A stretch of 61,447 nt of DNA, the filler included, from Sphacelaria rigidula (taxonomy: Eukaryota), in assembly GCA_964200075.2 (NCBI GenBank). It is 8 parts of 8 records of this genome, joined end to end, with 100 filler letters (N's around TTAATTAATTAA, not from the genome) between each part and the next. Parts side by side here need not be neighbours in the genome. Positions count along the whole stretch, not along the records: positions 23,083 to 30,675 come from CAXNAA020014186.1; 7 more parts are not named here. The stretch is one strand, 5' to 3'. Below the pieces are notes generated by a model. It was not told the DNA's origin and ran no database searches. It worked only from the letters and a program-made list of their open reading frames with translations. The position numbers and the translations under genes were made by a program. Of this stretch, positions 1 through 61,447 are shown piece after piece. Each line of letters opens with the position of its first letter. Position 1 is the first letter of the stretch.

Positions 1-164
1 AATGAGTTGCTTTATTGTCTGGTATCGCCACTTCCAGAGACAGCCACGGCTTATGCACTGCCTCATGGGTGCCCCGAGAGGGGGGGGGTGGGGGGGGTGA
101 TATCTCGAGACTACAGTCTCATCCGGAGGCAGGGCAGAGTGTACAATATACAAGGTTGTATTCT

Positions 165-1607
165 ATAGGGCACGATTTTTGTATACCCGGTATTTTTACC
201 CCGGTATTACCCGTACCCGACAGTTCTGTGAGATCTGTACAAAATGCTCACCTTTACCCGGGGGTACGGGTATACTCTTGTAGAAATACACGGGTGCGGG
301 TAAGGCTTCATGTACAACCTCCATACCGTACTCGACATGTTCTGTAAGTTCTGCAAGACTGTCGCACAGGTACTGACAGTTCTTCAAGTTCTACTTGAAA
401 TCCCATACCCTACCGAATATACCCGTACCCTGCAGAACACAACCTCGAAATTTTTTCCCTATTCAACCGTCACCAGGGGAATCCTAGGGGGAAGAAAAAA
501 AAAAACTACACACGAATACCGTGATGCATCGAAACACGATTCTGGAATATTTCGCGGTTATGCCCTTTTGTAGGGTACGGTTTTTACATATCTGGGGTAT
601 TTACCCGGGTATTACCCTTTTTCGGCAGGTTCTGGGAGTCTGTAAGCCTCTTATACCGGTACCCGTCAGTTATGCGAGTTCTGTAAGCCTCTCATACCGG
701 AACCCGACAGTTCTGCGGAATCTGTACGGATGTTTACCCTTACCCGTAGCACGGGTATACCCTTGTAGAAATACCTGTTGGAAGTTGAGAAACAACAGTT
801 TCGAATATTCATACTCGAGATTTACGGGAAAGCCAGTAACGGTTCATCGTTAGAATAAAGATCGTGGGAATAACCGAAGTAGTGCAATGTGTGAGATATT
901 CATCGTAGAATACTAAGTAGTTCATGTACTGTATAGCTCGTATACAGAGAGTCAGCATATTGTCAGAATATTGAAGGGTTGAATACCAAGAGTCTAAGGT
1001 ATCAACAGTTTGGATAAACAGTTTTATGGTGTACAAGAGTTTTATTGACAGTGAAATAGCCCCACGCTATTTACTCTCCAAAGCGACCCGCCTCAAGCAA
1101 GCCTATCAGCTTGATATTGGTTTCTGCGTTAATAAGGAACCAAGTGTTTTAGGAGTTTAATTCGAGTAATGCCCAGGCGAAGCGGCAAGTTTAAGCATCC
1201 TCTCTCATCGCACAAGCAAGTGTTTAACCAACACTGTGCACCCTCTGCGAGCTCTCTTGTTAGAGCTGGGTTCACAAGTTGCACCGTGTTCCTGTCGAAT
1301 TGACAGTCGAACGTTGTGTGTGATACACAAGCCACGATAACCACATATATCTTTCAACAGATTTATCAGCTTCGCGTACCAATACCCAGTTGCGGCTAAG
1401 AGTTCCTCTACATCTTCCATACCGTCACCGACAGGTTCGGTTATAGTTCTGTAAGATTTCCGTACGGTATCCGACAGTTCTGTAAGTTGTGCAAGACTCT
1501 CTTACCGATATCCAATATTTCTGTGAGTTCTGGAAGAAATGCCATCCCCTACAGAACATACCCGTAACCTACGGAACACAGCCAACGATCTTTTTGTGAA
1601 ATTCAGA
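165..1607. repeat. Two copies of a TACCCG/CGGGTA- and GTTCTGTAAG-rich repeat; the second is interrupted by a ~640 bp insertion
   Basis: 165-300 resembles 565-780, and 330-465 resembles ~1470-1605 (gttctgtaag.t.tgcaagact ... catacccgta..ct...gaacaca). 781-1420 is unrelated sequence. Boundaries approximate. Confidence 0.6.
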
Positions 1608-1813
1608 GTAGAGCGCTGATTGAGAATAGGTTTTTCCATTCGCCTTAACTGGCCAATGTTTCATTCCGTGTGTGCTTTCCTTTTCCTCTATTACTGGCGT
1701 GTGCCTACAGCTACACGTAGATATCCTACTTAAGGATACCAAGAGCTTCGGTGGCAACCTACTACAGAAAGCATATCGGGCCTCGTGGAGAGGCATTTCG
1801 GAACTGAATCGCT

Positions 1814-1882
1814 TCATTCACAAATTGACCGCTTCTCACTCTCAATCGTATCCTCTACCCTCAATCTCACGAAAACATTGTT
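1814..1882. repeat. Terminus of a dispersed element (…CTCAATCTCACGAAAACA(C/T)TGTT)
   Basis: Near-identical copies at 23083-23151 and, reverse-complemented, at 38330-38367. Confidence 0.8.
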
Positions 1883-3143
1883 AGCCTTGAATATTTACGA
1901 AGTACAGTATACCAAAAGATTATGTTAACAAAACAGTTGTATGGACACCCGATGATGCTATCAATACACATCTCATCATTGAAAGCACCGTACATATCCA
2001 ATACTGCCCCGGAGGACGGCAACATGGCAAAAACGCATGAACCATAACGAGAAAATTCTGGAGAGATTTGAACATACAGGCCGAACATTGATGAACCCTT
2101 GGATCGCGAGGGTAGTCCATCTGGATCATGCATACTTGTTTCAAGTGACATTGATGTCGACTCAGCCGGTGACCTACTCTCGCCGTCTAAGGGAAAGGTT
2201 TGGTTGACCTGCAAATTTTGTACCAGCCGCACGCCAGCTTCTCGCGGCACTGTTTCACACACATATACACTTGTGCGATGTGTCTGTTTGTGAAGAGGCG
2301 ATCAGTCGTCGATGGCCACTTGTGGTAATCACCACCTTCAACAACAGTACAGGGCAGTATTTACGCACATACACAAAGCTAATACTATTTGGTTACCGCT
2401 TGGTGCTGCAGTAACAGAGTTGCAAAGTAAGCTGTGCATACATGGATGGAGAGTGAGAAGGAGACGAATAACGGGCGTTTCAACCCTTCAATAGCGTCTA
2501 CCAGCGTTGGGCTGAAACATGTCCATGGTTGATATTTCTCCATCTGAGTGTGAAAAACGATAATCAGATCTTTAGTAGGGCTGACAGTCCCGTGCGCTCC
2601 TCGCGTGCGCAGAGTGCGTTTTCGTTGAAATCGGTGTCACAGGCGCCGATTTCGGGTCTACCAAGGCCGCACTTTGCATAGGGGACGCCACGGACCTCCC
2701 TTGCCCGAGGGTTTTCGGTATCCGTTGGGTTGGAGTTAGGGGTAGGGGTAGCGATAGTTGTAAAATGTGTCAACCATGAACATATTTTACTCCAACGCCG
2801 GTTAACCCTTAGACCGCGAGATTAGTCTTTCTGGACCATGATACTTTTTTCCACTTAAAATTGATGCCGATTCAACAGAAGCCTCCAACCCTTGCATAGC
2901 GAGGGTATGTCACCTGTTGAATCGGCATCACTCTAACTTGAAAAAAAGTACGCATGATCGAGATGGACTACCCTATCCTCGCGGTCTAATACCGCCGGAG
3001 GTGGTCCATTTGTGGATCGGCATCATTCTCAGTCATTCTTCAAGTGAAAATCATGCCGATTCACAAGTGGACCAGCTTCGGCGGTCAAGGGGTCAAAGTC
3101 ATTTTGACTTAACGTACGCCGGTGGATGTTCGCGATTTGACGG

Positions 3144-3310
3144 TTGATTGATTGATTTGATTTGATTGATTAATTGTCGCACCTCCACTGACACCCCAGG
3201 AATCCCACCGTGGTTACATGATAGATTTACCCAAGAAAAAATAAAACTGAAACACTCGCTGAAGACAAAGAAGAAACGGGAAAGTAGAACAGAACATAGT
3301 AGTCTAAGAC
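3144..3310 (-). mobile_element. Non-LTR retroelement 3' end / SINE-like dispersed repeat with (AATC)n tail
   Basis: Core gattgattgtcgcac…ccc.agg…ccgtggt..catgatagacgt…aaactcgct. Related copies at ~9085-9340, 13770-13990, 18477-18612 and 31627-31980, and in opposite orientation at ~18030-18180. Confidence 0.65.
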
Positions 3311-6300
3311 GTCAATAATAGCAATAACAATGACAATAACAATGATTAAAGAACGGTATCTAACGTGAAAGCGATCATGCGGTCAAACATACAGTACGAA
3401 GACCTTTCACACAAGCTCAGCGGTTGAAAGTACCGCGGGTATCAAGTACAGCTAGTACTACAATATTGTACCTTCTACAATGCTGCACACCTTTAGCAGA
3501 TCTTCTAAACCAAGCACGACGCCATCTCGTCTCCTTTCGTCCTCATGGTACGAAACTATCGTCATCCGCACCGTGTAATGGCCCGGACGATCCACCAATA
3601 ACCTGTGGGACGGGTGAGAGTAGCCGGATCACAAGATAGCCGAACACTCTTCGCTTTGCGAACAACGTCGTTTGTTTTCCTCAGTATCCTTTTATCACCT
3701 CTCCTTCCTCAAGACGAGTCCGTAAGTATCACGAGACCAACCCACCTCTCCCTCGATGCATGCCTGGCCTTTGAAATCGCGGATTGGATCATGACCCAAC
3801 ACTCCCGCACAGCGTGGACTCTCGTCAGATACAAATCTGCTGTTCCACGTCGTCACACTTTTACCGACCGAAATAAGATTCTTCTCACACAAGGAAAAAC
3901 GATATCTACCGAGATGTGTACCCTCAACTCTCAGTCGTAACCCTAACCGGCTATAGAGATGTGCAGTACCATGACTAGTCAGACCACCGGGATATGGTGG
4001 ATATCTACGCGGGCTCAAGAAGGCCACCTTGGCTCCCATACACAAACGCCATAAGCGATTCCACACGACACAACGGTCGTGCTTGCATTTGGCCAGACAC
4101 CCACTGGGCACTGACACAGCAACATCGGATCCACTAGAACATGACCAAAAACAGCAGGAAGCATTAGCCCCTTGGGGCGCCAGACTTCGTATGGGAGTAA
4201 TGTTTCCAGTTGATCTTCAGCGGCTGCGACCCCGACGATACAACTGCGCAGCTTCCCTTTGTTTGCAAGGACTCCTCCTGGTGACAACAACATATCGGGT
4301 ATTCCGTAGTCACCCCCTATCTCGGGCTCACGTATAGTCTTCAACCCGAAGCAAGAATAGTTTCACGTCTTTCCAGCTCCGACCTAGGGTCTCTGTCTCT
4401 GACATTTGGTGCTCAAAAGATCAAATACGCCTGTGATAACAACGACTAGACTTCCTCCGGGTTGAAGTTGTCAACACGACGGCCTGTCATCAAACACAGA
4501 CATATGTGCAGTCTTGTCGGGCATTGGTGAATGTCGTGCCAGATACAAGGTCACACTCTCGACTCGTCTTGACACAAAATGGCGGAATCCCGCTGCCCTG
4601 TACCCTGCTTTTGAACCAATCCGTGGAAGCATCGTACACTAGATGCAAGTCAGACTTACCCTGCACACGAAAATCGCATCGTGCACTGTTCGGCTCTACA
4701 TTATCCTTCCTTTCCTTCCCGGTAAAACGAGTCCTCGGAAAGGATCAGAGCTGCACATGTAGGACACGGATGTTCGTACGATATTACCGCCGCTTACCGG
4801 TAGAAAAACGTTCGGCCCTGATGCCAGCCGGCAACTGCAACACGCTGTAGCTGCTCCTTGCAAACTTGATCTCCACCTGCCACCATATCTTCGTTGGCAT
4901 GAAAAGTCGCCGGCGGGAACTGGTGATACAAAGTGTTTGGAGAACAAGTGACGCGTAGGAAAAGGTGGCTACTGTAGCGGCCATAAGTGGTACAAGTATA
5001 ATGTTCCTGCACAACGTCAAAAATATACAAGACCGACCGACCTAGACAGACATCATCAGCCGCCGCTTTGTGCATAACACAGACACCTTCAAAACCGCAG
5101 GGAATATGCACTCCTTTGGTTGACTTGAATGATAAACGATGGCGTTATATCGATGAAGTATAAAACAGGTAGCACAGACATGAAATTTCGAACGCCGTTT
5201 CGGATATAGCATGTATTGAAACTTCGAACTTCACATTTTGGATTGAAAATAATTTTTTCAGGTTTTTCGTTCACCAAGACTCATTACGGCCTCTATTTGA
5301 TCTCAAGTTTTGGGAATCGAGAGACATGAGCACCTGGATTAAGTTCCGAGAATATATATATACATGTATATTCTGGGAACAATTTTGAACGAGATACAGG
5401 TTCACCGGTCGATCGCGGTCCTCTGAGTGTAAAGCCCCCGGTTCTCGCCCTTTTACATTTTTGCTCAACCGCACCGATCCGGATCGTTATGGGGAACAAT
5501 TTAACGGGTCCACTTTATCTAACTCTCGATATTCATCGCGCTACAGTCGAAAAGCCGCGTTTTTGGACCATGTGTGGTCAATAACACCCCCCTCCCCGAC
5601 AAACGGGATTTAGTCGGCATCGCTCCGACAACCAAAATTGGGGAATGTCTCTTGAGCACGACCTGCGTCCTTCTCCAACGCCTAACGGCTCTCAAACTAT
5701 TGAGTGAAGGTGACAAGTCGCCAGAGAAAAAATCCCGATTGAATGAATACCATATTTACAGTTTGACTACTGGAAACAATGCAATACCGTAAGCTCACAG
5801 ACCGAAAGTTCAGCATCTGGAAAATGACTGGTAATAACACGCCTTGGGGACAAGAGACCTGCCGAAGACCGTATACGGTAGAAAAGGTGACTGCACAGAT
5901 ATGCCAATGCTGAGTATGACCTAGGGATAGCTAAACTGGTCACCGCTTCAACACCGTACTCTTGCTGTTTCGAAACAAGAGCACATCATATCTCTGGCTT
6001 CACTTCATTCAGGGGGAAGAATGCTGGTTTGAAAACATTGGAGGATTCTTCCTGTGCTTCCCAGACGAACGGCTAGAATTCAAAGCTCCACTATCACTTA
6101 TTGACCTGTGTTCCAATGCATGCGAGGGCTTCCATCGTGGTAATCCGACAAAAATGGAACAAAACACGAAAATATGTGTCTCAACTGATTTCAGTACCAA
6201 GGCCGAGGGGCCCCATATCGGGAAATGGCTGCACCACCGCCCCTCAGGTCGCAAAAACCTCATTCTGGGGTTGCAGGGGGGGGGGGAGGTACCCGACTTC

Positions 6301-6767
6301 ATGGGGGGGATACCCCTTGATCGCTGGATGATGGCGATAGTCGATGCTGCACTGCACCGCACGTGAATCAATCTCACGTTAATTTCGTTTCATTACTGCA
6401 GCTACCTCGATGTTGGATACTCTTTTTCACAACACCACATCCATAACATTCCCCTTTGCGACCTCTTCCCCTCTTGTGTCGCCGTGCAGTATGAGTTGCG
6501 ATATGGAGATATACGCGTTGTATGAACACGGCTGTCTGCCCAAACTCGGGCGAAGTACGTGATCATCTGCAATTCACACATCGTGCACGGCAATAATATC
6601 ACAGAAATTTCGTGTCGGGTGGTTACACCGCACAGTCAACTTACTGTAGGTACATTTCAGTCATTCAGTAGCTGTACAGAACTGCAAGTCGTACACCGCC
6701 CTCCTCAGCATGGCGGCTGTATCACTGCGCTACGACGGGCCCGCCGAGAAGCGATTCTGCAGTTTGC

Positions 6768-7040
6768 AGGCCCAGTATACGGCCAATACTTGGAGTTGGG
6801 CCCTGAAATTTGGTATGGACAATGATTAGGGCATAATTACAAAAAAAAACTTGCCCACACAAGTTTTTTTTTTCTTTTTCCATGGGTTAGGGGCATTTTA
6901 CCGATATCTGAAAACTGATTATTGCCCTCAACTCAAGAAGAAAAAAAATTGTGTGCGCCAGTAGTTTTTTTATTATGCCCTACTTATTGTCCATACCAAA
7001 TTTCAGGGTCCAACTCCGAGTATTGGCCGTATAATGGGCC
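6768..7040. repeat. Foldback inverted repeat (MITE-like), arms ~125 bp
   Basis: tatacggccaatacttggagttgggccctgaaatttggtatggacaat (~6776-6823) pairs with attgtccataccaaatttcagggtccaactccgagtattggccgtata (~6986-7033). Confidence 0.8.
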
Positions 7041-7594
7041 GTTTAGTGACAGGGTCATAAGAAATTCGGAACAGTATTTTGCAGGCCATTTACGGGCCCA
7101 CGTTTGGTGTTTGTGTAATGAAAATTCGTGATGGGTGTGGCTAGGGCATAATCAACAAAACAAAGGGGGTGAGAGGTTTTTTTTTCTTCATTGGTTTACC
7201 GCGTTTAAATATGAAGACCATTTTTTCACGAGAACGCCTGAACCTCCCTCAAAAAAAAATGAAGGCCCATTCATTTTTTATGTTTGGATTCCTCTGTGGT
7301 TCTCCATGCTGAGTTTTGAATTATAATTCTAAAACTTGAGCTAAAAAATTGATATAAGGCCCAAAAGCGGTGTTCATTTCTCCTCAAAACTGCCCCAAAA
7401 ACCCGAAAAAAATGAAAAAAAAAACGAAAAAAATGAATAAGCTGTGTTTATAAGCTATATTATGCACTAGCGGTTCTCCATACGAAATTTTAAAGCATAA
7501 CTCTCAAAAACTGAGACGCGATATCCAGGTTCAGCTAATCTAGCGCATCTGCTCGTAATATACTGATTTTAGTAAGGAAACTTATGTGCGCCAT

Positions 7595-7694
7595 NNNNNN
7601 NNNNNNNNNNNNNNNNNNNNNNNNNNNNNNNNNNNNNNTTAATTAATTAANNNNNNNNNNNNNNNNNNNNNNNNNNNNNNNNNNNNNNNNNNNN
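7595..7694. other. Artificial contig linker N44-TTAATTAATTAA-N44
   Basis: Identical 100-bp linkers at 7595, 15289, 22983, 30676, 38369, 46062 and 53755. The 12-mer carries stops in all six frames. Confidence 0.98.
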
Positions 7695-7734
7695 CTTTCC
7701 ACGGTGGAAGTCATACATTACGAAGAAAAAAGCC

Positions 7735-7808
7735 AGCGCATCGGGAATCGAACCCCCGCTCTCTCCACCCTCATGGCGATAGTCGGACCATTACACCACG
7801 GGGGCGCG
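7735..7808 (-). pseudogene. tRNA-derived sequence (SINE head or tRNA pseudogene)
   Basis: The minus strand shows an A box (TGGTGTAATGG), a B box (GGTTCGATTCC) and GCGC…GCGC ends. The acceptor and anticodon arms are imperfect. Confidence 0.6.
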
Positions 7809-10306
7809 GCGGCTTCAGGTCGCCGCACGCAGCATGAAGGACCACTTGCATTTTCGTCAATCTCGCCCACAAACCATGTAAGTAACATTCGACAAAAATG
7901 AATAATGTATTACGTCCACCACAACACAGGGAATGCATTCAGCATCGAATGTACGAGTAACCTTTGTGCCAAATTAACTCCATCAATCGCTTCATTCGTA
8001 ATTTTCTGGATCGCACAAATGTCCTCGGAGATTTTCGCCATGAGTCCTGTAGTTTCGCTGGCTATTTCGGGATATTACTACGAAAAAGCAGCGAGCAAAG
8101 CGCGCATAGACATTATACTTCTTACGAAACCGTTGTACATCGAGATCACAAAAAATGCCACCGAGGGGTGTCGTCTTTTATTCCTATTCCATGAACAAAG
8201 GGGCAGGTCCACAAACAAAGGATAACAAAAATGCGGAGTCTAGTCTATTGTCCGCATAAACAATATCCCCCCCCCCACCCCGTAAAGGACGCGTATACCG
8301 CACCTAGACGTGGCAGTCAACATTCAGGATACACTGTCCAAGCACTTCCGGTCCAACCAAGAATCAAACTACAGATCGGTTCGATGACGGCGTACTACAG
8401 TACGTCCTCCGTGCACCATGCGACCAAGGTTTCTATTTCATTGGCGCACGGTGCTGACACCGGCGGATGCGTGCACTTGTTCCACCTACTAAGGCACGAT
8501 CATGTAGCTGACTACACACGCAATACGCACGAGAACATGGGAGCAACACAATGGCTGTCACTCCCCCCGCGGGGCATCTATTCATGCACACAAAACTACA
8601 ATGGGAAAAACGTGAGGAGCACCTACTGAACAACGCACAGCATATGTATCCGACTTATAGTTTCACTCTTCGCGTAGAAGACTACTCGTACGGTACATAT
8701 GCGGCGCACGTCTCCCTCTATAGACGTTGCATGTATTCGCGAGCTGTTTCCTGTGATACTGGAGACTAAATAGCAGATGACCGAGTCTACAACACAACAC
8801 GTGTACACTCATCTGCACTGCTGGTGTGTGGTATCGACACTTTTCAAGTCGCATCTCACTCGAGGGCTCTACAACATACATGTTTACGATAAAGCACACG
8901 GCTGCTGCCACTCCTTTGCACATGGGGATGCGAAACAAACTGTGGAAAAAGCCGGGGCACTGAAAGACTACACAGCCAGATAATCTGGACAAGAAAACTA
9001 CGCTTGCTTCAAACGATTTCGTGACACAATACGCAACCTTCGACTAGCAACGCAACACAGTTCTGCACACTAAAGAAGAGTCTGAGATTGATTGTCGCAC
9101 CTTCTCTGTCCCCCAAGTTTTTCAGCCGTTGGTCAAATGATAGACGTAACCGACCTAACAACAAATGGAAACACTCGCTGAGAAAAAGCGAAGAATAACA
9201 GAAACAAAAACGAACAAATGAGTAGACTAAGAAAAGAAAAAAGGGTGGGAAAAAAAAGGAAAAAAAAGAAGAAGAAGGAAACAACAGAACAAAACCAAGA
9301 CAAAACAAGACAAAACTAGAATGGCCGGTGGCCGACCTCTGCAACATGGCTTCGGCGGAAGACATCTTGCGCAAAAAAACATATTCATACCCAGTCGTGA
9401 AGAAACAAAAAGTCATGGGGGCCGATTGCGGCTCATCTATATCTACCCTATTATGTTTGGTGTGAAGGTCTCATCCATGGATTCCTATGGAAGCGAGGCA
9501 CCAACCTGCTACTTGAGGGAGTGGGCTGTTTAGTATTGGTGCCAATGCGGTTTCCCTCATGATCACTAGAATTTGTTCCGTCACAAATTTATTTCATCAC
9601 GCGGGCTGCTCCGCAAACCACAAGCGTGGGTGGACACTCCACCAACCCCCGTTCTCCACACTTCAAGTAGATGTCGAAAACTGTCGATCCCTGAGCATAC
9701 CTCGAGCCAATCGAAATGGAACATCCCGAAGGGTTGTTTGGAAAAGATGTGTGCTCGTCCTTCAAGAGAACCCCTGGCTTACTGAAGTAAATACAGACAA
9801 AAAACAAAGCTCAAACTACACTCTACGCCATTTATCAAAACACCAATATTATCCTCGGGTCAAGCAAGGTGTGGTGAGCACACGCTTGGCAAGCACCTAG
9901 GATATCTGGACACGGAGACGGTCAATTGACATAGATGATAAAGCCATCGCGTGGATAGCATCGAGCGTGACGACCATTTTTCAGGCTGTCAACACAGCGG
10001 GATTGGTACCAACCAGCAGGTCCTCCAGACTCTTTACGCTGACGCCCGATCACTCCCGACGTGGCGAGAGCTCGTCAGACAGTGGTAATCGACCGGTACC
10101 GTAGGCGCCGCACACAAGACAAAACCGAAGCTACTTTCATAAGTCGTGAAAGCTTCAACGCGCACGCTACTTGACAGCCGAGACTTGCCTTCAACGCAGT
10201 GCGCGAGGAGCCATCTGGATATATTTTCCCTCATCCCATCCTTACCCAGAATTCCACATTTCAATTGGTTCTTCTTACTCTTTTCTTCGCCCTCTGGCTC
10301 AGACGG

Positions 10307-12727
10307 TCAAGTCGCCCGCTGCGTATCATCGCAGCGAAGCCCCCGCTCTCTCTCGACATCCCCAGCGCTGCGAAACAGCACACCCACCTCCCCGAGCCTC
10401 GTGTCGTCGTGCACGCATCCGGCCAGCTCCCGCAACGTGCAGGCGACTTTTGCGTCCGGCTCTGATCCCTCATTGAGTCGGCGCTGGATCTCTAGTGACC
10501 GGCGGAGCAACTCCTGGGCTTCTGCCCATCTGCCCAACTCTCGCACGCACACGCCAAGCGAATGAAGGGCGTTTGCTTCCAGCCGAGAAGGTTTCATCTT
10601 GGTCTGCTCGTAGATGTTCAGCGCGCGTCGGAACAGCGGCTCGGCTAGCTCCGGCCGCTTGGCGTCGAGCTCGCAGATCGCCAGGAAACTGAGGGTTGAC
10701 GCCTCCTCGAGGCTGTTATTCCCGCGTCTCATCTTAATTATATCGATCGCCCTGTGAAAATAGCGGTTCGCCTCTTCTTGCCGCTCCGGACAGCGGTGCT
10801 GCAGACAGAGCGCCAGCCCCTGTAGGGTAGCCCCGACCTGTGCGTGGTACTTGCCAAGCGTGGCCTCGTGCGTCTTCAACGCTCGCCTGAACCATACCTC
10901 AGCCTCTTCTATCCGCGCGGCCGTGAGGTGCAGCGAGCCGAGGGTGTGGAGAGCAAGAGACTCCTCTAGTCCTCCCGTCCTCACGCAGTCTTCCCAGTAC
11001 TTCGCAGCGGTATCCACGAGTGCGATCATCCGAGTCCGGAGACGCTGCGCTTCTCGTCGCTGTCCGCGACTAGCAGCGATGACCACCCGCCAGCACAGTG
11101 CATTCGCGACGACTAGGGGGTTAGCGTTCGGCAGAGCGTCGTTGCGCGCCATGACCTTGAGCATCAGGTCTTCCGCCCCGTCGAGGTCTCCTTCGACCTG
11201 GTACAGCGATGCGAGCACCTTGATGGAGGCAAAGTAGGCTGGGTCTGCGGGATCCATCTCGGCCACTGCCTTGTCGTAAGGGCGCGACACGCGCCAGCCT
11301 TCGCCCCCCATGTCCTCGAGCGCCTTCCACAGCTCCAACAATACCAGTAAGTCCACGGAACGCAGGGCATCCAGAGACGACAGGTGATTGCGCCAGCGCA
11401 ATAGCGCATTTTTGTGCACTGTTCCTTTCTCGCGAAGGGTCGTCTTTGCAAACTCGCGGAGGGCGTCGTGCATCCGGTACAGGCCCGCCCCGTCAACCCT
11501 GACGATGGCCCAGCGTTCCAGTGTCCGAACGACGTCTTCCGCCGTTTCCAGATCCATGCTATTGTACTCGTGCCCATACAGTAGAATCGCCGCCTCGTAA
11601 GCTGCGAACGCGTGCGTGTCTGGCATCACCGCGAGGGCTAGGTAGAGCTTGCTGTGCATGGCGTCCGAGGCGAGACAGTCGAACCCGGCGCGGAGGATGG
11701 CGTTGTGCCTGTCAGCGACGAGGTCCTCGCCGTCGAGGTCCTCGTCCTCACCCGCTTTCTGCTCGGCAACCAGCGTCCCGCAGTTCCTGTCAATAGCGTC
11801 TAGCGCTTGCTTCCATACCCTCTCGTCCTTCCTACCCTTCAGGTACTGCCACTTTGCCACGTAGCCGACGTACATCGCGCGGTAATTGCAGCGCTCCATG
11901 ATGTCATATGCTGACTGCGGCAAGCGTTCGTTCGAGCGAAGTTTCGCCGCGCCCCGCAGCGCCGCCTCAGCCTCGGGTATGGACAGTTTTTCCACCCCCA
12001 CGGATTTGCACCCGCCTCCTGCTCCTTCGACCAGCTCGCGGAAGCGCGTCGTCATGAGCACACGCATACCCGTGTACCGGAGCTGCTCGACGACCTCTGG
12101 CTCGTAAACGTCGTCCGCAACGAGCAGACAGCGGTAACCCTTGCCGTTGTTGCCGGAGGTGATCCTGTTGCGGATATACGCCGTGGTGGCGGTACCCCCC
12201 TCTTGGTTCGTCGGTATTTTGCCGGATCCGCAGTTGGCCGCGTCACCAACGTCCTCATCTACCATTCTCGCCAGCTGCAGCATCAGGGGGGGCAAGTTAC
12301 GCTTCGAGCCAGCTCCCCTGCCCACCCGCAGCCATAGCACGCCGTCGCGAAAGTGCTTCCGGATCTTCTCCAACCGCTCGCACGCATCCGCGTGCGACTC
12401 ACCTTCACGAGGAAGTACCTTCCCCATCTTGTCGCCGACTATCGCGGCGGCTGCCGTGGTCTTGCCCGATCCACTCTGTCCCACGATTCCGACCATCCAC
12501 GGCCCCTCGGGATCGAATAGGTTCTCGCGCACGGCGTCCACGACGTTATTTCGAGCCACGTGCCAGTCTGCGGTCACGGGTGCACCTTGGGGGGCCGGCG
12601 CGATTTTTTCGAGAGTGGGGGAGCGCATACTCGTTTGCAACCTGAGGATCTCTACCATCTCCTCGAGAGAAGCCTGAACGTAGCCTTGCTCCCTGCGGTT
12701 ATCATCAAGGAGCTGAAGAATATAGCC
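10307..12727 (-). CDS. Terminal ~2.4 kb exon encoding NB-ARC and TPR domains
   Basis: 783-aa ORF with P-loop GQSGSGKT, RNBS-A FRDGVLWLRVG, Walker B CLLVADDV, RNBS-B VLMTTR and MHD (LYRMHDALREFA), followed by kinesin-light-chain-type TPRs (e.g. ALHSLGVCVRELGRWAEAQELLRRSLEI). Confidence 0.92.
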   Translation of the reverse strand, partial: GYILQLLDDNRREQGYVQASLEEMVEILRLQTSMRSPTLEKIAPAPQGAPVTADWHVARNNVVDAVRENLFDPEGPWMVGIVGQSGSGKTTAAAAIVGDKMGKVLPREGESHADACERLEKIRKHFRDGVLWLRVGRGAGSKRNLPPLMLQLARMVDEDVGDAANCGSGKIPTNQEGGTATTAYIRNRITSGNNGKGYRCLLVADDVYEPEVVEQLRYTGMRVLMTTRFRELVEGAGGGCKSVGVEKLSIPEAEAALRGAAKLRSNERLPQSAYDIMERCNYRAMYVGYVAKWQYLKGRKDERVWKQALDAIDRNCGTLVAEQKAGEDEDLDGEDLVADRHNAILRAGFDCLASDAMHSKLYLALAVMPDTHAFAAYEAAILLYGHEYNSMDLETAEDVVRTLERWAIVRVDGAGLYRMHDALREFAKTTLREKGTVHKNALLRWRNHLSSLDALRSVDLLVLLELWKALEDMGGEGWRVSRPYDKAVAEMDPADPAYFASIKVLASLYQVEGDLDGAEDLMLKVMARNDALPNANPLVVANALCWRVVIAASRGQRREAQRLRTRMIALVDTAAKYWEDCVRTGGLEESLALHTLGSLHLTAARIEEAEVWFRRALKTHEATLGKYHAQVGATLQGLALCLQHRCPERQEEANRYFHRAIDIIKMRRGNNSLEEASTLSFLAICELDAKRPELAEPLFRRALNIYEQTKMKPSRLEANALHSLGVCVRELGRWAEAQELLRRSLEIQRRLNEGSEPDAKVACTLRELAGCVHDDTRLGEVGVLFRSAGDVERERGLRCDDTQRAT

Positions 12728-13699
12728 CTGATGAGGTCAACCGGACAGGCGACGGGGGGAAGAAGGGCCCCCCTCTTTCATTGTTGGAGAAGTGGAGGGT
12801 TTGTGTAAATCTCGTGTATAAGTAAAACGCTTCACCACCTCTTTGGGATGTGTAATTGAGGCGCACACGTTTTACAGGACCGGGGTGATTGACTGTGAGC
12901 CCGGCTCGAAGTACGTCAATCCGCCGCACCAAAGGGTTTCGACTGAAGTGCGTTTTTTTGGGGCGCTCAAGATATGCCAACGCGCCGCAGATTTGCGCTC
13001 AGGAATCTACCCTGAAGTAAGGAGACGACGTGTAACTTGCATATTTCCTGGCAGTGCTAAGCGATACCAAGTCACACACAATGTGATGCACATGCCCTGC
13101 TGAGAGAAACTGCTGAACCGTTGATTGGAATAAATCAAGAGGGTGTTTACAGCGATTCCTAGCAGATAGTTGAAACATAATGGCACATGAAATACGTATC
13201 GCGTTCGCACGGGTGCTCACAACATTACTCTAGGGAGCTGACGATAGGGAGCAGAATTACGGGCAAAAGGAAAGCCCGAGCGCGACAGACAAGGGAACTC
13301 GCGAGCGACCAAGTACAATGATCAGAGCACCTGTTACCTCCGTATCCAATATTTTGCATTTAGTTCATTGCGCAGACAGCTCTCCCCCCTCCTGTCCCTC
13401 TCTCGTAAGTTTGCGACCTAACAAACTCACCAGTTGTGTCTGTTGGCCCGAGAGGCGGGTCTGTACACAAAGTCGCAACTCTTCCACTTGCTCCGACACC
13501 TTCATAGAGGCTCCGAGGTTGAGGGTTCGTACCAAATGGTTGATTTTTTTGTTCATCACCTGGGTTAAAAACAAAATCGGGGGGATCCATGTGAAGGTCA
13601 CATTTCTCGCTGTATGTCGACCTCATCACCACGTCTCTTGCAGTCGATCGAAGAGAGGATTCTATCTTGAGATTATTTCAGCACATCCCAAAATTGCAC

Positions 13700-13770
<71 letters not shown>

Positions 13771-15120
13771 TTTGATTTGATTTTTGATTCGACCGTCGCA
13801 CTTTAACTGACCCCCCAGGGATCTAGCCGTGGTCGCATGATGGACGTGCCCAAGAAAAACCCAAACTCAAATACTCGCTCAAGAAAAAGGAGGGACAGAA
13901 TGATAGAGTAGACTAAGACGTGAACAAAAGAGTACAAAGCGAAGCACAGAAAGAAATGGCCGATCTGAAACCAAAAAAGGAAAAGAGAACAAAAAACAAA
14001 CAAACAAAAAAGAAGATGAGTGTGCGACAGGGTTTCTCTGTTCACTCCGACAGCCTACCACGTGTGAACAACCTACACAGGTCGACATAGTTAGGCATAC
14101 GTCCTGAGCGATCACAGGGTCCCACCGCTGACGACAAATCTGCCACGATCTACACGATGACGCCAAGGAGATGCGACCAGAAAATACGGCCGCCGTCGTC
14201 ATGTCCGATTGCAAGTCTCCTCACCTGGATGCGTGCGTGGTCGGACCGAACTAGAAACATCCTGAAGAATACCCCTCGGGCACGATAGCTGTCGGCGAGT
14301 TTTTTCAAGTCTTTCAAGACATTTGTAAGCGGACTAACGTCCACCTGAGCTGCAGAGGTTTGGTATTTGTAGATGATGTGTCCGAGAATCACCAGGTTTC
14401 TGTCCGGTACAAGAGTACGAAACGCATGGCAAAATATCAAATATTCGTCGGGAACAGAGGATGATAGAATCAATGCATCACTGGCGGTAAAGAGAGCTGC
14501 TTGAACAGAGATTAGAGTATCTGTATTTTCTTCCCTTTTCTAGCACCGGAAACAGTCAAGAACAAAAGTAGCGTTCGCGTATGGAAGTGGTCTATACGCG
14601 CACGTGCGGGGCGGCGGCGACGACGCCGATGGCTTCTCAGTGAAAGTCTTTACACGCGTTCAACAGGTGTTCCTAGCGAATGAATTCGGTTTACGTGACA
14701 CATCCAACATGTACTGCTAGTAAACTCAGTGCTGCCCTCCTTTCCCGATATAGGTTTGTCTCGTGTTGTGCTAGACTTAGCTTGTGCCCCTGCCCCCTGC
14801 CCCCTGCCCCCTAGCTCACGGACGCTCACTCAATACGCTAAAACAGTCACGAAATTACACCGGGACGCACCGTTCCACGAGTTCCGCGAGCTCTGCCTTG
14901 TTCCGACTCGCCGCCCGCACGGCTTCCACTGCAGGCTTAAAAGCCATCACGACGGGGGCGAGGAGCGGAATCGCTTCGCCAACACCCGAGAGCCAATCAA
15001 AAACTGCACTGATAATCTCCTTCGCAGGTAGGCGGCCCTCGTCTACGAACTCCTCCACCACGTAGCGAGTTTCTTCCACGAGTGCAGCAGCGAAAGACCT
15101 TTCCGATCTTCGGCTGCTGC
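10307..15120 (-). CDS. NLR-like protein: MLKL/HeLo-like N-terminal helical domain + NB-ARC + TPR repeats (5' end unresolved near contig end)
   Basis: Phase-consistent exons: ~15120(?)-14871 (donor GTGCGT, phase 2), 14399-14225 (CAG/GTGAGG), 13559-13431 (CAG/GTGAGT), and 12727 or 12712 to 10307. NB-ARC motifs and TPRs lie in the last exon. Confidence 0.85.
13701..13769. repeat. (AGT)23 microsatellite in an NLR intron
   Basis: Perfect trinucleotide run abutting the AATC-tail repeat at 13770. Confidence 0.97.
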
Positions 15121-15648
15121 TCCTCCCAACCTCGGAATGGGTGGTACACAGCGTCGTTATGGTTGTACTGTCCAGGCCGTGCGTACACGTGCGACGGGGG
15201 GGGGGGGGGGGCGGGTTGTGGTGTGGGGGTCTTGTGGGGTTGGAAGTGGGGGAATGGAGCGTTTTGGGGAGGGGGGAGGGGGGGGGGGNNNNNNNNNNNN
15301 NNNNNNNNNNNNNNNNNNNNNNNNNNNNNNNNTTAATTAATTAANNNNNNNNNNNNNNNNNNNNNNNNNNNNNNNNNNNNNNNNNNNNTTTTTTGATCTT
15401 TGCCCCCCACTCTTTGTCGGGAGGGCGCCCGGGAGGGGGGGGGGGGGGGGGTTCAGAGTGCGACAAAAAATAAATTAAAAAAAAATCAAATTGGGTAGTG
15501 ATATGCATCTCTCTTTATCGTGAATGAGTTATGCCATTCCCCCTACAACACAAATGTTTCACGCTCGACCTTGTGAGTGACGACTCCCGCCCCTCCTCTC
15601 CTCCCACCATTCTCTCCCCGAATTCTCGATGCCGTGCCATCCTCCAAG

Positions 15649-18600
15649 ATATTCGACTATTTTGCAGAAGATTGAACCGCTTGAAGAGGAGTTGCAAGAG
15701 GCAGTAGCTGCTCTGGAGAAATCACAGGACAGGTGACGCCTGTCCGTCACAAGGACGTTGATTCCGTACCTTTTCCCCTTCGTGCTATCAAGGGCGTGCC
15801 TTGATTGTTACGCCGTGGATAATCTTAGATCGTAGGCGACAGAGCCATAAGCCTCGCCTGCGGCTGCTTCACCCTTTTTGTCATCAACCATCGTCAGCAT
15901 GCTATCCAGAATATGATGCACACTAAACGTTTTTCGTACAAGGCTCTTGTATTGGTAGACTAGCCCCGAAGGATATGAAGCGGCCTGCCACTGCAAGGTA
16001 GCTTTTGCTTCCCTTATACTCGGTACGTCAAAGTACGACAACACGTATTGACATTCAGATTGCCACGGTTGAAGTTTATGTTTTGCCCTGGGTTCCAGCG
16101 TATACACAGACATGTTTTGCCGTCAAACATTTCCCTCAGGCAAGTAACACACAAACACACACACACACACAAGTCCTTGCGATACCTTCAGGCTGACGCA
16201 ATGCGAAGACGAGCTTGCCGCGATTGACCGGAGGGCGGGGCAGCTGAAAGATGAATTTTCGCAAAGGTGAACAAGAGTCATTCTCTCCGAGACAAACGCG
16301 TCGCTCCACGTCACTATTCGTCCATATCTATCGCAAAATGTGACCTTGACTTCATCGAGCAGCACGATTTCTCGCACTACATAGGCGCAAGAGAGTGTCT
16401 TTGGGCGTGTTCGCGATCAAATGTTCATGCGGGTGCGTCGTAGCTCTTCCTCCTCTTCCGTCAGGGCGTACCGTTTGCGCCATGGTAGTCCAGCATGTTG
16501 TCTATTCATCTTGCTGGGATTTCGCGGAGCTCACGAAATGCGCCGCATGTTTTGCAGCGCACAGTTTCGGCTGCTGCTCCGTAGATGGAAGAATATCGAG
16601 TTGCTTGGTCGACAAGCTGGCCCCGTAGCAAAGCTACGGTGTTCATCGTTAGAGACACAACTTAATGGTTCGCAACATCCCTGATGAAGCCCGGGTGTGC
16701 TGTATCCTGGCGCAGTGAACATGCCTGTACGTTCCGTGGATGTTTATCGTCGAACTGTGCGCGTAGACCATGAATCATTCATTCGTGATAGGTTTCAACA
16801 GTCTTGAGTCTCAGCTCTTGTTTTCCTCTCACAGAGGAGAAGGCAAGAACAGTTTTCCTGCGCTGGTACGTTGGATAGACGCAGAGAATCCATCAAGCGA
16901 AATATGTTGGTGCTTCCGTTGCGGATTCACTGCCAAGCTGTATCTTCCCAATCTAGAATCCATCTTATTTCATCGGTCTACTGAATGAAGGAGAGGCTTT
17001 TTTAACTTACAGAGACACTACTACAGAAAGACACAATTCGTGTATCCCGACAACGTCTCGAGCGTTCACCCTGCCCTCCCCCAGCCCCCCTGCCCACCTT
17101 CTCCCGCCCCTCGCGACATTCGCCGCCGTCCGCATTTTTTTGTACAGAACTAGGGAAGCCGAAACACTACGGGCGGGTCTGGATCGTGCTCAGGGAATAC
17201 TTACAAAGGCGCAGAGGCTAGTTTCTCAGCTCGGGGGGGAACAAGAGCGATGGCAAGACCAGGAACGTCCTGTTGACGATGCCTAGCGGGCGTGTGCACT
17301 GGACACACTGATGTTTGAGGAGTAGCCCACCTACGCAACACGGGGCCGTCGCTATAATCATTCTCGGCATTGCTGAAACCTTCGTTTAGTGATGGGTAGA
17401 TAGTGGCGCGCGCGGGGGGGGGTTTGAATGTCTGCTACATTTCCTCTGAATCTGTCCCCCGTGTCGGTTTCTAATTAGGAGTATCCTTTGTAGTCCGCGC
17501 TATGAGGGCAACTTTTTTTTCTTCCAAGGGAGCTAGGGTTCTGGGTATGAATGTTGTATAAGCGTGGTATTTGCTTGAAAAGTTCAATGGTTTCGGCCAC
17601 AGCTCGGGTAACGATAGGGGAGGGAATGTGACAATGGGCAACATACTGCTCTGAGTTAGTATGGCAGATACTGAAGGGCAATGAGACCAGCAATTTCCAA
17701 AGGACAAGAAGACGATCGTGTTCTCCGTGTTCTGTAGACGTTTGAGGCCTTACATTCCGTAAACACTCGCTTGCGCTGTCGTTTGAACCAACCAGGCTAT
17801 GTCGCTTTCCGACGACTTGGCGACCTTACCGCTGAAAATGCTCCTAGCGTCAGGCTTCGCGACGTATCTCGTCAGGTGAGTCTACCTATCCTGCAAAAGC
17901 AAAAGAAGGTATGTACACTTTGCAACGCCCCCGAAGCAGTCACCTGAGGGACGCCGTGATGAGTATAAAGCTATGAAAGCGCGTCTGTGTTGGTTGTCTG
18001 CGGTTTTCGCTAGGTTTACTCCCTTCGTTTTATCTTGTTTTTTCGTTCATTTTCTTTGTTTTCTATCTTTACAATTTTTTTTCAGCGATTTTCCCGTGTG
18101 GTTAACCTTATGTACGCCTTGTGGATCATGACCACTGCTGGATCCGTCAGAGATCAGTTCATGTGCGATAATCAATCATTTAGTCGAAGTATTCGCTTTG
18201 GTAACTCGTCAATTTGGCACTGAAAAATCACCAACTAGAAATGCTGGGTATCCAACATCGTCCATCCACAATCGCCTTCTCCGCGCAAGATACGTAGCCC
18301 TGCAATACTGTTCTAGCGCGAAAACAGTACCAAGGTGGGCACTTGACCTCCGCATTCGACAAAAGAGTGGTGTAACAAGGCCGCAAAATCTAACGCCCCG
18401 CTTGCTGCGTCCGTGGTATATCCTTGTAGCTGGACGCGTTTTCTACTCGATGAGACACCGCAGCTATCCCCTTCAACTGATTGATTCATTGATCAATTGT
18501 CGCACATTAATTTGATCCCCGAGGAAGCCAGCCGTGGTCTCTGGACGTACCTAAGGCGAACTAAACCGGAAATGTTTGCTGAAGAAAAGCAAAGAAACGA

Positions 18601-21600
18601 AAAAAACAGGAATGGTTAGGGTTAGGGTTAGGGTTAGGGTTAGGGTTAGGGTTAGGGTTAGGGTTAGGGTTGAGGCATAGATCAATACAACTGTGTACTT
18701 TGGAGCGCCTTCTGGGTATCGTCCCACATCGACAACGGAGCGAGAAACAGGGCAAATGATCTCTTCCCGAGATCCAGTGATACGAAATACAGAGTTTGGT
18801 GCAACATGCAACTGCCATATTTTCAGCCCCGGTGCTTGGCGCCTGCATCCCTAAAATCTGTTTGGCATAGCTACTGGTTCCAAAAACCGCTAATTCTCGT
18901 TCGCAGGCATCCCGAGAGCACACGGAAGGTGACTTTGAAACGTTGGGCTGATTCGCTGGGGCTGCAGTCACCGTTTTCCTTCCGGGGCTTGATGTCGACC
19001 GAGTCTCAACTGCTTGTGTGGAAGGGGGAAGGGCTTCCGGCTGACGATCTGAGTCAGGCAAGCGATACTGTCGTTTTTGGGCGCCGATACTTCGAGAGCG
19101 CGCCTTCAAATAGGTATTCCTGAACAAAAAACGTAATGCACCGCCCCTATGGTTCTCTGATTTTACCTTTCATTCTCTACAACGCAGTAGCGTGGGCACC
19201 GGTTAGTTTAGGGCCTCACATGTTGGTGGGGCAGGGTGTCGAGCTGCGGGCCTACGGCGATACTGGGTTCTTGAAAGGGGGAACAGCAGTGTCCTTTCAT
19301 AAGATGCCTGATGTAGTTAGGAAATCCATTCAATCCCAGTGCCGACACCCTCAACCCCGTTCTTACAGAAAAAAAGACGGATGGCATCAGAGGGATCCGT
19401 GAACCCGTACGGTACAATGGAATTTTGGTCGTACGCAGAGCAACCGTTCTCGATTTTCCGTTTTCTTGCATCCAAATCCTATGATCTTTCGTGATCGACG
19501 TCTGCTCTCTCTGCCTCGATCCTTGGTTGCGACGCAGGAGAATGCCCTGGTACTGGCCAGTGATCCTCGTCGCGTCCCCTTCATCATTGACCCGGCGAAC
19601 GCTTGTACCGCCTGGCTGAAGTCCTTCCTCGCGAAGGTGAAAGAAGGATTCGCCGCATATGTACGCACCAACATATTGGGCTGGCTGCCTTTTCAAAGTC
19701 AATTCCTTCCGAAAACTGCAGCTGCCGCCACACTACATTGTAACAAGCCTGCCTACGTTCACGACAAAGCTGGAAATATCTCGTCGGTGAATCATAGTGT
19801 TTCTCGTCGTGCAAGCTCTCGTTTTCTGGAGGAAAAGCCCTGTGCTGAACTGTTCACCATCAGCAGGTACCACTTTACATTCCCCGTCAGCGACGGAAAT
19901 ATAGGATTGGGGGAATAGGGACAGGCTTTGGGATAAGATCATAATTTTTGTCAAAGCAAGGTTTGGGGCCAGGTTTCGGGTTCGCGGAGCGCACCGCCTT
20001 ATCCGGTCCATATTTTATGGGAGTCCTCGTTGTCGTTTGAACACTATGCTTGCGATCGGAAGACCCTTCCCTGCTGCTAGGATTAAGGTCGCTGCATGTC
20101 GGGAAAATTATACACTGCTACGACGTGGATTTCCTAGGAAGCATCGTGAAAACTGATTCTCTATTTTTTCATAACTCGTACGAATCATGATTGCCCTTTT
20201 GCCTGTGTGGACAAATGCTGCCTAGCTTGCCTGGGAAACCCTTCGGTAGGCCGTCTGGTCATCTCGACCTTTCATGCTATCATCGTGCACAAATGAGGTC
20301 GCTTTTGGCCGCGTGAACGACGCTCACGGGAACCTGTCTCTTTTGCGGTCGTGATGTTCTGAAGCTCGGAGAGTGCGTCGCTGTCGATCTTCCTCCATTA
20401 ACTCGTTTTTGCTGTTTCTTTTTCCTCCGCTGTTTCCTTCTCTCCAAGTAATTTCTCTTCCGCGTAGCTCTACCCCTTACTTGGAGCTCGCTTGCGAAAT
20501 CGCCCGGCCTTCTGCTGCTATCGCATGGCATCGCTGAAATACTCATGACAGTACATACTGTTTAACGTCCACCACCTACTGTAGCATAAATTGTACTTTC
20601 TTCAGCCAAACACCTGATGAGGGAAAACACTTCTAAGTTCCAGCTCACGCAATTCCAGAACAGCAGTTAAACCTGAAGAGCCAATCATGCACGTAAGTAG
20701 GAGGATGAACATTACCAATGTAAGCCATATTATTCAAAGAAGCAACGACTCCGCCGGCCAATATGAAAAAGGAAGCGTCGTCTATTTCTAAGTTCGAAAT
20801 AAAGCGACCGAGATTTAGTTGAATGGATACGTCGGGTCGTTGGCTTTTGCAAACTGTAGAATCGCCTCCATCATCGGCTTACCCTGCATCCTGGCGCACT
20901 GATTGGTTGGAATCGTCTTTGCAGGATGCCAGTCGTCCACTTGAGGTGGTGTCCGCTGCCGATCCACGGTTTTCGTCAAGGGTAGAACTATCTGTCAGGT
21001 ATACCCCAAAACAATGATAATAGCATGATTTTTTTTATTTTTTCCTTTCTGTTTCCTTTTCTTTTTTGCTCTTCCTTCCCTTTTATTTTCCTGTTTTCTT
21101 TCAGATCGGCCATTTCTTTCTGTGCTTTGCTTTTGTCGATTTTTTATTGATTTTTTCAGAACATTTCATGTCTGCACCTCTCTGGGCTCAGTGAAAAAAA
21201 CAGTACCGAGCTACCGTGCAATGAAAAGTGGTGGAGTTCCGAGGTGCCGGGATGCCTCACAGAAGTTATAATGGCAAAAAACAAAAATACAGCCCGAATC
21301 AGGAATCTTGGCGTTTCAATAAATTAGCTACGGTGGCAGCTGACAGTCAGGAAGCCATCATAGTAACGTGTACTGGCGGATGTAAGGAATTGCGCGTGTC
21401 CGGTATACTGAACATACGTGTTCTTGATCCTTACTCAGTTGAGCGCCTCATATACCGGAGGGGTATGGGTTGATTCGTTGAGACTATGCTCTTATCTCGA
21501 GGAAGGACAGGCGAGATAGTGAAACAAAAAAGAGGAAAATTAATGCTACACGTGGTGCATGTTTCCGGGATTTAGCCGTGCTGAAAGAGAAAAGCGAACT

Positions 21601-22627
21601 GTTACTCGGGAAGCGTCTGCTAACCTAATCAAGATGGAGAATTCTAGGTAAGTTCAGAGAAAATGGCAAAATCATCTTTCCATGCTTCGTCTTAGAAGAT
21701 ACATCCGAGCCGCACAATAGTTTCATCGCCGCCGTGCCCCCCCATCCATGTGTTCCAACTTCATCCTCATAGTTTTGTCAGTCAGCGGCGGTTCGGAAGC
21801 GTACATCGGGGCCAGGAGAACGTCAAAATATGAGCTTTGTTCAGCGTTTGATCGGGATAGCCATCAACATGCTATGACGGGCGTTCATGCACATCTAAGC
21901 TCCGCCTCCCTCGCCCGATGTACATTGAATCCGGCTCCCCCTTGCAACGTTGACATGACAATGAGCTGTAAAATACGTTGACGTCAACAAGCAGCAACTC
22001 TGATATCCACAGAAATTTTCCAAAAACACAGATCATCAGACATGGGCTGAATGGCGTGTTCCTATGATTGTGATGCTATCATGGTGAGCGCCTGCTCGTG
22101 GCCTCACTCGCTGAAGGTACCCATTACATCCACATTTAGGACACCGCAACATCCTAGTGATGTTGGATTGTGCAGCACCGCCGATTCTGCACATGCTAGA
22201 GGAAATACGTCAATGACAAACAAATGCTAACTCTCCGGAAAAAAACATTTTGAAAGACGTTGTTTACTTCCATTACTGAAATATGACCGCTTTAGTACCA
22301 AAGTTGTAGGTATGCTTCAATAATTCTCCGACATCGAGAGCGAACAAATCTACGCATCATGCAGGGGAAACACCCAGAATCAGCATACCATTGTTGCTTG
22401 ATTCTCAGATATTGTCTAAAATAAAAACAGTTTTTCGTTATCTTGCTGAAAATCACTGGTGGACAAACCTTACGCGTGCCTGCCATCCGGTACTTCTTAT
22501 ACATCTCAGATTTGGCAAGACGCTGCTGATTTTGGAGTGCGACGGCGTGGAGCCAATGCTGTATCCGTTGGCACGGAAGGATCTCGTGCATCAGGGCCCC
22601 CGCTATGTTGTGCAAGTCGGCGATAAG
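15649..22627 (+). CDS. DYNC2H1: Cytoplasmic dynein 2 (IFT) heavy chain, internal fragment of 8 exons (stalk CC2 to AAA5)
   Basis: Exons 15649-15732, 16192-16266, 17148-17262, 17796-17875, 18907-19057, 19538-19636, 20925-20998 and 22510-22627 join in phase. They encode YSTILQKIEPLEEE…LATLPLKMLLASGFATYL…STESQLLVWKGEGLPADDLSQENALVL…PFIIDP…VRFGKTLLILECDGVEPMLYPLARKDLVHQGPRYVVQVGDK, matching the dynein-2 heavy chain as recalled. Confidence 0.93.
18616..18669 (+). repeat. Interstitial telomere-type array (TTAGGG)9 in a dynein intron
   Basis: Perfect hexamer run. A shorter array lies at ~52003-52024. Confidence 0.95.
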
Positions 22628-23730
22628 GTGCGAGTGATAGCAGAGCGTCCGTTATTGATTAGACCAAGTCATGTGAACACTGACTTCAGAGAAAGTAATT
22701 TCACAGATCGCAATTTCGGCTTCTTCCTACTTTTCTCTTTCTGGACTATACTTTTAAGCCATCCCCATTCTCAGGATGGTCCCGTAGTCTCAACGGCTCA
22801 GCACATCCCTCACCCGGTGGGCGTTTCACGTGTTGATATCGCGGATTGGATCATGACCATCAGCACTCCCTCCTGCATGTGGCACAGCAATAGAAAGCAG
22901 AAGGCATTTAGTTGCAGAATGGGAGCTATACAAGGAGGAAGGAGACGTGCTAGAGGGGGAATGCGGGACGTGAACGAAGGTGNNNNNNNNNNNNNNNNNN
23001 NNNNNNNNNNNNNNNNNNNNNNNNNNTTAATTAATTAANNNNNNNNNNNNNNNNNNNNNNNNNNNNNNNNNNNNNNNNNNNNTCATTCACTGATTGACCG
23101 CTTTTCACTCTCAATCGTATCATCTACTCTCAATCTCACGAAAACACTGTTGGGTGTCGTTATGTCATGCAATGCTTGTCTTGATACACCTGGTATGCTT
23201 GTACGTATGGCTGTCCCTCAAGAGGTCGAAAGATGGAACCTTGCGGTTCTTAATTTTTTTGGTGGGTGATATTCGGGGCCCTGAGTCTCGCCCGTAGTCG
23301 GACCCTGTGTCCATTTCTACTTGACCTCGCGCGTCGAGTTGGAAAGCCGGGTGACCCCATGAAATCCGAATGGTCACCTGCGGCACCGCATCTTCTGAGG
23401 TTAGCCATATGTATTATCTTTCTTCATCAGTTATCCCTGTTTTGCTTATATCGCTTTTTTTAAGTTTTCCAATTTTCAAATTGGTTGTCTCAGGCTATTC
23501 CAGATTCGGCATGGGTTTCTGTGACAGCAAACTGTCTCGTTTTTTCAGAACACGGGAAAAAAAACAAGCAGAACTTGAAAAAAAACAAGCAGAACTTTTC
23601 GAGAACTTTTCGGAAAACTGCCCAAAACGTGACTCCCATTATATGGAGTACAGTGTACTACACTGAACACAACACAATTCTGCAGTGTTTTTTAGAACCT
23701 GAACACGGGCTGTATACAGTATGCATCAGA

Positions 23731-24019
23731 TTCTCTTGTTGCAAAATTAATAGTGTCCAGCTGCTGCTGCTGTACTACTACGGAAGCACACGCCCTCGAG
23801 GTGCCACCCCACGTTTACTGTCATTGCGAACATAAGAAGTCAAGAACACGAACTGCAGCAGTCGTGGCCACCACTTCTCTTGTTGCAAAATTAATACTGT
23901 CCAGCTGTTGCTGCTGTACTACTACGGAAGCACATGCCCTCGAGGTGCCCACCCCACGTTTACCGTCATCGCGAGCATAACAAGACAAGAACACGAACTG
24001 CAGCGATCGTGGCCGCCAC
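23731..24019. repeat. 144-bp tandem duplication bracketed by ~50-bp direct repeats
   Basis: Units start ttctcttgttgcaaaattaata at 23731 and 23875. The sequence aaaactgcccaaaacgtgac…attatatggagtacag occurs at ~23603-23652 and ~24191-24240. Confidence 0.85.
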
Positions 24020-24286
24020 ACATCAACGTTACTGCAGTGAAACGTGTGCCTGAGCTGACACCACCACACTTTTGGCGTTTCTTCTTGTTGGCGAAAACTT
24101 GTGCATCTAACTTTGTGGCAGGGTCCACCGAATGAGCTGCGTGTTGGGGTGGGCGATCGAATTGCATACGCGCTCATGCACAGTAAAGACGAACTTTTCG
24201 AAAAACTGCCCAAAACGTGACCCCATTATATGGAGTACAGATTACTAAACTGAAGACAACACAGCAATAATTTTTCAGAATATGTA

Positions 24287-25285
24287 GTCAAACGAATAAG
24301 GCGCTTCCCACACCCATCATTTCTATGCTGTATAGTTGTCGCTGCGCTGTTGTGCGCTTGAACACTCTACGATGAGCATGGTCTGATGTGCGCTGGAGAG
24401 TGCCTGGATAATTGCAGTGCTGCATGCGGTGTTCCGGTAAGCACATAAGTGGGGTGATATCAAAGTGCTGTACACTAGCTACTGTCTGTTCACAAAGGTG
24501 AAACGATGAAACGATCACGTGACGACTGTGCAGCTGTCTGTTGCGTCTTCGTCCGTATTTCAGCTATAGTCGGGTGCTGGGACTGGAGAAGACACGCAAG
24601 GCGGACGCGTGCACGTTGGGGCGAACAAACTGAGCCAGCACGGAGCTGCTCTATCCCAAGCGTTTAGTAACAGGAGCTGTCTGCCTTGATGTCTCACGTA
24701 ATAGTTCTGCCCCCCATTTCAGACGGGTCTTCGTTTTTTGCCGAGTGTCAAGTTTTGAACGCTGGGCCATGATCGCGCTTCGCGTGAAAAGCGCAATCAT
24801 GGCCCAGCGTTTGTAAACCGCCATTCGGCCAATATCGAGCTCATCCAAAATCAGGAGAAGAAGTATCGCATTGGACATGTCCTATATCACTGTGCTGCAG
24901 GACAAACATACTCATGCGCTGTCTCTTGTGCTGTAGCTGTCGCTGCGCTGCGGTGTCTCCAGGCCTGTTCGAAGACGGGTTGATCTCCGCTGGGACTGAC
25001 TGCGTGAGTTGTTTCGTTACTGTCGTGGCGTTCGTCTCCTCGAAAAAACATGCTGTCAACACGTAGTGCCCTCTCTTGACACCTTCATGGTGTGTTGGCT
25101 ATTTCGCCTCGGGTCAAACGAACAAGGTGCTCCCCAAACCCACCATTTATATGCTGTAGTTGTCGCTGTGCTGTTGTGCATCTAAATACTCAACGACGAT
25201 CACGGTGCGATGGGCGCTCGAGAGTGCCTAAACAGGTGTAGTGCTGCATGCGGTGTTTCGGTGTGCACAGAGTTGGGGTGACACC
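24287..25285. repeat. Composite repeat: ~170-bp direct repeats plus a dispersed unit with a hairpin
   Basis: 24287-24460 resembles 25114-25285. There is a hairpin aacgctgggccatgat…atcatggcccagcgtt (~24758-24811). 24780-25000 resembles 40755-40975. Confidence 0.7.
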
Positions 25286-26103
25286 AAATTATTTATCGCC
25301 TTTTGGAGGAATGATAATTGGTTTGGGACTGTACACGGCTAATACACTTCACAATACGGCCTACTACGGTCTATTACCTAGAGTTTAACTGGATGCCCCG
25401 AAAATATAGAGAACATACTACGGGAGGAACCCTCACGACTTTACACCCATCCGCACTCAAAGTGCGGACAAAGTCAGTATCAGTTGTATATCTTCGCTGG
25501 ACTCAGCAGCAAGAAACAGTGAACGTGCATTGTTCTGCACTGAGCACAGTCTACTGCACGCTACTGATGTCTCTACTTAGTGTTCCACAGCAACACTACA
25601 GTGTGAAGCTATGTTGGCAACATAAGAGGGGTCAGGCAGGTGGCAAAGACAGGTCACGAGTAAAAAGTACGTCGTTTGTGCCCATGTGATTAATGATTTG
25701 TGATGAAAATGATTCTCCTGGTCTACAACAACTTCTGTGTAAACCGGATACACGTCACGTCAATCTCTGTCTGTGTCAATTTGTGCTCAAAATACTATTT
25801 CTGTGTGCATATGTTGCTGTGCTGACCTCAAAAAAACACCACAACCACACCATCACCCGTTGATTCGCAATGTTCTGGGCGTGTGCTCTGGTGCTTGCGC
25901 GAGCAGCGAGGTGGTTGGTGGGGTGTGTGTTGTCGGGAGGACGGTTACACGTTACACGTCACGCCTGTTGGCCAATAGCATCTCCTATTAAAAGTCCAAA
26001 CCGAGCGGAACGCAACCATCGGACTTTGGACTGGCTTTTGACTTCGGGGGAATTACAAAGTCCAAGTCCTGACCCGAATTTGGTCTTCACAAACACCGTC
26101 ATT

Positions 26104-26557
26104 AGTCAGCGCTGACTGATCAGTATAGTCTAGTTGGTTGTCTCTTAAACCGTCACAAAAGGTAGTCGTAGGGGTTCAATCCCCGCCAATTTCAGTCCGA
26201 GGAGGGCGCCTCCCCTTGTCAGCGCTGTATCGACTGCTATCAGGACCTCTAGTGTCGTCGCTTTCACCGTATCCTAGAGTTACTCGTCTCCCCCACTCAT
26301 TCCAAGAGTGTGTGCACTGGGGTCCGTAGCAGTACACTCCAAAACATAGCCACTAGGCTATACGCCACCCTTTTTCTTTGGGCCAATTGTTTACCGAGCT
26401 TTTGTCTCCTGTTTTTTCTTCAAAGAAAGTGCGTCCGACGGGAATCGAACCAGCGACTAACTTCTATGACGGTTTAAGAGATGGCCAACTAGACTACTGA
26501 CCAAGTCAGCGCTGACTGGTCAGTTGTCTAGTTGGTTGTCTCTTAAACCGTCACAGA
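26104..26557. mobile_element. Three tRNA-derived SINE heads, two of them fused head-to-head
   Basis: A box TAGTCTAGTTGG and B boxes GGTTCAATCC (26173, +) and GGTTCGATTCC (26441-26451, -). The palindrome AGTCAGCGCTGACT occurs at 26104 and 26504. Confidence 0.7.
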
Positions 26558-27447
26558 CTTCTTTCTACTGGGAGGCAGTAGTGGAGCAGTAGATAGTGAT
26601 CGATGGTGTGAGCTTTGTTCGTGTTCAGCGAACAAAGCCAGTATCATCCATCCCTGTAATATACAGGGTCACATTCGTACCCGACCAACTCTGAGCAGGC
26701 CTGCAGTCTTGGCCACCGAAACACAAGAAAGCAAATAGCTAGACTCGACAACGGGTCTGAAGCGGCATGACATCAGGCTGATATACTTCTTCATGACACT
26801 AACCCACCCAGACGAACCTTTACTACAGCTGCGAGGATTTATCCTCAAAGCAGCGAAAACTAAGGTTTTTCTTTACTCGTCAAGTCATGAGCGGCTGATA
26901 AAGCATACCTAAAGGAACACTCCCGTACCTAACGCTCCCGTACCAACAATCCTGTACCCACTCCCACACCTCAAAAGAAGGGAAGCATAGACTGCTTCGA
27001 GGAGCAGACAAACTGCTCCAAAACGCGGAAGCACAAACTGCTTCGGCGTGCTAGCGATCAACAAAGAAGCACAAATTGCTTCGGCGTCCTAGCAAAATTT
27101 TATGGGGGGAAAACAGGGAGGTACAACAGGGAGCAGAGCTCTAACCTGGGGGAAGCCAAAGGTACAACAGGGAGCAGAGCTTCAACCTGGGGGAATCCAA
27201 AGGTGCTGAAAACTGCAAGGTCGAAAATCTGAAAATCGGTGATCCAACGAGATTGTGCGCCAGTTGAAAGGAACACTACAGCTCCAGTAGTCGTAGGTGG
27301 TGGTCGTCTCAGGAATTCTTGATCGTCGTCCGATGTAGGTCGCGCTGTTGTGGTGTCGTAGAAGAGGATCCTGGTGGAGAAGGGAGGGCAGACAATGCTT
27401 ACGGAAAAAATGGGGGTGGGGCAACAGTCGCGACAAAGAAGCGTGGT

Positions 27448-30400
27448 TCAAAGCGGGGCGTGGACGTCGTGGATGTGGTCGATGTTGCGCTGGAGACCGC
27501 GGCGAAGTCCTTTGGACTTGAGGCGCTGGAGACACCAGAATCCGCGTGGTGTAGATGGGCTGGTGGTGTATAGTGCTGGCCGAAGCTTGAGCTGTATGGG
27601 TCCAGGGTCATCGATGAAGCGCACGGTGTATGTGTCGGCTGAAACCAGCTTAGCGGAGAGGATCTGACCCAACCACCAGAGGTAACCGCTGCCTTGGAAC
27701 CAAAGGTAGCGGCCCTTGGGCAGGAGTCGCTGGCTCGCGAAGAACTTCGTCTTACAAGTCTTGGAGGGTACAAGTTTGTAACCATCGGCGACGAAGCGTA
27801 GTCCCTGATTTCGGTGAAGTTCGCGGGATGCTGCGCCACGGCGCATGTTGCGGTATTTCTTGTTGTGAAGCAAGATGCTGATGTTGGGATTGCGTCCAGT
27901 AAAGGAGGGTTGCACGGCGGTGCAATTGCAGGTCGGATTCGCGTTCCCAAGACGCTCTCCGAAGACCGTGCCAGTGTGTCTTATACATGACAGCGATCTT
28001 GCCTCCTCGACCACGGATTATCTGGTCGCCGGAAATGGAGGATACAGCCAACCAAAGGGGCTGTTCCGTCACGTCGTCGTTTGTAACGTGGTAGGGCGGG
28101 GACTTGGTCGAGTAGCTGTTGAGAACATACTGTGTGAGTCCGGCAGGCAGGTACTTTGGCATGTCACTTGTATCATGCGGGTTCGTGCAGGGTTTGTATC
28201 TGTGCACGGAGACGCGGAGCTTGGTGTCTTTACCCTGGAAGTCGCGAGGCAGGTCGAGATAGAGCAATTTGGCACCAACGGGTGTTTCATCCGGTGATGA
28301 TGACGATGGTTCGACTGTCAGGATCTTGAATGGTCCTGTTCAATTGAGGGGCAATTCTGTCTTCAGAATTGTTTCGTTGGCTGCCTTGCTGATGCCTTGG
28401 CGGATGGTCGACAAACTGTTGTAGATCCAAACCCAATCACCAACTTTCCAGTTAGGGCGTTTGTGCATGAGGTTGTAGAGAGCAGTGTTAGATCTCTCTA
28501 GGCGCGAGGCATTGATAGCGTGTTGTTCGCGCATGAGGGTAGACGCTTTGCGTTGTCGTGTATGCGCTAGCTCGTGTTAGGATATCTGATCCTGATCCAA
28601 TCCTTGGTGGCTGTCAAACGTGTGTCGCTCGAACACGGTGATAGGCAGCCGAGGGTAGCGTCCAAGATGGAGTTTGTTCGGAGAAAGGCCTGTGGCGGCA
28701 TTAACCGAGTTGTTGTAAGACAACATGATGTGCGAGAAATGTAGATCCCAGTCATTTTGGCGGTCATTGACAACCATAGAGAGCATCTGGGCCATGGTGC
28801 GATTAACTCTTTCTGTACCACCGTTACCGTTCGGGTGGTTGGCGCTCGTGGCAATTTTGCGGATGCCGAGAAGCTTGTAAAGCTCATCAGAGAGGTCTGA
28901 GCAAAATTGCTGACCATTGTCTGAAAGTAGTCGCTTTGGGCAACCGTAGTGCTTGATGTAATCGTGGACCAATATGTCGGCCGTTCCGGCGGCAGTGACA
29001 TCTGCGGCGGTTACCGCGTACATGGACGCGTGGCGGCTGAAGCGGTCAGTGAAGAGTAAGATGTAGGTGTCGCGCGACCTGTGGTCGGGAGAGGGCCAAA
29101 GTAGTCAAAGGACACAAGGTGGCTGGGCTCGTCGGGGAGCCCCATAGAGATGACGGGCCAGCGTACTGTCTGTCGTGAAGGTTTTCGGGCTTGGCATTTA
29201 AAGCTTCGCCGAATCCAGAAGCGGGTTGAACTTTCCATCCCAACCCACCAGTAGAAGCGTTCCAAAAACGCGAGGGTGCGGGTGACGCCAAGGTGACATG
29301 ACCAGTCTGTGTGGTAGCCTTTCATGACCCAGGGGCGCATTAATATGTAGTCGTGCGTTGGTTCGTCATTGAGTAGTCGTGCGGTGCGTCCCGTAGTTGA
29401 GGCGGCAATTGCGCCTGTCAAAGGCGTGGGCCGACGTACGAGTAGTTGCACACCTTCATCCGTAGTAAAAATGGTGCCTTACGCACGAGCTCGTATACGT
29501 CAGAAATAACTGGTGGTAGCAGTATGCCAACCGGGGCCAGAAGTGTCGACGGAAAAGGGACTGGACAGTCGAGTTATAAATACCGGATGGCTGCGCGACG
29601 TAGCGGGTCTGCGTTTTGTTCGCGAGCCCAATCGCGGTGGGAGTAGCTGGCGAGAAACTCGCGTAGTTGACCTTGCGCTGGCGAGCCGTCCAAACATGGT
29701 AGGGCAGGCGGCGGGGGAATAGGCGACGGGGCAGAAATGCGGATGTCAATATCTGTCCCGGGAGCAGGAGACGAGTCGTCAGTTCCGTGCTCGGGGGCAG
29801 GAGATGTTTGCGGCGCCGTTATGGGTGGCGGGGTTGTATCAATGCGCGGCGAAGATTATCCGCTGCTCGTGGCGCACGGTGCAGAAGTTTTTGCGGAGCT
29901 TTGCGTTTTGGTCCGTGGAACTTGTGCTGGGTGGCTCATAGAGGTTGCAGGTGTTGTCAGTGGCGGCGGGGCACTCGGTGTGGTGCGGGCAGCAGATCGG
30001 GAGCGCGTGTTGTCGGAGATAAGGTGGGTGACTGGAGGTGTCTTCGTGAAGAGTTTCGCGCAAGGACCGGAAGTGCAAAAATTAACAAAATCGGAGGTAG
30101 TGGGCTGTAACCCACCCAAGACGGCGTCATATGGTAAAGGGCGAGGTCCTCCCATATGCATACCGGTCTTCGGGCAGTGGAGGTGGAGGGCGTAAATGGG
30201 CGTTGAAAAACGTCTAATCGCGTAAATTTCAGGTTCAGCGGGTTCCGTTAACCAGCAGGCCGGGCTGGAATCTGCGGCCGTAGGCGGCAGAGGTAGGCGG
30301 GAAAGAAGATCATCGTTCCCGTTGGTTTTGCCGGGACGGTGCTTAATGGTATACTGGTATGCTGTTAGAATCTCCAACCATCGTTGTACACGAGGGTTGT

Positions 30401-30675
30401 GTTCGCCAACTTTAGCAAGTTGTTCAAGTGCTCCGTGATCCGTATGGATCTCGAAGGGCACGTGAAACAGATATTGTCAAAGGCGCTTAATGGCCCAAGT
30501 GATTACTCCGCCTTCCAGTTCTAGCGGGCTCCAATTGACCTCATTTGTCAGGGTAACGCGGCTAATATAAAGGATGGGTCGGACGGAGCCATCAACCTGA
30601 GGTTGATTCAAACCTCTTCCAAATCCATTTGTGCTGGCGTCAGTATGGACTTGGAAAAGGCGGACACTTTCTACG
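27448..30675 (-). mobile_element. Decayed Ty3/Gypsy LTR retrotransposon pol (RNase H, integrase, GPF motif, chromodomain, Tudor-like domain)
   Basis: RNase H FQVHTDAS…FEIHTDHGAL…RVQRW; integrase zinc region HLGVTRT…FYWW…KCQARK; core SFDYFGPLP, LLSDNGQQF, GTERVNRT; WTGPFKIL. Stops and frameshifts are present and the element is cut by the contig end. Confidence 0.93.
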
Positions 30676-32049
30676 NNNNNNNNNNNNNNNNNNNNNNNNN
30701 NNNNNNNNNNNNNNNNNNNTTAATTAATTAANNNNNNNNNNNNNNNNNNNNNNNNNNNNNNNNNNNNNNNNNNNNTTTTGTTTTCGTTATTTTTTGTGTT
30801 TTTTGGGGGGGGGGGGGGGGGTATCGTAGAAAGTGTCAGACTCTGAGTTCCGTAACGCGTTGTTATCGCGTTTGCGATTGTCATTAGTTGGGATTGTTCC
30901 TGCTTCGCCACATGGCGTTGACCCATCTCAATCAGTTACCGGCTTGCCTTGGTCTCTACCCTGGGCCATCACTACGCTCTGCTCCTATGGCTGCGCCCCG
31001 GCTATGCTGAGTAAAAGAGGCTTGTAGATATAACATGACGTTATGAAACACGTGAGTTCCTAATCAAGAGTCTGCACATGGGTGGACCTACTATGTGATT
31101 GTTCTTGTTGGATAGCTAAAGGTCGTCCGTTGTGCCCACGTGGAAGCTTGGGTTTGCTGAACCCAACGGTATCTCCTGGTACTCGTACTGAGAGGCCTCA
31201 GCCAGTGCATTAGCTATACCACTCATTGTGATGGTTTACCGTCGTTCATGTATTTCGTGTTTTCGTACCCGGTTCACCCTGTGCGCATTCAAGATGCAGT
31301 TATGCAGGACCAAGTCTAGTGAACCTACCGTAGGAACAAGCTTGACTCTTACAACACAGACGCCACTCACATGGGGTCAGATGAACGGTGCCACATGTGG
31401 GTTTCAGAACAGTCGTTTCATCACAGCACAAAACGCCTTTTTTTTTAAAGCATGTGGACATGTTGGGCGGTGCGCCGGTCTCGCAGCTTCAAGTATTCCG
31501 AGTGATGGTCTCACGGGCACAGCGGCAACGATCGGAGGAAGACACCCGATTCTTGTACAGTCTGCGCCGTGCGCTTCAAGCGTTTTTGTTCCAATACGGG
31601 ATCCGGTCGATGTCCATCTCCGTCTTTCGATTTTGATCGATTGATTGTCGTACTTTAACTGACCCCCCAGGAGTCCAGCCGTGGTCTCATGATAGACGTA
31701 CCCAACAGAACAAAACTGAAAAAGGCTCTGAGGAAAAAAAAGGGGGGGGGGGCAGAAAAAAAACAGGAACAGGAAAAAGAAGAAAAAAGAAAGAGGGATC
31801 GAACAAAACGACATAGCAGACTAAGTCGTGACAAAATAGTAATAAAAAGTCAACACAACAAGCAAAGCATAGAAAGAAATGGCCGACCTTAAACAAGAAG
31901 AAGGGAAACAAGAGGAAAGTACAAAGCAAATCAAATAAAAAACGATGAAACGATGGGAAAAAAAAGGGAAAAAGCTTCAGGAGTTGAGGGCAGCAGAGTA
32001 GATACAGACACCCACCAGTGGGTACCGCAGGGCCACCGACTACGGACGT

Positions 32050-34190
32050 TATCAACAATCGATATGAGAGGACAGGATTTTCTTCGAGGCTATGCCGGCG
32101 TCGTCCGCATAAAGCATTGGCCACACCGCGCGTCGCACCTTTTCCAGTGGTGTCTCTTCCACGGATTCACCACCGACACCTTGTGGCGCATCATCTGGAA
32201 AGACCAAGTCTGAGACGATGAGTGGGTCCGCCGCAAACCGCTGGACGATCCTTCCACCAAGCCTGCTCCGAAGATGTTGAACAACAGCGGAGACGAAACG
32301 CAACCTTGTCCGAGTCCCTGGCAGACGTCGAACCACGCTGACAGTTCGCCACTATCTAGCTGTACCCGAGCTCGCATGCCGTCGCGAAACATACGGATGA
32401 TCGTGATCATTCGCGACGGAACTCCGAACCGAGCAAGCACTTCCCACAGAAGGGTGCGGTCTACAGAATCGTAGGCTTTCTGCAGATCGATGAAGCGCAT
32501 ATTTATTGGGATGTTGCTCACCCGTCCCAGCTCCTGGAGTCGGCGTACTACGAAGATCATGTCTATGGTCGATCTTTGGCGCCTAAATCCAAACTGCTCT
32601 TCCGGGAAGACATCTGTTTCCTTACAAAAATCACCGAGCCTGTTGGCTACGACTTTGAGGAGAACTTTAGCAGTATATGCCACAAGTGAAATGCCTCTGT
32701 AGTTACTACACTGCGTCCTATCTTGTTTTTTGTGTGGCACTTTGATGGTGACATCTTTCCATTCTTGCGGCACGTCGCCAGATGTCCAAACCGCAGAGAT
32801 GATGTCGTGGAAGTGGTACAAATATCCGACGCCTCCCCGTTAAGTCCAAGTTTTAGGATTTCAGCAGGAATACCATCCGAACCGGTTGCTTTGCCGTTCG
32901 ACATAGCTCTCAGGGCCTCGACAGTTTCACTTGGGCTTGGTGGGTCTCCCAGTGACAACGCTATTGAGCAATAAGTTGTGCGAATTGAGGTTTAACTCCG
33001 AGATGAGGTTCAAGTCTGAAACAGTGCTTTCCCCACACTTTCAGCGATGGTGCCCAATGACGTTTTTGTCGCCCTAATGCCCCTCAATCGCGTAGATACT
33101 TTTTCGAGGGGGGTAATAGCAGGGAAAATGGCGGTTTCGGTCAGCGCTGTAAGCTCACAGAGTCAGCGAATTGCGCTGAAACGTATCTACGCGATTGCGG
33201 GGCATTAGACCGACAAAACCGTCATTGGGCATCATCGCTGAAAGTGTGGGGAAAGCACTGTTTTCGGCTTGATCCTCATCTCGGAGTTAAACCTCAATTC
33301 GCACAATTTGTTGTTATTGGTCGTTGAGCAATCTTCTCGATGATGGTGCGGTCAATAGTTGCCGACATGGTGTTCAGCAATGTAGAAAAGCGACGTTCTC
33401 ATCTCCCACTGATCAAACCTCTGTCCCGCAGAAAATTGCCGTCCTCATCTCGTACGTACTGTTCACTCTCAATTGGTCATCCAGACAGTCTCCACCCTCC
33501 GTTGAGATGTCTGTACCATTCTCTCATGTCCCCCGCTCGAATATGCTACTCTAGTTCTCTAGCATACACATCCATATATTTGCCAACCCCAACTTAGATC
33601 ATTTGTTTTTTTTGCATGCTGTTCGCAATGTGCGCCATGCGAGTTTATTTCGAGATGACCCTAGTCTAACCGTTGAACTCTCCCTTTCTCTCTTCATCCA
33701 CGCGAGTTCGAATTCCGCTCTGATTTCAGCATCCTCGAACCACGCCGGTATGCGTGGTTTTCGGGTCAGACGGGGTACCAACTTTCCAGCGGCACTCAAG
33801 AGTACGTCGGCAAAGTTCGTAGGCAGTGAACTAACTGTATCACTAGGTGTACTCTGTTCGAGCTCGCTGATGATGAGCTGGGTGAGCTGCTAGCCGCAAA
33901 TTGCAGATAATTGCAGATGCGGCAACGATCTGATATTGTCTCCGCATGATGCCGTTCGGGCTGGTGTGTCGGCAAGATGTTCACCCATGTTCGTTGGAGT
34001 TTTATGACCTCCGGCACACAAGCCACCTGTATGCATCGTTGAATCTTCCGGGTCTTCGCACCGACCAACAAGGGGGCTACACTCTTCTTGTCGTTGGGTT
34101 TCGGCCTTTTTTGGTGGGATGTAATTTTACCGAAAATAACTATGGTTGTGACTGGCGTAGCTTGTGCTGAGACGGCGGTACGGGCACCAC
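32050..34190 (-). mobile_element. Decayed RTE-like LINE (end of endonuclease/linker plus reverse transcriptase)
   Basis: KATGSDGIPAEILK, VPQEWKD, NYRGISLV, EEQFGFR, FIDLQKAYDSVDR, QGCVSSPLLFNIF and MLYADD. Frameshifted and interrupted by a MITE. Confidence 0.92.
32967..33315. mobile_element. Foldback MITE with ~130-bp TIRs and (T)ATTG target-site duplication, inserted in the LINE
   Basis: Left end agcaataagttgtgcgaattgaggtttaactccgagatgagg…; right end …cctcatctcggagttaaacctcaattcgcacaatttgttgtt. ATTG lies at 32963-66 and 33316-19. Removing the element restores KIAQRPIALSLGDPP. Confidence 0.9.
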
Positions 34191-35737
34191 TTCACAGGAA
34201 AGGGTCACCACTTCACAAAAGAGGATCAACAGGAGAGCAAAAATAAGTAGATATACCTTTTTAGCCGAGGGCAGGGTGTACCCTCCCGGTTTGCTTACAA
34301 TAAAGGGTACTCTCACAGGCTCTCATTTTCGGCGCCGTAGTTCAGCCCAGGAACGCTTGTGAAAATGGAAAAACCTGGACGGGTATGCTGCCCAGGCACC
34401 TTGGGTATGGGGCTGAGGTGCTGGAACGTGTTTCTCGAGGTGTTCAGCCAGTAGTTTTGAACTTATGGCTAGACGCCTTGGAGGAGGCAGCCTCAGTCCA
34501 CCTTTACCCTGTATATTCTCACGAACAGAGGCTCAAGCTGTGGGTGCTAAGTTGCAAAACGCACACCAGGGTGCACTACATCAATAGATATCCAACAACA
34601 GCAGAAGCAGTTGAATCCAGGTGTTTCCGCGAACAAAATAGATTATATCCTTCTAATTCACAGTACGAAACACGGACCACAAACTCCCTGATAAGGACTC
34701 ACTTGGGGATCAGAGCAACGGCGGCAAGGCCGATGTTATCCTGGGCTCAAAATGACGTGAGCTCAGATGCGCTCGGGGCGCCAGTATGACTACCTCACGC
34801 AGGACGCATATCCGTTACTAATAGTGATACAAAAACCAAAGATCGGATATCCTCCATCCAACGAACGTTCCGGGAATACTATCCGTCGTGCACATGATCA
34901 GTCGATGTGCAAACATCAACCATACTGTATCACCCATCAACTATCCAGAACACATTGTATATCTGTATCTTCCAACAAGCTGACGAGCCACGGCAGCCGA
35001 CCACGAGTCATATCCAACGTTCATTACTCCGACATCTGATGTACACAGCGCCTCGGTGCCTTATCGACGCCAGTTCATTCAAATACCATATCAATAGCCC
35101 ACTCTTAAAGGTGAGCATGCAGAAGCTCGAAGAGCGTCGAAGGCTCACGTTTTACCACCATCTCCCACACCACAAAAAAAACGATGAAAATAATCAAGGG
35201 CACAGGAACTCCTGCAGCAAGGCAAATAACGGAGGTCCAGCTCCGGCGCAGGGTGCCTGTTGTTATGCGATCAGCCAGGCTGTGGTACACACAGGGAAGG
35301 CGCTCTGCCTGCCAACCACAAGCTACAAGACAAGTAAGTCACCCGGATGGTCAAATTCAACCCATCAACATAAAAAAAAAACTACACGCCGCCGATAATA
35401 TTTGCGCGTTAGGCGGATGGTCTCACGACCAGCACTCTGGAAGCCCACTCAAGCCGGAGTATTCGTCAGACAACGGGAACTGTTCTATCCTCAGTCGAAC
35501 GAACATCAAGGAGGAGCGCAACACTCGCGATAGGGTTTCACGTTAATCGGTTTCAGGGGGGCCGCCAAGGCATAACGTCTAAAAAGACATCACTTTCAAC
35601 ATAAACATAGCGCATGCAAAAACTCATACCGGTGGGAAGACCAACAAGAGAACTCGCGGTATATGATCTTGGAGCGGCAGCAGTGGTCGATTGAAGCTCC
35701 AGGATCGTGCAGCGATAATCGCTGCGCGGCGCGTACT

Positions 35738-35948
35738 GAGGAAGCCCGCGGGGAGTGGTCATCCGTTTTCGCACACGCCGACAAACAAAGACCACCGTTA
35801 TCATACCCAAAAACACGTGGCACTTTTCTGAGGAAGCCCATGGGGTATCGGTCATCCGTTGGCACAAATGTCGAGCACATAGCCGGTTATAAAAGGAACA
35901 CTTACTGAGGAAGCCCTTGGGATATCGGTCATCCGTTTTCGCAAATGT
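35738..35948. repeat. Three short degenerate direct repeats GAGGAAGCCC…GGTCATCCGTT
   Basis: Copies start at ~35738, 35830 and 35907. Confidence 0.75.
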
Positions 35949-36784
35949 TCGGTTGAAGAGAAGAGACAGGGTGTCTCGGGTCCGACAGGCCACTAAAACC
36001 GCCTGTGATAGTGGCTTCCGTGAGGTCGGAGAGGCGCAGGATCAAAAACAAGGAAAACCGAAACACTGAACGAGAGAAAAGGGTAGTCGAGACTCTCACA
36101 GCTAGCAAGGAGCAAATGCAAGGAGCATCTCAGCATAAAATGGACGACAGTGGAGGAAAAGACTACAATCGTAGTCGCTGTTCTCCAGAAACGTCAAGCC
36201 AAACGAGGACGGAAGAGTGAAGGTGCAAAAGATTCGCAACTCACAACTCAATATGATGGACACACACACGTCCTCAAGATATCACCAGGTCACCAATTGC
36301 AGGTGGGTTATGTAGAACCTCAATGAGGGCTCTTCACAAATACCATACGGCGGGCTATGACAGTGGGTCGAGCCAACTGTCGAAACGGAACAAAAAACAA
36401 ATACGCTCGTGCCAGTGCGTTTGTAGCACCTTGTCTGGGGACACATATGTGTTAAAAAAAGGACATCACAGTTCCAGAACTAGTTCAACCCGACCTACAA
36501 TATGCGGTGGCTCCAGAATGGCATGGAAACGCGCCCATGGCCAGGTACACACACATACACACACATATCCACATATGCGCCACGGATACACACGTATGCG
36601 CATACATACCTCCAAATACACATACAGGCATACACGCACATAGATATGCGCAAACACTCACACACATATACACGGGGCAATAAATAAACAACGGGGGGTT
36701 GCGGCCGTGGCATCGAAGCAGCTAGGCGACACAACGGGGAAAATAGGACAGCACGCATCAAGGCTTGCCTTCCCTCCATAAATT

Positions 36785-38329
36785 GTCGATATTCCGGAGG
36801 GTGGCGTCGTCTATGTAGCCGTCGTCATGACGCTGGAGACACCAGGACCCGCGGCGAGCGGCCGGTGCTAAATGCGCTTCAGGGGGCCGGGGTCATCGAG
36901 GAAGCGGATGTAGTAGGCGGTGTCGGAGTCAGGTGCTGGTAAGTGAATCTTGCCCAGCCACCAGAGAGAGCCCTGCGCCTTGTTCCAGAAGTACACGCCT
37001 TTCGGTAGACGTTTCCTGCGAAAAAAAGCAAGAATTGCGCACGCGAACCAAGGCTATAGCCAGTCATGACGAATCGGGCCGAATGCTCCCGGGCAAGCTC
37101 TCGTGCCGCCGCTCCTGTCCGCATAGACCTGTATCTTCGTTTCAACGGACGGTGTTGCGCAACATCGCCTACCCAGTACAACAGAACTTGTCTACGGAAA
37201 TGCCGCAAGTCGACATTCCGTTCCCACGTGATCCGCATCAATCCTTTTCAATGCGTCTGGCACGTCATTGCTAGTTTACCACCACGACCGCGGACCACTT
37301 GGTGTCCGCTGATATGATCGACTACCACGCGTTCCACAGGGGCTTGAGCGTCTTCAGCTGTGACATGAAAAATGGCGACTTGGTGGCATGCCTCGTCAAT
37401 ACGTACTGGCTGAGTCCTGACGACAGTTGTTTGGGCATATCAGTGGTGTCGTGCGGGGCGGTGCAGGGTTCATGGCGCCGGACAGACACGCGGTGTTTCT
37501 GTGGAGGCTCAGCTTCATCCGTGGGGAAATCAAGGTACAAAAGATTGTCCCCGATGGGTCGATCATCCGGTGCTGTAGCACTTGGCCCAACACTCAAACC
37601 GTTCCACGGCCCAGTCCAATTGAGGGACAGCTTGGCCTGCAACACCTTATACGGCGAATCCTTACTCGGGCTGGCTCTTTGGCGAATCATCTGTACATCG
37701 TTGTACATCCACGCCCATGCACCCGCCTTCCACACTGGGCGCTTGTGCATCACCGCACCCAACGTGGCATCGGCACTAACCGCTTTTGCCAAATTGATCT
37801 GGTTTTGCTCGCGCACCAAATCATACGCCAACGGTAGACAATAACTCAAAACGTCCTGATACTCCTTGATATCCCGGTTCAAACTCTGATGATCGCCCAC
37901 GGTACGGGGTTTGAGTATGGTCAACGGCACCCGCGGCATGCGACCAATATGAATTTCATTTAGTGCAAGGCCGGTGGCGCTGTGGACCGAGTTGTTGTAG
38001 TTCAGTGAGAATAAGGGCACACATAGATTCTAATATGTTTTGCCGTCCGTTTGTGACGGCTGACAGCATTTGCGCCATCGTACGGTTGACACGTTCCGTT
38101 CCACCGTTCGTTTGGGGGTGGCACGGGTTTACAAAGATGCGATAGAAACCCAGTGGTGTACTGACCGCAGCAGAAATTTGCCGGAAAAATGTTTTCATGA
38201 CAAAGTGACAACTGAGTCGACCAGCCATCAACAAAATGTACTTGTTGCTACTCTTCATGAGCGGCAACGGTCCAAATTAGTCCCAAGATATAACTTCATC
38301 GGGCCCATTGGGGAGCGGCATGGACATGG
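36785..38329 (-). mobile_element. Second, divergent decayed Ty3/Gypsy integrase region with chromodomain and Tudor-like domain
   Basis: HPQTNGGTERVNRTMAQMLS, YNNSVHSATG, KLSLNWTGPW, ISGHQVVRGRGGKLAMTCQTH*KGLMRITWERNVDL and LPKGVYFWNKAQGSLWWLGKI…YYIRFLDDPGP. Confidence 0.9.
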
Positions 38330-38468
38330 AACAGTGTTTTCGTGAGATTGAGAGTAGATGATACGATANNNNNNNNNNNNNNNNNNNNNNNNNNNNNNNN
38401 NNNNNNNNNNNNTTAATTAATTAANNNNNNNNNNNNNNNNNNNNNNNNNNNNNNNNNNNNNNNNNNNN

Positions 38469-39910
38469 ATATGTTTTCCTCGTATTTTTGTCCAGAGGCC
38501 GCTCTCGAAATCTCTGACCCAAGCGAATCGGAAAAGTGGGCTAGGCTCCCCTCGGTGGGGTGATACAAAGTGTCCAAGACGGGTGGTAGCGATTTTCCCT
38601 GTTTGGGGGTCAAAAACATTGTCAAATGTCTTAAAAGTGGAAAATACGAGCCAAAAAAAATACGAACCGGAAGAAACGGCCTAACTCCTTGAAACGGCGT
38701 GAGGTTTTTTGCTTTTGTGCGATAAACCTTGGCGTACCGTGGTGAAACCGCAAACTACTTGATTTTTGTACCAAAACGGCGATTTTGGACCTTCTCTGAC
38801 GTGAAGATGAAAATTCAAGCATCAGTTGATCGAGTTTTGCGACGGAATTCTATGGGACCCTTCCTTGGGTTATGCGGCGACAAATCGTGCCCGAAAAAAT
38901 AAAATATATATATATCGTAGTGCCGGTCTTCCGGGGTCCCAGAATGGAGACTACTTCGAAAAACGACTTGGATCCCGTCGGACCCCCCCAAAACGGTGAA
39001 AAATCACTAAGTAAAAAAACCTCGTCCACAGAAAGCTGCGTAATGACACATAGCATTTTTGTGCAATTTTTCAGGATCTAACTCCTAGTAACGGCGTGAA
39101 GGTTTACGCGCTTGTGGAGGACGTGGGCTTGAAACGTGCAAGTCCTAACTACTCGGTTTAAGTATGGAAACGTCTTTTTGGGTGAATTTGACGTCAAGGC
39201 AAGAAAAGCTGTATGAGGTTTTCGAGTTTCTCCACCAAACTTTGTACATGTGTCCCTTGGACTATCTTGGGACGCATCATTTTTTTTGTGGGGGGGGCAT
39301 TCTGTACCGCCTTCGAGAGGTTTTCATACTGGGATCTCCGGAAGCCGGTAGAGAACGGAGAAACCATGAAATATTGTCAAGAATACATTTTTTCCATCTG
39401 GAGCATCAATACCTATGGAACTGCCAAGTTTGAGAGCGATCTGGGCCTTTCTACAACAGATATAGGGGACACCGTCAAGAGGCTCCCTGGGTCTTTCGTG
39501 CGTATCATAAGTGGAAATTAGACGACGCCAACACCCGAGATCACCGACACATCACGGTTTCGGGTATAATTCGACCCCCGTCGCAACCGTTTTCAAATAT
39601 GTTTTTTTCGTTAGATTCGCGAGCCGATGACGGTTACAACGATTTGAAGCATGTGGAGATTGGGTGAAAATTGGTCTTGAAATTCGTAATTTCGATCTCG
39701 GAAAAATTTGACGGGCGCTGATTGGTCGATATACCTTTTCGCCCTTAGCGCTACCACTGTGGCCTTACACACAAATCCGGCTATGTCACGCTCTTCAGCT
39801 GCCCATGGTGGTCAGTATGATATCATGTATGCGACTATCGGGTAGGTAGTGCGAAAGGCATTTGCTGATGAGACAATTTTGGGTGATGAACGTGAACCAG
39901 CCTGTATGAT
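38469..39910. repeat. Dispersed repeat blocks shared with other contigs
   Basis: 38490-38615 resembles 47710-47835. ~38995-39910 is colinear with ~58490-59350 (e.g. aaaaaacct.cgtcca..gaaag.tg; tggtcttt.gtgcgtatcat.agtggaaatt; gatgagacaattt). Confidence 0.75.
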
Positions 39911-41369
39911 TCTCGAATGCTTGCGGGCGCCGCGGCGTACACACAGGGCAGCTCTCCGAAGTGCTGCGTTGCAGTCCGAATTTGCCGGACTTCTCCAAAA
40001 GTGAAGCTTCAGAGAAAAATGTAGCCGCTTCTTACGCGGAGCAGTCTGAACGCAGAGTCCGAAAACTCCGAAAATTTCTGAGATCTCCGACAAAAGCAGG
40101 TTCGATAATAATAGGCCTTTCACCATATTTCCTTGTTTGGAGTTTACGTTCTGCCGACCAGCATTTTCGTGTTTGAAATCTAGTACAAGACTGTACAGTC
40201 TGTTGGATACGGGCGGTGTACTTAAGCCAAGTCAGGTAGGCATTGACGTCCCTCTAGTTGTGACGTTGTGCAACTTTTGTCGCGTTGTTTAATTCACGAC
40301 ATCGGTGAAATACCGCCAAAGATTTCGCAATAGATTCATTGTGGTCGGTAAATCACACGCATATCGTCATTGATCGAACAGACTACGTAGCGCAGGAGAT
40401 GTCTGCATTTGATGCCAGCACAGCAGTATCCAGAAAGTAATTGCCGATTCGGAGATGTTTCGAAACATCGTGTCCCGTGCGCCCATGCAAATGCAGAGCT
40501 TCCTCGCTGTTTTTCCGCAAACAGTGCCGGGCCGCTCATAAAAAACAGCTATTATTTTAAGGGACGCTCAAAACGTTACTTGTGCAGTCGTCATGAGCGC
40601 TATTCTCTTATTTCACCTTTCCTTCTATTTGGCCGAGACATTTACATCAATCTCTTGTACTGGTCGCTTCTTATTCCCAGCCCAGCAATTTCTTTACGTT
40701 TTTTAGGCTCACCTCCCACAGATAGGGGGAACTCAAAGTGAAATAAAATATTTTCGCGCGAAGCGCGATTATGGCCGAGCGTTTATAAGCCATCACTCGG
40801 CTAAAATCGACAACCCGCCCGGGATCAGGGAAATAACTTATCGAATGGGACATGTCCTCTATCCCTGTGCTGCAGCACAAACACACTCATGCTCTGTCTT
40901 GTGTGCTGTAGCTGTCGCTGCATTGTGGCGTCTTCAGACCTTTGTGGAGACGGATTGATCTCCGCTATCTGATTGGTCGAAAAACCTTTCCACTCATAAT
41001 TCCTGTCCCTATCTGTGGGCCCGGTGCCGTTTTCCACGCCACTTATTCTTCATACAGAACGTACGAACTTTCCTTGCACGATATTGATCGGTCATCTGCC
41101 GCTCCATTTCTTACTATGTCTCATATTTTGAGCCCAATTTATTTCGGCATATTTCTTAGTTTTTCGAAACTCTTGAGCTCAATTTCTCGCGAAGATACTT
41201 CCTCTGCCCCATAAGTCTGATTTGATTGTCGTTTTGTTATTGAATTCTTGACTATTTTTTCATGAAAAAGCATGATTTCTCTTTTTTTATCTGGTGCTTG
41301 AACCATGCGACCCAACGGCCGAAAACAAAATAGTGGGCCCAAAAATGGCAGTATCTCGCCCCTTTTCAG

Positions 41370-41838
41370 CCGGAGCGTAAATGCCCGATTCTTCTTGTTG
41401 ATTTTCTTCAGCGCTGCAACCTTTGTTAGAGTGAGGAGCGACGGCCGCCCTTTCCTTTCCTTGCTGGAAAGGTCGATCTCCTGGCCAGCGTCGATCTTGC
41501 TCTTGACGTTTTTCGACAGCTTCGTCGGGTACTAGGGACTAACACCGTGCCGCTCGCAGATCGGGCCCATCGAGCCCTTGGGCACCCTTGACTTGCCCGG
41601 CGGAATAGCCAGCGCAACCTCCACCGCACTTGCGACGCGGTGGCCCAATGATAACTCGCCGCCCTTACGGCGGGGTGGAGGGGTGCTTGGGGGCACGTCC
41701 ATCGTTTGTGTTGTCTGTGGGCTAAGTTTGGGGTGGTAAACACGATTTCTCACTGAAATTCTCGGAAAAATTTCATGAAACTTCTCATCAAAAATCTCAA
41801 AAATGTGCCAGAAGGGGTGTATTTTGACATCATTTTAG
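41370..41838 (-). mobile_element. Tc1/mariner-type transposase N-terminal relic (HTH + GRP), pseudogenised
   Basis: From ATG 41702: …GELSLGHRVASAVEVALAIPPGKSRVPKGSMGPICERHGVSP*YPTKLSKNVKSKIDAGQEIDLSSKERKGRPSLL…NRAFTLR. A possible TA-flanked end lies at 41838-41840. No DDD/E domain was seen. Confidence 0.6.
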
Positions 41839-44800
41839 TATTGATAACTAAGCCTTTCTTTGTTTTTTTCATCAGCTTCTTTTGCGCTATATCTTTCTAA
41901 CGAACCCAACTATAGGATGATCGTCAACGTTGGAATACCCAAACGATTAAACGCCCATAATTTCCCAGACTTATGGGACAGACGACGTATTTCTAATGAG
42001 CGGGCCAGCAATGTATCCAGTGCGCCGGAACCGCAGGCGCACTATATCGAACAGCGACGACTCTCTTTGGGACCTTTTTTATCATTCTTCACAGAAAGTG
42101 GTTCAGCAGCCATAGATCAACAGCAGCACGCACGGAATTTGAAGTGACTGTGGATATACCAAGTGTCGTTTGCATTATCTTGACTGCATCATGACAAGCG
42201 AGTCCATCTGTTCTCGTTCAGTTCTTTCGACCTGGATTCAACCCGAAAAATGCACGAGTTAATTTCTTACTGACATGACCAAGGACTACGGGTTGGGCGT
42301 GTGTGCGTTGTTGCATCGCGGGTAGCAGAGCTCGTACGGCAACAAGGTTGTGCTGTGTGCACCCCAACTTCACGTTTCTGGCCGCACCAATTTGTCTCTG
42401 CGAAACCGCCGTGGCCCCGTGTGCGTCCCCATTTGCCTGCTTGTGTTCCATTTTTCAAAAACGACCAGGAGGGATGTCGACCACCAAAAGCAAGTTTAGT
42501 ACTCCGAAGTAATGAGGAATATCGGGTCTACCACTCTACGGCTCGCGATCACAGTATAGTTTTCTAGTCACTCGGCAGCTCGTCTATTTTTTAGATTGAA
42601 TACGCAAGCTTGAACCTGTACGTGCATGTGTCGATGTCCTCGACACGCGCCTCCTGTGGTACATTACCTAAATTTCAGCAGAATGTAGGATCTATGATCA
42701 CCTGTGTTCCGGTGCGCAGGGACAATATCGCAATTTCCAGAGCAATTTAGCGCGCGCCTGGAGGTGACAGCGCACTTGGTGGATAGGACGAAAGGCTACC
42801 CTCCGTGGTTACGTACCATGTACATTACGTACGATCGCCCAGCTGGGCGAGCGAAGGTTGTTGTTAACGATGGTGTTGACGCGGGGAAGACCTTCCTTCG
42901 GCTGTACCAGCAAAAAAAAGAGTACATGATCCGCGAAGGAGAATTTGCGGGTTGCAGAAGAAGCTATCTAGGTGAGTAGTGGCTAGGACTTTTCGGGCTT
43001 ACTGTGCCCCAGAAGATTTACCATCAGGTTTTCAGTTTCCTTCCAATTGGATGGATCCTAGGAGATCCGGGCCGCGCCCCAATTACACTGATCCTGCGTA
43101 AGATTGGGTAAGGTTAGGGACAACGCGAAAGGTTTGATTATACGAGGCGCGAGGACAACGTGTACATGTTTCGACGCCCACTTCGATGCGTGGAAGTTCA
43201 ATATAATACGTCTACCCAACGACAAAAGTACTTAAAACCCGTGACAGACCTGTATGCTGTACAAGCTTGCATGAATCGCCAGTCATTCCAGCTTCCATTA
43301 CTCTGAAAAGGTATCACGTTGTACCCGCCGTCACAATTTTCACTCCCGCTCACCCGTGCCTCAGGGGAGGCGATGCCGATACCACAGCTTCCCATCACTG
43401 CTACATTCGAGGTAGGTACGATGGGAATGCCACAAGTTTCGCAGTCCCGTCGACCATTAGATTGAACTTCGATCCCGTTGCGTATCCTGCCATATTACGT
43501 AGTGATTATGTGTTGGAAGGACGTGAAGGTCAACTGGTGGTCTAGTTCTGGCAGACGGACGCTGGATGATGTGTTCTTTGGTTGTCTGATGTCTTCTGTT
43601 GCTCGCACTCATCCCCCTGCCCCTGGTCTTTTCGATAGCAGGGCGTAGTGTTGCTGGAGGGCGCGTATTGCGAACACTGGCTGCAAGACGACTCCATGTC
43701 CAGAGTACACATCTACATTGATCGAGCTAGCCAAGGTACACGGCAAGCCGATCAACATACTACGCGCTGGTCTCTCCTAGGTAGCTAGCAAGTATCAAGA
43801 TGACAAAATATTATGAGACTCTGCGCCGCCACACAATCTCAATCGCGATAGCATCAAGATATAGTCAATTGAGGCAGGGCTGTCGCGATGAGTTGGGGTT
43901 GCAACGTACGTATCGGTGGGGAAACGAGGATCATACTGACCTGTGCTGCATGTGTGAGCTGACACGAACATGAACGGCCTGAGCACACAGACACCGCGAG
44001 GTAGCCTGCAATATCCGAAGTGGGTGCATGGAATTGGTGGTGTTTGTGATCTACTCGTGCATTGTCCAATGCTGTCCGGTGTGGTGTTCGAGGATGCTTG
44101 GCGTGGGACCAATCCAGTGGCTAATAGCAGGCTTACTTTCGATCGTTGTTCAGAAGGCAATCACTATACTAGGAGTACATTGGCAACTTCCCTTGCCCAA
44201 GAGACTCGCGGTGGCCAACAGCTGGCCTCTACATGATATAAATCATTGACCTGCGTCCATACGCCCATACAAATCTAAACTACCTATGATCATTAGGCTT
44301 AACGTCGATTGGTCAAAGGAGTCACGCATGACGACTATTTGGTCCGAAAAACCAAAAACACGTTTATGGTCACGTTGTTCTGTCATCCCTACCTCCGCTG
44401 CTTTTTCTCCGCGGACAGTTCCCAGGCGATTGACAGAAGAAGCAGCTGTTACTGGAGACGTTGATGTCCCTCTCGTTACATACGAGTTTCGAGACATCGT
44501 AGTTGGCCCCCCGGTGAGGGTACAAATAAAATATGACCACAGCCTTTGCATCTCCATTGCGGCAGCCTTCGGGATCGTCTCCGCATTTAGGCGTACAGAA
44601 TTTTGCGGGGCGTGGTAGGGATCGTTTTGGATATGTGTGCAGGGTGATGTACCGCACATGGTGCGTGGATGATGCTTTGAAGCACCATACTTGGTTGTAG
44701 ATTATTTCAACAAAAAATCATTTGATCGTCACCATGCGCTGCAGGTTCTGCAGTTGTTCGACCTTCCGGCGGAGTACGCGTCTCGAGAGGCGTGTGACTT

Positions 44801-46943
44801 GTCTGTGGGAGGTTTTTCATATCTCCATCTTTTCCACCACTACTTGCGGGTGTAGGATCGACCTCGCCTGGTCATGGCGATTCAGGTTCCAGCGATCGAA
44901 CGTCTAGTCATGGATCTGTTGCCGGATTGCGTGTTGGAATATCGTCTAACCACTGAAGGAGTGAACAGCGATGCTAACTCAGGGACATTAATCGGGTGTT
45001 GTACCGTGTCCTGTACACAACTGACAGCGCCGAACCGCTGTTAGAGCTCCTGCTTAAGGGCCGTGTTGCAGCAAACAATGGGAAACGTACCATTTCTGTC
45101 CGGTTCTCCCCATTTTGCATCCTTTTGGTGCCCGTTTCCAATATTCTTTTCAGGAAAGTTGCTCCACTACCTTTCCAAGGCCACGTAAGTTTCCATTTCC
45201 AATTCGGAACATAAATGTATCTGAGAATTAACATTGGTGCTTCTTCCATGCAGTTGAGCATACGCGCAGCCAGCATTCTGAACACACCATGCTGCTTTGC
45301 TCAAGATATGTATGGTTTGTTGTTCTCGAGGATATTCCTGAAATTGTTTTTCCACCGAAAATTATTGCCCGGATACAATTATTCAAGGCAAAAATACAGG
45401 TGAGCCATATTCTCTGCAACAACATCGGATGGACAATATTTGCAATATGCCTGACAAGTATGTTCCTGTTGTCTCAGATGGAATTCGAATGGTGCAACCC
45501 AGTAAATTACGCCCTCCCTACCGCGACACTCCCGCAATCTCACACGACGTGCCAAGGCTCGCTGAGGGCTCCAAGACGCGTTGTCATGGAGCAAATAAAT
45601 GGCAGAGAACCGGCCGAACACCTTGTAGGCAGGTCTTACACAAGAGGAAATGCACGTTACCATCGTGATCTTCCAACACGTGTACTTCCTCTGTCCCATA
45701 AGTTAGCCTGGTCATGAGGTATACATCATATCTTCGTGACGAAGGTGTTTACCATGCCCCAGGTCATTGATTTAGATTACATTATGAGATCCTCGCGAAC
45801 AAGAAAAAATCCGAGAAAAAAAGTGTCAACTGTCGGCAGCAAAACGTGGGATACAGGTTACAGCTCAGCATGCAGTGTCCGAAAAGGCGTATTCCTTTTC
45901 GATGGAAGAAGGAAGCCTAAAATACATGGAAATCTTTCGTTTTCGGCCGTTCTGTTTGAATTTCCGGCTTTCCCGGCTTATTTTTCGAGGGGGGGTGTAC
46001 TCATGATCATGCATGCCATAGTCATAAGACCATTGACCTCGCATCCCTACAAAGCCGGGACNNNNNNNNNNNNNNNNNNNNNNNNNNNNNNNNNNNNNNN
46101 NNNNNTTAATTAATTAANNNNNNNNNNNNNNNNNNNNNNNNNNNNNNNNNNNNNNNNNNNNCGTGCTCCGTCCCGGCATTGTAGGGATGCGAGGTCAATG
46201 GTTTTATGACTATGGCATCCATGATCATGAGTACATCCCCCCCCCTCCCCCCCCTTCCCCCCCCACCAGAAAAAAACCCCTGGGTGATGAGATTTCGTGT
46301 GCCCCGCAAGTCATCGCTGGACGTAGTGTCCACCACCATCTACGATAAGTATTGGCATGGTACGCAGGCGTTACCGACCAGAGCTCTGCACTGCTGTAGG
46401 GTTGGTCAACAAGTTGGAGATACGGACCATACGGTAGGAGCTGACCCTCCTATACCTTCGGTGGACTGACGTTCTATTGTCGAAGAACCGTCGTGCTGAG
46501 AGGACACCACTGTTTTTGTCCGGATCACAAAGCAGTGCCTTGCAGTAGAGTCAGTGCACCTAGGGCCCAAGCTCATGACAGTAGGGCGGCGCGTGCACTG
46601 CGCGAAGTGGACAGGGGGTTTTAGTGGATTCGATCCCCACGCTTGCCTTGAGCAAAGTTTCCGAACGCTCGAAGCGCCTACCCCACATGGCTGCCACGAG
46701 GCGGTCTAGCCGAGCCTCCGTGAAATCGGCACACGGATCCGCTTGCGGGGTAAGTGCTGGGTGAGGTTTCCACCTTTTTTTCAAGGAAAAAATGAAGTAG
46801 ATTTGGTGCGATACATACAGGCAGATTCGTTCTTGTACCGTATATGTAAAAGCAAAATGGATACGATACGAGCTGGGCCAGCCAACCCTTTTTCAGGTTT
46901 TCTTTTCGGGTTGGAGGCGATGCGCGGGTTAATTTCGAGGGTT

Positions 46944-47416
46944 AGGCCAACTCTAATGGGAGCGGTTCAAAATTCTTGTCGCAAACTGCCTTTTGAGCCC
47001 TTCTCCGTCGATTTACGCCCGAAAAAAGGACTAGGCCGATGTTGACGCCTTGGAATGGCTTGCTCTACTCGTTGAGACCATTTTAGGGCAAGTTTGCATT
47101 TCCCGCTGGGCGCACTTTTGTTTTTGGCCAAATGAGGCCACACACATATTTTCAGTAAAAAACGGTCAGATGATCAAATTTTCCCCTGTTTTTTTATCGC
47201 TTGACCGTTTTTTGTTGAAAATCCGTGTTCGGCAAAAAATGAAAGTGCGGCCAGCGGAAAATGCAAACTTGCACTGAGACGGCCTCAATGAGGAGAGCGA
47301 GTCATTCCAATGCGTCAACACCTTATCATCCCTCTTTTCAGGCGTAAAACGACGCAGAAGGGTCAAGAAGGCAGTTTAAACAGGAATTTTGAACGGATCC
47401 CATCAGAGTCGGTCTT
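46944..47416. repeat. ~470-bp imperfect palindrome
   Basis: gttcaaaattc…aaactgcc pairs with ggcagttt…aattttgaac; gcaagtttgcattt pairs with aaatgcaaacttgc; aaaaacggtca pairs with tgaccgttttt. Centre near 47180. Confidence 0.85.
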
Positions 47417-47420
47417 GGTA

Positions 47421-48095
47421 GGCCAGATGTTATGGCACACAGATTTTTGGCCCACAGATTGTTCACTTTTGGGACGTTTGACCCACTTTTTGACCCCCAA
47501 ACAGGGAAAATCGTCAACACACTTCTTCGACACTTTGCAGCGCCCCACAGAGAGGAGCCTAGCCCACTTTTCATATTCGCTTGGCTCCACGGTTTCGAGA
47601 GTGATCGCTGAACAATAATCCGTGTGCAATAAAATCTACGGCGATTTTCACAGATTATTGGGCAAACCGCCGCTTGTTGGCAAGCATAGATGATTGCACA
47701 CGAATTATTGTTCAGCAGCCAATCTCGAAACCTCGCAGCCAAGCGAAGCTGAGAAATAGTCTAGGCTCCTCTCTGTGGGTGATACAAAGTGTCCGAGACG
47801 TGTGTTGGCGATTTTCCCTGTTTGGGGGTCAATAATTGGGTCAAAGGCCCCACAAGTGAACAATCCGAGGCCGAAAATCTGTGTGCCGAAACATCCAGCC
47901 TTGGGGACATTTTGCATCACTCCACGGAGAGGAGCCTAGCCCACGTTTCAGAGTCGCTTGGCTCCAAGGTTTCGAAGGTGGCCCCTGAACAATAATCCGT
48001 GTGCAATAAAATNNNNNNNNNNGATCTCCACAGATTATTGGGCAAACTGCCGTATGTTGGCAAGCACAGATTATTGCACACGAATTATTGTTCAG
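47421..48095. repeat. Second ~480-bp palindrome plus partial direct repeat
   Basis: Arms ~47421-47637 and ~47689-47900 (tgacccccaaacagggaaaatcg / cgattttccctgtttgggggtca). 47920-48095 repeats ~47546-47715. Confidence 0.85.
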
Positions 48096-48431
48096 CGCAC
48101 CATGTCGTCCGAGATGTTTTTTTGCAGTGCAAGTGGCAAAGGATGCCGTGTAGCCCGGGGTGTATCGGGTGTGCCGTGTTGTTAACCTCTCCAACGATGG
48201 GGCACCGTGTATGCTGTTGCCTTTTCACTCCGTTATCATGTGTGACACGATATATTACAGCAATACAACCGTACGCTGAGTAACACGCACTCGGTGAATA
48301 ACAACCCCTCGATGACGGACGTTCGGCTACTTGTGACACTGAGGACCATGGTGACATCCACAGTCACAACTGAGTCGGGGTACGCTCTTTACCACCCCCT
48401 AAATTACACCCTCGGGTGAAAAAAAATAGGC

Positions 48432-50668
48432 AATGGCTTAGAAAAGGTACACCTTCTCGTATTTTGCCTAAGAAAGGTACGAAAAATGACCAGAAGCACG
48501 AGAATAGCATAACACACAATCTACACCGATTTCGCTCCGAATTTTTGACGCACAGCACTCGGGAAGCTCCTCGGCACCCGGGCCTCAAAACAAATCCAGA
48601 AAAAAAAACATGTTACTCGCGAGATATGGCGATGCGCAGAAGGACGTCTTGCCTCCAGAAATCACTTCCCTCTTCTAGGCCACGCTTCGGCAAGGTATGC
48701 CTAATCTAGGAATTCTTTTTCAATCGTGCCTTATCTGGGCCACCAGTCGGCCCAGAAGGTACCTGTCCTGGGCCATCGCGTCCCACACGGCACCTGATGC
48801 GGCACACTGCGCATCAGGGAACCCACGCGCCAACTCTAACCATGACGCACACATTCGGCTCTTTTCCCGTCCATTTGCTTTTCACGAACGCCGCAGCGAC
48901 CACAACCTTTTCTCCCCGGAAATGGTTCCCGAGTCTCTCCGCATCGACACAAGAACTGGACTCACAACTCACAACGCGTCGGTCTTGTGCGCTTGCGGAG
49001 GATTACGTGACATCGTACCGTTGCGATCTGGGGCTGGTGTCCTGTTCCGTATGAACCCTTTTAGGATCCTCGTCTCCCACAATCGTGTGTTGGGGGCAGG
49101 TGTCTATTTGTGTTGTTTTCAAGTCAAAATGATGCCAATTCAAACCTTTTTGTGAGATGACATCATTTTGACTTGGAAACAACACAAATAGACACCTGCC
49201 ACCAACACAAGATTGTCGTCGGGGAAAAGTGGGGGTAAGTGCCACGAACATACCGTTGTGGGGAGTCCGGTCCCAACAGCTCTAATGGTTGTGGCGTCAA
49301 CCCTTAGACGAAGAGCGTCGCCTCGGAACAGTTGTACAGACTGACAGTTCCGAGACATGCGAGGGTTTCCAGAGCTCGGGGGGGGGGGGGGTTTTTGAGG
49401 GGGGGGGGGTCTGTACGCAGAGCACCGGAGAAGCTCACGGAGTCAACCATGTGTGTTTGAAATTTTCCCGCGGAAAATTATGAGCCGTGCACGAGGCCCG
49501 AACGCGGGGTGACCATTCTGACCGATAACGGTCGTCAAAATGAGCACTTTTGTTACGGTAGAGGTAGACACCTAGTAGACGCATTCGCTGTCTACCTTCA
49601 TAACCCATTTTGATCATTCCAGATCAACCATAGATTATATAATCAACACGCAGGTGTTTGAGCATCTTCGGTACACTGTTGTGTCTGTCTGTTCAGTACT
49701 GCCTGAGCGTCGTACTAGCTCCACACCTCCATCTGGTATCAAACGTCATGGCGCAACACGCGAGCGGCGGCCAGGAGTACCCGATGTAGACAAGTACTTC
49801 GACGGTTAGGCGACCGCCATCGCCGAGCAATTGCTCTACGGTAGTCAGGGGCGATCGCGGCGGTAGTCGTGGTGCAATATCCAAACACATGCTGCGTACA
49901 CTCGGCACGTTCAACACTTTAAGATCTAGTATGCTGCAGACCGCACGTGCAGCCGCGGCATGATACACTACAGACTGCACAGCAAAAATATGAGGCGTAA
50001 TAATCAAGTGGTCGACAACCACACCACCGTCTGTATTATGACGCAACTTTTTATCTCTTATGCACTCCTGGTCCCTTACGCCGTAGAGTAGGCGTTTTCA
50101 GTTGTGACAAAGGAATGATTCTGAACCCAAAAAGTGTAGTATCTACCTCAGTCTACCAGCGGGGGGGTCGCTGTCTAAGGGTTAAGGTTGGTAACATGTG
50201 GTCGTTGTGGCGTTCGTGAACAGCAAATGGACGGGAAAAGAGCCGAATGTGTGGACGCCATGGTTAGAGTTGGCGCGTGGATTCCCTTACGCCAGTGTGC
50301 CGCATCAGGTACAGTGTAGGACGCGATGGCCCAGGATAGGTACCTCCTGGGCCGACTGGTGGCCCAGATAAGGTACAAGTGAAAAAGAATTCCTAGATCA
50401 GGTATACCTGGCCGAAATGTGGCCTGGAAAGTGGAAGTGGTTTCTGGAGGCGAGACGTCCTTCTGCGCGTGGCCACATCTCGCGAGTTACATATTTTTTT
50501 TTCTGTTTTTTTTCGAGGCCCGGGTGCTGAGAAGCCCCTCGATTGCTATGCGTCGAAAATTCGGAGCGAAATCGGTGTAGATTGTGTGTTTTGCTATTGT
50601 CGCGTTCCTGTTCATTTTTCGTACCTATTTCAGGCAAAATACGAGAAGGTATACCTTCTCTAGGCCAT
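48432..50668. mobile_element. Element or inverted pair with ~470-bp inverted repeats
   Basis: 48432-48905 is the reverse complement of ~50197-50668 (acacacaatctacaccgatttcgctccgaatttt / aaaattcggagcgaaatcggtgtagattgtgtgt). There is an internal hairpin at ~49079-49215. Confidence 0.8.
49301..50181. mobile_element. Possible non-autonomous piggyBac-like element
   Basis: TCAA|CCCTTAGAC … GTCTAAGGG|TTAA. The same terminus TTAA|CCCTTAGAC occurs at 2802-2814. Only 9 bp of TIR match. Confidence 0.45.
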
Positions 50669-52603
50669 CGTCCAACAAATGTTGAGCCCCCAAAAATTCA
50701 TCACCTGCGGTTGTGATGACGTACCGCGTGTCGCATGCACTATGTGCTCTTCAATGTTGTTCCTTTTCAATGATACGGAAAGGCTTCTCTCTTGTTGACT
50801 TTATTTTCCAGCACCGACTGTAATGCTCCGGTTGAAGTAGTCATGCTCCATAGCGTCAATTATATTGAGCCCAGACAATAAATCATCGTGTGAAGAGGGG
50901 CAATCACAATCAAGACGGACAGCTGACGCACCAGACTTTGATCATCGGTGGAGGAATAAGCACGGCGTAGGAGGAACGTCACTGCGCAGATCGCAAGTGG
51001 TTGCTACTCGAAACCTGCCTTCCCGCCGGACTTGATGACTAAATTAGTAGTATGTCCTCAGAGCTGGGGGTGCCACTCCGTTTCGCACGATAACTGCACT
51101 GCTCACTGTAGTATCTGGTGAGAAACCAGACTCGCACAACGTGTCACTTTGTTAGATACCTGGTAGTAAAATACTCCGCAAGAGCTCGGCGAAGTGGAAG
51201 TTCCTTGACCGCCCAAAAGTATTCATGTACAAATCTTGATCCGCGTTGCTCTAACTTGCTACTGGGAGAAGAAAAACACAGCGACCACCTCCGTGGCTTT
51301 CAGACTGTCATGACGTCTACCCCGGAGGGTCTGCTACTGACCGTACGGGGACGTTGCCCCTCGGCAGGGATCTGGGCAGGGGTCCTTGGCAGAGCCCGCA
51401 GTTCGCGCCAGAGGAGCTAAGTCGAGCTGTCGCGCGTGTCGGAGCGGGAACGTTGACCCCAGTACCCTCAGATATATAACGGAGCCCAAACGGTGCTGGT
51501 TAGCTGTGTTGCTTCGAGGGTTCACCCGTCAGCGGGCTAAGTATCAGGACACAGCTGCCAAGACCCGTTGTTGCCTCCTCGTCGATTTGATATCGTTCCC
51601 TCCATGATGATCATGAGACAAAAGAGTGTCGAATATATGAAAGAAAATTTGACCATGCTGATAACCACCGTTTCAATGCACTCAGCGCCCTGAGCGCCTA
51701 GCGACATCGAAGCTGTCGCTCCGACCCTCACCTGTGGCATCATCCAACATATACTCGAAGTTTCACCACACCACAAACACGAGGTGCGCCTTGTCTTGAC
51801 GCGCAACCTTTCAAAGTACCGCCTCCATTTGATTGAAAAGGACAAAGCACTGTCGCAACAACCCTCATGTGTAGTATCCAAGGATTTATGTGCCGAAAAT
51901 ACGGCGAGACGCCGATTTGAGCTCTGCCAACGCACAGCTGACCTAGGACACTGTACGTACCCTGCCTGCTCCAGGGTTCACGCGACATTCCCTGGGTTCG
52001 TTTGAGGGTTAGGGTTAGGGTTAGTGTTGCAGTACGACGAAAACAAAGTAGCAAATATGTGCGAAAGACGAGAAGCAGAAAATCAATGTAAGCATTTTCC
52101 GAGGCATGCCTTTGCAGCAGGTTGTGAACACACATGGCCGCAGCGTCCTTATCCTTTTACTCTGCAGGGCATACATATGTGCAGCATTATGATGATCCTC
52201 CGACGTTTTGAGGATTGGCGTCGCCAGTTGGCAACGACTCTGTAAAACACGCCACTCACTGCGTACGCTAACAACCATGTTGCCGTAACCATGATGGTGG
52301 TCGAGGTACATCATATTGTGCGCGGTAGAGAGCCCGAACTCTACGCGAATGGGATGATCGTAAAACGTAGTGTCTGAATGGTGAGACACCCATGAGGCAG
52401 TGTGCATTCCATGACTGTCTCTGGATGTGGCGATACCAGAAAATGAAGCAGCTCACTGGCGGCTATCATCCATATGCCAGATGATTACCACGCTTCGGGG
52501 CAATCAATCTTAGCACGATGAAGCTCACTCTTCATGCGACTCGCCGAACGCACCACGGCGCTTCGCGCTTGGTGATTGCGAGCTTGTTCCGGCGGAAACC
52601 CGG

Positions 52604-52690
52604 CGTGCTCCGTCCCGACTTTGTAAGGATGCGAGGTCAATGATTTCGTGCTCACGGCATGCATGATCATGAGTACATTCCCCCCCCCCC
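52604..52690. repeat. Dispersed repeat end CGTGCTCCGTCCCG…GATGCGAGGTCAATG…CATGATCATGAGTACA-polyC
   Basis: Also at 46162-46250 and reverse-complemented at ~45988-46061. Confidence 0.85.
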
Positions 52691-53272
52691 GCGCGCGCGC
52701 CTATTCCTTACCCCTATTGTATTTTATTTATTATTTATTATTTATTTGTCGCACATTGAACCCCCCCCCTTCCTCGGGGCGAGTCCGTAGTCTCAAGGGG
52801 TTAACCCATCTCTCCCCAGTCTCGTACACACACAATACCCATGACACCTGCTTATACAATCCTCCAAGGGTCGGGCACATAATGATCTGTCTGGAAATTT
52901 CTTGGTTTTAGTATAATTGATTCGAATCGTACAAATCAATCCCTAGGCCTTATTTTCAGCGTTGCAACTCAGGTACACGTAGCCCAGACAAGTGGAATGG
53001 CGAAAAAGTTGCATGGATACCCCTTGGACCAGCGGTCAACTCTTTCCTCCCTTTTGGGCAATCAGGCCGAAGAAATCGGCGATTTGGTGATTCGTAGCCG
53101 TGATGATTCGTCCTAAGCGTGCAATCCTCAGTAGTGTCCATTAGGCGATGCGCCGTGATCCACTGCTGTTTTTTTCGCCGTACCTACTGTGTAAAAGTAC
53201 GCGTGAACCCAATCGTATCACACACACACACACACGCGCGCGCGCGCACGCACGCACACTTGCTCTTCCCAG

Positions 53273-53419
53273 GCAATCAAGCCCGATGGCCTGCAGAGAG
53301 CCTTAGTGGGAGACATTTTCTCGAGATTCGAACGAAAGGGGTGGAAGCTCGTGGCCCTTAAGATGCTCACCCCCTCCCCGTCGCTCGTGGAACGCCACTA
53401 CGAAGAGCACGCCGACAAG
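53273..53419 (+). CDS. NDK: Nucleoside diphosphate kinase, single internal exon
   Basis: ttccc[57 protein letters not shown]. 147 bp, phase 0/0, with the classic NDPK N-terminal signature IKPDG…HY.EH. Confidence 0.93.
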
Positions 53420-54059
53420 GTAAGGATGCACTCGTCGCAATGGCCACCCCGCCATACTCTTGGTTCTTGTACAACAACAGCTGCCGCGTTCCGGTGGTTT
53501 GATTTAAACACTGTCAAGCCAATGACAACTTTTGCGCGGAGGTCGCGGGTTCGAGTCCCCGTCTACATATCCACGGTTGTTGTTTGTAGCAAAATCGGGT
53601 TTCGGTCGTTGAAGATTTGACGAGACGAGGCAGCAAAAAAAAAATGTCGACGAGAGTTGACGCGGTGCGGAAAGAGGGCGGACCGAATCCGCGATGGCAC
53701 GAAATTATGGCGGGTGCCGGGGGAGAGGAATAGGCGGGACGATCGGGGGAGACCNNNNNNNNNNNNNNNNNNNNNNNNNNNNNNNNNNNNNNNNNNNNTT
53801 AATTAATTAANNNNNNNNNNNNNNNNNNNNNNNNNNNNNNNNNNNNNNNNNNNNAAGGCGTCCGCATCAGATGCCCAGTACGCATGTACCGCGCAGATAT
53901 CGGAACGCTTTTTTTAATGTGAAGACAACAACAACCGGACAGAACACTTCGAGGCACGTCGACAGGAAAAGAGTGTGCTGAATCAGTGACCGGGGTCGAA
54001 GTGCAAGGAAGGCGCCAGGGAAGAGATGGGTCTATTCCTTGATACTGCGGACTCGTCCT

Positions 54060-55070
54060 AAGGAACGGGGGGAGGGTGTACTCATTTTTCGCTTGCCCTA
54101 GTCGTTCCACCATCGACGACGCGTCCCTTTCGAGACGGAGCACCGTTCCTACTCCTAATAGAGACACCTCCAACATTTCGGGGCCCATTACGCTGCTTCC
54201 ATACATGACACAAAACCTTTCACATATCTTATCCCCGTCCCGTTTGGCCGTCTGTAGCCACCACATATCTCCCAGTACGGCCATCGTTTTCTCCCTACTA
54301 CTGTCTAATGCATCAAGCAATTTACTTCTCGCACTTCCCGCTTAAGCACGTCCAGTTCTTCCTTGTATAGCCCACATTCTGCCACTGAATGAGTTCTGCT
54401 CTCTACTGCTTCACCACAGGGGCAGTTCTGTGCACCTGCTTCCTCCTCCTCTCGATCACTGGTGTATATCTTTCTTCTTTTTGGCAGGTCCAGGTCCCCC
54501 CCCCCCGAGATGGAAGTTTCAATTTTTTCGGGTAGTCCAGTGGGCCATGCAGATATCTTTCCATCCCTCTCCCCTCTCTGAACCCCCCCGTATATCTTCG
54601 GGTGTTCTCTCTTGTCTACTTTCCGTGTTGGCGTTTCTTTTCCCCTCATTTGTATCATGTCTCTTATTCTTGTCTTGAATCCGCCGCATCCACCTGTGGA
54701 CATTATCTCGTCTTGGTTTTCCTCTCATCTACCTCCTTACATTTTTGACTACTCTTATTCGAGCCTGCCCTTTCGTCATTTTTTTCCATACAGCCCTATC
54801 GACTACGGCTGGTAATCTTTTTCTCTGCATGTTCTTCACGCTGCATTGACATCACAATCTCCTCGTGTCTCTGTTTTAAGTGGCTATATTCCCAATTCTG
54901 CTGTCAATGTTGTATTACTCGTCGTTTTCAAGTTTTGAGCATCTGAGTATTTTCTTAGCTGCTGTCATCTGTACTAATTCCAACTTCTTCACCAACCTCT
55001 CGCCCCCCTCCCAAACTTCTGCATATTCCAGGTTTGGTGCAATCACATTCATCAGAACACATCTTTTAAT
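54060..55070 (-). mobile_element. Decayed non-LTR retrotransposon ORF2 3' end (post-RT region with CCHC-like finger)
   Basis: NVIAPNLEYAEVWEG…KKLELVQMTAAKKILRC and CPCGEAVESRTHSVAEC…KTMAVLGDMWWLQTAK. Frameshifted. Confidence 0.75.
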
Positions 55071-55207
55071 CTCTGGGGGAGGGAGAGGAGGATAACAAGA
55101 ACAAAATCAAGGACAAATACAGAGTGCTCTATTTCATGCGAGTCAAAGGCACTGCCGATAATACGCCGCGGATACATCGCTATGCCATATGCATGCATGC
55201 AACATAC

Positions 55208-56056
55208 CTCCAGAGCTCTCGCTCGCACAGCCTTCAATGTCGACGCACGCAGAGGGGTCTGAGTGGACTGAAGTTCCCCCGCCTCTCCTTGAAGATTCCT
55301 CAGACCGCTCCCCAAATCGTTTTCACTTTCGTCAGTATCGTACTTTTCAAGAGTCCTGCCCACCGCGTCACCGATATCGCCGTCCTTCCCACTGCCAATA
55401 TCGTTGTAGTCTGGGAAATATTCGCCGGATCCGGCGCCCAAGAATTGAGGATTCAATGCCATGAGATGCAAGGCGGGGGCCACTCTGGACAACCTCAGGT
55501 GGTCAATCGATTCGTCTATCGTCGCTTCGAGCCTCCGCACCCACGCAACCTGTGCAGCAACGTTTCATCCAATGGTCACTTTTACGATTTTCGTGTTGGG
55601 AACGGAAGGCTCAGAGCGCTAGTCATCGAATATATATATATTATATATACATGTACATGAGTTGCAGCAATGCCAATTCAAGTGCTAGAAAATGCACAGC
55701 AACGTGCGTGGCAAAAGAAAAATTGGCTCATTAATCCGTCAAGGATATGGATTCGTCCCGAGGAACGGTAGAAGGGTAGGGGGAGGGAGGATCAGAGAGG
55801 GATGATAAATAGAAAAAAGTGACCCCGATTTTTAGGATAGATTCATCAACAGTCATAACACAATACAAACACGTGTGAAACAGCGGCGCCCAAGCACGAC
55901 ACGCATCAGGGGAAAAGCGACTCCAACTCGAAAAAGCAAACATACGTGGCACCTGCTTGGCGGCTTCCTGCGTCAAGACACGAAACGGTTCCCCTAGCGG
56001 AGCGTCGTCCACACGTTCTTTGGGGGTAACCACTACCCGAACCGCTACACCCGGAC
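55208..56056 (-). CDS. Two putative exons of an unidentified gene
   Basis: 56056-55953 (AAG|…KQ|GTGCCA) and 55549-55208 (CACAG|VAWVRRLEATIDESIDHLRL…ARALE|GTATGT) are open and phase-compatible. No recognisable domain. Confidence 0.5.
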
Positions 56057-58304
56057 CTTTGCACGAGAAAACACACGCAGCAGGTGAAACGGAGCAAAAG
56101 GGTGCACAGATACCACCAAAAATTCAAAAATGGATCATACTGTGTGGCGGATGTTATTGTAGCGATGTACATATCGCATGACAACCGACAAGCAGTCGAG
56201 ATTCTTCAACAGGCGTTATCTCAATCACAGCAATGGACCCTGAATATGAATTCAAGTGTCTCGCTAAGGTGAGCTCGAGTACTTCGCACTTTGGCGAACA
56301 AATTCAGGTACAACTCTGGGTAGGATACACACGGTTCAGAAAAGAGCCACATGATTCGTCGAGATCGCTCAAGCGAAAAGGTTGAACAGCCGTCGACTAT
56401 CTGCACACACGGACCGCATGATGAACGAAGAGTAATTAATGGATGAACAATGAACAGAGAAACAAGTACATGATAAAAAAAAAAAAAAGGTGCACTCATT
56501 GACCAAGGGAACCTCTAGACCGAAGTTGCGGCCTCCAACGCTCCCCCCCTCCCCCTCCCCCCCGGGTTATTTTGAAGAAATCCATGGCTCGGTGTCTTGA
56601 TTGAATCATGTGCTCCTTGTGTCTCTTTGCATCGTACCGTACGCCCTCTGCTTTCATTGCGTGATACTAGCTACCCTGAGCGGATGTACGTGCCCAACAA
56701 CGACAAGCCCAGCATCACTATTGCACTTCAAACACCAAAGCCGTTGCCGGAAAAGCGCGGATTTCGCCATTTTCCTTCAGAGGAGCCTGCCGGTATGTTG
56801 CTCAATGCGCAGGGTTACTCAACAAAATTGAGTGCAAATGGCTGACACTGAAATAGTCGTCGAAGGGAGAACAAATGAAAGACACTACAGGAGGCAAGTG
56901 CTTTAATTAAGAGTCAAATACTATCAACACTGTCGTCTACACACCGCTTCTTGCCCAATAATCAAGACTCACGCGACATCATCTTAGCGAAAGATGGCCG
57001 CATGGACAAGAAGAATCAATCGAATCAGTAGAAAAACAAAAGTTGGAGAAGAATAGCAAACATCGAGATCTTCATTGCAAAACATTAGATTTTCTGCCGA
57101 AGGAGTTAGTACCATATCCGCTATTTTCCCGCCAGTATTGGGACCCATGCAGGAAGCGGTGACTCGAATCGACTGTATACACAACGGGCACCAAAGACAA
57201 ACAAAGCGTTACAAAAAACCCCCCCTACAAAACAAGAAATTTTGAGGTCAAGAGCCACATTTGAATTTCACTGAACAGCAGCACAGCGTGCGTCGCCAAC
57301 CATGAAGAATAATTCAGCATATTTCCATGAGCGTGAGGGAGTATTAAACTAATCTTTGAAAATCAAAAAAATAAAAGCGTTCATCAATAGAGTTGTTCGG
57401 ATGATGTTGTAGCACCATCCCCGCGATGACCTTATCCTTCATCGGATTGTCCAAGTTAAGGACGTGGCTCTTCCGTGGAACAAACGCGCACAAGGTCAGG
57501 GAGATGTATTCAGCCGGACGGAAAGATGAAATACTGTCCAGAAAACACGTATTGTGTTTTTCATTCTCCACGATGAACACAGATGTAAGACCCGCCTTGC
57601 CCCACTTTGAAAAAAGTATATGAAAATGTTGACCATCCGCCATCATTGAACGACTCGAAAAAGATCCAAGTTATTCATCATAGACTTGACTCATTGGTTC
57701 GAATGGTCGCCTGCGGCACTGGATCTTGTGTGATCAGTACCGTCTCTCCTTTTGTTGTATCGAGCCTGTGTTGAATTTCTCGGCCCCAGTTTATTTTTAT
57801 TTGTTTTCCTCACACCTTTATTGGGTACTGAGCCTGTGACCACAGGAGGCGTCCGCATCAAGTGCCCAGTACGGAAGTTGGAAGGTGCTGCGCACCTATT
57901 GGAACTGTTTTTCATATGAAGACAACGCCAAGACGATAGCAAGTTGAATATTTTCGCGGATCAAGAACATGAACTAACTGGTTCATCCTCGAATGTGGAC
58001 ATCCATGCAACAAAATATCGCGGAAAATAACGGCAGACAAGTAGAAGCAATTCGAGCGTTGACGGAAATGAGAAACAACCGAGAGAGTCCGACATTTTTC
58101 TGAAAGCATCACATTTTCCACCCAAATCTTCGAGATCCGCTGGACTCGCCGGATGTCGACACTCGTGAGACGCGTGATCGCCCAAAATAATCGCATACTA
58201 AACACAACGGGAGCCGAACGCGAGAGATGTATTGCGAAACGTTTGCGAAAAAAGAATTTTGTGGAGTTGACGGTGATCACCCTGGAAATATTCATCTGCA
58301 AAAC

Positions 58305-58577
58305 ACCACGCCATTCTTAGGAGTTAGACCCTGGATTGTTGCACAAATGTGCTATGGGTCACTTTCGATAGATGAAGTTTTTTTCTTACTTTTCCACCGG
58401 TGTTCGGGGGTCCCAGGGTTCCCGGGGACCTTTTGGGGGGGACCTTGGACCCCGTGGAATCCCAGCAAAACCTGTGAAATGATCATAAAGTGAAAAAAAC
58501 CTTCGTCCATCGAAAGTTGTGTAATAGTCCATGATACGTGTGTACAAATATTCATGATCCACTCCTAAAAACGGCGG
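58305..58577. repeat. Imperfect foldback at the start of the repeat shared with 38995-39910
   Basis: taggagt…ctttcgatagatgaagttttttt pairs with aaaaaaaccttcgtccatcgaaag…actccta. Confidence 0.6.
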
Positions 58578-61447
58578 GAAGTCCTTCGATGAAGTGAGGT
58601 TGAAATGTGCAAACTCTCAACTACTTGATTTTAGTATCAAGACGTCTTTTTCGAGCACGCTGACGAAAGCTGTATGAGGTTTCCGGTTTTTGCAAACGAA
58701 CTTCGTCAATATATTCCTTGAACTACCGGGGACGCATGATTCTAGGCCTTTTGAACTTTGAGGTGTTTGGTACCGCCTTGTGGAGGCCTTTACGGTGCCC
58801 CCCACCGAAAGCCGGTAAAGATCAGAGAAACTTTGAAGTATGGTCAACAATACCATTTCTCATTTGGAGCACCAGTACCCACGGGCTGTCACATACAAGG
58901 GCGACCTGAGCTTTTCTACGGCAGATATAAGGGAAACCTTCCTTGGTCTTTTGTGCGTATCATGAGTGGAAATTCGACGATGCCATGACCCCACATTATA
59001 GAAATCCCACGGTATTGGGTATGACTCGATTTCATAGTAATTGTTTCCTAACCTGCTAGATTCCTGAGCTGATGGGGATCAGTAAGATTCCAAGTATGTA
59101 GAGGTTTGGTGAAAATAGGGTTCAGAATTCGTGTGTTCAATTTCAGAATAATATCAAGCGCGCTGATTGATCAAGTTACCTTTCCGCCCTTAGCACCACC
59201 GATATGGCCTTCAACAAAAATTCGGCGATGTCATCCTCTTCGTCTGCTTATTGCTGTCAGTATGATACCATGTGTGCGGTCAATGGGTAGGTATCGCGGA
59301 AGTCATTTGCCGATGAGACAATTTCCGATGATGAGCGCCGACCAGCCTGTCGCGCCAACCAGTGGTTGCTCGTCTCGAGAGTACCGTAACTGCCTAACGG
59401 CTGCGAAGTTCGAAACTCTGGAGCCGTTAGTCCATTTGGTCGTCCTGTTTCAGGTATTTCGGCAGAACTAGTCATACGCGCTGGTTCTGGAAACGGGGCT
59501 TTGAGAAGAATCATCGCCGGAGTGACCATCCTATTTTGGGGTGTTCTTTTAGCCTTATTCGTCGTGAGGGCAGCACGCATTTATGATCAGCGAAACGTGC
59601 ATCACACGACAGCTGCGAACCCTCAGTTTTCCAACGATACTAGCCACGTCTTCACCTCCACCTTGTACACGTAGAAACCTGCTCCAAACTCCATTTGGGA
59701 TTGTTACGGTTTTAAAGACGCGGCACAGCGACGAGCTACCACGACTAATATACTAGGTAATCTTTCATGGAATAATGCTCGGTTCTAGCTAATTGTGACC
59801 ACAGTGATGGCGAAGGGAAATCGGTCCGCGTGCAAGGGCTTCGCGCTGTCCTCGGTTGCTCTTGTCATGTCATTCCGTGTGGCCAAATAACCCAGAGAAG
59901 AAACCTGCAGGAAAAGACACCCTTCATTTGTCGTAAAGTATTGATTATCTCTGTTTCCCAGGAAGGGCAGCACAAGCCAAACAACGTGAAATATCCACCG
60001 GACATCACAGCAGATCGCTACTAAACACTTCAACGGGAACCAAGGAAATCCCGTGGGATAGCCAGTAAGACTCCAGGCAAGAATATCAACACATTCCCTG
60101 CGTCAACTTCTGGCCCAAGCATCCGCGGTGTTCACTGTCAGTCTACAGCATCAAAGCCTGTGGAAAGCTGTGGGCAAGCTCAAGCATTTTGAGATTAACA
60201 TTTGACTCAAATGGTTCGATATCAACCCTGTTGGGGTAATCAAGTGCCACAATCACCTCCTACTGGGGTATGACTCCGTTTCTCAACGTTACCTCAAGAC
60301 ACCGTGGATACTCCCTCCCTCCCAAATCCACCAAATGATTTCAATTCTGGGGCGCTTGGTGAAAGTTCGAATGCGGCTGCTCTCGCATTGACGACAATAA
60401 AACGAGAACTGGAAATGATGCGCATAGAAAAAAAGCAGGGACGTGCAAAGTAGATCATATGACCCTCTTAAGGTAGTTGATCAATCAATCACACAACAGT
60501 GGAAACCAAGGTTGCATGAATCTACAACTTCACTCACATGCAAATATTGCGGAGGTACGTGGATTGCGGTGTGAGAAATACGGCGTATGTTCGAAAGCAA
60601 TACGTGAATCGTCTCAATTCGTTCAGTCGGGGCAGTATGGGGGAACCACCAGAGGGCGCGACTGCGTCACGCCAGTAGGCGCAACGACTATCCCATCTCC
60701 ATCCATGCAAATTGTGAAAATAAAGTAAAGGGTATGCCTGAGCAGATGTATCTTGACCTGTGCGGAAAATCTTGAAGTAGTGACAACAGCGATGGTATAG
60801 TGGAAACTGAAAGATTTATGTTCTCTCCGGCGTACGGAAGGGTGTCTACTGTTGCCCCAAACAATGGGGAATATTTGTGTGGTGATAAAACGACACATTC
60901 ACGTGTTTGTACTTTCATGGGGTCAAGCATCGTTGAGCGAACGGCGCGTTACTGGACATGGACATCCAGGCCATCTCAAGCATTCTTCCCTGCTTCACGC
61001 AACAGCTCAAAGAAAAACACCAGTCCTCCCTGTGAGATGTTGGCTGATCCGTTGCCGGCAAAGCTTCTGCGGGTTTTCACTGCAGAATGAGGCACATAGG
61101 TACATGTATACCGAAGGCGGAACAAAGCCCGCAGTTCGGCATACCCATGGACCCGACAAGAACGCGGATAAACGACCCTACAAAGTCAGTCGTAAATGAC
61201 GATATATAATCTTTCTACACTCCGAGCTACCCTAATTTTGTCGGCAGGCACGGAGAGGATGTAAGACCCGTCCCGCGGTAAGGCTGTGTAAGAACCGCTA
61301 CGGTTCGAGTTGGGGGAATGTTGCAGGAAGCAGTTAACAGCCGATTTTAAATTTTGGGGTTCAACACTAAAATGGGGCTGAAGTCGCATTTCTCTCTTGC
61401 AGGGAAGATACGAAAGATTAACACAGAGCGAAAGTATCTTCCCCCCC

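Follow-up and report, generated by a model that had tools for sequence, protein, structure and literature searches.

Retroelements that carry a reader fold on their own integrase are the clearest natural cases of mobile elements choosing landing sites by chromatin state. The integrase chromodomains of chromoviruses are reportedly the subject of Gao et al. 2008. Closer to the element analyzed here are the Gypsy lineages of the alga Ectocarpus (PMC12477816, 2025). In the parts of that study drawn on here, the integrase of Gypsy-10_Ec32 has a C-terminal Tudor domain, three Gypsy lineages carry a chromodomain, and there are lineages listed with a "putative chromodomain"; the chromodomain-carrying lineages are described as unrelated to chromoviruses and to Chronos. 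The background given there also states that Ectocarpus is without 5mC, H3K27me3 and H3K9 methylation, and therefore the ligand of a Gypsy "chromodomain" or "Tudor" in that alga is a testable question.

We analyzed a Ty3/gypsy element from Sphacelaria rigidula; the window, as we call the whole stretch of DNA that was analyzed, is 61,447 nucleotides long, filler included. Like the Ectocarpus Gypsy lineages of PMC12477816, as far as they are described in the text used here, this element combines a Ty3/gypsy integrase with a predicted C-terminal fold of the royal family of readers in a stramenopile alga. Unlike those lineages, which in the main text of PMC12477816 have a chromodomain or a Tudor domain but not both, its intact relatives have both predicted folds in one open reading frame (ORF). 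Our comparison with Gypsy-10_Ec32 is by description only, and the feature in common is the Tudor domain at the integrase C-terminus (PMC12477816, in the part consulted). Chromoviruses differ in that they have one chromodomain only and lack a Tudor barrel.

An earlier sequence-only reading of this DNA knew of no described integrase with both domains. We did not find the tandem in the literature searched, of PMC12477816 the main text, which reports a Tudor-integrase fusion as such. The tandem would be an addition to the fusions of a single chromodomain or a single Tudor domain with a Gypsy integrase that are published there. We consider its value moderate because both kinds of single fusion in like elements appeared in 2025.

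Architecture in relatives and in the window

The module at the end of the integrase is widespread and conserved. An exhaustive HMMER search found 681 relatives at E<=1e-3 (291 at E<=1e-10), and the module is conserved across approximately 30-55% identity. In 26 of the 150 relatives listed (of 681), one uninterrupted HMMER stretch links the tryptophan of the chromodomain-like part with the phenylalanine of the Tudor-like part. The 237-residue protein P0001, which is 70-81% identical to the window copy, has the two parts in one ORF. P0160 (1670 residues) has reverse transcriptase, RNase H, integrase and both reader-like parts in one ORF, with the module at its C-terminus; Pfam places RVT_1 at residues 313-471, RNase H at 535-669, Integrase_H2C2 at 1023-1080 and rve at 1097-1196. 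More generally, five of six long proteins combine integrase domains with 98-100% coverage of the module. Because the intact relatives P0001 and P0160 carry both parts in one ORF, we regard the architecture as settled.

The window copy (Table 1) aligns with residues 565-1658 of P0160 by tblastn, and the order of the domains is kept. In P0160, reverse transcriptase, RNase H and integrase follow one another in the order of Ty3/gypsy (Metaviridae-type) elements, and the window copy has an HHCC domain, an rve core and a GPY/F motif after the core. The HHCC domain reaches 44.8 bits for PF17921 (cut-off 25.5), whereas the rve core (PF00665) scores 30.6 bits, slightly below the cut-off of 32.6; the relative P0161 reaches 34.7 bits. 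In the RNase H part, PF17917 and PF17919 each match 30477-30674 with E~2e-11. The window is made up of 7594-nt pieces, and the element runs off its own piece at 30675. The filler beyond that piece, at 30676-30775, reads N44-TTAATTAATTAA-N44. A scan of the window for direct repeats found no pair of LTRs flanking the element.

Table 1. Features of the element and of a second copy in the window, with the folds as predicted
Feature	Position	Strand	Basis
Second, diverged, dead copy: integrase, chromo-like and Tudor-like parts	36782..38327	-	tblastn with P0160 residues 1090-1659
RNase H domain and proline-rich Pol spacer, cut at 30675	29475..30671	-	tblastn with P0160 residues 565-995
Integrase HHCC zinc-binding domain	29176..29340	-	PF17921, E=1.4e-11, residues 47-101 of ORF 29011-29478
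Integrase catalytic core (rve)	28832..29071	-	PF00665, E=4.1e-07
In-frame TAA within integrase	28577..28579	-	Read from sequence
GPY/F-type motif of the integrase C-terminal domain, with the TGA (28342-28340) before it	28319..28342	-	
Predicted chromodomain-like fold (3 strands and helix)	27896..28054	-	AF2 of P0001, Swi6 match, Pfam Chromo, Foldseek
Frame break separating the chromo-like and Tudor-like stretches	27860..27873 (near 27868)	-	Frame reading
Conserved basic helix, then short strand and second helix, joining both domains	27733..27861	-	AF2
Predicted Tudor/Agenet-like five-stranded barrel	27523..27723	-	AF2 of the window's own translation, Foldseek, PHF19 match
Low-confidence C-terminal tail and Pol stop codon (27450-27448)	27448..27522	-	

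The window copy is dead and non-functional, and the tandem is not encoded in a single frame there. Besides the in-frame TAA and the break between the two parts, there are further frame breaks upstream. The break near 27868 is peculiar to this copy, because most aligned contigs differ from the window there by one letter in length (10, 15, 12 and 2 contigs in sequencing runs X1, X2, X4 and X7, respectively). Runs X7-X10, which may be RNA, were left out of any argument on expression. The GPY/F-type motif proper, read directly, is at 28339-28319 on the minus strand. The TGA before it sits where relatives, including P0160, have a tryptophan, and nearly all aligned contigs from the sequencing runs have a different letter in this codon.

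The sequence-only reading had placed the C-terminus of a gypsy integrase here, and the order of the domains, the HHCC, rve and GPY/F features and the alignment to P0160 all bear this out. Every string that it quoted is present on the minus strand at the position given for it. The chromodomain-like stretch, put at about 28050-27925, and the Tudor-like stretch, put at about 27725-27590, both extend somewhat as in Table 1, and the basic helical linker lies between them at 27861-27802, conserved in relatives. Its combination of the two domains in one protein is found in the intact relatives, but the window copy has them in different frames. The tryptophan that it wrote before the GPY/F motif is, in this copy, the in-frame TGA.

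The window also contains a second copy, on which P0001 matches 36785-37438 at 46% identity (tblastn) with its parts in the same order. Its defects are one in-frame stop, at the cage tryptophan position, and two frame breaks.

Predicted folds and aromatic cages

For the first part, a chromodomain fold is confidently predicted, with a three-stranded sheet and a packed C-terminal helix. The AF2 model of P0001 (pLDDT 85.7, pTM 0.76) has strands at residues 40-50, 56-64 and 71-74 and a helix at 75-90, with pLDDT of approximately 90-97 in this part. A Foldseek search of the PDB matches it to the chromodomain of Swi6 (probability 0.97) and to those of cpSRP43 (probability 1.0), and a profile search of the PDB also finds the Swi6 chromodomain (E=0.0023). 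Pfam Chromo (PF00385) matches 12 of 109 relatives at E<=0.1; the best E is 1.7e-4, and the best single score, 15.5 bits for P0157 against a cut-off of 25.1, is below the curated threshold.

By alignment to Swi6, this part keeps only the central one of three cage aromatics. The three positions are leucine (31 of 53 relatives), tryptophan (61 of 73; W64) and leucine (51 of 71), and the window copy likewise has Leu, Trp and Leu. Chromodomains have been classified as type I or type II, and those of type II are without the first and third cage aromatics (PMC3059260, in the part used here). The chromodomain-like part resembles the integrase chromodomains of chromoviruses, above all the plant type II chromodomains, in this respect, in its place after the GPY/F motif and in its presumed role in targeting (compared with the same part of PMC3059260). 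The centromeric Gypsy element ECR-1, which has all three cage aromatics (PMC11541908), was ruled out as a counterpart, since leucine takes the place of two of these aromatics in the present module.

The joining region of the window copy is modeled as a helix (residues 5-22), a short strand (32-34) and a second helix (37-45). Conservation in the basic helix is strong at R107 (79 of 102), A111 (88/100), R113 (82/99), E114 (80/98) and R117 (86/98), in P0001 numbering.

For the second part, a Tudor/Agenet-like five-stranded barrel is predicted with confidence. The AF2 model of the window's own translation of this part has a pLDDT of 82.3 and strands at residues 56-60, 66-75, 81-86, 92-96 and 113-118. 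The best Foldseek matches are the Tudor domains of PHF1, PHF19 and MTF2 (probability 0.99-1.0, E 0.02-0.07), which superpose with an rmsd of 1.6-2.3 A over 44-47 columns at 18-26% identity, and they are followed by the Tudor domains of LBR, TDRD3, PHF20 and SGF29 and by PWWP domains. The PHF19 Tudor is also found by a profile search of the PDB (E=0.017), and Pfam Agenet matches five of 109 relatives (best E 0.0083). Conserved residues include W162 (68/83), W163 (60/82), F182 (57/76), D184 (57/76) and P186 (65/79), again numbered as in P0001.

Positions in the Tudor cage follow the numbering of the PHF19 cage, which we take to apply here. Judged by the HMMER alignment to PHF19, about two of the four canonical cage positions are probably kept. 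W163 and F182 fall on two of them, whereas the others are a small residue (A/G/S) and Pro188 (59/74); W154 and Y/F155, which are also conserved, come two to three residues ahead of the first cage position. The likeness to the Tudor domains of PHF1, PHF19 and MTF2 (PDB 4hcz, 4bd3, 6wau, 5xfr) includes an aromatic residue at the start of strand 2 and a phenylalanine at the end of strand 3, followed by an acidic pair. In contrast to those proteins, two of four cage residues are non-aromatic by alignment, this barrel has a strand-helix insert of its own in front and an additional conserved strand behind, and there are neither PHD fingers nor a winged helix.

At the level of sequence the support for these assignments is weak, yet the same two families, the Swi6 chromodomain and the PHF19 Tudor, are indicated. 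Even with thresholds of E<=1 to 10, Pfam searches of the window pieces and of P0001, P0002 and P0005 returned neither a chromo nor a Tudor family. Neither part has a Foldseek match at E<=0.001, and a fold search of BFVD returned small phage barrels only, none at E<=0.001. Small barrels match promiscuously: phage barrels (BFVD), a designed SH3 domain and the Spt5 KOW domain have similar E values. In the ESM Atlas, residues 100-237 of P0001 give a best score of 0.82, and PTM_DIR17_Tudor, Spin-Ssty and SAWADEE, all <0.9, are leads only. Spindlin, CHD4/5, Tudor-SN and the intasome were ruled out as matches to the whole module, with an rmsd of 17-21 A in Foldseek.

AlphaFold modeling of the C-terminus, one of the checks proposed together with the sequence-only reading, did predict a Tudor-like barrel for the second domain. 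Of the "dual chromatin reader" proposed there, both folds stand as predictions, but the cages appear incomplete (one of three and about two of four positions).

A proposed tether for the integrase

What is established, by computation only, is how the parts are ordered, that they run on in one ORF in relatives, that they are conserved and which folds are predicted for them. We propose, with a probability of about 0.6, that this locus is the 3' end of a Ty3/gypsy pol gene in a dead algal copy cut at its 5' side, and that the module it encodes tethers integrase to chromatin and so biases insertion. In working relatives, a single conserved module of about 190 residues extends integrase past the GPY/F domain. 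Its predicted parts are a cage-poor, type II-like chromodomain fold, an arginine-rich helix that is conserved and comes with a small insert of strand and helix, and a Tudor/Agenet-like barrel closest to that of PHF1, PHF19 and MTF2. We suspect that the module holds the complex of integrase and cDNA on nucleosomes that are in one particular chromatin state and thereby skews the insertion sites of new copies, as chromodomains do for chromoviruses. The main ligand pocket could be the Tudor barrel, through two aromatics that are conserved and the two aspartates next to them, and the chromodomain-like fold and the basic helix might add secondary contacts with the tail of a histone, with DNA or with the acidic patch.

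The integrase of HIV-1 is bound by the host protein LEDGF/p75, a PWWP reader of H3K36me3. By analogy, a royal-family reader that docks on marked nucleosomes would steer integration in both cases; the reader of HIV-1 is on a host cofactor, whereas the reader-like folds here are within the integrase polypeptide.

Tethering need not involve methylated histones. The integrase of Ty5 binds Sir4 and that of Ty1 binds AC40, and the module could similarly use the basic helix and the surfaces of the barrel to hold on to DNA, RNA or a chromatin protein of the host, with no reading of methyl marks. Neither canonical cage is complete, conservation of the arginine-rich helix is strong, and the Foldseek matches of the barrel include a complex of PWWP with ssDNA and one of PHF1 with DNA; nucleic acid binding is also frequent among reader domains, according to the part of PMC6222470 used here. 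However, the best and most consistent matches are Tudor domains that read methyl-lysine, and conservation includes two Tudor cage aromatics together with the acidic pair next to them. We consider this explanation possible but unlikely.

It is improbable, in our judgment, that the two small domains extend the integrase C-terminal domain structurally and serve assembly or multimerization of the intasome rather than choice of target. The C-terminal domains of retroviral integrases are SH3-like barrels, the pTM of 0.76 for the P0001 model suggests one rigid unit, and chains of the HIV-1 and MMTV intasomes are among the weak Foldseek matches (probability 0.14-0.18). Those matches have an rmsd of 17-20 A, however, and the module comes after the GPY/F domain, which already has that role. 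In addition, two proteins other than Pol, P0113 and P0114, also end in a related Tudor-like part. Chance likeness in a decayed pseudogene, in which the second stretch would be no real domain, might be suspected from the absence of a curated Pfam match and from the frame break between the parts. This explanation has hardly any probability left: it is refuted by the search for relatives, which found hundreds with position-specific conservation, by the long integrase proteins and intact single ORFs (P0001 and P0160), and by the confident models of P0001 and of the window part.

Returning to the tethered integrase, we speculate on a wider role, which we hold to be rather doubtful. The chromodomain-like fold, basic helix and Tudor-like barrel might be a bivalent unit of stramenopile algae that reads the state replacing heterochromatin marked by H3K9me and H3K27me3 and steers Gypsy integration there, and the unit or its Tudor half might also have moved between the retrotransposon and the non-Pol proteins P0059, P0113 and P0114. 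BLASTP of the N-terminus of P0059 against P0113, P0114 and P0160 gave nothing significant, the N-terminal region of P0114 found only itself in a word-based search, and the ESM Atlas had no usable match to the N-terminus of P0113. Candidate states for the bivalent unit are gene bodies with H3K36me3, or repeats marked by H4K20me3 or H3K79me2. As a compact natural module of approximately 190 residues, conserved in hundreds of copies, the tandem lends itself to work on histone marks and could bring to light a brown-algal mark that is specific to repeats or gene bodies.

A conserved chromo-like and Tudor-like tandem

A tandem of chromo-like and Tudor-like parts at the C-terminus of Ty3/gypsy integrases is real and widespread. 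A search with the Tudor-like part alone recovered P0001, a relative of 237 aa (E=6.2e-48, 70% identity), as the sole match at E<=0.01 among 126 candidates, and P0001 carries both parts within one ORF. An exhaustive HMMER search with P0001 returned 681 proteins at E<=1e-3; of these, 291 reached E<=1e-10 and 22 reached E<=1e-30. The majority of the 150 matches listed are short fragments; by hand count, 26 of those 150 have a single HMMER stretch from the chromo Trp to the Tudor Phe (P0001 residue 64 or earlier through residue 182 or later). Six matches came from a search of long proteins. Five have 98-100% of the module covered, together with integrase Pfam domains, and the sixth, P0162, has only 20% covered. 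In P0160, a full-length Pol relative (1670 aa), RVT_1, RNase H, Integrase_H2C2 and rve are followed by the module at the extreme C-terminus. The sequence-only reading was correct in seeing two domains at the integrase C-terminus, which in relatives occur in one ORF, and its interpretation holds in part.

Several relatives depart from the standard Pol layout. P0113 (612 aa) and P0114 (828 aa) are homologous over their full length (29% identity, E=5e-59) and match the window at 27475-27813. Both start with a coiled coil, continue through an Arg/Ser-rich stretch and end in a Tudor-like part, with neither a chromo-like part nor an integrase. In P0059 (626 aa), both parts follow an N-terminus of unrelated sequence. 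These three may be domesticated genes, derivatives formed by deletion, or chimeric gene models. P0157, with a hydrophobic, membrane-protein-like N-terminus joined to integrase and module, and P0024, with TIMP and WSC domains joined to the linker and Tudor-like part, are probably gene-model chimeras.

The decayed copies in the window

The strings quoted in the sequence-only reading were all found by direct translation of the minus strand within 27448-28340. The proposed fusion of an integrase with chromo-like and Tudor-like folds stands, but not as one frame in this copy: the two parts lie in separate frames, with a single frame break at ~27860-27873. The W read ahead of the GPY/F motif is actually an in-frame TGA (28342-28340). 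The frame is broken again near 29475 and near 29070, and because of these stops and frame breaks the window copy is dead.

Features of the Gypsy copies and linkers in the window
Feature	Position	Strand	Remark
In-frame TAA	28579-28577	-	window copy
GPY/F-type motif	28339-28319	-	read in translation
Chromo-like stretch	28054-27896	-	frame of ORF 27752-28339
Arginine-rich helix	27861-27802	-	between chromo-like and Tudor-like stretches
Tudor-like stretch	27723-27523	-	frame of ORF 27448-28017
Tail	ending at stop codon 27450-27448	-	
Second diverged, dead Gypsy copy	36782-38327	-	next piece; same integrase, chromo-like, Tudor-like order
Linkers	7595-7694, 15289-15388, 22983-23082, 30676-30775, 38369-38468, 46062-46161, 53755-53854		

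The element runs from the piece end at 30675, inside RNase H, down to 27448, and aligns with P0160 residues 565-1658. Pfam places its domains in the expected order: RNase H at E about 2e-11, then Integrase_H2C2 at E=1.4e-11, then rve, whose score (E=4.1e-07) falls slightly short of the cut-off. A long proline-rich, low-complexity spacer separates RNase H from the integrase zinc domain (P0160 residues ~700-960; window ~30213-29475, minus strand). The window is not one continuous stretch of the genome but consists of eight 7594-nt pieces joined by linkers of the form N44-TTAATTAATTAA-N44, and pieces on either side of a linker are not necessarily genomic neighbours. Both Gypsy copies are truncated at piece ends, and a direct-repeat scan of the window gave no definable LTR pair for the element.

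In contigs from four sequencing runs the family is very highly repeated, and each DNA-type run has about 1,600 contigs that match 27400-28400 at >=90% likeness. At the frame-break site, 27868, a one-letter length difference from the window was found in 10, 15, 12 and 2 contigs of runs X1, X2, X4 and X7, and in X1, X2 and X4 such contigs account for about two thirds of the summed depth. Nearly all contigs compared have another letter inside the TGA codon at the GPY/F motif. Therefore, both defects are peculiar to the window copy.

Predicted folds and cage residues

Sequence comparison points weakly to the same two families as the folds do. A profile search against PDB gave only seven sequences at E<=10, all matches to the Swi6 chromodomain (E=0.0023), the PHF19 Tudor (E=0.017-0.021) or the MPP8 chromodomain (E about 0.9); a second profile gave 0.17, 0.08 and 0.4, respectively. 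In a Pfam scan of 109 aligned relatives, 12 had a Chromo match (lowest E 1.7e-4), 10 matched an SH3 family and 5 matched Agenet (lowest E 0.0083). Chromo fell below the cut-off in P0157 and P0158 (E about 0.017), and neither a Chromo nor a Tudor family was reported for the window's pieces or P0001.

The AlphaFold2 model of P0001 (109-row alignment; mean pLDDT 85.7, pTM 0.76) has a chromodomain topology (strands 40-50, 56-64 and 71-74, helix 75-90), a linker region (helix 101-118, strand 128-130, helix 133-141) and a barrel (strands 152-156, 162-170, 177-182, 188-192 and 209-214). The window's own unbroken translation, 27451-27873, gave the same elements (62-row alignment; pLDDT 82.3, pTM 0.73). 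Neither model had a Foldseek match to PDB at E<=0.001. For the barrel, the top local matches fell consistently on the Tudor domains of PHF1, PHF19 and MTF2 (prob 0.99-1.0; 18-26% identity; rmsd 1.6-2.3 A over 44-47 columns), with E-values of 0.02-0.07; unrelated small barrels (a designed SH3, the Spt5 KOW domain, phage proteins in BFVD) have similar ones. Other royal-family barrels followed (LBR, TDRD3, PHF20 and SGF29 Tudor, and PWWP). The first domain matched the Swi6 chromodomain at prob 0.97 and the chromodomains of cpSRP43 at prob 1.0 (rmsd 2.9 A over 56 columns).

Conservation was counted in columns of the relatives' alignment, and all fractions are lower bounds because many rows are decayed copies. 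At the chromo cage positions, placed from the Swi6 alignment, the first is Leu in 31/53, with no aromatic among the top three residues; the central one is Trp in 61/73; and the third is Leu in 51/71 and Phe in 4. PMC3059260 gives chromodomains with this pattern the name "type II". The Tudor cage positions were placed from the PHF19 alignment, using what we take to be the PHF19 cage numbering. An aromatic is kept at the start of barrel strand 2 (W163, 60/82, just after W162, 68/83), and strand 3 ends in Phe (57/76) followed by two Asp (57/76 and 46/75). The other two cage positions hold a small residue and Pro (59/74). W154 (70/96) and Y/F155 (66/93), conserved immediately ahead of the first cage position, might substitute for the missing cage residues. 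The linker helix equals the domains in its degree of conservation (R107 79/102, R113 82/99, R117 86/98).

Possible function and relation to known elements

By computation, a conserved co-linear module of chromo-like fold, helix and Tudor-like fold is fused to the integrase C-terminus. Chromodomains reportedly bias the target choice of chromoviruses (Gao et al. 2008, a study that PMC11541908 and PMC3059260 both cite). We suspect that the module is a chromatin reader that would dock the integration complex on nucleosomes and so bias target choice. The barrel, whose structural neighbours are H3K36me3 readers according to PDB entry titles, would form the main pocket, with secondary contacts from the cage-poor chromo fold and basic helix. 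The suggestion in the sequence-only reading of H4K20me3 or H3K79me2 as the mark presupposes Ectocarpus chromatin, which, as outlined in the background of PMC12477816, has negligible 5mC, lacks H3K27me3 and H3K9me, and ties H3K79me2 and H4K20me3 to repeats.

Integrase-reader fusions are already known, and the tandem form is a variant of them. PMC12477816 (2025) describes four Ectocarpus Gypsy lineages, three with putative C-terminal chromodomains and one, Gypsy-10_Ec32, with a C-terminal Tudor; according to that paper, no TE with a Tudor domain had been reported before the latter, and a homologue exists in Tribonema minus. A eukaryote-wide survey lists mostly Chromo and PHD domains among fusions with TEs (bioRxiv 10.1101/2021.11.30.470311). 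Full-text literature searches found no description of a tandem chromo+Tudor integrase. The window family may be the Gypsy-10_Ec32 lineage, its cage-poor chromodomain having gone unnoticed, or a "chromodomain" lineage whose Tudor was missed, or it may belong to another alga. Identity with the centromeric lineage ECR-1 was ruled out, since ECR-1, according to PMC11541908, keeps all three cage aromatics and the window family does not.

The module of the second Gypsy copy in the window has 46% identity, one stop and two frame breaks; the in-frame stop takes the very place of the chromo cage Trp. The minus strand at 32090-32839 carries a reverse transcriptase ORF of LINE type (PF00078, E=1.6e-20), which is unrelated to the Gypsy element. 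Short local direct repeats occur at 47529-48107, where units of 107 nt and of 85 nt are spaced by about 380 nt, and at 23731-23954, where 80-nt units are spaced by 144 nt.
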